44,064 nt of DNA from a virus (Duplodnaviria; Heunggongvirae; Uroviricota; Caudoviricetes), in the IMG/VR virus record IMGVR_UViG_2711768014_000006; one strand, given 5' to 3'. The notes beneath the pieces are model-generated. The model was not told the DNA's origin. It searched no databases and saw only the letters and a program-made list of their open reading frames with translations. Below are positions 1 through 44,064 of this stretch, one piece after another. How positions within the stretch are numbered: position 1 is the first letter of the stretch; the number at the start of each line of letters is the position of its first letter. The translations under genes and the position numbers were made by a program.

Positions 1-73
1 CTCGTCTGGGGAATATCTCCCCGGCAGCCTTCAGGGAAAAATATCATCAGATGGCTGCTTAAAAAAAGAACAA

Positions 74-304
74 ATGGTAGTGTCCGCTATTGCCAGTACA
101 CCTCAGCTATTACCTTCTTCAGAGAGCCCCCAGCTACTTCCTGTGACTCTCGATGCAGCTGCCGAACAGCCAGAATCGCTCGCAGAGGACCCGAAAACCC
201 TCAGTATCAGCTGTGAGGTAACGTTCCGGCACGGGACGCTCCGCTTCAATGGCAATGTCAGCGAAAAGCTCCTGACTCTGCTGATACAGGAACTGAAGCG
301 ATGA
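74..304 (+). CDS. IS66-family accessory protein TnpA-like (orf1), possibly truncated at the window edge
   Basis: ORF immediately upstream of and overlapping the IS66 TnpB-like ORF by ATGA. Confidence 0.5.
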   Translation: MVVSAIASTPQLLPSSESPQLLPVTLDAAAEQPESLAEDPKTLSISCEVTFRHGTLRFNGNVSEKLLTLLIQELKR

Positions 305-624
305 TCCCGTTACCTTCCGGGATCAAAATTTGGCTGGTTGCCGGTATCACCGATATGAGAAATGGCTTCAACGGCCTGGCTGCGAAAGTACAGACGGCGC
401 TGAAAGACGATCCCATGTCCGGCCATGTTTTCATTTTCCGGGGCCGCAGCGGCAGTCAGGTTAAACTGCTGTGGTCCACCAGTGACGGACTGTGCCTCCT
501 GACCAAACGGCTGGAGCGTGGGCGCTTCGCCTGGCCGTCAGCCCGTGATGGCAAAGTGTTCCTTACACAGGCGCAGCTGGCGATGCTGCTGGAAGGTATC
601 GACTGGCGACATATAACCAGGTGA
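301..624 (+). CDS. tnpB: IS66-family accessory protein TnpB (orf2)
   Basis: 107-aa product MIPLPSGIKIWLVAGITDMRNGFNGL...GRFAWP matches the conserved IS66 Orf2 family as I recall it; the C-terminus ends exactly at the prophage junction. Confidence 0.8.
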   Translation: MIPLPSGIKIWLVAGITDMRNGFNGLAAKVQTALKDDPMSGHVFIFRGRSGSQVKLLWSTSDGLCLLTKRLERGRFAWPSARDGKVFLTQAQLAMLLEGIDWRHITR

Positions 625-628
625 ATCA

Positions 629-785
629 TTTGATACCGACAAGGGGTTTAGTGAAAGGAGGTGAAATCACCTGTAAGATACTGAAATAAAACAGGTGATG
701 GCTAGATGTGCGGATAAGGTCTATTTGATACCGATTGTGCAATAATTAGTCATTTATTATAAAATCGGCAACTCATTTGATACTG
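629..785 (+). repeat. Left-end transposase binding sites (three copies of TTTGATAC[CT]G at 629-639, 724-734, 776-785)
   Basis: Spacing of ~95 and ~52 bp resembles the L1-L2-L3 arrangement of the Mu left end; the same motif occurs inverted at the right end. Confidence 0.5.
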
Positions 786-857
786 TGGTTTTAGTCTTTT
801 AAGGCGTTCCAAACAATGCGAAATACTCGATATAGTGCAAAATGCGGGCTAATGCTA

Positions 858-1403
858 TTAACCCGCTTTTGGTTCTACCGCGTTAGATTTGCGACTTCTC
901 TCAGTTTCTTCCAAAATCTCTCTGACGCGTTCGTCAGACATACCTTCAAGCTGTAATGCAGCTATTCTTTTCCTTCCTTCTAAGCGGATTAGATCTTGAT
1001 TTTCAGGCTCTAACAACCGAGCTAAGTACTTGGCTCCATTCAGAACCAAATTTTTCGATAGCTGCTCTAAGTCTTTTTCATCAAGTGCGCTGATAATCGT
1101 CATAATTATCTTCTTGCTTTCATCTTGATTTTCCTTGATCTCACACCGATTCACTTGTGATGCATCACTGAATCCACATAGCCACTCAACACTTACTCCT
1201 TCGATAGACGCAATCTGAAGGGCGACACTTAAGGATGGCTCAGTGCCACGAGACAGATAATTGTTTAGTGTTGAAAATGAAAGCCCCCAATCTCTTGCTG
1301 CAGCTCTGACGCTGCGGGAGCCAATCAGCCTTTTCAGACGCTCAGCAATGCTTTCTTTTCTACCACCAGGAAAAGAAAGAGATGTTGTTGTTTGCTTGTT
1401 CAT
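858..1403 (-). CDS. Mu-like repressor (c)
   Basis: 181-aa ORF on the opposite strand at the left end, divergent from ner/A/B across an operator-rich intergenic region; position matches Mu c. Confidence 0.6.
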   Translation of the reverse strand: MNKQTTTSLSFPGGRKESIAERLKRLIGSRSVRAAARDWGLSFSTLNNYLSRGTEPSLSVALQIASIEGVSVEWLCGFSDASQVNRCEIKENQDESKKIIMTIISALDEKDLEQLSKNLVLNGAKYLARLLEPENQDLIRLEGRKRIAALQLEGMSDERVREILEETERSRKSNAVEPKAG

Positions 1404-1588
1404 TTTCTTTTCTTCCTATCAATTTGAAATTATTAACTTTTAGTGTTGTCAGCAACCATTGATCCACAATAGACAAAAGAAAGATGTTTTTTTTGCTTTA
1501 CATGAAGCAGAAGTGGATCAATACTTATATCAAACTTGATAACTAAGTTTAGTTATCAAATTTCGTAACTTTTTAGGATAGATGAATC
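1404..1588. promoter_or_regulatory. Early operator/promoter region between repressor and ner
   Basis: AT-rich 185-bp divergent intergenic region with a perfect palindrome TTGATAACTAA-GT-TTAGTTATCAA (1536-1559) and inverted repeats TTGATCCAC/GTGGATCAA (about 1461-1469 and 1513-1521). Confidence 0.5.
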
Positions 1589-1819
1589 ATGGCGAGAAAT
1601 GAAGTTAAGCCTGATTGGCATCCTCAAAGAATTTTGGGGGAAGTCAGAGCCAGAGAAGGAAGCATGAGGGCGCTGGCCCGTAAAGCTGGCGTGGGTCAGA
1701 ACAATCTGTACAACGCGGTATACCGCCATGTTCCCAAGTATGAGGGGATTATCGCGGAATGCCTGGGGGTGCCGCCCGAGGAGATTTGGCCCAGCCGCTA
1801 CATTCGTAAGGTCGCGTAA
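1589..1819 (+). CDS. ner: Ner-like DNA-binding transcriptional regulator
   Basis: 76-aa product with ...DWH...LSRKAG...NNLYNA...PEEIWPSRY, strongly resembling Mu Ner as I recall it. Confidence 0.85.
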   Translation: MARNEVKPDWHPQRILGEVRAREGSMRALARKAGVGQNNLYNAVYRHVPKYEGIIAECLGVPPEEIWPSRYIRKVA

Positions 1820-1821
1820 TT

Positions 1822-3909
1822 ATGTTTGCTTCAGTTAAAGAACTGGTTGGATTACCGGGGATGCCGGGAACGGAGCAAGGCGTTCGCTATTCAATCAGGA
1901 AGTATGCAACCAGCGAAACCAGCAGACGCCGCAAGAAAGGCGCTAAAGGTTTTGAATACAGCATTGACTGTTTACCTGAAGTGACACAGCAGGCATTACG
2001 CGAACGTTATGCCCTGCAACTGATGACGCAAAAAGCCGATGAATCACCGGCTCCGGTGGTGACAAAGGCCAGACGCTCGTCTGCCGTGGTTGATGCGGTG
2101 GAGGCATATCGCGGATCACCACAACTGATGGTCGAACGCCTCAATGCCCTGACTGAAAACCAGCGCCAGGTGGCAGACGCACGCATTGCGATCGTCAGTG
2201 AGGTGCTGAAATTCACGCAACAACCCGGTTTCAGCTGCGCTAAAGCTATCCGGTTCCTCGTTAACAGCCTGGCACGATCACAACTGGACGAGCGCATTGT
2301 GGCAATGGTTGAGACGGCGAACGCCAAAAAGGGAAACAGCCGCGCGTTGAGTGAAATCACGCTGAAACGCTGGATTGCGGCCTTTAACAAGGCACAGAAC
2401 GCCGCTGAACGCCTGCTTTTACTGGCACCGGGTAAACGCCAGGAAATAAAAGCCGAAGATATTAACTGGCTGCCCGAATTTCTGGCGCAGTATCGCCAGT
2501 CAAACGGCCGACCAATGACCGAGGCTTACGAGGATTTTGTTGCTGAATGGCAGCACCGGCACGCTGATGAGCCTTATATGCTCGATATCATGCCCTCTTA
2601 TGACACCATTCGCCGCGCAATGAAGAAACTGCCGGAAGTGGTGAAACAAAAAGGCCGGGTAACTGGCAGTGAATACCGTCAGCTTGAGGGATTCACGCGC
2701 CGCGACTGGTCCAGAATGCCGGTGAATTATGTCTGGATTGGTGACGGTCACGGCATGAAGCTGAAATGCGCGCACCCGGTTCACGGGCGGCCATTCGCAC
2801 CGGAAGTGACCTTTGTTATCGACGGTGGCACGCGCTTTGTGGTGGGCTGGAGCCTTGACCTGGCTGAAAATGTTTTCGCCGTAGCCGGTGCCATACAGCA
2901 CGGTATTCGCCATCATGGCAAACCGTTTCTGTATTACTCGGATAATGGCTCCGGGGAAACCGCCGACGTCCTGGATAAGGAGATTGTGGGGATACTGCCA
3001 CGACTGGGGATTAATCACCCGACAGGGATTGCCGGTAATCCGCAGGGACGGGGCATTATCGAACGGCTTAACCGCACATTACCGATGCGCATAGCCCGTA
3101 AATACCGCACCTATTTCGGGAAAGGAGCAGATCGCGAGACGTTACGTAAAACCAACCGCGATTTACGCTCGGCATTCAGTGCCCTGCAACAGGGCAAACG
3201 GCTGAACGCCCGGCAGCAGTCAGCGATGCGTGATTTACCGTCCTGGTCTGAACTGATTGATGCCATTCGTGACGGTGTTGAGTGGTACAACAACCGGCCG
3301 CACGATGAATTACCCATGAAGCCGAACGGTAAACATTACAGCCCGGCGGAGTTCAGAAAAAAACGCCTGGCGGAAGAGGACACGGAAATTGAATGGCTGT
3401 CCGATGTTGAACTGCGGGATATGTTCCGGCCGATGGTGGAGCGCCCTGTAAGACGCTGTGAAATACGCTGGCTGAATAATATTTACTACGCGCCCGAGCT
3501 GCGTGACGAGCATGGCCGTAAGGTACTTATCAGCTATGACATTCATGATGCCGAACGAATTACCGTGCGCCGCCCGGATGGCAGCGTGATTTGCGAGGCG
3601 GTATGGGACGGCAATAAACGCGAAGCCTTCCCTGTCAGCGCGGAATACTACAAACAGCAGCAGCGCCTTAAAGGCATGCGTAAACGCGCAGAGGAAAAAA
3701 TCCGTGATGCCGAGGATGAGGTTGTCAACGTGCTGGAGCACAAGCCGCAGGAGCCCTGGCTGGAAAACATATACCGCCCTGTGGGTAATACGGTGACCGT
3801 TCAGCAACCGGTCGCTGACGATGAACCTGATGAAGAATACGAGCGTAATTTCCAGCGGGGATTGCAACTGCTCGAAGCGAAATTAAAAGAAAGTGATCCG
3901 CTGGCCTGA
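1822..3909 (+). CDS. Mu-type DDE transposase A
   Basis: 695-aa ORF directly after ner; length and position match MuA. Confidence 0.9.
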   Translation: MFASVKELVGLPGMPGTEQGVRYSIRKYATSETSRRRKKGAKGFEYSIDCLPEVTQQALRERYALQLMTQKADESPAPVVTKARRSSAVVDAVEAYRGSPQLMVERLNALTENQRQVADARIAIVSEVLKFTQQPGFSCAKAIRFLVNSLARSQLDERIVAMVETANAKKGNSRALSEITLKRWIAAFNKAQNAAERLLLLAPGKRQEIKAEDINWLPEFLAQYRQSNGRPMTEAYEDFVAEWQHRHADEPYMLDIMPSYDTIRRAMKKLPEVVKQKGRVTGSEYRQLEGFTRRDWSRMPVNYVWIGDGHGMKLKCAHPVHGRPFAPEVTFVIDGGTRFVVGWSLDLAENVFAVAGAIQHGIRHHGKPFLYYSDNGSGETADVLDKEIVGILPRLGINHPTGIAGNPQGRGIIERLNRTLPMRIARKYRTYFGKGADRETLRKTNRDLRSAFSALQQGKRLNARQQSAMRDLPSWSELIDAIRDGVEWYNNRPHDELPMKPNGKHYSPAEFRKKRLAEEDTEIEWLSDVELRDMFRPMVERPVRRCEIRWLNNIYYAPELRDEHGRKVLISYDIHDAERITVRRPDGSVICEAVWDGNKREAFPVSAEYYKQQQRLKGMRKRAEEKIRDAEDEVVNVLEHKPQEPWLENIYRPVGNTVTVQQPVADDEPDEEYERNFQRGLQLLEAKLKESDPLA

Positions 3910-3991
3910 AATAAAAAAATAACCCGAGGGGTGACTCAGGTTATTTGAGGTTTCAGTCTCGGAGAATGCTGTCTCAAGCGAGGTGAATAAT

Positions 3992-4924
3992 ATGACCGAT
4001 ATTAACGATGTAATCAAGACCATTGATGAACTTATTGATGGCGGCGTACTGACGCAGTATGCCATCGCCAGAGAGGCGGGAATTTCCGACGGCACATTAT
4101 CGGCTTTCCGTAAGGGAAAATATAAAGGCGATAACGCTGCTGTGGCTGCTTCCCTGCGCTCCTGGTATGAGAACTGGAATAAACAAAGCGCACTGCCGGA
4201 ACCGCCGCAGTTTGTGGAAACTCAGACAGTCCAGGAGCTGCGCGCACTGTTTCAGGCGGTTCGCCTGATGGGCTGTATTAACGTTATTGTGGGCGTACCG
4301 GGTGTGGGTAAAACGGCCACTGCCCGTAATTACTGCCAGGAGCAACCAAACACCTGGATGATCACCCTGTCACCCGCGCACTCCAGCGTCACGGAGTGTC
4401 TGCTGGAGCTGGCCGATGCGCTGGGGATTGATTACACCCGCGCGAACAAAGGGGCATTATCCCGCGCCATCCGCCGTCGCCTGATGGGAACGCGTGGACT
4501 GGTGATTGTGGATGAGGCGGATCATCTTGGTATTGACGGTCTGGAGCAACTCCGGGCAATTCAGGACGCCACGGGGATCGGGATGGTGCTTATTGGTAAC
4601 CCGCGCGGATTGTTTAAAGGTGGACGCCGCGCCTTTGATGATTTATCGCGCCTGTTCAGCCGTCTTGCCCGTACAAAACAACTTCGCAAGGCCAAAAAGG
4701 CGGATGTGCTGGCCATTGCCATGGCGTGGGGGATCAGTGGTGAGGCCGAGCTGGCCGTCATGCAGGCTATCGCTGAAAAGCCGGGAGCGTTACGCGTTCT
4801 GACACATACGCTTAACCAGGCGTGGCTCACCGCCAGCGGTGAAGGCGCGGCGCTGACAGAAAAACATATTAATGCGGCCTTTAAAGAGGTTTATACCAAC
4901 CCTGAATTACTCTCACAGGTGTGA
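3992..4924 (+). CDS. Mu B-like ATP-dependent target DNA activator
   Basis: Walker A motif GVPGVGKT; N-terminal HTH region resembles MuB; ATG at 3992 preceded by GAGG. Confidence 0.85.
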   Translation: MTDINDVIKTIDELIDGGVLTQYAIAREAGISDGTLSAFRKGKYKGDNAAVAASLRSWYENWNKQSALPEPPQFVETQTVQELRALFQAVRLMGCINVIVGVPGVGKTATARNYCQEQPNTWMITLSPAHSSVTECLLELADALGIDYTRANKGALSRAIRRRLMGTRGLVIVDEADHLGIDGLEQLRAIQDATGIGMVLIGNPRGLFKGGRRAFDDLSRLFSRLARTKQLRKAKKADVLAIAMAWGISGEAELAVMQAIAEKPGALRVLTHTLNQAWLTASGEGAALTEKHINAAFKEVYTNPELLSQV

Positions 4925-4926
4925 TT

Positions 4927-5148
4927 ATGGCGGTATTTAATATTCCTGATATTTACGGACGCTTTTACCTGGTTAATTTCGATAACGTGAAGGTGATTTC
5001 ACTGGCCGAAAATAAAGAATGTGGCGATTTACTTTTTGAATTTAATGACCGCACACGAATGGTGATATCTGCCGGACTTGATCGCGAAGGTGCGACAGAA
5101 GTTTACAGCGGAATATGCCGTTCTGTTGGTGCGAAACAAGTCAGCTAA
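4927..5148 (+). CDS. Hypothetical early protein (Mu kil position)
   Basis: 74-aa ORF immediately after B, translationally coupled. Confidence 0.45.
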   Translation: MAVFNIPDIYGRFYLVNFDNVKVISLAENKECGDLLFEFNDRTRMVISAGLDREGATEVYSGICRSVGAKQVS

Positions 5149-5160
5149 ATGAGGTGTTAT

Positions 5161-5415
5161 ATGAATATGCAATCCTGCGGTAACAAAATGAATTTATTCG
5201 ACTCCCTGAACAGCGCGCGCCGTCTGACCGAACTTGCCGGTGCGGTACTGGAACGCAGTAAGCGCTATCCGCAACGTTTTGCACTGAAAACCACGCCGCC
5301 GGTAGGCAACGTGCAGGGAACCGGTGAAATTGAAATCACCATACAGACCAACGGCCTGCGCCGCCGTGTGAAGGCCACCCGCATCAGCGGCTGCACGGTT
5401 TACTGGGAGGTGTGA
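5161..5415 (+). CDS. Hypothetical early protein
   Basis: ORF with ATG at 5161 following AGGTG. Confidence 0.4.
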   Translation: MNMQSCGNKMNLFDSLNSARRLTELAGAVLERSKRYPQRFALKTTPPVGNVQGTGEIEITIQTNGLRRRVKATRISGCTVYWEV

Positions 5416-5416
5416 G

Positions 5417-5698
5417 GTGAAAAAAAATCTCATTGCATGGGCGTGGTCGAGTGGTCTTATTGAGTTTGGTTACGTCCTGCCGGAAGGTGCATTGCCGATA
5501 GTTGCCGGAAAGCCTGCCACGGTACGGCATGTGATTGAGGTTATGGCGCGTCATGGACGTGATGAACAGGAGCAGTTACTGGTTCCGGGGATACCGGAAG
5601 CGGTGACGGAGGAAGAAGCCTTTAATGCCATGATTCGGTTCTGCCGTGAGGTTAGACGCCGGGTCAGTTATCCAAACAGAACGAGGACCAGAGGATGA
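5417..5698 (+). CDS. Hypothetical early protein
   Basis: GTG start 6 nt after GGGAGG; 93 aa. Confidence 0.45.
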   Translation: MKKNLIAWAWSSGLIEFGYVLPEGALPIVAGKPATVRHVIEVMARHGRDEQEQLLVPGIPEAVTEEEAFNAMIRFCREVRRRVSYPNRTRTRG

Positions 5699-5967
5699 GT
5701 AAAGTCGTACGCATTATTTTCGAATACAAGGAAGATGTTATCTGCAAAAACTCTGATGGCAGCACGCACAGAGGGGTAAGTCTGGATATACGTTCAACCG
5801 GAATAAAGAAGAAAGATAATGGACCCGCCATGATTTTTGGGGTGGTTATGCTGGCAGAAAGCAGAAACTTCGCAGAGTTTGTGGCAATGAAAGCCAGTGC
5901 ATTCATGAAAGACAGAGGCATGGCTTCCGGGGTTATTAACGGTAATGAATTTAATCAACAGGGGTAA
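5695..5967 (+). CDS. Hypothetical early protein (tandem paralogue 1)
   Basis: Starts MSKVVRIIFEY; resembles the next ORF. Confidence 0.45.
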   Translation: MSKVVRIIFEYKEDVICKNSDGSTHRGVSLDIRSTGIKKKDNGPAMIFGVVMLAESRNFAEFVAMKASAFMKDRGMASGVINGNEFNQQG

Positions 5968-5971
5968 TTCC

Positions 5972-6265
5972 ATGAGCAAAGTACGCGTTATTTTTGAATT
6001 TAATCATGTTTCGCATGACGAAAAGTTGGCAGGCAATGACTGTGTTGAAGTGCATGAAAAGATTGGAGTGGATGTGAAAACAGAACGTGATACGGATAAC
6101 AGGCCGACGTCACTCTGTGACGTTTATGCAAGTATTCTCCAGTATCACAGTCCTGCAATTATTCAGTTTCTCTCAGCGGAATTTCAGGCATCTGCACAGT
6201 CTTTTGGAGCGGATGCCATCATTAAACGCCACCGCGTGCATAAAGCATCAGGCACACTGCAATAA
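5972..6265 (+). CDS. Hypothetical early protein (tandem paralogue 2)
   Basis: Starts MSKVRVIFEF; resembles the preceding ORF. Confidence 0.45.
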   Translation: MSKVRVIFEFNHVSHDEKLAGNDCVEVHEKIGVDVKTERDTDNRPTSLCDVYASILQYHSPAIIQFLSAEFQASAQSFGADAIIKRHRVHKASGTLQ

Positions 6266-6276
6266 GGAAAAACAAA

Positions 6277-6807
6277 ATGGCTAAACGCGTTACAAAATTA
6301 AAGGCCGCAGCCGAGGCGGCACCGCAGACCCGGGAAGAAGTCAGCCGTGATATCCGCACCCTGGGAGATATTCAGCGAGAGGCGCTGCGCCTGGAAACGG
6401 CGATGAATGACGAAGTGGCAGAAATCACCGCCCGTTATACGCCGCAGATTGAAAATCTTAAAAAGCAAATCAAAGTGCTTTTTAAAGGGATTCAGGACTG
6501 GTGCAAAACCAACCGTGATGAGCTGACGAACGGCGGCAAAACCAAAACAGCCAATCTGACCACCGGAACGGTGTCATGGCGGCTGGGAACGCCATCATGC
6601 AGCGTCAGCCGTGATGTGGAAGGTGTGATTGAAATGCTGCGCCGTATGGGGCTTGAGCGTTTCATCCGCACGAAAGAGGAAGTGAACAAGGAAGCCGTCC
6701 TGGCGGAGCCGGATGCTGTGAAAGGCATTGCCGGTATCAAGGTGAATAAAGGCGCTGAAAGTTTTTATGTCGAGCCTTTTGAACAGGACGCCGGACTGAA
6801 TAAATAA
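6277..6807 (+). CDS. gam: Gam-like host-nuclease inhibitor (DNA end-binding protein)
   Basis: 176-aa product with Mu Gam-like sequence and position. Confidence 0.85.
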   Translation: MAKRVTKLKAAAEAAPQTREEVSRDIRTLGDIQREALRLETAMNDEVAEITARYTPQIENLKKQIKVLFKGIQDWCKTNRDELTNGGKTKTANLTTGTVSWRLGTPSCSVSRDVEGVIEMLRRMGLERFIRTKEEVNKEAVLAEPDAVKGIAGIKVNKGAESFYVEPFEQDAGLNK

Positions 6808-6952
6808 CACCGCATTAATCAATTAAATATCACTTCATTTTAATTATGGCGCTCGCGTCAGGGGACTGCTTGCGCCTGAAAACAGAAAATAAGGGTTAAG
6901 AAATATGAAATACGTTTATATCGTCATTAATAATGTGGTGGGGAAATAAATC

Positions 6953-7486
6953 ATGATTGATGCAAAAGTGCTTGAAGGGGTTAAAAACTGGCTGTGTATT
7001 TATGGCCGCCTGACCTGCGGTGTACTGGCTGAAAAAATGAATATGCCGCCATCCTCCATGGTTTATTTTCTGCGTGATGCGGTTGATGCAGGCGTGCTGA
7101 CGGAATGTAACGGTTTTTATGATATTCCGCGTCCCCGCCCGGTGCAGCCGGTTCGTCGCAAATGCAGCCAGGAATCTGCGGCTGATGATGTTCAGTGGTG
7201 CGGCTTCAGAAAATCCCTGCCATGGATTGAGGGGCATGATATTCCGTCGATGGCGTGGGAATTTGCTCAGGGCGTTCTGACCTGTGAAACCGTTTATGTG
7301 GTGGCTGAAGTTGATGAGCAGGCCATGAAAGAAGGCGTGCCCCAGTTTGTGATGGCGTATATCGACATACGCCTGGGCGTCATTATCTGCGGTTTAAGCG
7401 GCTGGAATATCACTGAACATGTTCTGCGCTACCTGATTGTTGACCGGACAGCAGCGCCTGCCGGGATATCTGCGGAGGTGGCGTAA
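6953..7486 (+). CDS. Hypothetical protein
   Basis: 177-aa ORF with RBS, after a 145-bp AT-rich intergenic gap. Confidence 0.5.
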   Translation: MIDAKVLEGVKNWLCIYGRLTCGVLAEKMNMPPSSMVYFLRDAVDAGVLTECNGFYDIPRPRPVQPVRRKCSQESAADDVQWCGFRKSLPWIEGHDIPSMAWEFAQGVLTCETVYVVAEVDEQAMKEGVPQFVMAYIDIRLGVIICGLSGWNITEHVLRYLIVDRTAAPAGISAEVA

Positions 7487-8001
7487 TGTTCTTTAAAACA
7501 TCAAACCCTTCCGCGCTGGCTGCGTGGCAAAAATACCAGCAGGACTGCCAGAAAGTTAAGGATGAGGCAAAACGCCTTGAGGCCGTGCTGAATGTTGCGT
7601 GCCGGTCGGTATTTGTATCCGGTATCAGTGGATTTTACTTTAAGGGACTGCGTTTTACGGAGGACAAATATCCTTTTCATCGCGACTTATGGCGAAAACC
7701 GACTGCGTCGAATGGCTGGAGCTGCACACCGCGCACATCACGTATCCCTAAAACCCTGCGTGTTGCCTCTGATGAACTGAACAGTCTGTGGCGTGAATAT
7801 TCGCCCGTCACGTATGCCAGAACCGATGCGCTGTTGTTCTGGTTGGGTATTGATTTCTCGGCAATCCTGTTTGGCCCTGTGAAGTGGTTCTGCGTTGACG
7901 ATGTGATTTACCTTCAGTGCGGCGTAAAACCCGCAAAACAGAAAATGACCGAAATACTGTCTGATGAGTTTTATGCTGCTGAAAAGCGAGTCAGGGGGTG
8001 A
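7486..8001 (+). CDS. Hypothetical protein
   Basis: 171-aa ORF, translationally coupled. Confidence 0.5.
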   Translation: MFFKTSNPSALAAWQKYQQDCQKVKDEAKRLEAVLNVACRSVFVSGISGFYFKGLRFTEDKYPFHRDLWRKPTASNGWSCTPRTSRIPKTLRVASDELNSLWREYSPVTYARTDALLFWLGIDFSAILFGPVKWFCVDDVIYLQCGVKPAKQKMTEILSDEFYAAEKRVRG

Positions 8002-8004
8002 TGC

Positions 8005-8556
8005 ATGATGAAATTACAACCCATGGGACTAAAAGGTCGCGCCCCCGCTCATGTCCGTCCGTGGACACCTGAAGAAGATGCGCTGCTGATTGCGCTTTAT
8101 TCATCCACCCCGGTTAAGGATATTGCTGCCAGAATAAAAAGAACTGTCTGGGCTGTATATAACCGGACTGGTGTATTGCGCAGTTCATACCCGGAGTTAC
8201 TGAAATATAAACACCCAAGATTTACACCTGATGAAGATAAGTTTATTCGAAAAAATGCCAGAACAATGACCTGCCAGCAAATGGGAGAATATCTCGGACG
8301 TAATAAAGATTCTGTCAGATGTCGGGCAGGAATGATTGGTGCTGGATTAACAAAGTGCGGAGAGTTACGCCCCGGCACGCGCATATCTGATGATGATGTA
8401 CGTCTTATACGTGAGCTGCGTGATTCCGATTACCCACGCCGTCTGTCATTCCGGGAAATTGGCGAAAAGTTTGGAATATCTGAACATTCTGCTCACGCAG
8501 TTTATTACCGTCGCCGGACTGCCGAGGACGCTGTATTACGGGAGTTAACGCCATGA
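8005..8556 (+). CDS. Putative DNA-binding protein (two Myb/SANT-like W/F-TP-E-ED repeats plus C-terminal HTH)
   Basis: Motifs WTPEEDALLIALY and FTPDEDKFIR, then LSFREIGEKFGISEHSAHAVYYRR. Confidence 0.5.
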   Translation: MMKLQPMGLKGRAPAHVRPWTPEEDALLIALYSSTPVKDIAARIKRTVWAVYNRTGVLRSSYPELLKYKHPRFTPDEDKFIRKNARTMTCQQMGEYLGRNKDSVRCRAGMIGAGLTKCGELRPGTRISDDDVRLIRELRDSDYPRRLSFREIGEKFGISEHSAHAVYYRRRTAEDAVLRELTP

Positions 8557-8885
8557 TAACGACCTTATTTGTTGAATCAGATGAACCTCTTGTGTGTGCC
8601 GCCGGAATGCCGCTCTGTGGCGGAACGCTGACCGGCGTTTATTTCGGGGATTTGCGCGGTTATCCCTGGCATTCACTGGATGACGCATTTCCGCCTGATA
8701 TGGAGGCTGTCGTGCTGATTGTTCAGTATGGTGACCAACAGGAACTGCGCATCGGCCATATGGGGTATGAAGGCTTTTTTATTGATGAAGAAACCGGAGC
8801 CTGCCTTGAAGATGAGGACGGACAGGTGACGCACTGGTGCCATCTTTCGGCCTTGCCGGAATTACAGGGGATACATAATGGATGA
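8553..8885 (+). CDS. Hypothetical protein
   Basis: 110-aa ORF overlapping neighbours. Confidence 0.5.
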   Translation: MITTLFVESDEPLVCAAGMPLCGGTLTGVYFGDLRGYPWHSLDDAFPPDMEAVVLIVQYGDQQELRIGHMGYEGFFIDEETGACLEDEDGQVTHWCHLSALPELQGIHNG

Positions 8886-9021
8886 GCAAATTGTTGAATG
8901 TCCCACCTGTGGAAATGAGGACCCGGAGTATCTGAAAGAGTGCCCACATTGTGGTGAGATAAAATGTAACCACTGCGATATGGGCGACGACACTGCATGT
9001 ATAAATTGTGAGGATGAATAA
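8878..9021 (+). CDS. Small zinc-ribbon protein (four CxxC pairs), 47 aa
   Basis: MDEQIVECPTCGNEDPEYLKECPHCGEIKCNHCDMGDDTACINCEDE; start overlaps the previous stop (ATGGATGA); below the ORF-track length cutoff. Confidence 0.4.
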   Translation: MDEQIVECPTCGNEDPEYLKECPHCGEIKCNHCDMGDDTACINCEDE

Positions 9022-9022
9022 T

Positions 9023-9310
9023 ATGGAAAAAGAAATCAAATTTGCGCCTAAATCTATCGACGAAGAACTGGCTAAAATCGGCATGCTTGAACGTATGCGG
9101 GACATTATCGAATATGCGATAAAAGAAAATCTTGCAGCCAGAGAAGCCCTTTTGATAATGGAGCGGGAGATTAACCTGATTAAGGATGCTGTATCTCTGG
9201 ATAATAAAATAGCCCGCGAGGAATACGTTCGCCGTAGGCTCGGTGTTGATGGTTCAGCAATTCTTACATCTGAACATTATGCAAAAATTTTTAATCTTTT
9301 TCAGCGGTAA
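9023..9310 (+). CDS. Hypothetical protein
   Basis: ATG at 9023 preceded by GAGGA; 95 aa, predicted helical. Confidence 0.45.
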   Translation: MEKEIKFAPKSIDEELAKIGMLERMRDIIEYAIKENLAAREALLIMEREINLIKDAVSLDNKIAREEYVRRRLGVDGSAILTSEHYAKIFNLFQR

Positions 9311-9530
9311 TCCCCATACAGGCCCGGAGATTGTCGAAATGCCAGTCGGTATTAATATATGAGCCATCCTGGATATCTTCTGCATTTTCCGGGGTAGAGT
9401 TTTTTTGAGCGAGATTGATAATATGTATTGCCTCCTCACGGGAAATCAGCCCCTTATCGAACAGGGTTACCATAAGATTTCCAGCCATTGTGAATGCGGC
9501 AACATCAAGTGCATTTTTTATATCTGACAT
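9291..9530 (-). CDS. Hypothetical protein encoded antisense to the early operon
   Basis: 79-aa minus-strand ORF with AGGA RBS; its 3' end overlaps the 3' end of 9023..9310 by 20 bp. Confidence 0.4.
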   Translation of the reverse strand: MSDIKNALDVAAFTMAGNLMVTLFDKGLISREEAIHIINLAQKNSTPENAEDIQDGSYINTDWHFDNLRACMGITAEKD

Positions 9531-9600
9531 AGATTTTTCCTTTTATGTTAATTGACATGGCGGTGCGGTAACACCGCCCATTTTTTATGGAGCCACGATA

Positions 9601-10113
9601 ATGAATCGCGCTTCCCTGATTACCTTAATACATGTCGCAAAACGCGATCTACAGCTTGACCATGATACCTATACATCCGCGCTGCTGGCAGCCACCGGCA
9701 AATCCAGTTGCCGTGATATGTCACCCGGTGAGTTATCCCGCGTGCTGGATGTTTTCAAAAAACGCGGTTTTAAAGTGCGTCAGAAGCCGGTTAACCGGGC
9801 CTTAAAACCGGGTACGGTGACCGCCAAAATTCGCGCCATCTGGAAAGTGATGCACCGGCAGGGATTTATCTCTGATGGCGGGGAAACGGCCCTTAACCGC
9901 TGGGTGAAATCGCAGACGGCCGCGCAGAACGACGGCGAAGGTGTGGCTAACTGGCAGTGGCTGGAGCAACAACCCGCGCTGGCCTCTGATGTGCTGGAGC
10001 GTCTCAAACGCTGGCACCGCCGCAAAATGCTGGCAGCCCTGGATATGTCGGAACGTGCAGTGATGAGTTATGAGCGTGTTTGCAGGCTGTATGAAAAATC
10101 ATTCCCCCGTTAA
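9601..10113 (+). CDS. GemA-like regulatory protein (Mu gp16 family)
   Basis: 170-aa ORF at the end of the early operon, position and sequence consistent with Mu GemA. Confidence 0.65.
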   Translation: MNRASLITLIHVAKRDLQLDHDTYTSALLAATGKSSCRDMSPGELSRVLDVFKKRGFKVRQKPVNRALKPGTVTAKIRAIWKVMHRQGFISDGGETALNRWVKSQTAAQNDGEGVANWQWLEQQPALASDVLERLKRWHRRKMLAALDMSERAVMSYERVCRLYEKSFPR

Positions 10114-10118
10114 CCCCA

Positions 10119-10148
10119 AATCCCGCCACAGCGCGGGATTTTTATTTT
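10119..10148 (+). terminator. Rho-independent terminator at the end of the early operon
   Basis: Hairpin TCCCGC-CACAGC-GCGGGA followed by TTTTTATTTT. Confidence 0.6.
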
Positions 10149-10183
10149 AAACTTGCCCTGTGTAATGATGACCGGAGGCGGGT

Positions 10184-10606
10184 ATGGCTGAAACACAGAT
10201 GAGCATGTTTGGTGACAGCGAACAGCTGCACGCGCTGATTGACCGTCTGGATGATATTCCTGATGATGAGCTGAAAAAGAACTGGCCCGGCACGCTGCGG
10301 GACCTGGTTGATGTGATCAGTGCTGAACTGCACCGTCAGGGGATTGAACCTGCTCAGGCGGGAATGCTTGCCCGTAAGGTTGCAGCCGCACAGGCCGGGT
10401 ACATGGGCGGGCGTGGTTATTATCTCCCGGTCGGTGAATCCCTTTTCACCGAACTGCGCAATAATGAAATTTTTTCCCGCTGGAGCCAGGGCGAAAAAAT
10501 TGAAACCCTGCGCCGCCACTACCAGATGTCAGAGACGCAGATTTACTCCGTTATCCGCAACCAGCGTCGCCTGCATCAGGAACGCACGCAGCCACGGCTT
10601 TTCTGA
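10184..10606 (+). CDS. Mor/C-family transcriptional activator
   Basis: 140-aa product with Mor/C-like sequence; only one family member is present. Confidence 0.8.
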   Translation: MAETQMSMFGDSEQLHALIDRLDDIPDDELKKNWPGTLRDLVDVISAELHRQGIEPAQAGMLARKVAAAQAGYMGGRGYYLPVGESLFTELRNNEIFSRWSQGEKIETLRRHYQMSETQIYSVIRNQRRLHQERTQPRLF

Positions 10607-10677
10607 TATTCCGCAAATCCTGCCCCCTTTTCCTCACGGTTACGCTGACTCAGAGAACACCATGAGACAGCGTAACA

Positions 10678-11178
10678 ATGCCAAAACTCCCCGCACCCCT
10701 GCGTAAAAAGCTGATTGCCCTTGTTCTGGCCGGAGCCGGGACGTTCACCATTGCCACGCACTACACCGGCTACTGGGAAGGGAAAGAAAACACCACGTAC
10801 ATTGATCCCACCGGCACCCCCACCATCTGTTACGGCCATACCGGCCCGGATGTGAAACCGGGGATGACAAAAACTGATGAAGAGTGTCTGGAGCTGCTGG
10901 AAAAGGACATGAAATGGGCCTTTGCGGCTATCGATCGTCATGTTCAGGTGCCGCTTACCCGTGGTCAGACGGTGGCGCTGGCCTCCTGGATTTTCTGGGC
11001 CGGTGAAACGAACTTTCGCAACTCCACGCTCCTGCGCCTTATCAATGCCGGGCAGATGCCCGCGTCCTGTAAGCAGTATATCCGCTGGATTTATTCAAAG
11101 GGGGTAAAACTCCCCGGTCTTGAGGCCCGCCGTTCGGCGGATGAATGGTTATGTCGTTACGATTTGCCGAAAGTCTGA
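10678..11178 (+). CDS. Endolysin (phage lysozyme, probable signal-anchor-release type)
   Basis: N-terminal hydrophobic segment LIALVLAGAGTFTIA followed by an E...D...T lysozyme catalytic region (EGKENTTYIDPTGTPTICYGHT). Confidence 0.85.
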   Translation: MPKLPAPLRKKLIALVLAGAGTFTIATHYTGYWEGKENTTYIDPTGTPTICYGHTGPDVKPGMTKTDEECLELLEKDMKWAFAAIDRHVQVPLTRGQTVALASWIFWAGETNFRNSTLLRLINAGQMPASCKQYIRWIYSKGVKLPGLEARRSADEWLCRYDLPKV

Positions 11179-11251
11179 ACCGCTTCTGGCGACCGCTCAT
11201 GATTGCGCTGCTGTGTGCCGTTGTGCTGCTGCGGGGTGTGCTGTGTCTGCG

Positions 11252-11641
11252 GTGAACAATCCCTTACCGGCCCTGATTGCCGGAGGCTGTATGGCGGCGC
11301 TGGGGGTGATGAGCGTGCTGGCTGCCGTGGTATGGGGAATGCACCAGAAGACGCAGCGCCTTGAGGACAATAATCATGTGCTTGTGCGTGAACGGGACGA
11401 AGCCCGTCTGGTGCTGGCAAACCAGCAACGCACCCTGCAACTCATTTCACAAATCAGCAAGGCGGCCACGAATGAAAAACAGCAGAACATGCAGCACAGC
11501 GAGGAACAGCAGAGCATTGTCCGCCGGTCACTGGCAACGGTGCCTGCTGCCGCTGTGCCTGTGCCTGATGATGTGGCTGACCGGGTGCGGCGGGCCGTCT
11601 GTGAAATACGTGCCGGTGAAGCCGGTGCCGATCCCCGCTGA
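11252..11641 (+). CDS. Putative i-spanin (Rz-like); start uncertain
   Basis: Transmembrane segment LPALIAGGCMAALGVMSVLAAVVWGM followed by a predicted coiled coil. Confidence 0.4.
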   Translation: MNNPLPALIAGGCMAALGVMSVLAAVVWGMHQKTQRLEDNNHVLVRERDEARLVLANQQRTLQLISQISKAATNEKQQNMQHSEEQQSIVRRSLATVPAAAVPVPDDVADRVRRAVCEIRAGEAGADPR

Positions 11642-11843
11642 ATGGCTGGCTGACTGCCTGGTCCCTCCCGCGCCGCAGCCGTTCACGTTTGGTGCATCGG
11701 TCACTTACAACCTGCAACTGCTGGCGGTGATTAAAAACTGCAACGTGGACAAGGCCAGCATCCGCCGTCTGGAGACACAGCGACAGCATGAATTTACTGA
11801 TATGGCCGGAACGACTGCTGTTCCGGCAGGAAAGACGAAGTAA
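11472..11843 (+). CDS. Putative o-spanin (Rz1-like lipoprotein), starts inside the i-spanin gene in the +1 frame
   Basis: Signal-peptide-like region ending in lipobox LTGC, proline-rich mature part. Confidence 0.45.
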   Translation: MKNSRTCSTARNSRALSAGHWQRCLLPLCLCLMMWLTGCGGPSVKYVPVKPVPIPAEWLADCLVPPAPQPFTFGASVTYNLQLLAVIKNCNVDKASIRRLETQRQHEFTDMAGTTAVPAGKTK

Positions 11844-11853
11844 GGAAAAAGGT

Positions 11854-12081
11854 ATGGATGATTCAGATTGTGCTCAGGCAGTCATGGAGCGTGCAACAGA
11901 ACGCGCCCTTTGTGACCGGCTGACACGTAAGCGCCGGGTGGCGGAGACACCGGGCAGGCGTGTATGCGCGGACTGCGGGGGTGACATTCCGGCTGCCCGT
12001 CTGGTTGCCGTGCCGGATGCCATCCGTTGTGTGAACTGCCAGAACATCATGGAGGCCGGTCATGTGGGTCAGCATCGTTAA
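11854..12081 (+). CDS. TraR/DksA-family C4 zinc-finger protein
   Basis: CADCGGDIPAARLVAVPDAIRCVNCQ motif; ATG at 11854 after AAGGAAAAAGG. Confidence 0.6.
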   Translation: MDDSDCAQAVMERATERALCDRLTRKRRVAETPGRRVCADCGGDIPAARLVAVPDAIRCVNCQNIMEAGHVGQHR

Positions 12082-12373
12082 AGATTATGTCGTGCCGATC
12101 CTGTCGGCAACGGCCACAGCCGGGGGGATCTTCATGGCGCTGATGCGCAAAACCTTTGTCCCCCGCGAGGCCTTTGAAAAACTCTCCGACCGGGTTGAGC
12201 GGGTGGAGAGCCGGATTTCCGGCCTGCCCACGCAGCAGGAGGTGAACAGACTCAATATCGAAATCACCACCCTGCGCGGTGAGCTTAAGGCCACCAATGC
12301 CACCCTGAAATCCGTCTCCCATCAGAACGAACTGCTGCTGGAGCAGGCTGTAAGGAAAAAACACAATGAGTGA
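12062..12373 (+). CDS. Hypothetical membrane/coiled-coil protein
   Basis: N-terminal hydrophobic segment, GGAGG RBS. Confidence 0.5.
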   Translation: MWVSIVKDYVVPILSATATAGGIFMALMRKTFVPREAFEKLSDRVERVESRISGLPTQQEVNRLNIEITTLRGELKATNATLKSVSHQNELLLEQAVRKKHNE

Positions 12374-12656
12374 TTTCATTACTGAAGATCAGCGTCTTGT
12401 CATTCTGCGGTCGCTGGCGGATTACAACGGCGAACTGGGCGAATCCGTGCTTCAGGACTGCCTGGATGATTACGGTCACCGCGTGTCCCGCGACACCGTT
12501 CATACCCACATTGCCTGGCTTGCCGAGCAGGGACTGGTGCGTAAGCGCACGCTTGTTAACGGTTATTTCATCGCTGAACTGACCGGCCGGGGTCAGGATG
12601 TGGCGGAAGGCCGCGCCACCGTTCCGGGTGTGAAGAAACCACGCGCAAGGGGGTAA
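12366..12656 (+). CDS. Mu gp26-like protein
   Basis: 96-aa ORF in conserved position before gp27 and terminase. Confidence 0.5.
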   Translation: MSDFITEDQRLVILRSLADYNGELGESVLQDCLDDYGHRVSRDTVHTHIAWLAEQGLVRKRTLVNGYFIAELTGRGQDVAEGRATVPGVKKPRARG

Positions 12657-12658
12657 CG

Positions 12659-13240
12659 ATGGATAAGCCAGCGCGTGGCCGTGTACGCAAGGTGGATTTG
12701 CTCCCCGACAGCATCCGTAAGCCGCTGCTGGAAATGCTGCGTGAAAAACGTCTGACGCAGGTCCAGATCCGCGAGGAAATCAACCGTCTGATCCGTGAAG
12801 CAGGTCTGCCGGAAGAGCAGCAGCTCTCACCGGCGGCCATCAGCCGGGAAGCCTCCCGTAATGAGCTGATTGCCCGTAATCTGCGTGATTTACGCGAGCA
12901 GACAAAAGCCATGATGGCCGAACTGGGGGATAAGCCGACCGGTGAAACCACGGCACTGATTCTGGAGATGTCCCGTGCCCTGATGTACCGCCGTCTGCGT
13001 GCCGCCACCGAATCCCTGAACAGCGACAGCGATGTGGATATGCGCCTTATTAAGGACATCCTCCTGTCGGCACAGCGTGCAGAAAGTGCCGCCGAGCGCA
13101 GCATTAAGCGTGAAAAAGAAATCCGGGCCGCATTTGCTGAAGAGATGGCGAATGCGGTCACCGATGAGTTGCGCGGCGTGGATGGCATGAGCGAGCAGAT
13201 CGAATTCCGTATCAGGCAGATGCTGCTGGGTAAGGCGTAG
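12659..13240 (+). CDS. Mu gp27-like protein (putative DNA-binding/small terminase-like)
   Basis: 193-aa ORF immediately upstream of the terminase region. Confidence 0.6.
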   Translation: MDKPARGRVRKVDLLPDSIRKPLLEMLREKRLTQVQIREEINRLIREAGLPEEQQLSPAAISREASRNELIARNLRDLREQTKAMMAELGDKPTGETTALILEMSRALMYRRLRAATESLNSDSDVDMRLIKDILLSAQRAESAAERSIKREKEIRAAFAEEMANAVTDELRGVDGMSEQIEFRIRQMLLGKA

Positions 13241-13250
13241 GAGGTGAATC

Positions 13251-13499
13251 ATGGCAACAGATAACCGCTCACTGATGAGCAGTGCCCATCAGAAAGCATT
13301 CAGTCTTGCAACACAGTTACCTCCTGAAACCATAAAGGTATGTCGTGAGTTGACTGAACTCAGCATTGCCGGGGAAATATCCCTGGAACAACTGCATTCG
13401 CTGCTGGCAGAGGCTGCCACTGATGAGTTGAGCGGCGTGGACGTGATGACTGAAGAGCTTGAGTCCCGAATCAAAAGCATTCTGACAGGTAAAGCATGA
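13251..13499 (+). CDS. Hypothetical protein; C-terminus duplicates the C-terminus of 12659..13240
   Basis: ...ELSGVDVMTEELESRIKSILTGKA versus ...ELRGVDGMSEQIEFRIRQMLLGKA. Confidence 0.45.
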   Translation: MATDNRSLMSSAHQKAFSLATQLPPETIKVCRELTELSIAGEISLEQLHSLLAEAATDELSGVDVMTEELESRIKSILTGKA

Positions 13500-15163
13500 T
13501 GAACAAAGCCAGAGAAACGTCGCCTTCACTGATGCAAATGACGCCTCCCCGCAAAATTGATCTGTCAGGTGAAAAAGCCCTGCTGGGCGTGGATGTGCCG
13601 GACAGCCTTGATTTGCCCGGTGATATGCCGGTGTTTCTGGATTATCAGGCCCGCTGGTTTGCAGATGAAAGTCAGGTCTGCATCGCGGAGAAATCCCGCC
13701 GCACCGGTCTTACCTGGGCGGAAGCCGGGCGTAACGTCATTACTGCTGCAAAACCGAAGCGTCGTGGTGGCCGCAATGTGTTTTATGTGGGATCAAAGCA
13801 GGAGATGGCGCTGGAATATATTTCTGCCTGCGCGCTGTTCTCCCGTGCCTTTAACCAGCTGGCAGATGCTGATGTGTATGAGCAGACATTCTGGGATCGG
13901 GATAAAAAAGAAGAAATTTTGACCTACATGATCCGCTTTCCGAACAGTGGATTCAAAATTCAGGCATTGTCTTCCCGTCCGTCAAACCTGCGCGGCCTTC
14001 AGGGGGATGTGGTGATTGATGAAGCCGCGTTCCACGAGTCACTGGATGAGCTTCTCAAGGCGGCAATGGCGCTCACTATGTGGGGCGCGCGCGTGCGTAT
14101 TATCTCCACGCATAACGGCGTCGATAATCTGTTTAATCAGTACATTCAGGAAGCCCGCGAGGGGCGCAAGGATTACAGCGTCCACCGCATAACCCTGGAT
14201 GATGCCATTGCGGACGGGCTGTACCGTCGTATCTGTTACGTCACCGATCAGGAATGGTCACCGGAAAGCGAGCAGAAATGGCGTGATGATCTCTACAAAA
14301 ACGCCCCGACCCGTGAGGATGCCGACGAGGAATACGGCTGTATCCCGAAAAAATCCGGCGGTGCCTATATCCCCCACGCGCTTATTGAAATGGCGATGAT
14401 CCGCGACATCCCGATTCTGACGTTTGAAGCCCCGGACAACTTCATCAGCCGTGCCGCATGGCTGCGTGAATCGGAAGTTTTAACCTGGTGTGAAGAACAT
14501 TTAAAACCGCTTTTAGAGAAATTAAATCCCCGTTCCCGCTTCAGCTTCGGGGAAGACTTTGCCCGCACCGGTGACCTGTCCTGCTTTGTGCTGCTGGAAA
14601 TCACCGAATCCCTGGCAAAGCGCGAGGTGTTTCGCGTGGAGCTGCGCAACCTGCCGTATGCCCAGCAGGAACAGGTGATGATGTACATCCTGACCCGCGT
14701 TCCGGCGCTGGTCGGTGCGGCGTTCGACGCCACCGGTAACGGCGGCTATCTGGCAGAGGCCGCACTGCTGGCCTTTGGCCCGGACATCATCGACTGCGTG
14801 ATGTTGTCGCCGAAGTGGTACGGCGAGTGGATGCCAAAACTGAAAGCCGAGTTTGAAGATCAGAATATCCTCGTCGCCCGCCATCAGACCACGCTTGATG
14901 ATTTGCGCCATGTGAAGGTAGTGAATGGTATCCCGCAAATCGACAAGGGGCGCACGAAGGACCAGAACGCAACGGCTGCGAACGCCCGCCGCCATGGTGA
15001 TTTTGCCGTGGCGCTCTGTATGGCAAACCGGGCGTCATACATGGAGGGCTTCATCCTGGATGAATCAGCCTGTCAGGCGCTACAGGAGCGGTCGCGGGCA
15101 ATGGAGGGCGGTTATCGTGATGACGATGAGGCATATCATGAATTTGATCGGGGGGGCTGGTAG
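13496..15163 (+). CDS. Terminase large subunit (Mu gp28-like)
   Basis: 555-aa ORF in conserved position before the portal gene. Confidence 0.85.
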   Translation: MMNKARETSPSLMQMTPPRKIDLSGEKALLGVDVPDSLDLPGDMPVFLDYQARWFADESQVCIAEKSRRTGLTWAEAGRNVITAAKPKRRGGRNVFYVGSKQEMALEYISACALFSRAFNQLADADVYEQTFWDRDKKEEILTYMIRFPNSGFKIQALSSRPSNLRGLQGDVVIDEAAFHESLDELLKAAMALTMWGARVRIISTHNGVDNLFNQYIQEAREGRKDYSVHRITLDDAIADGLYRRICYVTDQEWSPESEQKWRDDLYKNAPTREDADEEYGCIPKKSGGAYIPHALIEMAMIRDIPILTFEAPDNFISRAAWLRESEVLTWCEEHLKPLLEKLNPRSRFSFGEDFARTGDLSCFVLLEITESLAKREVFRVELRNLPYAQQEQVMMYILTRVPALVGAAFDATGNGGYLAEAALLAFGPDIIDCVMLSPKWYGEWMPKLKAEFEDQNILVARHQTTLDDLRHVKVVNGIPQIDKGRTKDQNATAANARRHGDFAVALCMANRASYMEGFILDESACQALQERSRAMEGGYRDDDEAYHEFDRGGW

Positions 15164-16752
15164 TGGGACGCATCATTGATACTGACGGAAAACCTTTCTC
15201 CTTTGACCCGGAGATGCAGAGTGCCGCGCTGGATATTCCGCAGATTGCCAGCCGTTATATTGAACATCCGGCTTCGGGTATCACCCCGAACCGGGCGGCG
15301 CAGTGCCTTCGCGGGGCTGAACGTGGCGATCTGATTGCCCAGTCCGATCTGGCCGCTGATATTGAAGAAAAGGACACCCACCTTTTTGCGGAGCTGGGCA
15401 AGCGACGTCTTGCCATTCAGGGGGTGCCATGGAGTATTGAGCCGCCACCGAACGCCAGCGCGAATGAGAAAAAGGACGCGGAAATGCTCGACGAATATCT
15501 GCATTCCGCAGACTGGTTTGATGCCATGCTGTTTGACGCCACGGATGCCATCCTGAAGGGCTATTCCTGCATGGAAATTGAGCACGGGATGCTCGGTAAA
15601 ATGCACATCATCCGCGCCATCCGCTGGCGTGACAGCGGGCATTTCTGCCTTAACCCGGATGATTTGAGCGAACTGCGGCTGCGTGACGGCAGCCATGCCG
15701 GGGTGGCGTTTCAGCCCTTTGGCTGGATAGTGCATCAGTCGCGTTCACGCACCGGCTACGGTGGTGCGACGGGGCTTGTCAGAACGCTTATCTGGCCGTT
15801 CATTTTCAAAAACTATTCCGTGCGCGATCTGGCGGAATTTCTGGAGGTGTACGGCCTGCCAATGAAGGTCGGGAAATACCCGTCCGGGGCAACACCGGAG
15901 CAGAAAAGTGCCCTGATGCGGGCGGTGATGGATATCGGGCGACGTACAGGCGGGATCATCCCGGCCGGGATGTCGCTGGAGTTTCAGGCGGCAGCGAACG
16001 GTCAGGCCGATCCGTTTGAAACCATGATTTCGTGGGGTGAGCGTTCCATCTCCAAAGCAATACTCGGCGGCACGCTGACCACAGAAGCCGGAGACAAAGG
16101 CGCGCGCTCGCTGGGTGAGGTGCATAACGAGGTGCGCCGGGAAATCAGGGATTCTGATTTACGCCAGCTGGCTGCAACCCTGAACCGCGATCTGGTGTAT
16201 CCGCTGTATGCCCTGAACACCGCCCACGCCATTGATATCCGTCGCCTGCCGCGTATCTGTTTCCAGACCAAAGAACCGGGGGATATCACCAAAATAGCCA
16301 GTGCGGTGATGCAACTCAGTGCGGGGATGGATATTCCTGATCCCTGGGTACGGGATCAGACCGGTATTCCACAGCCCACGCCCGGTGAAGCCATATTCCG
16401 TGTCCGTCAGAGCAGTAATGAACCGGCCATGCCTGACAGGGAAACGCTACCGGAAAAACAGGAAAAGACAGAACAGACGGCGCTTTCAGCCCGACTGCCG
16501 GAAGCGAAAAACACGCCGCGTGATGAACTGGACGACATGGGGGACGCGGTGCCTGCCCGCCGCTTACAGGAGGCCATCGATCCGGTGCTGGAGCCGGTCA
16601 TTGATGTCATCAGAACGCGGGGGCTGGCGGAGGCACTGGCAGACCTGCCTGCCCTTTACCGTGAAATGGATGATTCCCGCCTGATGACGCTGCTCAGTGA
16701 TGCCATGTTTGCTGCGGAAATGAAGGGGATGCTGGATGGCTCAGGGGATTGA
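15163..16752 (+). CDS. Portal protein (Mu gp29-like)
   Basis: 529-aa ORF after terminase. Confidence 0.85.
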   Translation: MGRIIDTDGKPFSFDPEMQSAALDIPQIASRYIEHPASGITPNRAAQCLRGAERGDLIAQSDLAADIEEKDTHLFAELGKRRLAIQGVPWSIEPPPNASANEKKDAEMLDEYLHSADWFDAMLFDATDAILKGYSCMEIEHGMLGKMHIIRAIRWRDSGHFCLNPDDLSELRLRDGSHAGVAFQPFGWIVHQSRSRTGYGGATGLVRTLIWPFIFKNYSVRDLAEFLEVYGLPMKVGKYPSGATPEQKSALMRAVMDIGRRTGGIIPAGMSLEFQAAANGQADPFETMISWGERSISKAILGGTLTTEAGDKGARSLGEVHNEVRREIRDSDLRQLAATLNRDLVYPLYALNTAHAIDIRRLPRICFQTKEPGDITKIASAVMQLSAGMDIPDPWVRDQTGIPQPTPGEAIFRVRQSSNEPAMPDRETLPEKQEKTEQTALSARLPEAKNTPRDELDDMGDAVPARRLQEAIDPVLEPVIDVIRTRGLAEALADLPALYREMDDSRLMTLLSDAMFAAEMKGMLDGSGD

Positions 16753-18067
16753 TTTAGGTTATGCCGCCACGCTTCCCTCAAAAGAGACGGTGGCATACTT
16801 CCGCGCCAAAGGGGCGCATATCAGCTGGAACTGGTTCGAAACAGACGCGGATGTTCATGCCCGCTCATTCACGGCAGCAAAAACGGCACGGCTGGATGTG
16901 GTAACCACATTACAGGCCGAAGTGCAGCGGGCCATTGATGAGGGGATTTCACAGAAAGAATTTATCCGCACACTGACGCCACGCCTGCAAAAGCTGGGAT
17001 GGTGGGGAAAGCAGATTGTGGTGGACAGCGACGGTAACGCGGAAGAAGTGCAGCAGGGCAGTCCCCGTCGTCTGGCGCTGATTTACAACGTGAACACCCG
17101 TGTGGCTTACAATGCCGGGCGTTACACGCAGATGATGAACAACACGGACACGCATCCGTTCTGGCAGTATGTGGCGGTCATGGACAGCCGTACCCGCCCG
17201 TCGCATTCCGCCCTTAACGGTCTGGTATTCCGCTATGACGATCCGTTCTGGAAAACACACTACCCGCCCAATGGCTGGAACTGCCGCTGCCGTGTGCGGC
17301 CATTGTCTCAGGCCCGTCTGGATGCAATGGGGTTATCCGTTTCATCCGGTGAGGATCATCTCTCCACCCGCAATGTTGAGGCTGGCGTGGATAAACAGAC
17401 CGGAGAAGTCAGAGAAATGCCGGTGACCACATATTCAGATGGCGCCAGAACCATGACACCGGATGTGGGCTGGTCATATAACCCCGGCTCGGCAGCGTTC
17501 GGCACAGACCAGGCGCTGATCCGCAAACTGATCGAGGTGAAAAGCCCGGCGTTACGGGAAATGGTGGTTCAGGAGATGAACAACAGCCCGGAGCGGCAGC
17601 TGGCGTTCCGCATCTGGGCAAAAAACATCATGCAGACCCGGCGAGGTGGTAACGATATCCGCACGCTGGGCTTTATGACTGAAAGCATTGCGCAGGCAGT
17701 GGAAAGCCGGACGGGAACGCCACCGGCCCGCCTGCTGGCGATGAGCGGTAAAAATGTGCTCCATGCGGACAGTGTGAAACATCAGAATGACGGCATCGCT
17801 CTGACGCCGGAGGACTTCGGGCGCTTACCGGCAATGCTGGCAAGGCCAAAAGCGGTACTGTGGGACAAACGGCACAACAATCTGATGTATATCGTGGAAA
17901 ATCAGGATGGCAGTGTGCAGATTGCCGTTAATGCACCGTACAGTCTGAAACGTCAGCCCGACAAACTGGATGTGATTGTGAATGCTTACCGGGTTATCAA
18001 TATGGATAAGCTGAAATCGGATATCCGGGGCGGAATGCTTGAGGTGCTGGAAGGACAAATTGATTAA
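16736..18067 (+). CDS. Head morphogenesis protein (Mu F / gp30-like)
   Basis: 443-aa ORF after portal. Confidence 0.8.
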   Translation: MAQGIDLGYAATLPSKETVAYFRAKGAHISWNWFETDADVHARSFTAAKTARLDVVTTLQAEVQRAIDEGISQKEFIRTLTPRLQKLGWWGKQIVVDSDGNAEEVQQGSPRRLALIYNVNTRVAYNAGRYTQMMNNTDTHPFWQYVAVMDSRTRPSHSALNGLVFRYDDPFWKTHYPPNGWNCRCRVRPLSQARLDAMGLSVSSGEDHLSTRNVEAGVDKQTGEVREMPVTTYSDGARTMTPDVGWSYNPGSAAFGTDQALIRKLIEVKSPALREMVVQEMNNSPERQLAFRIWAKNIMQTRRGGNDIRTLGFMTESIAQAVESRTGTPPARLLAMSGKNVLHADSVKHQNDGIALTPEDFGRLPAMLARPKAVLWDKRHNNLMYIVENQDGSVQIAVNAPYSLKRQPDKLDVIVNAYRVINMDKLKSDIRGGMLEVLEGQID

Positions 18068-18068
18068 C

Positions 18069-18150
18069 GGTCAGTGGCGGGGGTCGAACCCGCATACATG
18101 ATCCACCCGGAGGCAGGCACCGACTTTACCAGTTAAGCGTACACTGACCG
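18069..18150 (-). other. tRNA-like element (acceptor helix, canonical D-arm and T-arm, no anticodon stem)
   Basis: Minus strand: 9-bp helix CGGTCAGTG/CACTGACCG, D-arm GCTT-AACTGGTA-AAGT, T-arm GCGGG-TTCGACC-CCCGC; the 29 nt in between cannot form a 5-bp anticodon stem. Confidence 0.3.
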
Positions 18151-18188
18151 CCTGTTTATTTTATATTCATCCTTTATGCGGAGGCAAT

Positions 18189-18662
18189 ATGTCATCCATT
18201 GATGCAGCTGTCGTTGTTGACGTTACGCGTCTCCAGCGAGTGTTTGCCCGGCTTCAGTTTGTGGGCGGCGGAAAAGACCTGGCCCGCAGTGTGGCGGCGA
18301 GTCTTCTGTCATCGTCAGAAATGGCGTTTGAGCAGGAAAAAGAGCCGGATGGTGAACGCTGGCATGACTGGTCAGATCCTTACCGTGAGTGGCGTACCCG
18401 TAAGGGATACACGCCCGGCAAAATCCTGACGCTGAACGGCGATCTGGCCCGCCGCCTGACCACGGATTATGGCGATACCTGGGCGCTGATTGGATCAAAT
18501 GAACCTTATGCAGCCATTCATCAGTGGGGTGGCCTGCCTGGTATGCCACCGGGACCGGCGGCCATTGGCGCACGTCCGTATATGGGCTTTGATCAGGTGG
18601 CAGAACAGGAGATCATGGACGAAATCAGAAAACGCTTTAAAAAGGCCACAGAAACGCCGTAA
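18189..18662 (+). CDS. Virion morphogenesis protein (Mu G-like)
   Basis: 157-aa ORF with GGAGG RBS in conserved position. Confidence 0.75.
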   Translation: MSSIDAAVVVDVTRLQRVFARLQFVGGGKDLARSVAASLLSSSEMAFEQEKEPDGERWHDWSDPYREWRTRKGYTPGKILTLNGDLARRLTTDYGDTWALIGSNEPYAAIHQWGGLPGMPPGPAAIGARPYMGFDQVAEQEIMDEIRKRFKKATETP

Positions 18663-18839
18663 TGGTTTAAGGTATGCAAACGTATTACCTTACCCCCTTC
18701 AGGCGCGTGTCGTGATTTTCTAACCTGTATTTAACGGGCTTTAAAATCTGCGTGAAGCGCCTTTCTCATTCCCCCCCTGTCAGCACTTTCTGAAGTCCCG
18801 CAAAACCAGCCCCAAAAATACCCGGCTTATGCTGCCGGT

Positions 18840-19973
18840 ATGAAGACAGAAAATCACCCAAAAGACGCAAATCGCCCCTCCGGTTTAGCCGTGCTTTCAG
18901 CTTCGCTGACTGCATCCGGCGACGGATGGTGTCAGTTACTGCCAGCCGGTCGGGTAAAGGCCCGTGACGGTCGCCCGGAAAAACCGACTGAAGGCTGGCT
19001 GATTAACGAATCCGCCTGTAACCGGATGAAAGCCGGGCTTTCCGCCCTGCATCAGCCGTTACTGATTGATTATGACCATCACTCCGTGAATGCGCAGAAA
19101 AACGGATTCAAGGCTATTGCTGCAGGATGGGTTAAGCCGGAAAACATCGAATGGCGTGAGGGTCAGGGGATTTTCATTAAACCTGAATGGACACCACAGG
19201 CACAAAAACATATTGATGACCGTGAATATGCCTATCTGTCTGCATATATGCATTATTTCGCTGACACCGGGGAACCCTACCTGTTGCGCATGGCTTCCCT
19301 GACGAATGATCCGGGTATTACGGGTATGAACCCTGTCGCGGCACTCAGTGCTGATGATCTCTATGTCGTTTCCCCTTCTCAGGAGCAATCCCCCATGAAT
19401 GAGCAATTACGCCAGTTGCTGACGGCGCTCGGTCTGACCGTGGCTGACGGTGACGAATTTACACCGGAACTGGGCACGGCGGCGCTGTCTGCCCTTACCG
19501 GGATCAAAACCCGTGCGGATGCGCACGACACCCTGAAAACGCAGGTTGCCAGCCTGTCGGCAGAACTGGAAACCGCAAAAGGCACACCAACTGGCGGCAC
19601 TATTGATCTGACGAAATATGTGCCCGTTGAGACGTATAACGCCCTGCGTACCGAATATGCCGCGCTGTCGGCACAACACGGCAGCACCACGCTGGAGCAG
19701 TTGCTGGATAAGGCCGAGTCCGAAGGACGCATTTTCAAAAGCGAACGCGGATACATGGAAGGACTCGGACAACAGATTGGCGTCGCGGCACTTTCTGCAC
19801 AGCTTGACGCCCGCCAGCCGGTTGCGGCTCTGACCACTCTTCAGACCGACACCGTAACCGTGCCGGATAAAAAGACCGCCACCGCTGTGCTGTCGGCTGA
19901 AGATATCGCCGCCGCACGTCTGTTGGGTAAAACCGAAGCCGAGTTCCTGAAAATGAAAGAGGAAATGCAATAA
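18840..19973 (+). CDS. Head maturation protease/scaffold (Mu I-like)
   Basis: 377-aa ORF directly upstream of the major head gene. Confidence 0.7.
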   Translation: MKTENHPKDANRPSGLAVLSASLTASGDGWCQLLPAGRVKARDGRPEKPTEGWLINESACNRMKAGLSALHQPLLIDYDHHSVNAQKNGFKAIAAGWVKPENIEWREGQGIFIKPEWTPQAQKHIDDREYAYLSAYMHYFADTGEPYLLRMASLTNDPGITGMNPVAALSADDLYVVSPSQEQSPMNEQLRQLLTALGLTVADGDEFTPELGTAALSALTGIKTRADAHDTLKTQVASLSAELETAKGTPTGGTIDLTKYVPVETYNALRTEYAALSAQHGSTTLEQLLDKAESEGRIFKSERGYMEGLGQQIGVAALSAQLDARQPVAALTTLQTDTVTVPDKKTATAVLSAEDIAAARLLGKTEAEFLKMKEEMQ

Positions 19974-20920
19974 TGCCTACCCCGATTACACCGGCGATGA
20001 TCACCGCCCTGATGACGGGCTACCGTTCTGATTTTCAGGCCGGGATGTCCATGGCTCCGTCGCAGTACCAGAAAATTGCGATGACCGTGCCGTCCACCTC
20101 GAAATCCAACACCTACGGCTGGCTGGGGCAGTTCCCGCAGTTCCGTGAGTGGATCGGCTCCCGCGTCATCGAGAAGATGAAAGCCTATGGCTACGCCATC
20201 GTGAACAAAACCTTTGAAGGCACCGTTGCCATTAGCCGCGATGACTTTGAAGACGACAATCTCGGCATCTACTCCCCGTTATTCCAGGAAATGGGTCGTG
20301 CCGCTGCGGCACAACCGGATGAACTGGTCTTTGCTGCACTGCGTGATGGTCTGAATGCGGCCTGCTATGACGGCCAGAACTTCTTTGATACCGAACACCC
20401 TGTTTACCCCAAAGTGGATGGCTCCGGTGATGCACAGATGGTCAGCAATATGTTTGTGGCAAAAACCGGCTCTGTCGGTGCACAGGCGGATTACAGCGGC
20501 CCGGCCTGGTATCTGCTTGACTGCTCCCGCGCGGTAAAACCGCTGATTTATCAGGATCGCCGCAAAGCCGAACTGGTTGCCCAGACAAAAGTCGATGAAG
20601 GCCGTGCGTTTACTGATAACGAGTTTGTGTTCGGTGCTTCCGCCCGTCGCAATGTGGGCTACGGCTTCTGGCAGATGGCCTACATGATGCAGTCACCGCT
20701 GACGCTGGATGCGCTGTGGCACGGCTGGTCAGCCATGCGTGACTTTAAGGCTGACGGTGGCCGCAAACTCGGCATCAAACCCACCCATATTGTTGTCCCC
20801 ACCTCGCTGGAAAAACAGGCGGTGCAGCTGCTGGAGCGCGAGCTGTTCGCAGACGGTAACGCCACAGTCTCTAACGAGATGAAGGGCAAGCTGGAGCTGG
20901 TTGTCGCGGATTATCTGTAA
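19973..20920 (+). CDS. Major head subunit (Mu T-like)
   Basis: 315-aa ORF, followed by a GC-rich hairpin at 20928-20946. Confidence 0.85.
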   Translation: MPTPITPAMITALMTGYRSDFQAGMSMAPSQYQKIAMTVPSTSKSNTYGWLGQFPQFREWIGSRVIEKMKAYGYAIVNKTFEGTVAISRDDFEDDNLGIYSPLFQEMGRAAAAQPDELVFAALRDGLNAACYDGQNFFDTEHPVYPKVDGSGDAQMVSNMFVAKTGSVGAQADYSGPAWYLLDCSRAVKPLIYQDRRKAELVAQTKVDEGRAFTDNEFVFGASARRNVGYGFWQMAYMMQSPLTLDALWHGWSAMRDFKADGGRKLGIKPTHIVVPTSLEKQAVQLLERELFADGNATVSNEMKGKLELVVADYL

Positions 20921-20963
20921 ACGGTGAGCCGGGCTTACGGCCCGGCCCCTGCGGAGGGCAAAT

Positions 20964-21323
20964 ATGAATGAACATCACACTGTGGCAGCAACAGATGATT
21001 CAGGCCTTCAGGTCAGTGGTGACAGTCCTGTCACGGTACTGGCAGAAGTGCGTTGCAGTCGTACGCATTTTCGTCGTGCGGGGTTCCTGTTCATGCGGGG
21101 ACGCCAGCAGGTTGACGTCACCCCGGAGCAGCTTGCCCGACTGGAAGCGGAGCCATGCCTCACTGTACGAATACTACAGACGCCTGGTGATGATGCGGGA
21201 GCCGTGGCGGGTGTGGTTCATGCAGAGACCGGTGCAGATTTAGCCGAAGCCGAAACCGTACAGGATGCTCCCCGGAAAAAGACCGGCAATAACGCCAGAC
21301 AGGCGAAAAAGGCGCGCGCATGA
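20964..21323 (+). CDS. Hypothetical head-region protein
   Basis: 119-aa ORF between major head and gp36-like genes. Confidence 0.45.
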   Translation: MNEHHTVAATDDSGLQVSGDSPVTVLAEVRCSRTHFRRAGFLFMRGRQQVDVTPEQLARLEAEPCLTVRILQTPGDDAGAVAGVVHAETGADLAEAETVQDAPRKKTGNNARQAKKARA

Positions 21324-21739
21324 ATTACGCCACCGAAACCGATATGCGGGCACGTTACCGCGAGGATTTGCTCAGGCCATTACTGGCCGTGCCCCGTTCG
21401 GATGAACCGGACACGCGCAAGCTGAACCGGGCACTGACGGACGCGTCTGCCCTTATCGACAGCTATCTGTCTTCCCGTTACACGCTGCCGCTGGCGGTGG
21501 TTCCGGCGGTCCTTGTTCAGCATTGCTGCACGATTGCCTTTTATTACCTGTGCGATCAGCGGGCATCCGATCAGGCGCGTGACCGTTACCGTGAGGCGCT
21601 GGCCTGGCTGAAAGATGTCATGAACGGTAACGTGCCGGTCGGCGTGGATACAGACGGTGCGGCCCCTGAATCCGGGGATTTACCGCAGGTGCAGTCTGAT
21701 GCGGCGGTGTTCGGGCGCAACCAGAAGGGCTTTATATGA
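21320..21739 (+). CDS. Mu gp36-like protein
   Basis: Conserved position, overlapping starts/stops. Confidence 0.6.
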   Translation: MNYATETDMRARYREDLLRPLLAVPRSDEPDTRKLNRALTDASALIDSYLSSRYTLPLAVVPAVLVQHCCTIAFYYLCDQRASDQARDRYREALAWLKDVMNGNVPVGVDTDGAAPESGDLPQVQSDAAVFGRNQKGFI

Positions 21740-22299
21740 TTACGGAAACCGAGCAGGCGTACATCGCCCGTATCCGTGAGTATTTCGGGAATGAACTGGT
21801 GTCTGTTGACACACATCCCGGCGACTGGAGCGACAGCGTACTGCGCACCATGCTGATTAACGCCCCGGCTATCTATGTTGCCTGGCTGGGTGCCGGTGAA
21901 GGGCGTACCCGTGGGCGTCTGGTCAGTCACTGGGTGTTCTACGTCATCGGCGACATGCTCAATGGCCGTGAGGTCAGCCGTCCCGGGCTTTATCAGATTG
22001 TGGCCCGCCTGATTACCGTGCTGGACGGCTTCAGAGCAGAAAAAACCTCACCGCTTTACTTTGAAAAGGCGGTCAACGGTTACACCGAAACGCAGGCAGG
22101 CAGCGGTGCCGTGATGTACGCCCTGTATTTCTCATGCGAGGAAATGATCGACCCGCTGACGGATATCAGCTCGCTGGATGATTTCCTGCGCCATTACGAA
22201 ACCTTTACCGAACCGGAAGGCACGCCGGAATTTAAGGCACACATCCGTCTGCCTGGTGCAACTGCCGCCGGTGAAAACGCCGGACTGTCAGAGGAATAA
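21736..22299 (+). CDS. Mu gp37-like protein
   Basis: Conserved position. Confidence 0.6.
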   Translation: MITETEQAYIARIREYFGNELVSVDTHPGDWSDSVLRTMLINAPAIYVAWLGAGEGRTRGRLVSHWVFYVIGDMLNGREVSRPGLYQIVARLITVLDGFRAEKTSPLYFEKAVNGYTETQAGSGAVMYALYFSCEEMIDPLTDISSLDDFLRHYETFTEPEGTPEFKAHIRLPGATAAGENAGLSEE

Positions 22300-22302
22300 C
22301 AG

Positions 22303-22581
22303 ATGACAACCATTTTTATTAAACCTGCGCCGGGATGCCTGATCCGCGATCCCGACACGATGACTCCGCTCTCTCAGGACGGGGAAGAGAAACCCTTCAC
22401 TCCGTTCTGGTGCCGCCGTCTTAATGATGGCGACGTCATTGTGGTGGATAAAACGGCGGAGCCTGCCCCGGCTGCCACAACTGCTAATACCGGCGCGGCG
22501 GCAAAACCAGCGGGAGCGGTAGCAGAAAAAACTGCGGCGGTGGCTGAAAAAACCGCAGCATCAGATAAGGGGACGTCCTGA
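22303..22581 (+). CDS. Mu gp38-like protein
   Basis: 92-aa ORF upstream of sheath with Ala-rich repeat AVAEKTAAVAEKTAA. Confidence 0.5.
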   Translation: MTTIFIKPAPGCLIRDPDTMTPLSQDGEEKPFTPFWCRRLNDGDVIVVDKTAEPAPAATTANTGAAAKPAGAVAEKTAAVAEKTAASDKGTS

Positions 22582-24083
22582 TGATTAACTTTGATTATAT
22601 CGGCGATAACAATCGCATTCCGCTGGTACAGATTGAAATCAATAATTCAATGGCCGTGACCGGCACTCCACCACAGCGTCAGGCGGTACTGTTGTTTGGT
22701 CAGGCTGCAATGAAAGACACTACCATTCAGGGGCGCGGTCAGCTTGATGTACCAGTACGTATTACCCGAGCTTCACAAGCAAGAGAACTCTGGGGGCGAG
22801 GTTCCATGATTGCACTGATGGTAGAGGAATTTATCGCCATTAACCCTGACACAGAGTTATATGCCATTGCACAGGGGGCTGGAACAGGTCAGTCCAGGGC
22901 ATGCGTGATGAATATCATTGGAACAGCATTGGCAGACGGGGTGTTAAGTGTTTACATCGGCGGTCGCCGTTACCTCCTGCCCGTCAGTAAGGGGAAAAAA
23001 GGTAAAGAGCTTGTGGAAGAGCTGGCTAAGGTCATTAACGCTGACACTGATGCGCCATTCACTGCTATCGCAGCTGAAGTCAGTGGTGATAATGCTGAAG
23101 GACTTAAAGGCAGCATGGGGGTTAACGCCCGCTTTATCGGTGAATGCTCAGCTCATGATTTACGGGTGAACTATTATGACGGTGAAACTACACCGGCCGG
23201 TCTTACGCTGGAGCTCGTCGCGCCAACACAGAAGGCAACAAACCCCGATATCACCCGTAGCGTCTCAGGGATGGGGAATCGTCAGTACAACTACATCGTC
23301 ATGCCCTATAAGGATGCGGCAAATCTCAAAATTCTGGCGGATGAACTGCTGAAACGCTGGGGACCGGTAAAAATGTCGGACGGTATGGTCTGGATGGCGC
23401 ATACCGGCACCTTCGGTACGGCAACCAGTTTTGGTGAATCCCGTAATGACTTCCTGTTTACCTGCACTTCTATTCCTAAAGCACCAGAGCCGGATTATGT
23501 CTGGGCTGCCTCCATTTGTGCGGTCTGTGCGCCCTCCCTGTCAACGGATCCGGCCCGACCATTACAGACACTGGCGCTGCCTGCCCGTATGGCACCTGAA
23601 GCACCGGATCGTCTGACGCGGGAAGAGCGAAACAGCCTGCTTTATACCGGCATGTCCACGGTGACCGTCGCGGCCGCGGATGTGGTGCAGATTGAACGTC
23701 AGGTGACGATGTACCGTCAGAATGCATACGGCGAAATCGATCCCAGCTATCTGGATGTGGAAACCATCTACACCCTGTCATATCTGCGTTATTCCCTGCG
23801 CACCTTTATCACGCAGCGTTTTCCGCGCCATAAACTGGCTGATGACGGGACGCCCGTTCGTGCCGGTCAGAATATCGTGACACCGGAGATCATGAAACTT
23901 CAGTTAATTTCGCTGGGGGAAGAATGGGTGGATCTGGGACTGGTCGAAAATCTGGACACCTTTAAAAAGAATCTGCTCGTGGAGCGCAACACAAAAGACC
24001 GTAACCGTCTGGATGTGATGTGTACACCGGATCTGGTTAACCAGTTCCGCTTCATGGCCGCGCAGATCCGTTTCATTTTGTGA
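22581..24083 (+). CDS. Tail sheath protein (Mu L-like)
   Basis: 500-aa ORF followed by the tube gene. Confidence 0.85.
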   Translation: MINFDYIGDNNRIPLVQIEINNSMAVTGTPPQRQAVLLFGQAAMKDTTIQGRGQLDVPVRITRASQARELWGRGSMIALMVEEFIAINPDTELYAIAQGAGTGQSRACVMNIIGTALADGVLSVYIGGRRYLLPVSKGKKGKELVEELAKVINADTDAPFTAIAAEVSGDNAEGLKGSMGVNARFIGECSAHDLRVNYYDGETTPAGLTLELVAPTQKATNPDITRSVSGMGNRQYNYIVMPYKDAANLKILADELLKRWGPVKMSDGMVWMAHTGTFGTATSFGESRNDFLFTCTSIPKAPEPDYVWAASICAVCAPSLSTDPARPLQTLALPARMAPEAPDRLTREERNSLLYTGMSTVTVAAADVVQIERQVTMYRQNAYGEIDPSYLDVETIYTLSYLRYSLRTFITQRFPRHKLADDGTPVRAGQNIVTPEIMKLQLISLGEEWVDLGLVENLDTFKKNLLVERNTKDRNRLDVMCTPDLVNQFRFMAAQIRFIL

Positions 24084-24091
24084 GGTAAGGC

Positions 24092-24457
24092 ATGAGCGGA
24101 AAACAGTATCAGGGCACGGCCACCATCCGTGTGAACGGGCAGGAGTACGACACCCTTGAGGGGGCCACGTTCTCCCCGTCCGGCTTTGAGCGTGAAGTGG
24201 TGAAAGGCGCGAAAGTTTACGGCTATCGCGAGAAACCCCGTGAGGCGACGCTGGACTGTAAATTCCCGGCGGGCGGAGAAGGTTCACCGGCTGCCGATGA
24301 AATCAACACCTGGACTGCGGTCACGATTGAGTTCGTGGCCGATACCGGTGAAGTCCACATGATGACGAAGGCCTGGAGCAGTGAACCGGCCTCGCTTGAC
24401 GGTGGTGGTGATATCTCCGCGAAGTTCGCCAGCGCCACCAGTACCCGTGTCCAGTAA
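24092..24457 (+). CDS. Tail tube protein (Mu M-like)
   Basis: 121-aa ORF after sheath. Confidence 0.8.
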   Translation: MSGKQYQGTATIRVNGQEYDTLEGATFSPSGFEREVVKGAKVYGYREKPREATLDCKFPAGGEGSPAADEINTWTAVTIEFVADTGEVHMMTKAWSSEPASLDGGGDISAKFASATSTRVQ

Positions 24458-24471
24458 TCAGGAAAAATGTA

Positions 24472-24948
24472 ATGAGCACACGTAAGAAAAAAACGGCGGT
24501 TTCTGACGAGGCCGTGATGGAGGCTATCCGGGATGCACTTGAAGACGGCGATCCCCGCACCGCCGGGCTGGCTGAACAACTGGCGAACGGCTATGTGGAT
24601 CTGCTCGACGGTCTGCCGTTCGGGGAATCCCGTGAATACCGCGTCACCTTCCGCGAACTGACGGCAAAAGACAGCATTGATGCGGAGAGCGAGGCCGAGC
24701 GTCTTATGGAAACCCGAAACGGTCCGGTTCTTGTGGCCTCACCGGCACTGCGCGGCATTGCGCTGCTGCGCCGTCAGATTGCCGCTGTCGGCCAGATTGA
24801 GGGGCCATTGTCTCCGCGTCAGATAGGACAGCTCAGCGAGCGCGATCTCTCCCGACTGATGGCGGCAGTAAGCCTGCTTGATTCCGCGATGGCCGGAAAG
24901 CTGGTCGCTGAACGGGGGCGACCAGATGCAGTGCCGGGATCAGATTGA
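24472..24948 (+). CDS. Tail assembly chaperone (Mu gp41-like)
   Basis: 158-aa ORF immediately upstream of the tape measure gene. Confidence 0.6.
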   Translation: MSTRKKKTAVSDEAVMEAIRDALEDGDPRTAGLAEQLANGYVDLLDGLPFGESREYRVTFRELTAKDSIDAESEAERLMETRNGPVLVASPALRGIALLRRQIAAVGQIEGPLSPRQIGQLSERDLSRLMAAVSLLDSAMAGKLVAERGRPDAVPGSD

Positions 24949-25075
24949 AGAAGCCGCAATTGTGCTGGGGATGGTGACAAAAAGCGGCCCGGAGTGGGCG
25001 CTTAACCTCCCCTTATCGCAGCTTTACCGGCACTGCCGACAGACCGAAAAAATTCTCAGAACGAAGCAGTAACCC

Positions 25076-27133
25076 ATGGCAAAAAACCTGAAAGCCTCCC
25101 TGATTGTCGATTTACTCGGCAATATTTCTGCCAAATCCCGCCAGTGGTCACAGGAGCTGGGGGCATTCTCCCGTTCCGGCAGGACGGGGCTGGGTGGTCT
25201 TGGAAATGCAGCACGTCGTGCCGGTCAGGAGACAGAACTTGTCGGCTCCCGTATGCAGCGAACGCTTGCCGGTGTTCGTGGCAGTATCCGCACGGTGACG
25301 TCAGATTTTGACCGCCTTCAGGGCAGCATTACCGGCACCATCGGGCGGATAAGCAACCTTTACGGGATGCTGGCGGGAGGGGCTGCGGTCTACGGGTTTA
25401 ATAAAGCCTTTATCCGCCCGGCCGCAGAGATGGAGAACTATATTCTGCGTCTCAACGCCATTAATCATGGCGATACGGCAAAAACGGAAGCAGTGAAAGC
25501 CTGGGCGGTACAGAACGCCAAAGACACCACCTGGGGGCTGGCGGGGGTTATGCAGGAATACGCCTCCAGTCGCGGGTTCGGTATGAGTGACAGGGAAGCC
25601 CGTCGCTTTATTACCATGCTTCAGGATCAGGGCGGCTATCACGGCTGGTCACTGTCAGATGCACAGGGTGCGTCCCTGCAACTCAAACAGATGTTTGCCC
25701 GCCAGAGTATCCAGGCAGCGGACGCCAATATTCTGACCGGATACGGGATTAACGTTTACCAGTTGCTGGCCGATAAGCTGGGTGTAAACCAGAAGATCAT
25801 CCGTGAGAAAGGCGAGAAAGGAAAACTGGGACCGGACAGCATTCGCCTGTTATTTCAGGTGATGGCCGAACAGGCAAAAGGTGCCCAGAAAAACGCCATG
25901 AATTCCTGGACGGGAATGACGTCCATGATGGGCGATGTCTGGGACGGATTTGCCCGCGAGGTGATGGCAAAGGGACCGTTTGACAGCCTGAAAAAGAGCC
26001 TGAAAGGCTTTCTGGATTATGCTGATGCGGCACAGAAAAGCGGCTTACAGGATAAGCTGGCCACACAGACGGCCTCAGCCCTGAATCAGGGATTTGAGTA
26101 TGCCAGAGACGCTGCGACCGGCTTTTACCGGGTCATTCAGAAAGTCAGGGAAACGCTTCAGGCACTGCGCGACGCCGGTTATGGCGATGCGCTGGATCGC
26201 ATTGGTCAGGGTGCGCAGACCGCCGCAAAGTACCTGATGTATATGTATCTCGCCTCCCGTGCGCTGAAGGTGCTCAGGTTTGCGGGGACGGGGGCATTAC
26301 GTCTCGGCGCAACCCCCTTACGCTATGGCATGGCGATGACCTCCGTGCTGACGTCGCCCTTCCGCAAACCGCAGACCACTGTACCGGGAACGCAGCCCGG
26401 ACGCGCTGGCCGGTTCCTGAATTTCCTTACCGGGGTAAATCCGGCTGCCGTTCAGCCCGTGCTGGTCACCAATTGGCCTGCGGGTGGCCTGGCCTCAGGT
26501 GGCGGGGATGTGGTGGTCAGCGGTGACGGCAAAACCGTGCGCGGCCGTAAAAAACGCGGCCCCGGACGTGGACGGGGTGTCACGACCGTCGTGACTGCCG
26601 GTGAGCAACTGGCGGAGAGTGCCGGTAAACAGGGCTTCTTCGGTCGTATGATGAGCCGTGCCGGTGGTCTGCTAACGGCGGCCGGAAACCGCATGGGGCT
26701 GGGGCGTTTTGCCGGGCTGTTCCGTGGTGCCGGTCGGCTGGGTGGTGGTGCCCTGTGGGCCGGTGCCATGGCGGCTCCTGTACTGCTGGACAGCAGCGCC
26801 AGTGCAGCCGATAAAGCCGGTGCCGTGGGTTCCCTTGCCGGAAGTATCGCCGGTGGCGCGCTGGGGGCGGCTGCCGGTCCGGTCGGGGTTGCCATTGGTT
26901 CCACGGTGGGCAGCTATCTCGGTGATTATCTGGGGGGCTGGCTGACGCAGGCCTGGCAGAAACTGCGTGGCGGCAGTGACGAAAACGGCGGACAGGCCAC
27001 CGCGAAAACCGCCGCACGGGTGGAGCTTGTTGCCCCTGAAGGCTGGCGGGCGCGCAGTATTGATGTGGATGATACCGCACAGCATGGCCTGGATGTGAAC
27101 GTCTGGAACGGAGGGAACTATGGCCTCTACTGA
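25076..27133 (+). CDS. Tail tape measure protein
   Basis: 685-aa ORF with Gly/Ala-rich C-terminal repeats, after the chaperone. Confidence 0.85.
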   Translation: MAKNLKASLIVDLLGNISAKSRQWSQELGAFSRSGRTGLGGLGNAARRAGQETELVGSRMQRTLAGVRGSIRTVTSDFDRLQGSITGTIGRISNLYGMLAGGAAVYGFNKAFIRPAAEMENYILRLNAINHGDTAKTEAVKAWAVQNAKDTTWGLAGVMQEYASSRGFGMSDREARRFITMLQDQGGYHGWSLSDAQGASLQLKQMFARQSIQAADANILTGYGINVYQLLADKLGVNQKIIREKGEKGKLGPDSIRLLFQVMAEQAKGAQKNAMNSWTGMTSMMGDVWDGFAREVMAKGPFDSLKKSLKGFLDYADAAQKSGLQDKLATQTASALNQGFEYARDAATGFYRVIQKVRETLQALRDAGYGDALDRIGQGAQTAAKYLMYMYLASRALKVLRFAGTGALRLGATPLRYGMAMTSVLTSPFRKPQTTVPGTQPGRAGRFLNFLTGVNPAAVQPVLVTNWPAGGLASGGGDVVVSGDGKTVRGRKKRGPGRGRGVTTVVTAGEQLAESAGKQGFFGRMMSRAGGLLTAAGNRMGLGRFAGLFRGAGRLGGGALWAGAMAAPVLLDSSASAADKAGAVGSLAGSIAGGALGAAAGPVGVAIGSTVGSYLGDYLGGWLTQAWQKLRGGSDENGGQATAKTAARVELVAPEGWRARSIDVDDTAQHGLDVNVWNGGNYGLY

Positions 27134-28478
27134 CACGCCGGGGCGTGGCTCCTTTCGTGGCGTACCGTTCCTGGTTTATCAGGAGCAGCGGGAACGGGGC
27201 GGACGTAACATTGTGCGCCGTGAATACCCACTGCGTGAAAGCGGCGGTGCGGATGATCTGGGGCCAAAACTCCCGGAGTTCACATTCACGGTTCTGGTGA
27301 CCGGAGACGATCTTCAGACACAGCGAAGCCGCCTGCGTGATGCGCTGCGTGCACCCGGTGCCGGTGAACTGATGCACCCGGATTACGGCACGTTAAACGT
27401 GCTGATAAACAGCTTTGAAAGCCGTTATAACGCCAGCGAGCAGGGAACGGTTGAGTTCACGATCAACGTGATCCCCGCCAGTGACGATACCGCCCCTGCG
27501 GTGGCAGAAGATACGGCAGCTGCGCTGGAGCAGAAAAGCGGCTCAGCAATGAATCAGCTGTTTAACACGCTTTCAGACGGCTGGACGGTGATTTCAGACG
27601 GTCTGCATGATGTACAGGCCATGACCGACACCATCAGCGATAAGATTGATGCACTGGAGAATGCCGTTTCGGGGATGGGGATTGTGCAGGATATCAGTGC
27701 CTTTACGGCCAGTTTTACTGCCCTGAAAGGCAATGCCGCCGCCCTGATTAATGCGCCCCGTCGCATGGCTGAATCGCTGGCCGGAATGTTTGCCGTGCTG
27801 ACCGGGCTGCCCGGCGATCCTTCCCTGTCTCTGACCGGAAAAGCCGGAACGCCGTCCGGCAGCCTGACCACAAACCGTGACAGCATGGCAGAGCAGGCCA
27901 TGCCGCAGCTGTACCGCACACTTTCCTCCCTGCGTTACACCCTCAGCGAACAGGATGATCCACAGCGCCTGATTGGCCTGACGCCTGCGGCACAGAAAAA
28001 TATCCGTCTGCTGCGGAGCGTGATGCAGAGTGCAACCCTGGTGTCGCAGGCACAGACGCTCGGAAAACTGCTGGATCAGGTCATCCGGCAGAATACGACG
28101 CACGTTCAGGATACTGACCGTTCGGGCGGACTGGCCTGGCTGGAAAGTTCTGCTGATGTGCAGCGTATCAACCGGGATTTGAGCGATGCCATGGAACAAC
28201 AGGTGCTGGATCTGTCCGCACAGGGCTATACCGGGACTGCCCTTGCATTACGTGATGCAGGGCTTGCGCTGACAGAAGATTTAACCACACGGAGCGTGCA
28301 TCTTCCCGGTGCTTTTCAGGTCATGGTTCGCACCACCGAACCGGCACTGGTCACGCTGTACCGTGCCACCGGCAACAGCAGTCGCTGGCAGTATTTTGTC
28401 CGCAGAAACAATATCCCCGATCCGGTTTTTGTTCCGGGTGGCCGCAGCGTGGAGGTGATCAGTGAGCAGCAGGATTGA
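27120..28478 (+). CDS. DNA circularisation protein (Mu N-like)
   Basis: 452-aa ORF after the tape measure gene. Confidence 0.75.
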   Translation: MASTDTPGRGSFRGVPFLVYQEQRERGGRNIVRREYPLRESGGADDLGPKLPEFTFTVLVTGDDLQTQRSRLRDALRAPGAGELMHPDYGTLNVLINSFESRYNASEQGTVEFTINVIPASDDTAPAVAEDTAAALEQKSGSAMNQLFNTLSDGWTVISDGLHDVQAMTDTISDKIDALENAVSGMGIVQDISAFTASFTALKGNAAALINAPRRMAESLAGMFAVLTGLPGDPSLSLTGKAGTPSGSLTTNRDSMAEQAMPQLYRTLSSLRYTLSEQDDPQRLIGLTPAAQKNIRLLRSVMQSATLVSQAQTLGKLLDQVIRQNTTHVQDTDRSGGLAWLESSADVQRINRDLSDAMEQQVLDLSAQGYTGTALALRDAGLALTEDLTTRSVHLPGAFQVMVRTTEPALVTLYRATGNSSRWQYFVRRNNIPDPVFVPGGRSVEVISEQQD

Positions 28479-29586
28479 ACTGTATATCGGTGGCAGTATT
28501 TTTTCCGGCTGGCTGACGGTCAGCGTCCGTCGCTCGCTGGAGCATCTGGCCGGGTCGTTTGAACTGGGGCTGATGCTGCCCGGTGAGCGCATCCCCTCAG
28601 CCCTGCGAACCGGTCAGTCCCTGACGCTCAGAATTAACGGGCAGACGGTCATCAGTGGCTGGCTGGATCAGGTCAGTCAGCGGATCAGTGCAACCCGTCA
28701 TCAGATCAGCATCAGCGGTCGGGATAAAACCGGCGACCTGGTGGACTGTGCCGCCATCCATCCCGGCAGCCAGTGGCGCAACCGGACGCTGGCACAGATT
28801 GCCGCAGATTTATGTGCGCCCTTCGGGATAGCCGTGCGCTGGCAGGTTAACGACGACACGGCTGCACGCCCCTTCAGCTCTTTTACGCTGGAAAACTCAG
28901 AAACCGTGGCGGATGCGCTGACCCGTGCTGCCCGGCATCGCGGGGTGCTGGTGACCAGTAATGCTGACGGCGATCTGGTGTTCACCCAGGCAGGAAGCCA
29001 GCAGACGGACAGACTGGTGCTGGGAGATAACCTGCTTGATGCCGATTACAACACGGACTGGCGAGGACGATACAGCGAATACCGTGTCCGGGGACACGGG
29101 CGCGGTGGTGGCAAACGGGGAGACAGCGAATCCGCCGCCCGTCTGGCAGCACCTGTGGGCGTCATCAGTGATGAGCAGATCGGCCGCTACCGGTCGAAAA
29201 TCATCCTCGCCGATCAACAGACAGACACCACCGGTGCACGGCAGCGTGCCCTGCGTGAAATGCGCCGTGCGATTGCCCGTTCAGAACGGTTTTCTGCCAC
29301 CGTGCGTGGCTGGTTCCGGGATGATGGCCGGTTATGGGATGTCAATCTGCTGACCGGTGTTTCAGCCCTGCGTTTCGGTATAGAACAGACTGAACTGCTG
29401 GTCTGTCAGGTGGAGTTTTTACTTGATGAACATAACGGGGAAGTCACCCGGCTGGTACTGGCACCGCGTGACGGCTTTATCGTTCCGGCAGAGCCGGACA
29501 GTAAGGGCCGGGGTGGTTCCGGTGACGATGTTGATGCCTTTATTCGCCAGCAGATGAAAAAACAGGGGATCAGCTTTGATGAATGA
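28462..29586 (+). CDS. Tail/baseplate hub protein (Mu P-like)
   Basis: 374-aa ORF in conserved position. Confidence 0.75.
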   Translation: MSSRIELYIGGSIFSGWLTVSVRRSLEHLAGSFELGLMLPGERIPSALRTGQSLTLRINGQTVISGWLDQVSQRISATRHQISISGRDKTGDLVDCAAIHPGSQWRNRTLAQIAADLCAPFGIAVRWQVNDDTAARPFSSFTLENSETVADALTRAARHRGVLVTSNADGDLVFTQAGSQQTDRLVLGDNLLDADYNTDWRGRYSEYRVRGHGRGGGKRGDSESAARLAAPVGVISDEQIGRYRSKIILADQQTDTTGARQRALREMRRAIARSERFSATVRGWFRDDGRLWDVNLLTGVSALRFGIEQTELLVCQVEFLLDEHNGEVTRLVLAPRDGFIVPAEPDSKGRGGSGDDVDAFIRQQMKKQGISFDE

Positions 29587-30190
29587 TGAAGTGTTCAGCC
29601 GCCTGATTGCCCCGGTAACGCGCGGTATTCGCCTGTTGTTTGGCCGGGGCGTTCTGACCGGCACACATGACGAACTGAAAATGCAGAATGTGCAGCTCAC
29701 CGGCATGGACGGCGAAACCTTTGATGATGTGGAGCGTCCCCAGCAGTACGGGCAGATCAGCGTTCCCCTGCCGGGTGCGGAAACCTTTTTTGCCTGTCTG
29801 GGCGGACAGCGGGATCAGACTGTGGTGCTTGTGGTGGAAGACCGGCGCAGCCGCCCGACCGGACTCACAGCCGGAGATACGGGGGTGTATCACCATGAGG
29901 GGCACCGGATACGGTTAACAAAGGATGGTCGCATTATTGTGACATGCAAAATGCTGGAGATTTACGCCGATGAGGGGATGCGGGTGGATACGCCGGAGGC
30001 CACCTTTACGGGCAATGTGACGGTGGATAAAAACCTGCATGTTAAGGGTAATTTCGTGCTTGATGGTACAGGTAAATCAGACGGGCTGTTCACGATGTCT
30101 GATGCCGTTATTGCCGGGATCACCTATTCCGGCCATGTGCATCAGGATAACGGCAAAGGCAGTAAGACAGGAGCGCCGGAGAATGGCTGA
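29576..30190 (+). CDS. Baseplate assembly/spike protein (Mu gp45-like)
   Basis: 204-aa ORF in conserved position. Confidence 0.7.
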   Translation: MMNDEVFSRLIAPVTRGIRLLFGRGVLTGTHDELKMQNVQLTGMDGETFDDVERPQQYGQISVPLPGAETFFACLGGQRDQTVVLVVEDRRSRPTGLTAGDTGVYHHEGHRIRLTKDGRIIVTCKMLEIYADEGMRVDTPEATFTGNVTVDKNLHVKGNFVLDGTGKSDGLFTMSDAVIAGITYSGHVHQDNGKGSKTGAPENG

Positions 30191-30620
30191 TATTGCAATT
30201 GTATGGGATCAGGGGTGCGGTTCGCTGCAACTGAACGGTGCCGACTTGCTGACGGATGACAGTCTGCTGACGGCCGTTCTGATTTCGCTGTTTACTGACC
30301 GCCGGGCGCTGGCATCGGATGAAATCCCTGACGGTACGCGCGACCGCCGGGGATGGTGGGGAGACAGTTTTCGCCCGCGCCCCATTGGCTCCCGTCTGTG
30401 GCTTCTCAGCCGGGAAAAAACGCTGGCCTCGGTGATAAGCCGTGCCCGTGCTTACGCGGATGAGGCGCTGGGCTGGCTCAGTCAGGATGGCGTGGCGTCA
30501 TCCGTGGTCTGTCATGCAGAACGTGTGGGACACGCGCGGCTGGCGCTTTCGGTGCGCATAACCCTGCCTGATGGTTCAGTGAGGCCCATGATTTTTTATG
30601 CTGATCTTAAGGGGGAGTAA
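30183..30620 (+). CDS. Baseplate protein (Mu gp46 / GPW-like)
   Basis: ATG at 30183 overlapping the previous stop; MADIAIVWDQ... Confidence 0.7.
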   Translation: MADIAIVWDQGCGSLQLNGADLLTDDSLLTAVLISLFTDRRALASDEIPDGTRDRRGWWGDSFRPRPIGSRLWLLSREKTLASVISRARAYADEALGWLSQDGVASSVVCHAERVGHARLALSVRITLPDGSVRPMIFYADLKGE

Positions 30621-31702
30621 TGCCTTATCAGCCTTTACCGCTGGCACAGTTAATCACGCAGACACAGCAGGATATCAGCCAGCGCCTGCCCGGCTCGCAG
30701 CCGGGTGTGAATGAAACCACCCTGAATGCCATTGCTTACGCTCAGGCAGGGTTATCTGCTCAGGAGCATGAGCATCTGGCCTGGATTGCGCGTCAGATCA
30801 TCCCGACCGAAGCCGATGAAGCCGAACTGCTGAAACACTGTGCATTCTGGGGCGTCATGCGTAAGCCTGCCTCTCGGGGGGACGGGCCGGTTCAGCTGAT
30901 GCTGACCACGGATGCGGGGATCAAGGAAGGTGTGCTTCTCCAGCGAAGTGATGGCGTGGTTTACCGTATCACCACCTCCCTGACCGGTAAGGCCGGTACG
31001 CTGAATGTCAGTGTGGAAGCCGAAAGTGCCGGTCGTGCGGGGAATGCCCCGGCAGGGACAAAACTGACATTTATCACACCGCAGGCGGGGATCAACCAGA
31101 CGGCCACGGTGACCGGAACGGGGATCACCGGTGGTGCGGATGTGGAAACCGTGCCGGAGCTGCTTTCCCGTCTGGTTTTCCGGGTGCAGAATCCACCGTC
31201 CGGCGGCACGCAGTATGATTTTGAACGCTGGGCGCGTGAAGTGCCGGGCGTGACGCGGGCATGGTGCCGCCCGGAATGGCCGCAGGCGGGCAGCGTGGGG
31301 GTAACGTTTGTTCAGGATAATAACCCGGATATTTTCCCCGGTGACGGTGATGTTCAGCGGGTGGCGGATTATATCCGCAGTCATGATGATCCGGCGACCG
31401 GCCAGCCTGTCGGACAGCCTCTGGGGCCGACGGTGACCGTGTTTAAACTGACCAATAAGCCGGTGCCCTTCAGCATCAGGATCATCCCGAAAACACCGGA
31501 GAATCAGGCGGCCGTAAAACAGGCGCTGACCGACCTGTTGTATAACGAATCCCGGCCCGGCGGTCTGGTTCTGCCGTCGTCTTTCTGGCGGGCGGTGGCA
31601 GGGGTGAAAAATCTGGAGGATTTTGAAGTGCGCAGTCCGCTGACGTCAGTTCAGGCGGGAGACAGTGAGCTGCTGACGGTAGGAGAAATCACATGGCTGT
31701 AA
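30620..31702 (+). CDS. Baseplate J-like protein (Mu gp47-like)
   Basis: 360-aa ORF. Confidence 0.8.
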   Translation: MPYQPLPLAQLITQTQQDISQRLPGSQPGVNETTLNAIAYAQAGLSAQEHEHLAWIARQIIPTEADEAELLKHCAFWGVMRKPASRGDGPVQLMLTTDAGIKEGVLLQRSDGVVYRITTSLTGKAGTLNVSVEAESAGRAGNAPAGTKLTFITPQAGINQTATVTGTGITGGADVETVPELLSRLVFRVQNPPSGGTQYDFERWAREVPGVTRAWCRPEWPQAGSVGVTFVQDNNPDIFPGDGDVQRVADYIRSHDDPATGQPVGQPLGPTVTVFKLTNKPVPFSIRIIPKTPENQAAVKQALTDLLYNESRPGGLVLPSSFWRAVAGVKNLEDFEVRSPLTSVQAGDSELLTVGEITWL

Positions 31703-32253
31703 CCCTGACCCCGCATCAGCGCGCCCTGTTGCAGTTACTGCCTGACGGGCTGGCATGGGACAAGCGTCCGTCATCCGTACTGGCATCATTATGTCTGGGC
31801 CTCAGTCATTCGACAGCGCGTGTATCCTGGACGGGTAAACAGCTGCTTGCCGAGCGTTTCCCTGACACGTCGCGCCTGCTGCTGGAAGACTGGGAGCGTT
31901 ATCTCGGGCTTCCCGAGTGTGATATGGCCGGAGCCACCCTCACGGAGCGACAGCGTTATGCCGGAAATAAATACCGGATGAAGCCCTCGCTGAACCGTGA
32001 ATTTTATATCCGGTTTGCGGCGGAGTTTGGTTATCAGATTGACATTCAGCCCTCACCGGATTCGCAGTGGGTCAGTATTGTCACGATTAACAGTGAAACC
32101 GGCTACCGGAATATGAATGTGCTGGATGATATTCTCACGCCGCTGCGTATTTATGAAGGCGGTGCGCTGGAATGTATTCTGAACCGTTATAAGCCTGCAT
32201 GGCAGACGTTTATTTACGTTTATGCAAACAGCCATGAAGAGGAGACTATTTAA
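31693..32253 (+). CDS. Tail protein (Mu gp48-like)
   Basis: 186-aa ORF before the tail-fibre gene. Confidence 0.7.
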
Positions 32254-33134
32254 TGTTTCATGTTGATAATAATTCCGGCGTGGCGAATATGCCTGCGCTG
32301 GCACCGGCGCAGAGTAATACCACCACCTGGTTTACCGAAGGTGACGGACAAAAAGGTATCAGCTGGATTGGTCAGGACTGGCTGAATATTCTCCAGGCCG
32401 AACTGCTGAATATTCTGGCTGAAGCCAGTATTCAGCCGGATAAGGCGCAGTTAAACCAGCTTACGCTGTCCATTAAAGCCATTATCGCTGCGAATGCCTT
32501 TTCCCGGAAAAATAACCTGAAAGAAATTGCTGATGCCGGTGCGGAGGCCCAGCGTCTGGCCCGTGGTTATCTTGGTCTGGGGACGCTTGCCACAAAAAAC
32601 AGTCTTGGTCCCGCTGACGTTAATGCCCTGGCGAAGGATCAGAATCTCGCCGACCTGGAGAATAAGGGAACCGCCCGTAATAATCTGGATGTTTACAGCA
32701 AAAGCGAAGGTGATAACCGTTACCTGCGCAGGGAGCAGAACGGCGCAGACATTCCGGATAAAGGGGCTTTTATCGATAACGTCGGTTTACGGGAAACGGT
32801 AAACAGGGCGGCGAATGCCCTGCCATCGGACGGCACCGCCGTTGCCGCGAACAGGCTGGCAAATGCCCACACAATTAATGGTGTTCCCTTTGACGGGACG
32901 CAGGATATCACTATCTCATCAGGAACAGTAACCGCCATAAGACTGGGGTCGGTGACCGCACATATGCCCGGAACATGGGAAAGCTGGGATCTGAATCTGG
33001 GGGGCGGCAATGTTCTTACCGGAATTAAAGTACAGGATGTCGGTAAGAATACGGCAGATAACGTCGGCGGCGTGTATTACCGGCCGTTGCAGTATCTGTT
33101 AAATGGAGCATGGGTGACGGCTGCAAGTATATAA
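32253..33134 (+). CDS. Tail fibre protein S (constant part plus the currently expressed variable part)
   Basis: 293-aa ORF; its 3' portion from about 32783 lies inside the invertible segment. Confidence 0.75.
32783..32851 (+). repeat. Left inverted repeat of the invertible tail-fibre segment (contains the recombination site)
   Basis: 69 bp, identical except one mismatch to the reverse complement of 34031..34099. Confidence 0.65.
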
Positions 33135-33143
33135 TGATATTCA

Positions 33144-33167
33144 GAAGGCCTTCCGGCCTTCTTTATT
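33144..33167. terminator. Bidirectional terminator hairpin between convergent S and tail-fibre-assembly genes
   Basis: GAAGGCC-TTCC-GGCCTTC followed by TTTATT. Confidence 0.5.
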
Positions 33168-33687
33168 ACTGTGGCTGCTCAGGCCATTTAATGGCGTTAA
33201 ATTCAGCTTCTGTTTTAATGGCGGGTAGTTCCATTTTCTTCACCTGACTGATGTATGCCATCCATTGGGTAAGTGCTGCTCTGTCTTCATCGCTGATGGT
33301 GCCCAGTTGTAGCTCCGTTCTCCAGTCATTAATTTTTTCATATGCCTGATTAAGATATGACTGGCGCATTGCTTCCAGTTTTCTTGCGTAGTTAACCGGA
33401 ATACGGGAGATTATGCCATTATCAAACTTCCAGTTTCCTGAAATATCCGTGCCTTCAGGGAGTTCATCGACCTCAACCACAGAAAACCCCGCAGGATACA
33501 GCGCCGAGGCGTCCTGTGATATTGAGCAGATAACGCCGCTGTCAGGTGTTATGCAAAGTTTATATTTTTTGGTGAATAATGGCAGGGATTCGTAGAAATC
33601 CTTACCATCTTCACTCTGGAAATACTGAACATTATTACCATATGGCATATTTTCAGGATAATAACGGGTTATATTTTTTAGTTCCAT
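33166..33687 (-). CDS. Tail fibre assembly protein (U'-like) inside the invertible segment
   Basis: 173-aa minus-strand ORF with AGGAGG RBS. Confidence 0.75.
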   Translation of the reverse strand: MELKNITRYYPENMPYGNNVQYFQSEDGKDFYESLPLFTKKYKLCITPDSGVICSISQDASALYPAGFSVVEVDELPEGTDISGNWKFDNGIISRIPVNYARKLEAMRQSYLNQAYEKINDWRTELQLGTISDEDRAALTQWMAYISQVKKMELPAIKTEAEFNAIKWPEQPQ

Positions 33688-33740
33688 AAAATCCTCCTGG
33701 AAATAAATCTGTTTTAAAATATATTATTTACTGACTATTT

Positions 33741-34099
33741 ATAACTGAGATACCGTAATCCATGTACCTCCGACTAATTTTTGCAGGGGTCTGAATGCTA
33801 TAAAATCGTTTGAAGCATCAACTTTACTGTCAATCTGCAGGCCTGCCATAACATTACCGTACGCAGAGTAATATGCCCCACCGTACATTACCTGCCTGTT
33901 CTCTGCTCCCAGCCTGATATCCTGGATATATCGGGAATCCGCATCCTGCTGTGTTATACCAGAAGTGATGTTTATGTCCTGCGTCCCGTCAAAGGGAACC
34001 CCATTAATATTTCTTGGGGTGGCGAGTCTATTCGCGGCAACGGCGGTGCCGTCCGATGGCAGAGCATTCGCCGCCCTGTTTACCGTTTCCCGTAAACCG
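33741..34099 (-). CDS. Alternative tail-fibre variable segment (S'v), no start codon of its own
   Basis: Minus-strand reading frame continuous with the S frame through the inverted repeat, ending ...GTWITVSQL at a TAA (plus 33741-33743); would be fused to the S constant part after inversion. Confidence 0.4.
34031..34099 (-). repeat. Right inverted repeat of the invertible tail-fibre segment
   Basis: Reverse complement matches 32783..32851. Confidence 0.65.
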
Positions 34100-34177
34100 A
34101 GGTTTTCAGGAAAGCCAGGATTAACTCTGTTTTATTCCTCATGCGACAATTCCGGCTTTTTATAATAAGGAAATCGT

Positions 34178-34750
34178 ATGCTGATTGGGTATATCAGGGT
34201 GTCAACAAATGACCAGAATACGGCGCTACAAAGAAATGCGCTGGAATGTGCAGGATGTGAGCTGTTTTTCGAAGACAGAATAAGCGGTAAGACAAGGGAG
34301 CGTCCCGGACTTAAACGCGCATTAAAGCGACTCCGGCCAGGGGATACCCTGCTGGTCTGGAAACTGGATCGCCTTGGACGCAGTATGCAGCACCTTGTCC
34401 TTTTAACAGAAGAACTCCGGCAACGCGGCGTTAACTTCCGCAGCATTACGGACAATATTGATACATCCACTCCCATGGGACGTTTCTTTTTCCATATAAT
34501 GGGCGCGCTGGCGGAAATGGAGCGGGAACTCATTATTGAACGTACACGCGCGGGTCTTGCTGCTGCCCGTGCTCAGGGGCGTCATGGCGGCAGACCTCAG
34601 AAACTGACAGAGAAAGAGCGGGAGCAAATCGCCCGTTTGCTGGCTAATGGCGAGTCCCGTAAACAAATCGCACTGATATTTGATATTGGCCTTTCCACCC
34701 TTTATCGTTATTTTCCTGCCTCACCAGCTCCGTCACCAAAAGTACCGTGA
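34178..34750 (+). CDS. gin: Serine DNA invertase (Gin/Hin/Pin family)
   Basis: MLIGYIRVSTNDQNTALQ... with catalytic Ser and C-terminal HTH; sits just outside the right inverted repeat. Confidence 0.9.
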   Translation: MLIGYIRVSTNDQNTALQRNALECAGCELFFEDRISGKTRERPGLKRALKRLRPGDTLLVWKLDRLGRSMQHLVLLTEELRQRGVNFRSITDNIDTSTPMGRFFFHIMGALAEMERELIIERTRAGLAAARAQGRHGGRPQKLTEKEREQIARLLANGESRKQIALIFDIGLSTLYRYFPASPAPSPKVP

Positions 34751-34835
34751 CGCTTTTTTGAATTTCCGCAAAACACATATTTTTCAGCGGTCGCTATTCT
34801 GACTCTGTTTAATTCAGAAACAGGCAGAAAAGACG

Positions 34836-36890
34836 ATGTCAGACTCCAAGTGGAAAATGCTCTCCGCCATGCCCGGAGAGTTTTCAGTCAAGGTTGCCGG
34901 TGGCACGGTGGCATTTATTGAAAGCCCTTTCCGCCCTTCGGGTAATAAAGGGGGGATCACCTTCGCAGACTGCGTGATCCGCTTCAGCACGAAAGAGCCA
35001 TTATGGGTAATGCCGGTATCCGGTAATCCCAGTGCAGAAATCACCAGTTCAGGCGTGACTGGCATCATTCCAATCACATCTGACGTGGCCGGAACGCTCA
35101 CGCCCTCCGACTGGAATGCACCGGATAACGCCGGGCCTTCCGGTAGCACGAATGGCAGCAGTTCAGAGCCGGAATATTACTTTGTTGTCATTCTCGCGGG
35201 TCAGTCAAATGGCATGGCCTACGGCGAGGGGCTGCCGTTACCGGATTCGTTTGACCGCCCGGACCCACGCATTAAGCAACTGGCACGCCGCAGTACGGTA
35301 ACGCCCAACGGTACGTCGTGTACATACAACGACATCATTCCGGCAGACCACTGCCTGCATGATGTTCAGGATATGAGCGGGATAAACCACCCGAAAGCTG
35401 ATCTGGCAAAAGGCCAGTACGGGACTGTCGGTCAGGGGTTGCATATTGCCAAAAAACTGCTTCCCTATATCCCACAGAATGCCGGGATACTTCTGGTGCC
35501 CTGTTGTCGTGGCGGGTCAGCATTCACCACTGGAGCCGACGGCTCATTCAGTGAGGCCAGCGGTGCTTCCGCTGATTCTTCACGCTGGGGGGCCGGTAAA
35601 CCTCTGTATCAGGACCTGGTAAGCCGCACCAAAGTCGCGCTGGCGAAAAACCCGAAAAACAAACTTCTGGCTGTGGTCTGGATGCAGGGAGAGGCAGACC
35701 TTGCCTCAGGAAGCCAGCAGCATAATAGTTTATTCACGGCCATGGTTCAGCAGTTCAGAACTGACCTGGCTCCGCTTGCTGCGCAGTGCGTGAGTGGAAA
35801 TGCCACCACGGTGCCGTGGATTTGCGGTGATACCACGTATTACTGGAAAAACGCTGGCACCGATAAATATGAGGCAGTATACGGTGGCTACAAAGGCAAG
35901 GAAGCACAGAAAATTTTCTTTGTACCGTTCCTGACGGATGAGAATGGACAGAGCACGCCAACGAATGCTCCGGCGGAAGACCCGGATATTGTGGCTGTCG
36001 GGTATTACGGTGCAGCATCCCGAACCCAGGGCAGTTTTGTTTCGACACAGCGTGACAGCCATTTCAGCTCATGGGCACGCAGGGGCGTCATTTCAGACCG
36101 TCTGGCCTCAGCTATTATGCTCCATGCAGGGCGCACGGCTGAACTGATGCGTGGGCAGACCGTGACACCACCGGATGAGAAGCCGTCACCTGATACACCA
36201 TCAAAACCGTCCACGCCACCCGCAGACACCACGACGATGAGTACGCTATTTGCTTACCGGGCATCTGAGTCTGAAGGACGGTTGACACCACAGGGTTGGG
36301 CTGCCGGAGGTGGCAAGGCTCAAATCGTGGATGATGCCGGAGCCAGCGGGGGTAAGGCAATGAAACTGACCAAGGAAACAGGAAGAGCCCCCTGGTACCT
36401 TGAGCATGATGCTGGTAATGGTGCGGACCTGCTGGGTAAAGGTGGTCTTGTCAGTTGTCGTTTTAAACTCGATGGCGCGCTTACGGCTAATCAGTACGCA
36501 CTGGCGCTGTACTGGCCGGTTTCTGCCCTGCCGCAAGGGGTTACTCTGGAAGGAAATGCCGGTCATAACCTGCTGGCATCGTTCTACGTACAGAGCGATG
36601 CCACAGACCTTAACGTGATGTATCACAAAGGAAACACGGCGCAGAACACGAAGCTGGGGTCATTCGGCGCATTTAATAACGAATGGCATACGCTGGGCTT
36701 CCGTTTTGCCGGTAACAACAGTATTGAGGTGACGCCGGTCATTGATGGTAAGGACGGGACACCATTCATGCTGTCGCAGTCTCCGGTCGGCACGTTTACG
36801 GCAGACAAGTTGCGCGTGACCGATATCACTAAAAATGCGACTTACCCGGTACTGATTGACAGTATCGTGGTGGAAGTGAATAACGCGTAA
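34836..36890 (+). CDS. SGNH/sialate-O-acetylesterase-domain protein with N- and C-terminal extra domains (NanS-p-like prophage esterase candidate)
   Basis: Motif YFVVILAGQSNGMAYGEGLPLPD (GQSN esterase motif) about 130 aa in; Pro/Thr-rich linker then a C-terminal beta-rich domain; 684 aa. Confidence 0.6.
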   Translation: MSDSKWKMLSAMPGEFSVKVAGGTVAFIESPFRPSGNKGGITFADCVIRFSTKEPLWVMPVSGNPSAEITSSGVTGIIPITSDVAGTLTPSDWNAPDNAGPSGSTNGSSSEPEYYFVVILAGQSNGMAYGEGLPLPDSFDRPDPRIKQLARRSTVTPNGTSCTYNDIIPADHCLHDVQDMSGINHPKADLAKGQYGTVGQGLHIAKKLLPYIPQNAGILLVPCCRGGSAFTTGADGSFSEASGASADSSRWGAGKPLYQDLVSRTKVALAKNPKNKLLAVVWMQGEADLASGSQQHNSLFTAMVQQFRTDLAPLAAQCVSGNATTVPWICGDTTYYWKNAGTDKYEAVYGGYKGKEAQKIFFVPFLTDENGQSTPTNAPAEDPDIVAVGYYGAASRTQGSFVSTQRDSHFSSWARRGVISDRLASAIMLHAGRTAELMRGQTVTPPDEKPSPDTPSKPSTPPADTTTMSTLFAYRASESEGRLTPQGWAAGGGKAQIVDDAGASGGKAMKLTKETGRAPWYLEHDAGNGADLLGKGGLVSCRFKLDGALTANQYALALYWPVSALPQGVTLEGNAGHNLLASFYVQSDATDLNVMYHKGNTAQNTKLGSFGAFNNEWHTLGFRFAGNNSIEVTPVIDGKDGTPFMLSQSPVGTFTADKLRVTDITKNATYPVLIDSIVVEVNNA

Positions 36891-37034
36891 GCAGGATAAA
36901 AAAATGCCGCCGGTAAGGGAAAACAAGAAACCGGCGGCAAAAAGATCGTTATATCCAAAGCAAAAAATGCAGTGCACCTTTTTACCTAACAGATATTACC
37001 GGTGTCAACACCATGTCAATAATTGGGAGGGATA

Positions 37035-37217
37035 ATGACATTTTTACAGCTTATTTTATTGTATTTCTGCACGGCAGTATGTGCGTTATATCTGGTGAGT
37101 GGTGGTTATAAGGCCATCAGAAATTATGTTCGCCGCAAAATTGAGGACGCAGCAGCTGAAAAACTCAGTAAAACAGCGCAGGTAACTCCGCTCCCAAAAG
37201 ACCCGACCCAGCCCTGA
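37035..37217 (+). CDS. Small membrane protein
   Basis: ATG at 37035 after GGGAGGG; N-terminal hydrophobic helix FLQLILLYFCTAVCALYLV. Confidence 0.4.
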   Translation: MTFLQLILLYFCTAVCALYLVSGGYKAIRNYVRRKIEDAAAEKLSKTAQVTPLPKDPTQP

Positions 37218-37252
37218 TTGCAGGGCTTTATTCCCGCATAAGGAGGATATAC

Positions 37253-37507
37253 ATGCCAGAAATTAAAGGCACCGTCACTGAAGACCTGGTAAAACAGGCA
37301 CTGTATTCCGGTGAAGTAAATAAGTTGCTGAAAGCGCAGGTCCGCAAGGATTTTGAGGCACAAATCGACACTTACGTTGATGAAGTGCTGGCAAAACTTA
37401 TTGGGCCAGCAGTTGCGGCCAGTGATGCTGATAATGAGCCGAAAACCGACGCGCAGCCAGAGCAACCAGACCCGGCTCAGCCCGGAACTGACAGTACCAT
37501 GATGTAA
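37253..37507 (+). CDS. Small acidic hypothetical protein
   Basis: AAGGAGG RBS; 84 aa with Pro/Asp/Glu-rich tail. Confidence 0.45.
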   Translation: MPEIKGTVTEDLVKQALYSGEVNKLLKAQVRKDFEAQIDTYVDEVLAKLIGPAVAASDADNEPKTDAQPEQPDPAQPGTDSTMM

Positions 37508-37513
37508 CAATAC

Positions 37514-37539
37514 AAACCGGTGGTGTCCTCTGCCGGTTT
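37514..37539. terminator. Possible bidirectional terminator hairpin between convergent small genes
   Basis: AAACCGG-TGGTGTCCTCTG-CCGGTTT between the plus gene ending at 37507 and the minus gene ending at 37675. Confidence 0.35.
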
Positions 37540-37674
37540 GACACTAATGAAAACATCTTTGCCGCTATCCAGCCATATGTAATCGCTGGATAGTATTTCG
37601 TATTCAGAAATATAGCTGCTTATGGAGCAGTCAATCCTGCTTCCCCATCCGGGCAGGCAAATGAACCGGTATCA

Positions 37675-37968
37675 TTAGTCCGATTCACGCTTTTGTAGAA
37701 TCGTTCCCAGAATGCTATACAGCTCATTAGCCTGTTGCTCCATCATTGAGACGGAGGCTATACGGTGCAAAGTGATTTCAGGAGGTGGCACACCTCCATC
37801 TTCTTGCTGTGGAGGAAAAACATAAGATTTAATAAAAAAGTTGAAGCATATGAACTCTCCCGCACTCGAACTGTATTTGCAGGCATCTGAATAATCGGAA
37901 AAATAATCATTATAGATTTCCGCATTTTCAATCATTTTTCGATTTCTCGTCGTTACATGATTGTCCAT
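37675..37968 (-). CDS. Hypothetical protein (minus strand, AT-rich)
   Basis: 97-aa ORF with AAGAGG RBS, divergent from com-mom. Confidence 0.4.
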   Translation of the reverse strand: MDNHVTTRNRKMIENAEIYNDYFSDYSDACKYSSSAGEFICFNFFIKSYVFPPQQEDGGVPPPEITLHRIASVSMMEQQANELYSILGTILQKRESD

Positions 37969-38091
37969 AGCAGCCTCTTACGCTGGCAATTAACCAATTG
38001 ACTTCTATAAATTAGTTGATTTGTTTGCTTTGCGGTATTCAAATGTACAATCATTCAGCACTTATGCGTTACAGCACCGTTTAAAATTAGT

Positions 38092-38177
38092 GATCAAACT
38101 CATAAATTTTCGCTAATGACATTTCGTGTTATTTGTTGTATCAATTAAATAAATCAAATCGATCGTTTTTGTCGATC
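38092..38177 (+). promoter_or_regulatory. Three GATC sites upstream of com-mom (candidate Dam-methylation-sensitive control region)
   Basis: GATC at 38092, 38161 and 38174 in an AT-rich divergent intergenic region; parallels the Mu mom control region. Confidence 0.35.
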
Positions 38178-38224
38178 GATTGAGTGATAAAGATATCAAC
38201 AACAAAGCAGGAGGTTATGCGGCC

Positions 38225-38425
38225 ATGTATCGAAACATACGGTGCCGACATTGTAACAAGCTACTGGCACGAGCCAGCTTCAGTTATCTGGAAGTTAAAT
38301 GTCCGCGCTGTAAAACCCTCAATCAAATCACATCTCAGAGCGCCACAGAGCACCCCACATACACAAGGAAATCCTGTCGTGGGGAACAGAAAGCAAGTTA
38401 CATCCCGTATCATCAGCACGCCTGA
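38225..38425 (+). CDS. com: Com-like zinc-finger translational activator
   Basis: [35 protein letters not shown]... closely resembles Mu Com (IRCKNCNKLL...IRCPRCK); AGGAGG 10 nt upstream of the ATG. Confidence 0.7.
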
Positions 38426-39116
38426 ACTTATTCACTATAACGACAATATCGTCGGTTATGGCTCCCGTGAGTTACGGGTTGAGACAATAAGTTGCTGGCT
38501 GGCCCGGCTGGTCGTCGTCAATAAACATTACAGCCATCGTTTCGTAAATAATTCCTACCTTCATCTGGGCATATTTTCAGAACGGGAGCTGGTTGGCGTA
38601 ATGCAATGGGGTTATGCCCTTAATCCAAACAATGGTGCACGCGTCGTAACTGGCACGCAGAACCGCGAATATATGGAGCTTAACCGGTTATGGCTGCATG
38701 ACTGTATGCCGAGAAACTCCGAATCAAGGGCAATCAGTTACGCGCTCAAACTAATCAGACAACTTTATCCGCAGGTGCAGTGGGTTCAGTCGTTTGCAGA
38801 TGAGCGTTGTGGCTGTCTTGGTGTCGTGTACCAGGCAAGCAATTTTGATTATGTAGGCAGTCATGAAACAACATTCTATGAACTTGATGGCGAGTGGTAT
38901 CACGAGATTTGCAAGAATGCAATCAAACGAGGAGGACAGCGAGGTGAACATCTGCGGGCTAATATCGACAGAGCCAGTGTTCATAAATTCCGTCAGTTTC
39001 GTTACATCCGGTTTCTGGACAAGAGAGCCAGAAAACGCCTTAACACAAAGCTATTCAAAGTCCAGCCTTACCCAAAACCACAAACAGTTAAAACTGGTTT
39101 GAAAGAGAGTGAATGA
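38379..39116 (+). CDS. mom: Mom-like DNA modification protein; start uncertain (the open frame extends upstream to 38184)
   Basis: Frame overlaps the 3' end of com as in Mu; a GTG at 38379 gives about 245 aa, close to the ~241 aa I recall for Mu Mom. Confidence 0.55.
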
Positions 39117-39161
39117 ACGCTTAAAAACTCATTCTAAAACTCAAAAGAAAAGCGCCGATTT

Positions 39162-39230
39162 AGTATCAAATAAGTTGCGTATCGGCGTTTTTCAGCGGTA
39201 TCAAATGAAATGCAAATCGGTATCAAAAAA
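39162..39230 (-). repeat. Right-end transposase binding sites (three contiguous inverted copies of the TTTGATAC motif)
   Basis: AGTATCAAA (39162-39170), CGGTATCAAA (39197-39206), TCGGTATCAAA (39218-39228); contiguous like Mu R1-R3. Confidence 0.5.
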
Positions 39231-39274
39231 ATCGCCGCGCTATAGACAGCCTAAGCGGCTGCTGACCTCCCTGA

Positions 39275-39830
39275 CCATGCTGTAAATCTCTTTATCCTGG
39301 TTGTCACAGAATAAGCCCGGTAAAATACGGGCTTATGAACGACATCTCTTCTGACGACATCTTCCTGCTGAAACAGCGCCTTGCCGAACGTCAGTTGAAA
39401 ACGAAACCGCTGCTGAAATCCCTGGAAAGCTGGCTGCGTGAAAAGATGAAAACCCTGTCGCGACACTCAGAACTGGCGAAAGCGTTCGCATATGCCCTGA
39501 ACCAGTGGCCGGCGCTGACGTACTATGCAGATGATGGCTGGGCTGAGGCGGACAATAACATCGCTGAAAATGCGTTGCGGATGGTCAGTCTGGGCCGCAA
39601 AAACTACCTGTTCTTCGGTTCGGATCATGGAGGAGAGCGGGGAGCGCTGCTGTACAGCCTGATCGGGACGTGCAAACTGAACGGAGTGGAGCCAGAAAGC
39701 TACCTCCGCTATGTCCTTGACGTCATAGCCGACTGGCCGATAAACCGGGTCGGCGAACTGCTCCCCTGGCGCGTAGCACTGCCGACTGAATAACACATTC
39801 CCGTCAATACGGTTCTTGCTGCACGCTTAC
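39275..39830 (+). mobile_element. IS66-family element, right portion, ending at the IS terminus
   Basis: Reverse complement of 39813-39830 is GTAAGCGTGCAGCAAGAA, the GTAA-type terminal repeat of IS66-family elements as I recall it. Confidence 0.55.
39335..39793 (+). pseudogene. IS66-family transposase TnpC, C-terminal fragment (about 150 of ~520 aa)
   Basis: ...ADDGWAEADNNIAENALRMVSLGRKNYLFFGSDHGGERGALLYSLIGTCKLNGVEPESYLRYVLDVIADWPINRVGELLPW matches the conserved C-terminus of IS66 transposases; the N-terminal two thirds are absent. Confidence 0.75.
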
Positions 39831-39846
39831 GGTAAACACCCCGGAA

Positions 39847-40875
39847 GTGGTGATGCACACTGTTGCTGATGTGATGACAGGAAACGATGGTGAATACTGT
39901 TTCCATGCGCGGACTGGAAAATATGGTGTGTATCTGAAACCGGGCTGGCACAACGAGTACAACGTTGGCGACATTGCTGTATACGACGACTCAAAGCCCG
40001 GCACGCTGAATGACTTTCTGATTGCTCCTGATGAGGGCGACCTGAAACCGGATGTCGTCAAACGCTTTGAGGAAATGGTGGCGCAGGCGCAGCAGAGCGC
40101 CGGGGCAGCAGGCGAAAAGGCACAACAGAAGTCCCGGGATAATCTGGGGCTGAAAAGTGCGGCCACGATGGAAGCACAGAGCGACATTTACGACCGGACA
40201 AAAGGCCGTCTGGCGATACCCGGCGCATTCGGCTTTGGGTGTGCTTTTCTGCCTGAAGATGTTATCCGTTTTGACACTAAGAGTGATTTCCTGGCCTGGG
40301 TAAGGAATGCGCTGCCAGGTGAATATTCCGTTGCTGGCCCCTACGACATCATCATACCCGACACACGGTTTGAAGGGGTGCTCAGCATCCGGTGGACTGA
40401 TGCACGCCCTGAGACAACAGAACCGAGGTACAGAGCCAAATCCCTTACTTTTTACGGCATTAACGGCCCCATTTATCACACCCGCTACTGCTACTGGCCC
40501 ATATCCAGACTGACTGGCTGGGTGAAAATAAATATAACCACAGAAGATATTATTTACAGAATCGTGGCGAGCTCTGTCTGCAACAGATGGGGAGACCCTG
40601 ACATTGGCGGGCTGATTATTGCTGCGTACCAGGGAGAAGCTGACGGTGATAAAGTCATCAGACTTGTCAGGGGGCAGTCATACAGAGGCTCACGACTGGG
40701 ACCGGTGGGGATTTCAGTGCCCAGTACTCCCACCGGAACGTATATAGCATCCCCACAATTTTTCATTACGGGATGTTCAGAGCATTCATTACCGGGGTCA
40801 TATTGCGCCCTGTCCGGGGTGCCGGATGCTCATGTCTCTGGCGCAATGCCCGGGCTTTTTATTCGCACATCGTGA
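39847..40875 (+). CDS. Phage tail-fibre-like protein, probably a C-terminal fragment truncated by the IS66 insertion
   Basis: 342-aa ORF beginning 17 bp after the IS66 terminus, followed by a chaperone-like gene. Confidence 0.4.
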   Translation: MVMHTVADVMTGNDGEYCFHARTGKYGVYLKPGWHNEYNVGDIAVYDDSKPGTLNDFLIAPDEGDLKPDVVKRFEEMVAQAQQSAGAAGEKAQQKSRDNLGLKSAATMEAQSDIYDRTKGRLAIPGAFGFGCAFLPEDVIRFDTKSDFLAWVRNALPGEYSVAGPYDIIIPDTRFEGVLSIRWTDARPETTEPRYRAKSLTFYGINGPIYHTRYCYWPISRLTGWVKINITTEDIIYRIVASSVCNRWGDPDIGGLIIAAYQGEADGDKVIRLVRGQSYRGSRLGPVGISVPSTPTGTYIASPQFFITGCSEHSLPGSYCALSGVPDAHVSGAMPGLFIRTS

Positions 40876-40885
40876 GGAATGCACC

Positions 40886-41798
40886 GTGGAAATTAAAAAA
40901 ATCATTAATCCCCGTTATACCGAAAGTGGCGCAGTAGACTGTGACGTTTTTTTTGACGACAGGGACCAGGCAGTCCCCTACACAGCCACCGCTGATGATG
41001 TCGCACCGACGGGTCAGCGAATCTGGCAGGAACTGCAAAGTGGCAAATGGGGTGAGATAGCCCCATTCACTGTGACACCAGAAATGCTGGAAGCGGCCAG
41101 AGAGGCCAGACGTCAGGAAATTGAAGCATGGCGCACAGAACAGGAGGCGAAGCCGTTCACGTTTGAATGGAATGGTCGTATCTGGAATGCTGGCCCCGAC
41201 TCACTGGGCCGCCTGTCCCCGGTAGTCATGCTGGCAAAATCTGTCACAGCACAAACNNNNNNNNNNNNNNNNNNNNNNNNNNNNNNNNNNNNNNNNNNNN
41301 NNNNNNNNNNNNNNNNNNNNNNNNNNNNNNNNNNNNNNNNNNNNNNNNNNNNNNNNNNNNNNNNNNNNNNNNNNNNNNNNNNNNNNNNNNNNNNNNNNNN
41401 NNNNNNNNNNNNNNNNNNNNNNNNNNNNNNNNNNNNNNNNNNNNNNNNNNNNNNNNNNNNNNNNNNNNNNNNNNNNNNNNNNNNNNNNNNNNNNNNNNNN
41501 NNNNNNNNNNNNNNNNNNNNNNNNNNNNNNNNNNNNNNNNNNNNNNNNNNNNNNNNNNNNNNNNNNNNNNNNNNNNNNNNNNNNNNNNNNNNNNNNNNNN
41601 NNNNNNNNNNNNNNNNNNNNNGATGCCGATAATCAGCAGGTGAAACTGTCGATGCCGGAACTGGAAGAACTGGCGGCAGCAATGGTGCAGGCGCAGGTCG
41701 ATCGCAACGATGAGATTTATCGCCGTCAGCGTGAAATGAAAGAGGAGCTGAGTGGTCTGGAGGATTTGGGAACAATTAGAGCGTTTGATGTTACGTAA
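40886..41798 (+). CDS. Tail-fibre assembly/chaperone-like protein, interrupted by the assembly gap
   Basis: GTG start after GAGGAA; coding resumes after the N run and ends at TAA 41796-41798; frame continuity across the gap cannot be checked. Confidence 0.35.
41257..41621. other. Assembly gap (365 N)
   Basis: Run of N characters. Confidence 0.99.
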
Positions 41799-41844
41799 TT
41801 GGTAAGCTGCATCGTGTTAAATTGTTACCCTTATTTACAACTAG

Positions 41845-41878
41845 AAAAGCCTCTGACTTCATAATCAGAGGCTTTTTT
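41845..41878 (+). terminator. Rho-independent terminator
   Basis: AAAAGCCTCTGA-loop-TCAGAGGCTTTTTT. Confidence 0.6.
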
Positions 41879-41996
41879 GAAATGCACGTGCATTTTGCGT
41901 GTATATTTTTGTCTTTTTCTGGTCCGCTTACTGTCTGGTCAGTGTCCGTAAGTGACTGTTTTTATAGTCTCTGTCCGGTTGCAGTCCTGTCAAAAG

Positions 41997-42359
41997 TGGT
42001 GGAGCTGGCGGGAGTTGAACCCGCGTCCGAAATTCCTACATCCTCGGTACTACATGCTTAGTCAGTCTTTACATTCGCTTGCCAGCTGCGGACGGACACG
42101 CCACTAACAAACTAGCCTGATTAAGTTTTAACGCTTCAACCCCAGGCAGGGCTTCCACGCGATCTCTTTTGGGTTTGACCTCTCTTGATCCCCGTCCTAA
42201 GAGCGGAGGCTAGGGAGAGAGGGCTCTAAGCAGGTTATTAAGCTGCTAAAGCGTAGTTTTCGTCGTTTGCGACTATTTTTTGCGGCTTTTTACGAGGCCA
42301 ACCGCCCCTCGGCATGCACCTTGGGTTTCGCAAATCCCGTCGAATCCAGAATCAGCCCC
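41997..42359 (-). ncRNA. ssrA: tmRNA (SsrA), 363 nt
   Basis: Reverse complement reads GGGGCTGATTCTGGATTCGACGGG...tag-peptide region...GGACGCGGGTTCAACTCCCGCCAGCTCCACCA, the enterobacterial ssrA sequence. Confidence 0.95.
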
Positions 42360-42573
42360 AATGTGTAAAGGTAAGTATACCAGATTTATGAGCGCCATGA
42401 CCAGCCTCAATGGCGTTATCGTTAAAGATTTAGCACCCATGTAGCCTGATTTTTATTCGATTAAGCAATGGGATGGCAACATTTGTGTCGGATGTGATAG
42501 CCAATAAGATGTTCATTCGCGCCGCCGGAGAGGGAGGCGCGGTGAGGAACTGGTCAATAATTGGAGTGCAGGT

Positions 42574-43056
42574 TTAACGGTGGGCGTTTTTCATGATACG
42601 TGCTTTATCCACCTGCCATTCGCGTTCTTTGATATCTGAACGTTTATCGTGCTGTTTTTTACCTTTGGCGACGCCGATTTTCACTTTGCACCAGGCATTT
42701 TTCCAGTACAGGGAGAGCGCCACTACGGTATAGCCTTCTCGATTGACGCGACCGTACAATGAGTCCAGTTCGCGCTGGTTGAGAAGTAACTTGCGGGTAC
42801 GGGTAGGATCGCACACCACATGCGTGGAGGCCACGGCCATTGGCGTGATGTTAGCGCCAAACAGAAATGCCTCTCCGTCACGCAGAAGGACGTAGCTGTC
42901 GCTGATATTGGCTTTTCCTGCGCGCAGGGATTTAACTTCCCAGCCTTGCAGGGCAAGTCCCGCTTCGAACTCTTCTTCGATAAAGTATTCGTGACGGGCG
43001 CGCTTGTTAAGCGCGATGGTCGCTGAACCAGGTTTATGTGCTTTTTTCTTCGTCAT
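42574..43056 (-). CDS. smpB: SsrA-binding protein SmpB
   Basis: 160-aa product [44 protein letters not shown]...; upstream of ssrA on the same strand. Confidence 0.95.
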
Positions 43057-43187
43057 AAGCGTCGTGAATCATCGGTAATCTGAAATCGAAAACACCCCAT
43101 ATCAATCCTGCGGGGGACAAGGCTCTATCTTAGCATGAACCCGATGTTACCCAGCGCCGGGATAGCGTTTTTTTTACAGCAGGATAA

Positions 43188-43664
43188 ATGATATTATTTG
43201 TTGGATTTTTGTTGATGGAAATAGTTATGCCTCAGATTAGCCGGACCGCACTGGTACCCTACAGCGCGGAGCAAATGTATCAGTTAGTGAATGACGTTCA
43301 GTCTTATCCTCAGTTTTTGCCGGGTTGTACCGGAAGTCGGATTCTGGAGTCCACTCCTGGGCAGATGACTGCGGCGGTAGATGTCTCTAAGGCTGGGATC
43401 AGCAAAACGTTTACTACCCGCAACCAGTTGACCAGTAACCAAAGTATTCTTATGAATCTGGTGGATGGGCCGTTCAAGAAATTGATTGGTGGATGGAAGT
43501 TTACGCCGCTGAGCCAGGAGGCGTGTCGTATCGAGTTTCATCTCGACTTTGAGTTTACCAATAAGTTGATTGAACTCGCCTTTGGTCGCGTGTTTAAAGA
43601 GCTGGCGTCTAATATGGTCCAGGCTTTTACGGTTCGTGCGAAAGAGGTTTACAGTGCTAGGTAA
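43188..43664 (+). CDS. ratA: Ribosome association toxin RatA (YfjG, SRPBCC family)
   Basis: 158-aa product, divergent from smpB as in E. coli. Confidence 0.85.
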
Positions 43665-43944
43665 AATTGCCGTTGAGGTGGCTTATGCGCTACCTGAGAA
43701 GCAGTACCTGCAGCGCGTGACGCTGCAGGAGGGCGCGACGGTTGAAGAAGCTATTCGCGCCAGTGGCTTGCTGGAATTGCGTACCGATATCGATTTAACT
43801 AAAAACAAAGTCGGCATTTACAGCCGTCCGGCAAAACTAAGCGATAGTGTGCATGATGGCGATCGGGTGGAGATTTATCGCCCTCTCATTGCCGATCCGA
43901 AAGAGCTTCGCAGGCAACGAGCAGAAAAATCAGCGAATAAATAA
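43654..43944 (+). CDS. rnfH: RnfH/RatB (YfjF) family protein
   Basis: GTG start overlapping the ratA 3' end; 96-aa product [27 protein letters not shown]... Confidence 0.8.
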
Positions 43945-44019
43945 CAGACAGAAAAAAGGTGCTCATTGAGCTAATGCCGATCAGTTAAGGATCAGTTGAC
44001 CGATCCAGTGGCTGTGTAA

Positions 44020-44054
44020 GAATCCGGAAACGCTCACTTGTTTCCGGATTTTTT
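44020..44054 (+). terminator. Rho-independent terminator
   Basis: ATCCGGAAAC-loop-GTTTCCGGAT followed by TTTTTTT. Confidence 0.55.
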
Positions 44055-44064
44055 TATGCACATT

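Follow-up and report, generated by a model that had tools for sequence, protein, structure and literature searches.

A com-mom module of the Mu type in a Mu-like prophage: predicted RNA switch, conserved GATC pair and probable Dam/OxyR control

The com and mom genes and their prophage

The window analysed here, a stretch of 44,064 nucleotides, contains a Mu-like prophage whose last genes before the right end are com and mom (Table 1). From left to right, the prophage carries a repressor, homologues of transposases A and B, gam, a Mor/C-family activator, lysozyme, head and tail genes, a gin-like recombinase for an invertible segment (34178-34750) and finally com-mom. The two genes overlap by 47 nt in different frames, com reaching its stop at 38425 well after mom has begun at its GTG at 38379, and the mom stop codon lies 128 bp from the prophage end at 39244. 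In fact, the whole region from 37600 to 39244 is 100% identical to a prophage of E. coli 23CRST047, in which PGAP calls both genes at matching coordinates. Both products have identical counterparts in RefSeq, where WP_014334043.1 is assigned to the Com family and WP_000528246.1 is named "tRNA(Gly)-dependent adenine aminoacyltransferase Mom". The name that RefSeq and PGAP give to the product of 38225-38425, "Com family DNA-binding transcriptional regulator", is misleading, because Com is known from the literature (PMC6483171) to activate translation by binding RNA.

Table 1. Position of the com-mom genes, of their predicted control elements and of the prophage that carries them
Feature	Position	Strand	Remarks
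Mu-like prophage	612-39244		ends TATA...TATA
GATC	38092-38095		probably outside the module
Conserved regulatory block upstream of com	38112-38181	+	nearly invariant in 14 variants (IMG/VR, E. coli); flanks diverge
OxyR-consensus-like candidate site, 37 bp	38140-38176		two half-sites, the second carrying both GATCs
Perfect 9-bp inverted repeat, AATCGATCG-N7-CGATCGATT	38157-38181		holds GATC 38161 and 38174, 13 bp apart
Variable 13-nt spacer, palindrome to conserved leader	38182-38194	+	from comparison of close relatives
Shine-Dalgarno AGGAGG of com	38209-38214	+	read from the sequence; 10 nt before ATG 38225; invariant in relatives
com	38225-38425	+	ATG start, 66 aa; putative zinc-ribbon translational activator of mom
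Predicted Com-target hairpin, GCGC/CACAGA/GCAC	38340-38353	+	CCACAGAG (CC-ACA-GAG, 38343-38350) spans the loop
Translation-inhibition stem, CCCAC/GUGGG	38354-38358 / 38379-38383	+	MFE fold; GUG start paired
mom	38379-39116	+	GTG start, 245 aa; putative GNAT-fold, Gly-tRNA(Gly)-dependent adenine N6 modification enzyme
Terminator-like hairpin downstream of mom, GAAAAGCGCCGAU ... AUCGGCGUUUUUC	39147-39193	+	fold of 39117-39200: -23.2 kcal/mol, z = -3.6
Prophage right end with three TTTGATAC repeats	39163-39244	-	repeats at 39163, 39198 and 39220; presumed transposase-binding sites

The Com product matches the Pfam family Zn_ribbon_Com (PF10122) at 7.5e-13, with 48.2 bits against a cut-off of 22.9, and the PHROG "gpCom control of modification". 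Its identity to Mu Com is 44%, and it keeps all four zinc-ligand cysteines (C7, C10, C26 and C29, in a CxxC ... CxxC arrangement). Its gene lies directly upstream of mom and overlaps it, mom being the gene that a member of the Com family would be expected to control. A PDB sequence search with Com gave no match at E <= 0.01, and an NCBIfam scan of Com and Mom matched no model, although PGAP names both.

Mom is recognised along its entire Pfam profile (PF25680, 7.8e-78; 261.2 bits against a cut-off of 27.1; profile positions 1-202 of 202), by PHROG 1384 at 2.8e-83 and by the structure of Mu Mom itself (PDB 8BV8 chain A, E = 2.4e-123), residues 5-233 of the query lying on residues 4-232 of the chain. 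In a pairwise alignment it is 77% identical to Mu Mom, and Y28 as well as the residues that are essential or important in the Mu enzyme along with its HTH-like insertion (W48, H58, Y59, R111, S124, D149, R151, Y159 and W181; PMC13219725) are all identical here. The insertion (Mu residues ~175-209), which Mu Mom needs for activity (PMC13219725), aligns without gaps and with 28/35 residues identical. The preliminary description of this DNA had proposed a Com-like zinc-finger protein followed in an overlapping frame by a Mom-like ORF, as arranged in Mu, and on this point Pfam, the alignments with the Mu proteins and the PDB match all agree with it; when we looked for a want of Mom-family similarity in the product of 38379-39116, we found the similarity to be strong.

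In alignment with Mu, the mom GTG at 38379 falls on the accepted GUG start of Mu mom, which corresponds to Delta10 in the 241-aa annotation. The mom frame is open across all of com, forming a 310-aa ORF (38184-39116) that we considered as an extended Mom or a fusion. We rejected it because this frame is closed by stops in Mu and in the Edwardsiella, Symbiopectobacterium, Scandinavium and Neptunomonas relatives and because a gap of only 2 nt separates the Shine-Dalgarno sequence from its in-frame ATG (38217).

A 2026 study reported that Mom moves glycine from Gly-tRNA(Gly) to the N6 of adenine in dsDNA (PMC13219725). By homology to Mu Mom, the enzyme encoded in the window would act late in lytic growth, transferring glycine from Gly-tRNA(Gly) to adenine N6 in double-stranded phage DNA. 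The glycyl group would then rearrange to yield N6-carboxymethylamino/acetamido-adenine (6-NcmdA), and DNA modified in this way would resist many restriction enzymes. Judged by its sequence, the com-mom module is thus an already known one, an ordinary anti-restriction cassette of the Mu type that is annotated in identical public genomes.

Several features of the prophage bear on its present state. The motif TTTGATAC occurs 7 times in the window, where 0.96 copies would be expected; the left-end copies are at 629, 724 and 776, and the three right-end copies are inverted. In other genomes, matches to the prophage stop at 39244 and matches to ISEc8 begin at 39245, and the right end abuts differing host genes in 18 complete genomes (for example sgrR, ydcF, bcsA, bglJ, citF and flgL). 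These varied host neighbours fit an apparently active transposable phage. Could the cassette instead be the inactive remnant of a decaying prophage? The prophage does lie inside a degraded copy of ISEc8, and mom has been lost in some relatives, the Mu-like insert of an Stx2c phage among them, but here both ORFs are intact and all key residues are present, both phage ends carry repeat sets, the prophage gene set is complete (from the ORF layout and the annotation of a near-identical copy) and identical copies are found at many chromosomal sites. We therefore regard decay as very improbable, the least probable of the explanations that we weighed.

The prophage is inserted in the 3' end of the ISEc8 tnpB gene (601-624 and 39240-39250). 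Its flanks share only GACA (4 bp), with no obvious 5-bp target duplication of the Mu type; a 4-bp duplication is annotated as well for the related Mu-like insert in the Stx2c phage. On the + strand, 39335-39793 encodes a 152-aa remnant of an IS66-family transposase, in which an internal deletion has brought the first 12 residues next to the final ~140 of the DDE domain. A tmRNA gene (ssrA, tag ANDENYALAA) occupies 41997-42359 on the - strand, 2.7 kb past the prophage end, and this places the ISEc8 remnant and the tail-fibre-like ORFs at 39847-41632 in an ssrA-adjacent island.

Within the prophage, a three-gene cassette on the + strand (34836-37507), of a kind typical of lambdoid and Stx prophages, lies between the gin-like recombinase gene and com. 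It encodes a 684-aa NanS-p-like protein (SASA sialate-O-acetylesterase and DUF6645), a DUF1378 protein and a DUF826 protein. The three genes have the look of a moron cassette within a Mu-like phage; Mu itself has nothing at this place between gin and com. A tRNA-like element lies antisense between head genes at 18069-18149 (- strand), with an 8-bp acceptor stem, a T-arm GCGGG/UUCGACC/CCCGC and an aberrant anticodon arm. The identical sequence carries the PGAP label "tRNA-OTHER"; ARAGORN and Rfam made no call on the element.

A predicted RNA switch for mom translation

In Mu, Com binds a short hairpin that presents the sequence CC(N)2-3GAG, beside a translation-inhibition stem that holds the mom GUG (PMC6483171). 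Both elements have predicted counterparts in the window. The Com-target hairpin is at the position homologous to the Mu hairpin AUGC/CUGCGA/GCAU, and directly after it comes the CCCAC strand of a stem whose GUGGG strand contains the mom start codon. The mom Shine-Dalgarno sequence AAGGAA (38365-38370) is enclosed by the resulting stem-loop.

We aligned the RNA of four lineages, those of the window, Mu, Scandinavium and Edwardsiella, and found 97% of the cells to pair, compared with 22-56% in slid controls. The two elements are preserved in different ways. In the hairpin, 3 of the 4 stem pairs show compensatory double changes across the four lineages; for example, a His codon CAC becomes Cys UGC opposite an Ala codon GCC that becomes Thr ACU. 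In the CCCAC/GUGGG stem, all 5 pairs are invariant in the four lineages although the loop lengths differ. The hairpin copy of the window lineage has one C.A mismatch, which weakens it. An Rfam scan of the whole window returned only the tmRNA and no family for the Com target or the leader. On this comparative evidence, the Com-target hairpin and the start-codon stem are conserved as in Mu.

Mom is toxic, and for this reason its translation is gated. In the mechanism that we envision, the mom GUG and its Shine-Dalgarno sequence would be locked in the CCCAC/GUGGG stem until Com, made from the same mRNA, binds the neighbouring hairpin through CC-NNN-GAG. Such binding would open the stem and so free the start codon.

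A conserved GATC pair and the question of the mom promoter

The region between com and the divergent ORF upstream measures 256 bp and has a G+C content of 34%. The divergent ORF (37675-37968, - strand), which shares this intergenic region with com, encodes 97 aa (86 aa in PGAP) and had no Pfam, NCBIfam or PHROG match; a sigma-70-like promoter is predicted for it at 37989-37960.

GATC occurs in the intergenic region at exactly 38092, 38161 and 38174, the coordinates given in the preliminary description. In Markov simulations, the probability of at least three GATCs in 256 bp was 0.03-0.07 and that of a GATC pair no more than 13 bp apart was 0.02-0.04. An argument from chance is therefore weak for this cluster, and conservation is the stronger evidence. 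As for the window as a whole, GATC is depleted, with 132 copies against 167 +/- 11 expected from dinucleotide shuffles; all 100 shuffles had at least 132, and 35404-39622 contains only 4.

The pair at 38161 and 38174, held in the perfect inverted repeat, aligns with GATC2 and GATC3 of Mu at the identical spacing of 13 bp, and a GATC-N9-GATC pair is also present upstream of com in Edwardsiella, Symbiopectobacterium and Pantoea loci. Among the occurrences of the palindrome in IMG/VR, 29/34 lie 43-49 bp upstream of a com ORF; we set the other five matches to the pattern aside as chance, since their spacers differ and their contexts are unrelated. The GATC at 38092 is absent from relatives of the O157/Stx-phage type, whose homology begins near 38112-38130. 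Thus, the earlier likening of this region to the Dam/OxyR-controlled mom promoter of Mu is borne out for 38161 and 38174 but does not extend to 38092, which is not conserved and lies outside the regulatory block.

The candidate OxyR site matches 13/20 specified positions of the consensus ATAGnTnnnAnCTAT-N7-ATAGnTnnnAnCTAT, a score reached in 3/400 random 230-bp windows. The best match in Mu is likewise 13/20; it spans the three GATCs of Mu and has an equal register on GATC2 and GATC3. The OxyR site of the Mu type has three GATCs spaced by 18 and 13 bp, of which the two that form the 13-bp pair are kept here, the position of GATC1 being non-GATC. The Mu homologue of the palindrome is a known OxyR/Dam site (PMC3378877; PMC2909390), and in P22 gtr a 13-bp GATC pair inside one OxyR half-site has been shown experimentally (PMC2909390). 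Dam/OxyR control of com-mom is plausible from the sequence, and the case for such probable control is well supported by homology, given the homology of the palindrome and its GATC pair, an OxyR match equal to that of Mu and the arrangement of P22 gtr. OxyR bound to the 37-bp site would probably hold off transcription, with the two Dam sites carried by the promoter-proximal half-site, and Dam methylation of GATC 38161 and 38174 would block OxyR binding.

The GATC cluster and palindrome might of course have no regulatory meaning, being a product of chance in an AT-rich spacer or the hairpin of a leftward (antisense) terminator. In keeping with this, the enrichment statistics are modest (P = 0.02-0.07), and a scan flags the palindrome with its T-rich tail as terminator-like on the - strand. 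We nevertheless find it improbable, because the palindrome and the 13-bp GATC spacing have been kept from Mu to Edwardsiella, Symbiopectobacterium and Pantoea while their surroundings have not, because the IMG/VR occurrences are so regularly placed in front of com, and because the Mu homologue has an established function. An intrinsic terminator on the minus strand was rejected as the main role of the palindrome since it is conserved upstream of com and homologous to the Mu OxyR/Dam site.

We are rather confident that the module in the window represents a com-mom operon in the place usual for one, as the last genes of a Mu-like transposable prophage before its right end, with mom translation predicted to be gated by Com and transcription probably controlled by Dam and OxyR.

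How transcription starts is a different matter. The last GATC is about 46-51 bp from the com ATG, against 74-78 bp in Mu, which brings the element ~28 bp closer to com. Relatives fall into two distance classes, a Mu type with the last GATC at -78 to -83 and a short type at -51 to -57; the spacing in Edwardsiella is short too. The elements of Mu Pmom include a C site TTATgccccAATAA, a -35 ACCACA, a T6 run and a -10 hexamer TAAGAT, the site for C (a Mor-family protein) lying between the OxyR site and the -35, with a poor -35 and -10 and a 19-bp spacer between them. In an alignment with Mu, the C site, the -35 ACCACA and the T6 run have no counterparts upstream of com. The late-promoter motif of this phage, CCGCAAAnCCnGCCCC, has exact copies at 10611 (upstream of lys) and at 18798 (upstream of the protease gene), and a search of 37969-38224 allowing up to 3 mismatches did not find it. 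A sigma-70 promoter scan called nothing on the + strand upstream of com; by eye, there is a weak sigma-70-like pair that the scan did not call, ATGACA at 38116-38121 and TATCAA at 38139-38144, 17 bp apart.

Downstream of the palindrome, the spacer 38182-38194 has at least 6 versions and one 6-bp insertion among close relatives, while the adjoining blocks are invariant. It contains TAAAGAT at the position of the Mu -10 TAAGAT, counted from the com ATG.

The Mor/C-family activator of this phage (10184-10606) shares 41% identity with Mu C and 31% with Mor. It is the single annotated member of its family, located directly before lys and after gemA (gp16), and Mu has two, Mor and C. The late promoters at 10611-10626 and 18798-18813 consist of CCGCAAAnCCnGCCCC followed ~20 bp on by GGnTTAYGCTG. 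One activator and two late promoters that share a motif suggest a two-tier rather than a three-tier transcription cascade. At com itself, C-type activation is without sequence support, since the C box, the -35 hexamer, the T6 run and the phage's own late-promoter motif are all missing; the dependence on a Mor/C-family activator that had been implied earlier is not evident from a sequence with no C- or Mor-type box upstream of com. As to the OxyR-like site, it may lie partly over the core promoter, or else in the leader.

These observations raise an alternative for the same module, namely that its transcription has been rewired, the OxyR/Dam site lying over the core promoter, as in P22 gtr, or in the early transcribed region, as in agn43. 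We hold this to be possible but rather doubtful. Its consequence, equally doubtful in our view, would be a direct repression by OxyR in which an activator of the Mor/C type is not needed and expression might be bistable. Only ~51 bp separate the last GATC from the com ATG, where Mu has 78 bp, and the spacing in Edwardsiella is equally short; the C box and the late-promoter motif are absent; conservation of the block stops with the palindrome, beyond which 13 nt vary. In one relative (L061), the palindrome is followed immediately by a good extended -10 (TGgTATCAT), and P22 gtr has its GATC4 at -33 (PMC2909390). On the other hand, candidate hexamers are weak in every placement, both in the scan and by eye, and the C-like activator is just 41% identical to Mu C, so its site here could be unrecognisable. 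The toxicity of mom also argues for tight late control.

More speculative still is a general form of this proposal, to which we give somewhat less credence. Among the Mu-like phages of this E. coli lineage, which is widespread, and also in Edwardsiella and the other relatives whose spacing is short, the promoter of mom would have lost its C-activator module, leaving the Dam/OxyR half-site pair on or just downstream of the core promoter, and the resulting direct epigenetic switch, possibly heritable, would operate in addition to Com. If this were true, control of mom would resemble that of P22 gtr or agn43 and would not run through the late-activator cascade of Mu.

Comparison with Mu and other known systems

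With the Mu-type reading of the module that we prefer, the prophage carries an apparently functional Mom anti-restriction system, which has little importance beyond its correct annotation. Work on Mu has already established the mechanism, a Gly-tRNA-dependent hypermodification of adenine that is gated by Dam/OxyR and by the RNA switch on which Com acts. The only aspect that appears non-standard is the layout of the promoter relative to Mu. As read from these sequences, three elements make up the core of the module that is conserved across genera: the Com-target hairpin, the stem that pairs the mom start codon and the two GATCs at their 13-bp spacing. Conservation does not extend to the activator part of the promoter, and this suggests a more plastic transcriptional control of mom than the Mu paradigm implies.

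The likeness to Mu com-mom (Mup54/Mup55) extends to the gene order, the place by the right phage end and an overlap whose 47 nt compare with 50 nt in Mu. The two phages also share the GUG start within a CCCAC/GUGGG stem, the Com hairpin before that stem and, inside an OxyR-like site, a palindrome that carries a pair of Dam sites at a 13-bp spacing. They differ in that Com is 4 aa longer here, Mu GATC1 is missing and the upstream neighbours are a divergent orphan ORF and a nanS-p-like cassette, where Mu has gin.

Closer relatives are the Mu-like E. coli prophages (O157:H7, Stx-phage-inserted elements), which are 92-100% identical in 18 complete genomes; they have other insertion sites, the prophage here lying in an ISEc8 remnant, and those of the O157 type differ upstream of ~38112. 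Among the Mu-like relatives in IMG/VR, the regulatory block is alike in 29 contigs. Other phages combine the two genes differently. Aeromonas phage pAEv1818 (L007) has mom without com, downstream of a Q antiterminator; in phage Chuche (L009), com is paired with a DNA methyltransferase in place of mom; and in the Mu-like insert of the Stx2c phage (L006), com is kept and mom is replaced or disrupted.

Finally, the upstream region invites comparison with the Dam/OxyR switches of P22 gtr, agn43 and opvAB. The sequence gives no evidence of alternative OxyR sites or of phase variation upstream of com-mom, and, unlike those systems, the module has one candidate OxyR site with two GATCs. What it shares with them, here by sequence alone, is a 13-bp GATC pair in an OxyR half-site near or over the promoter (PMC2909390).
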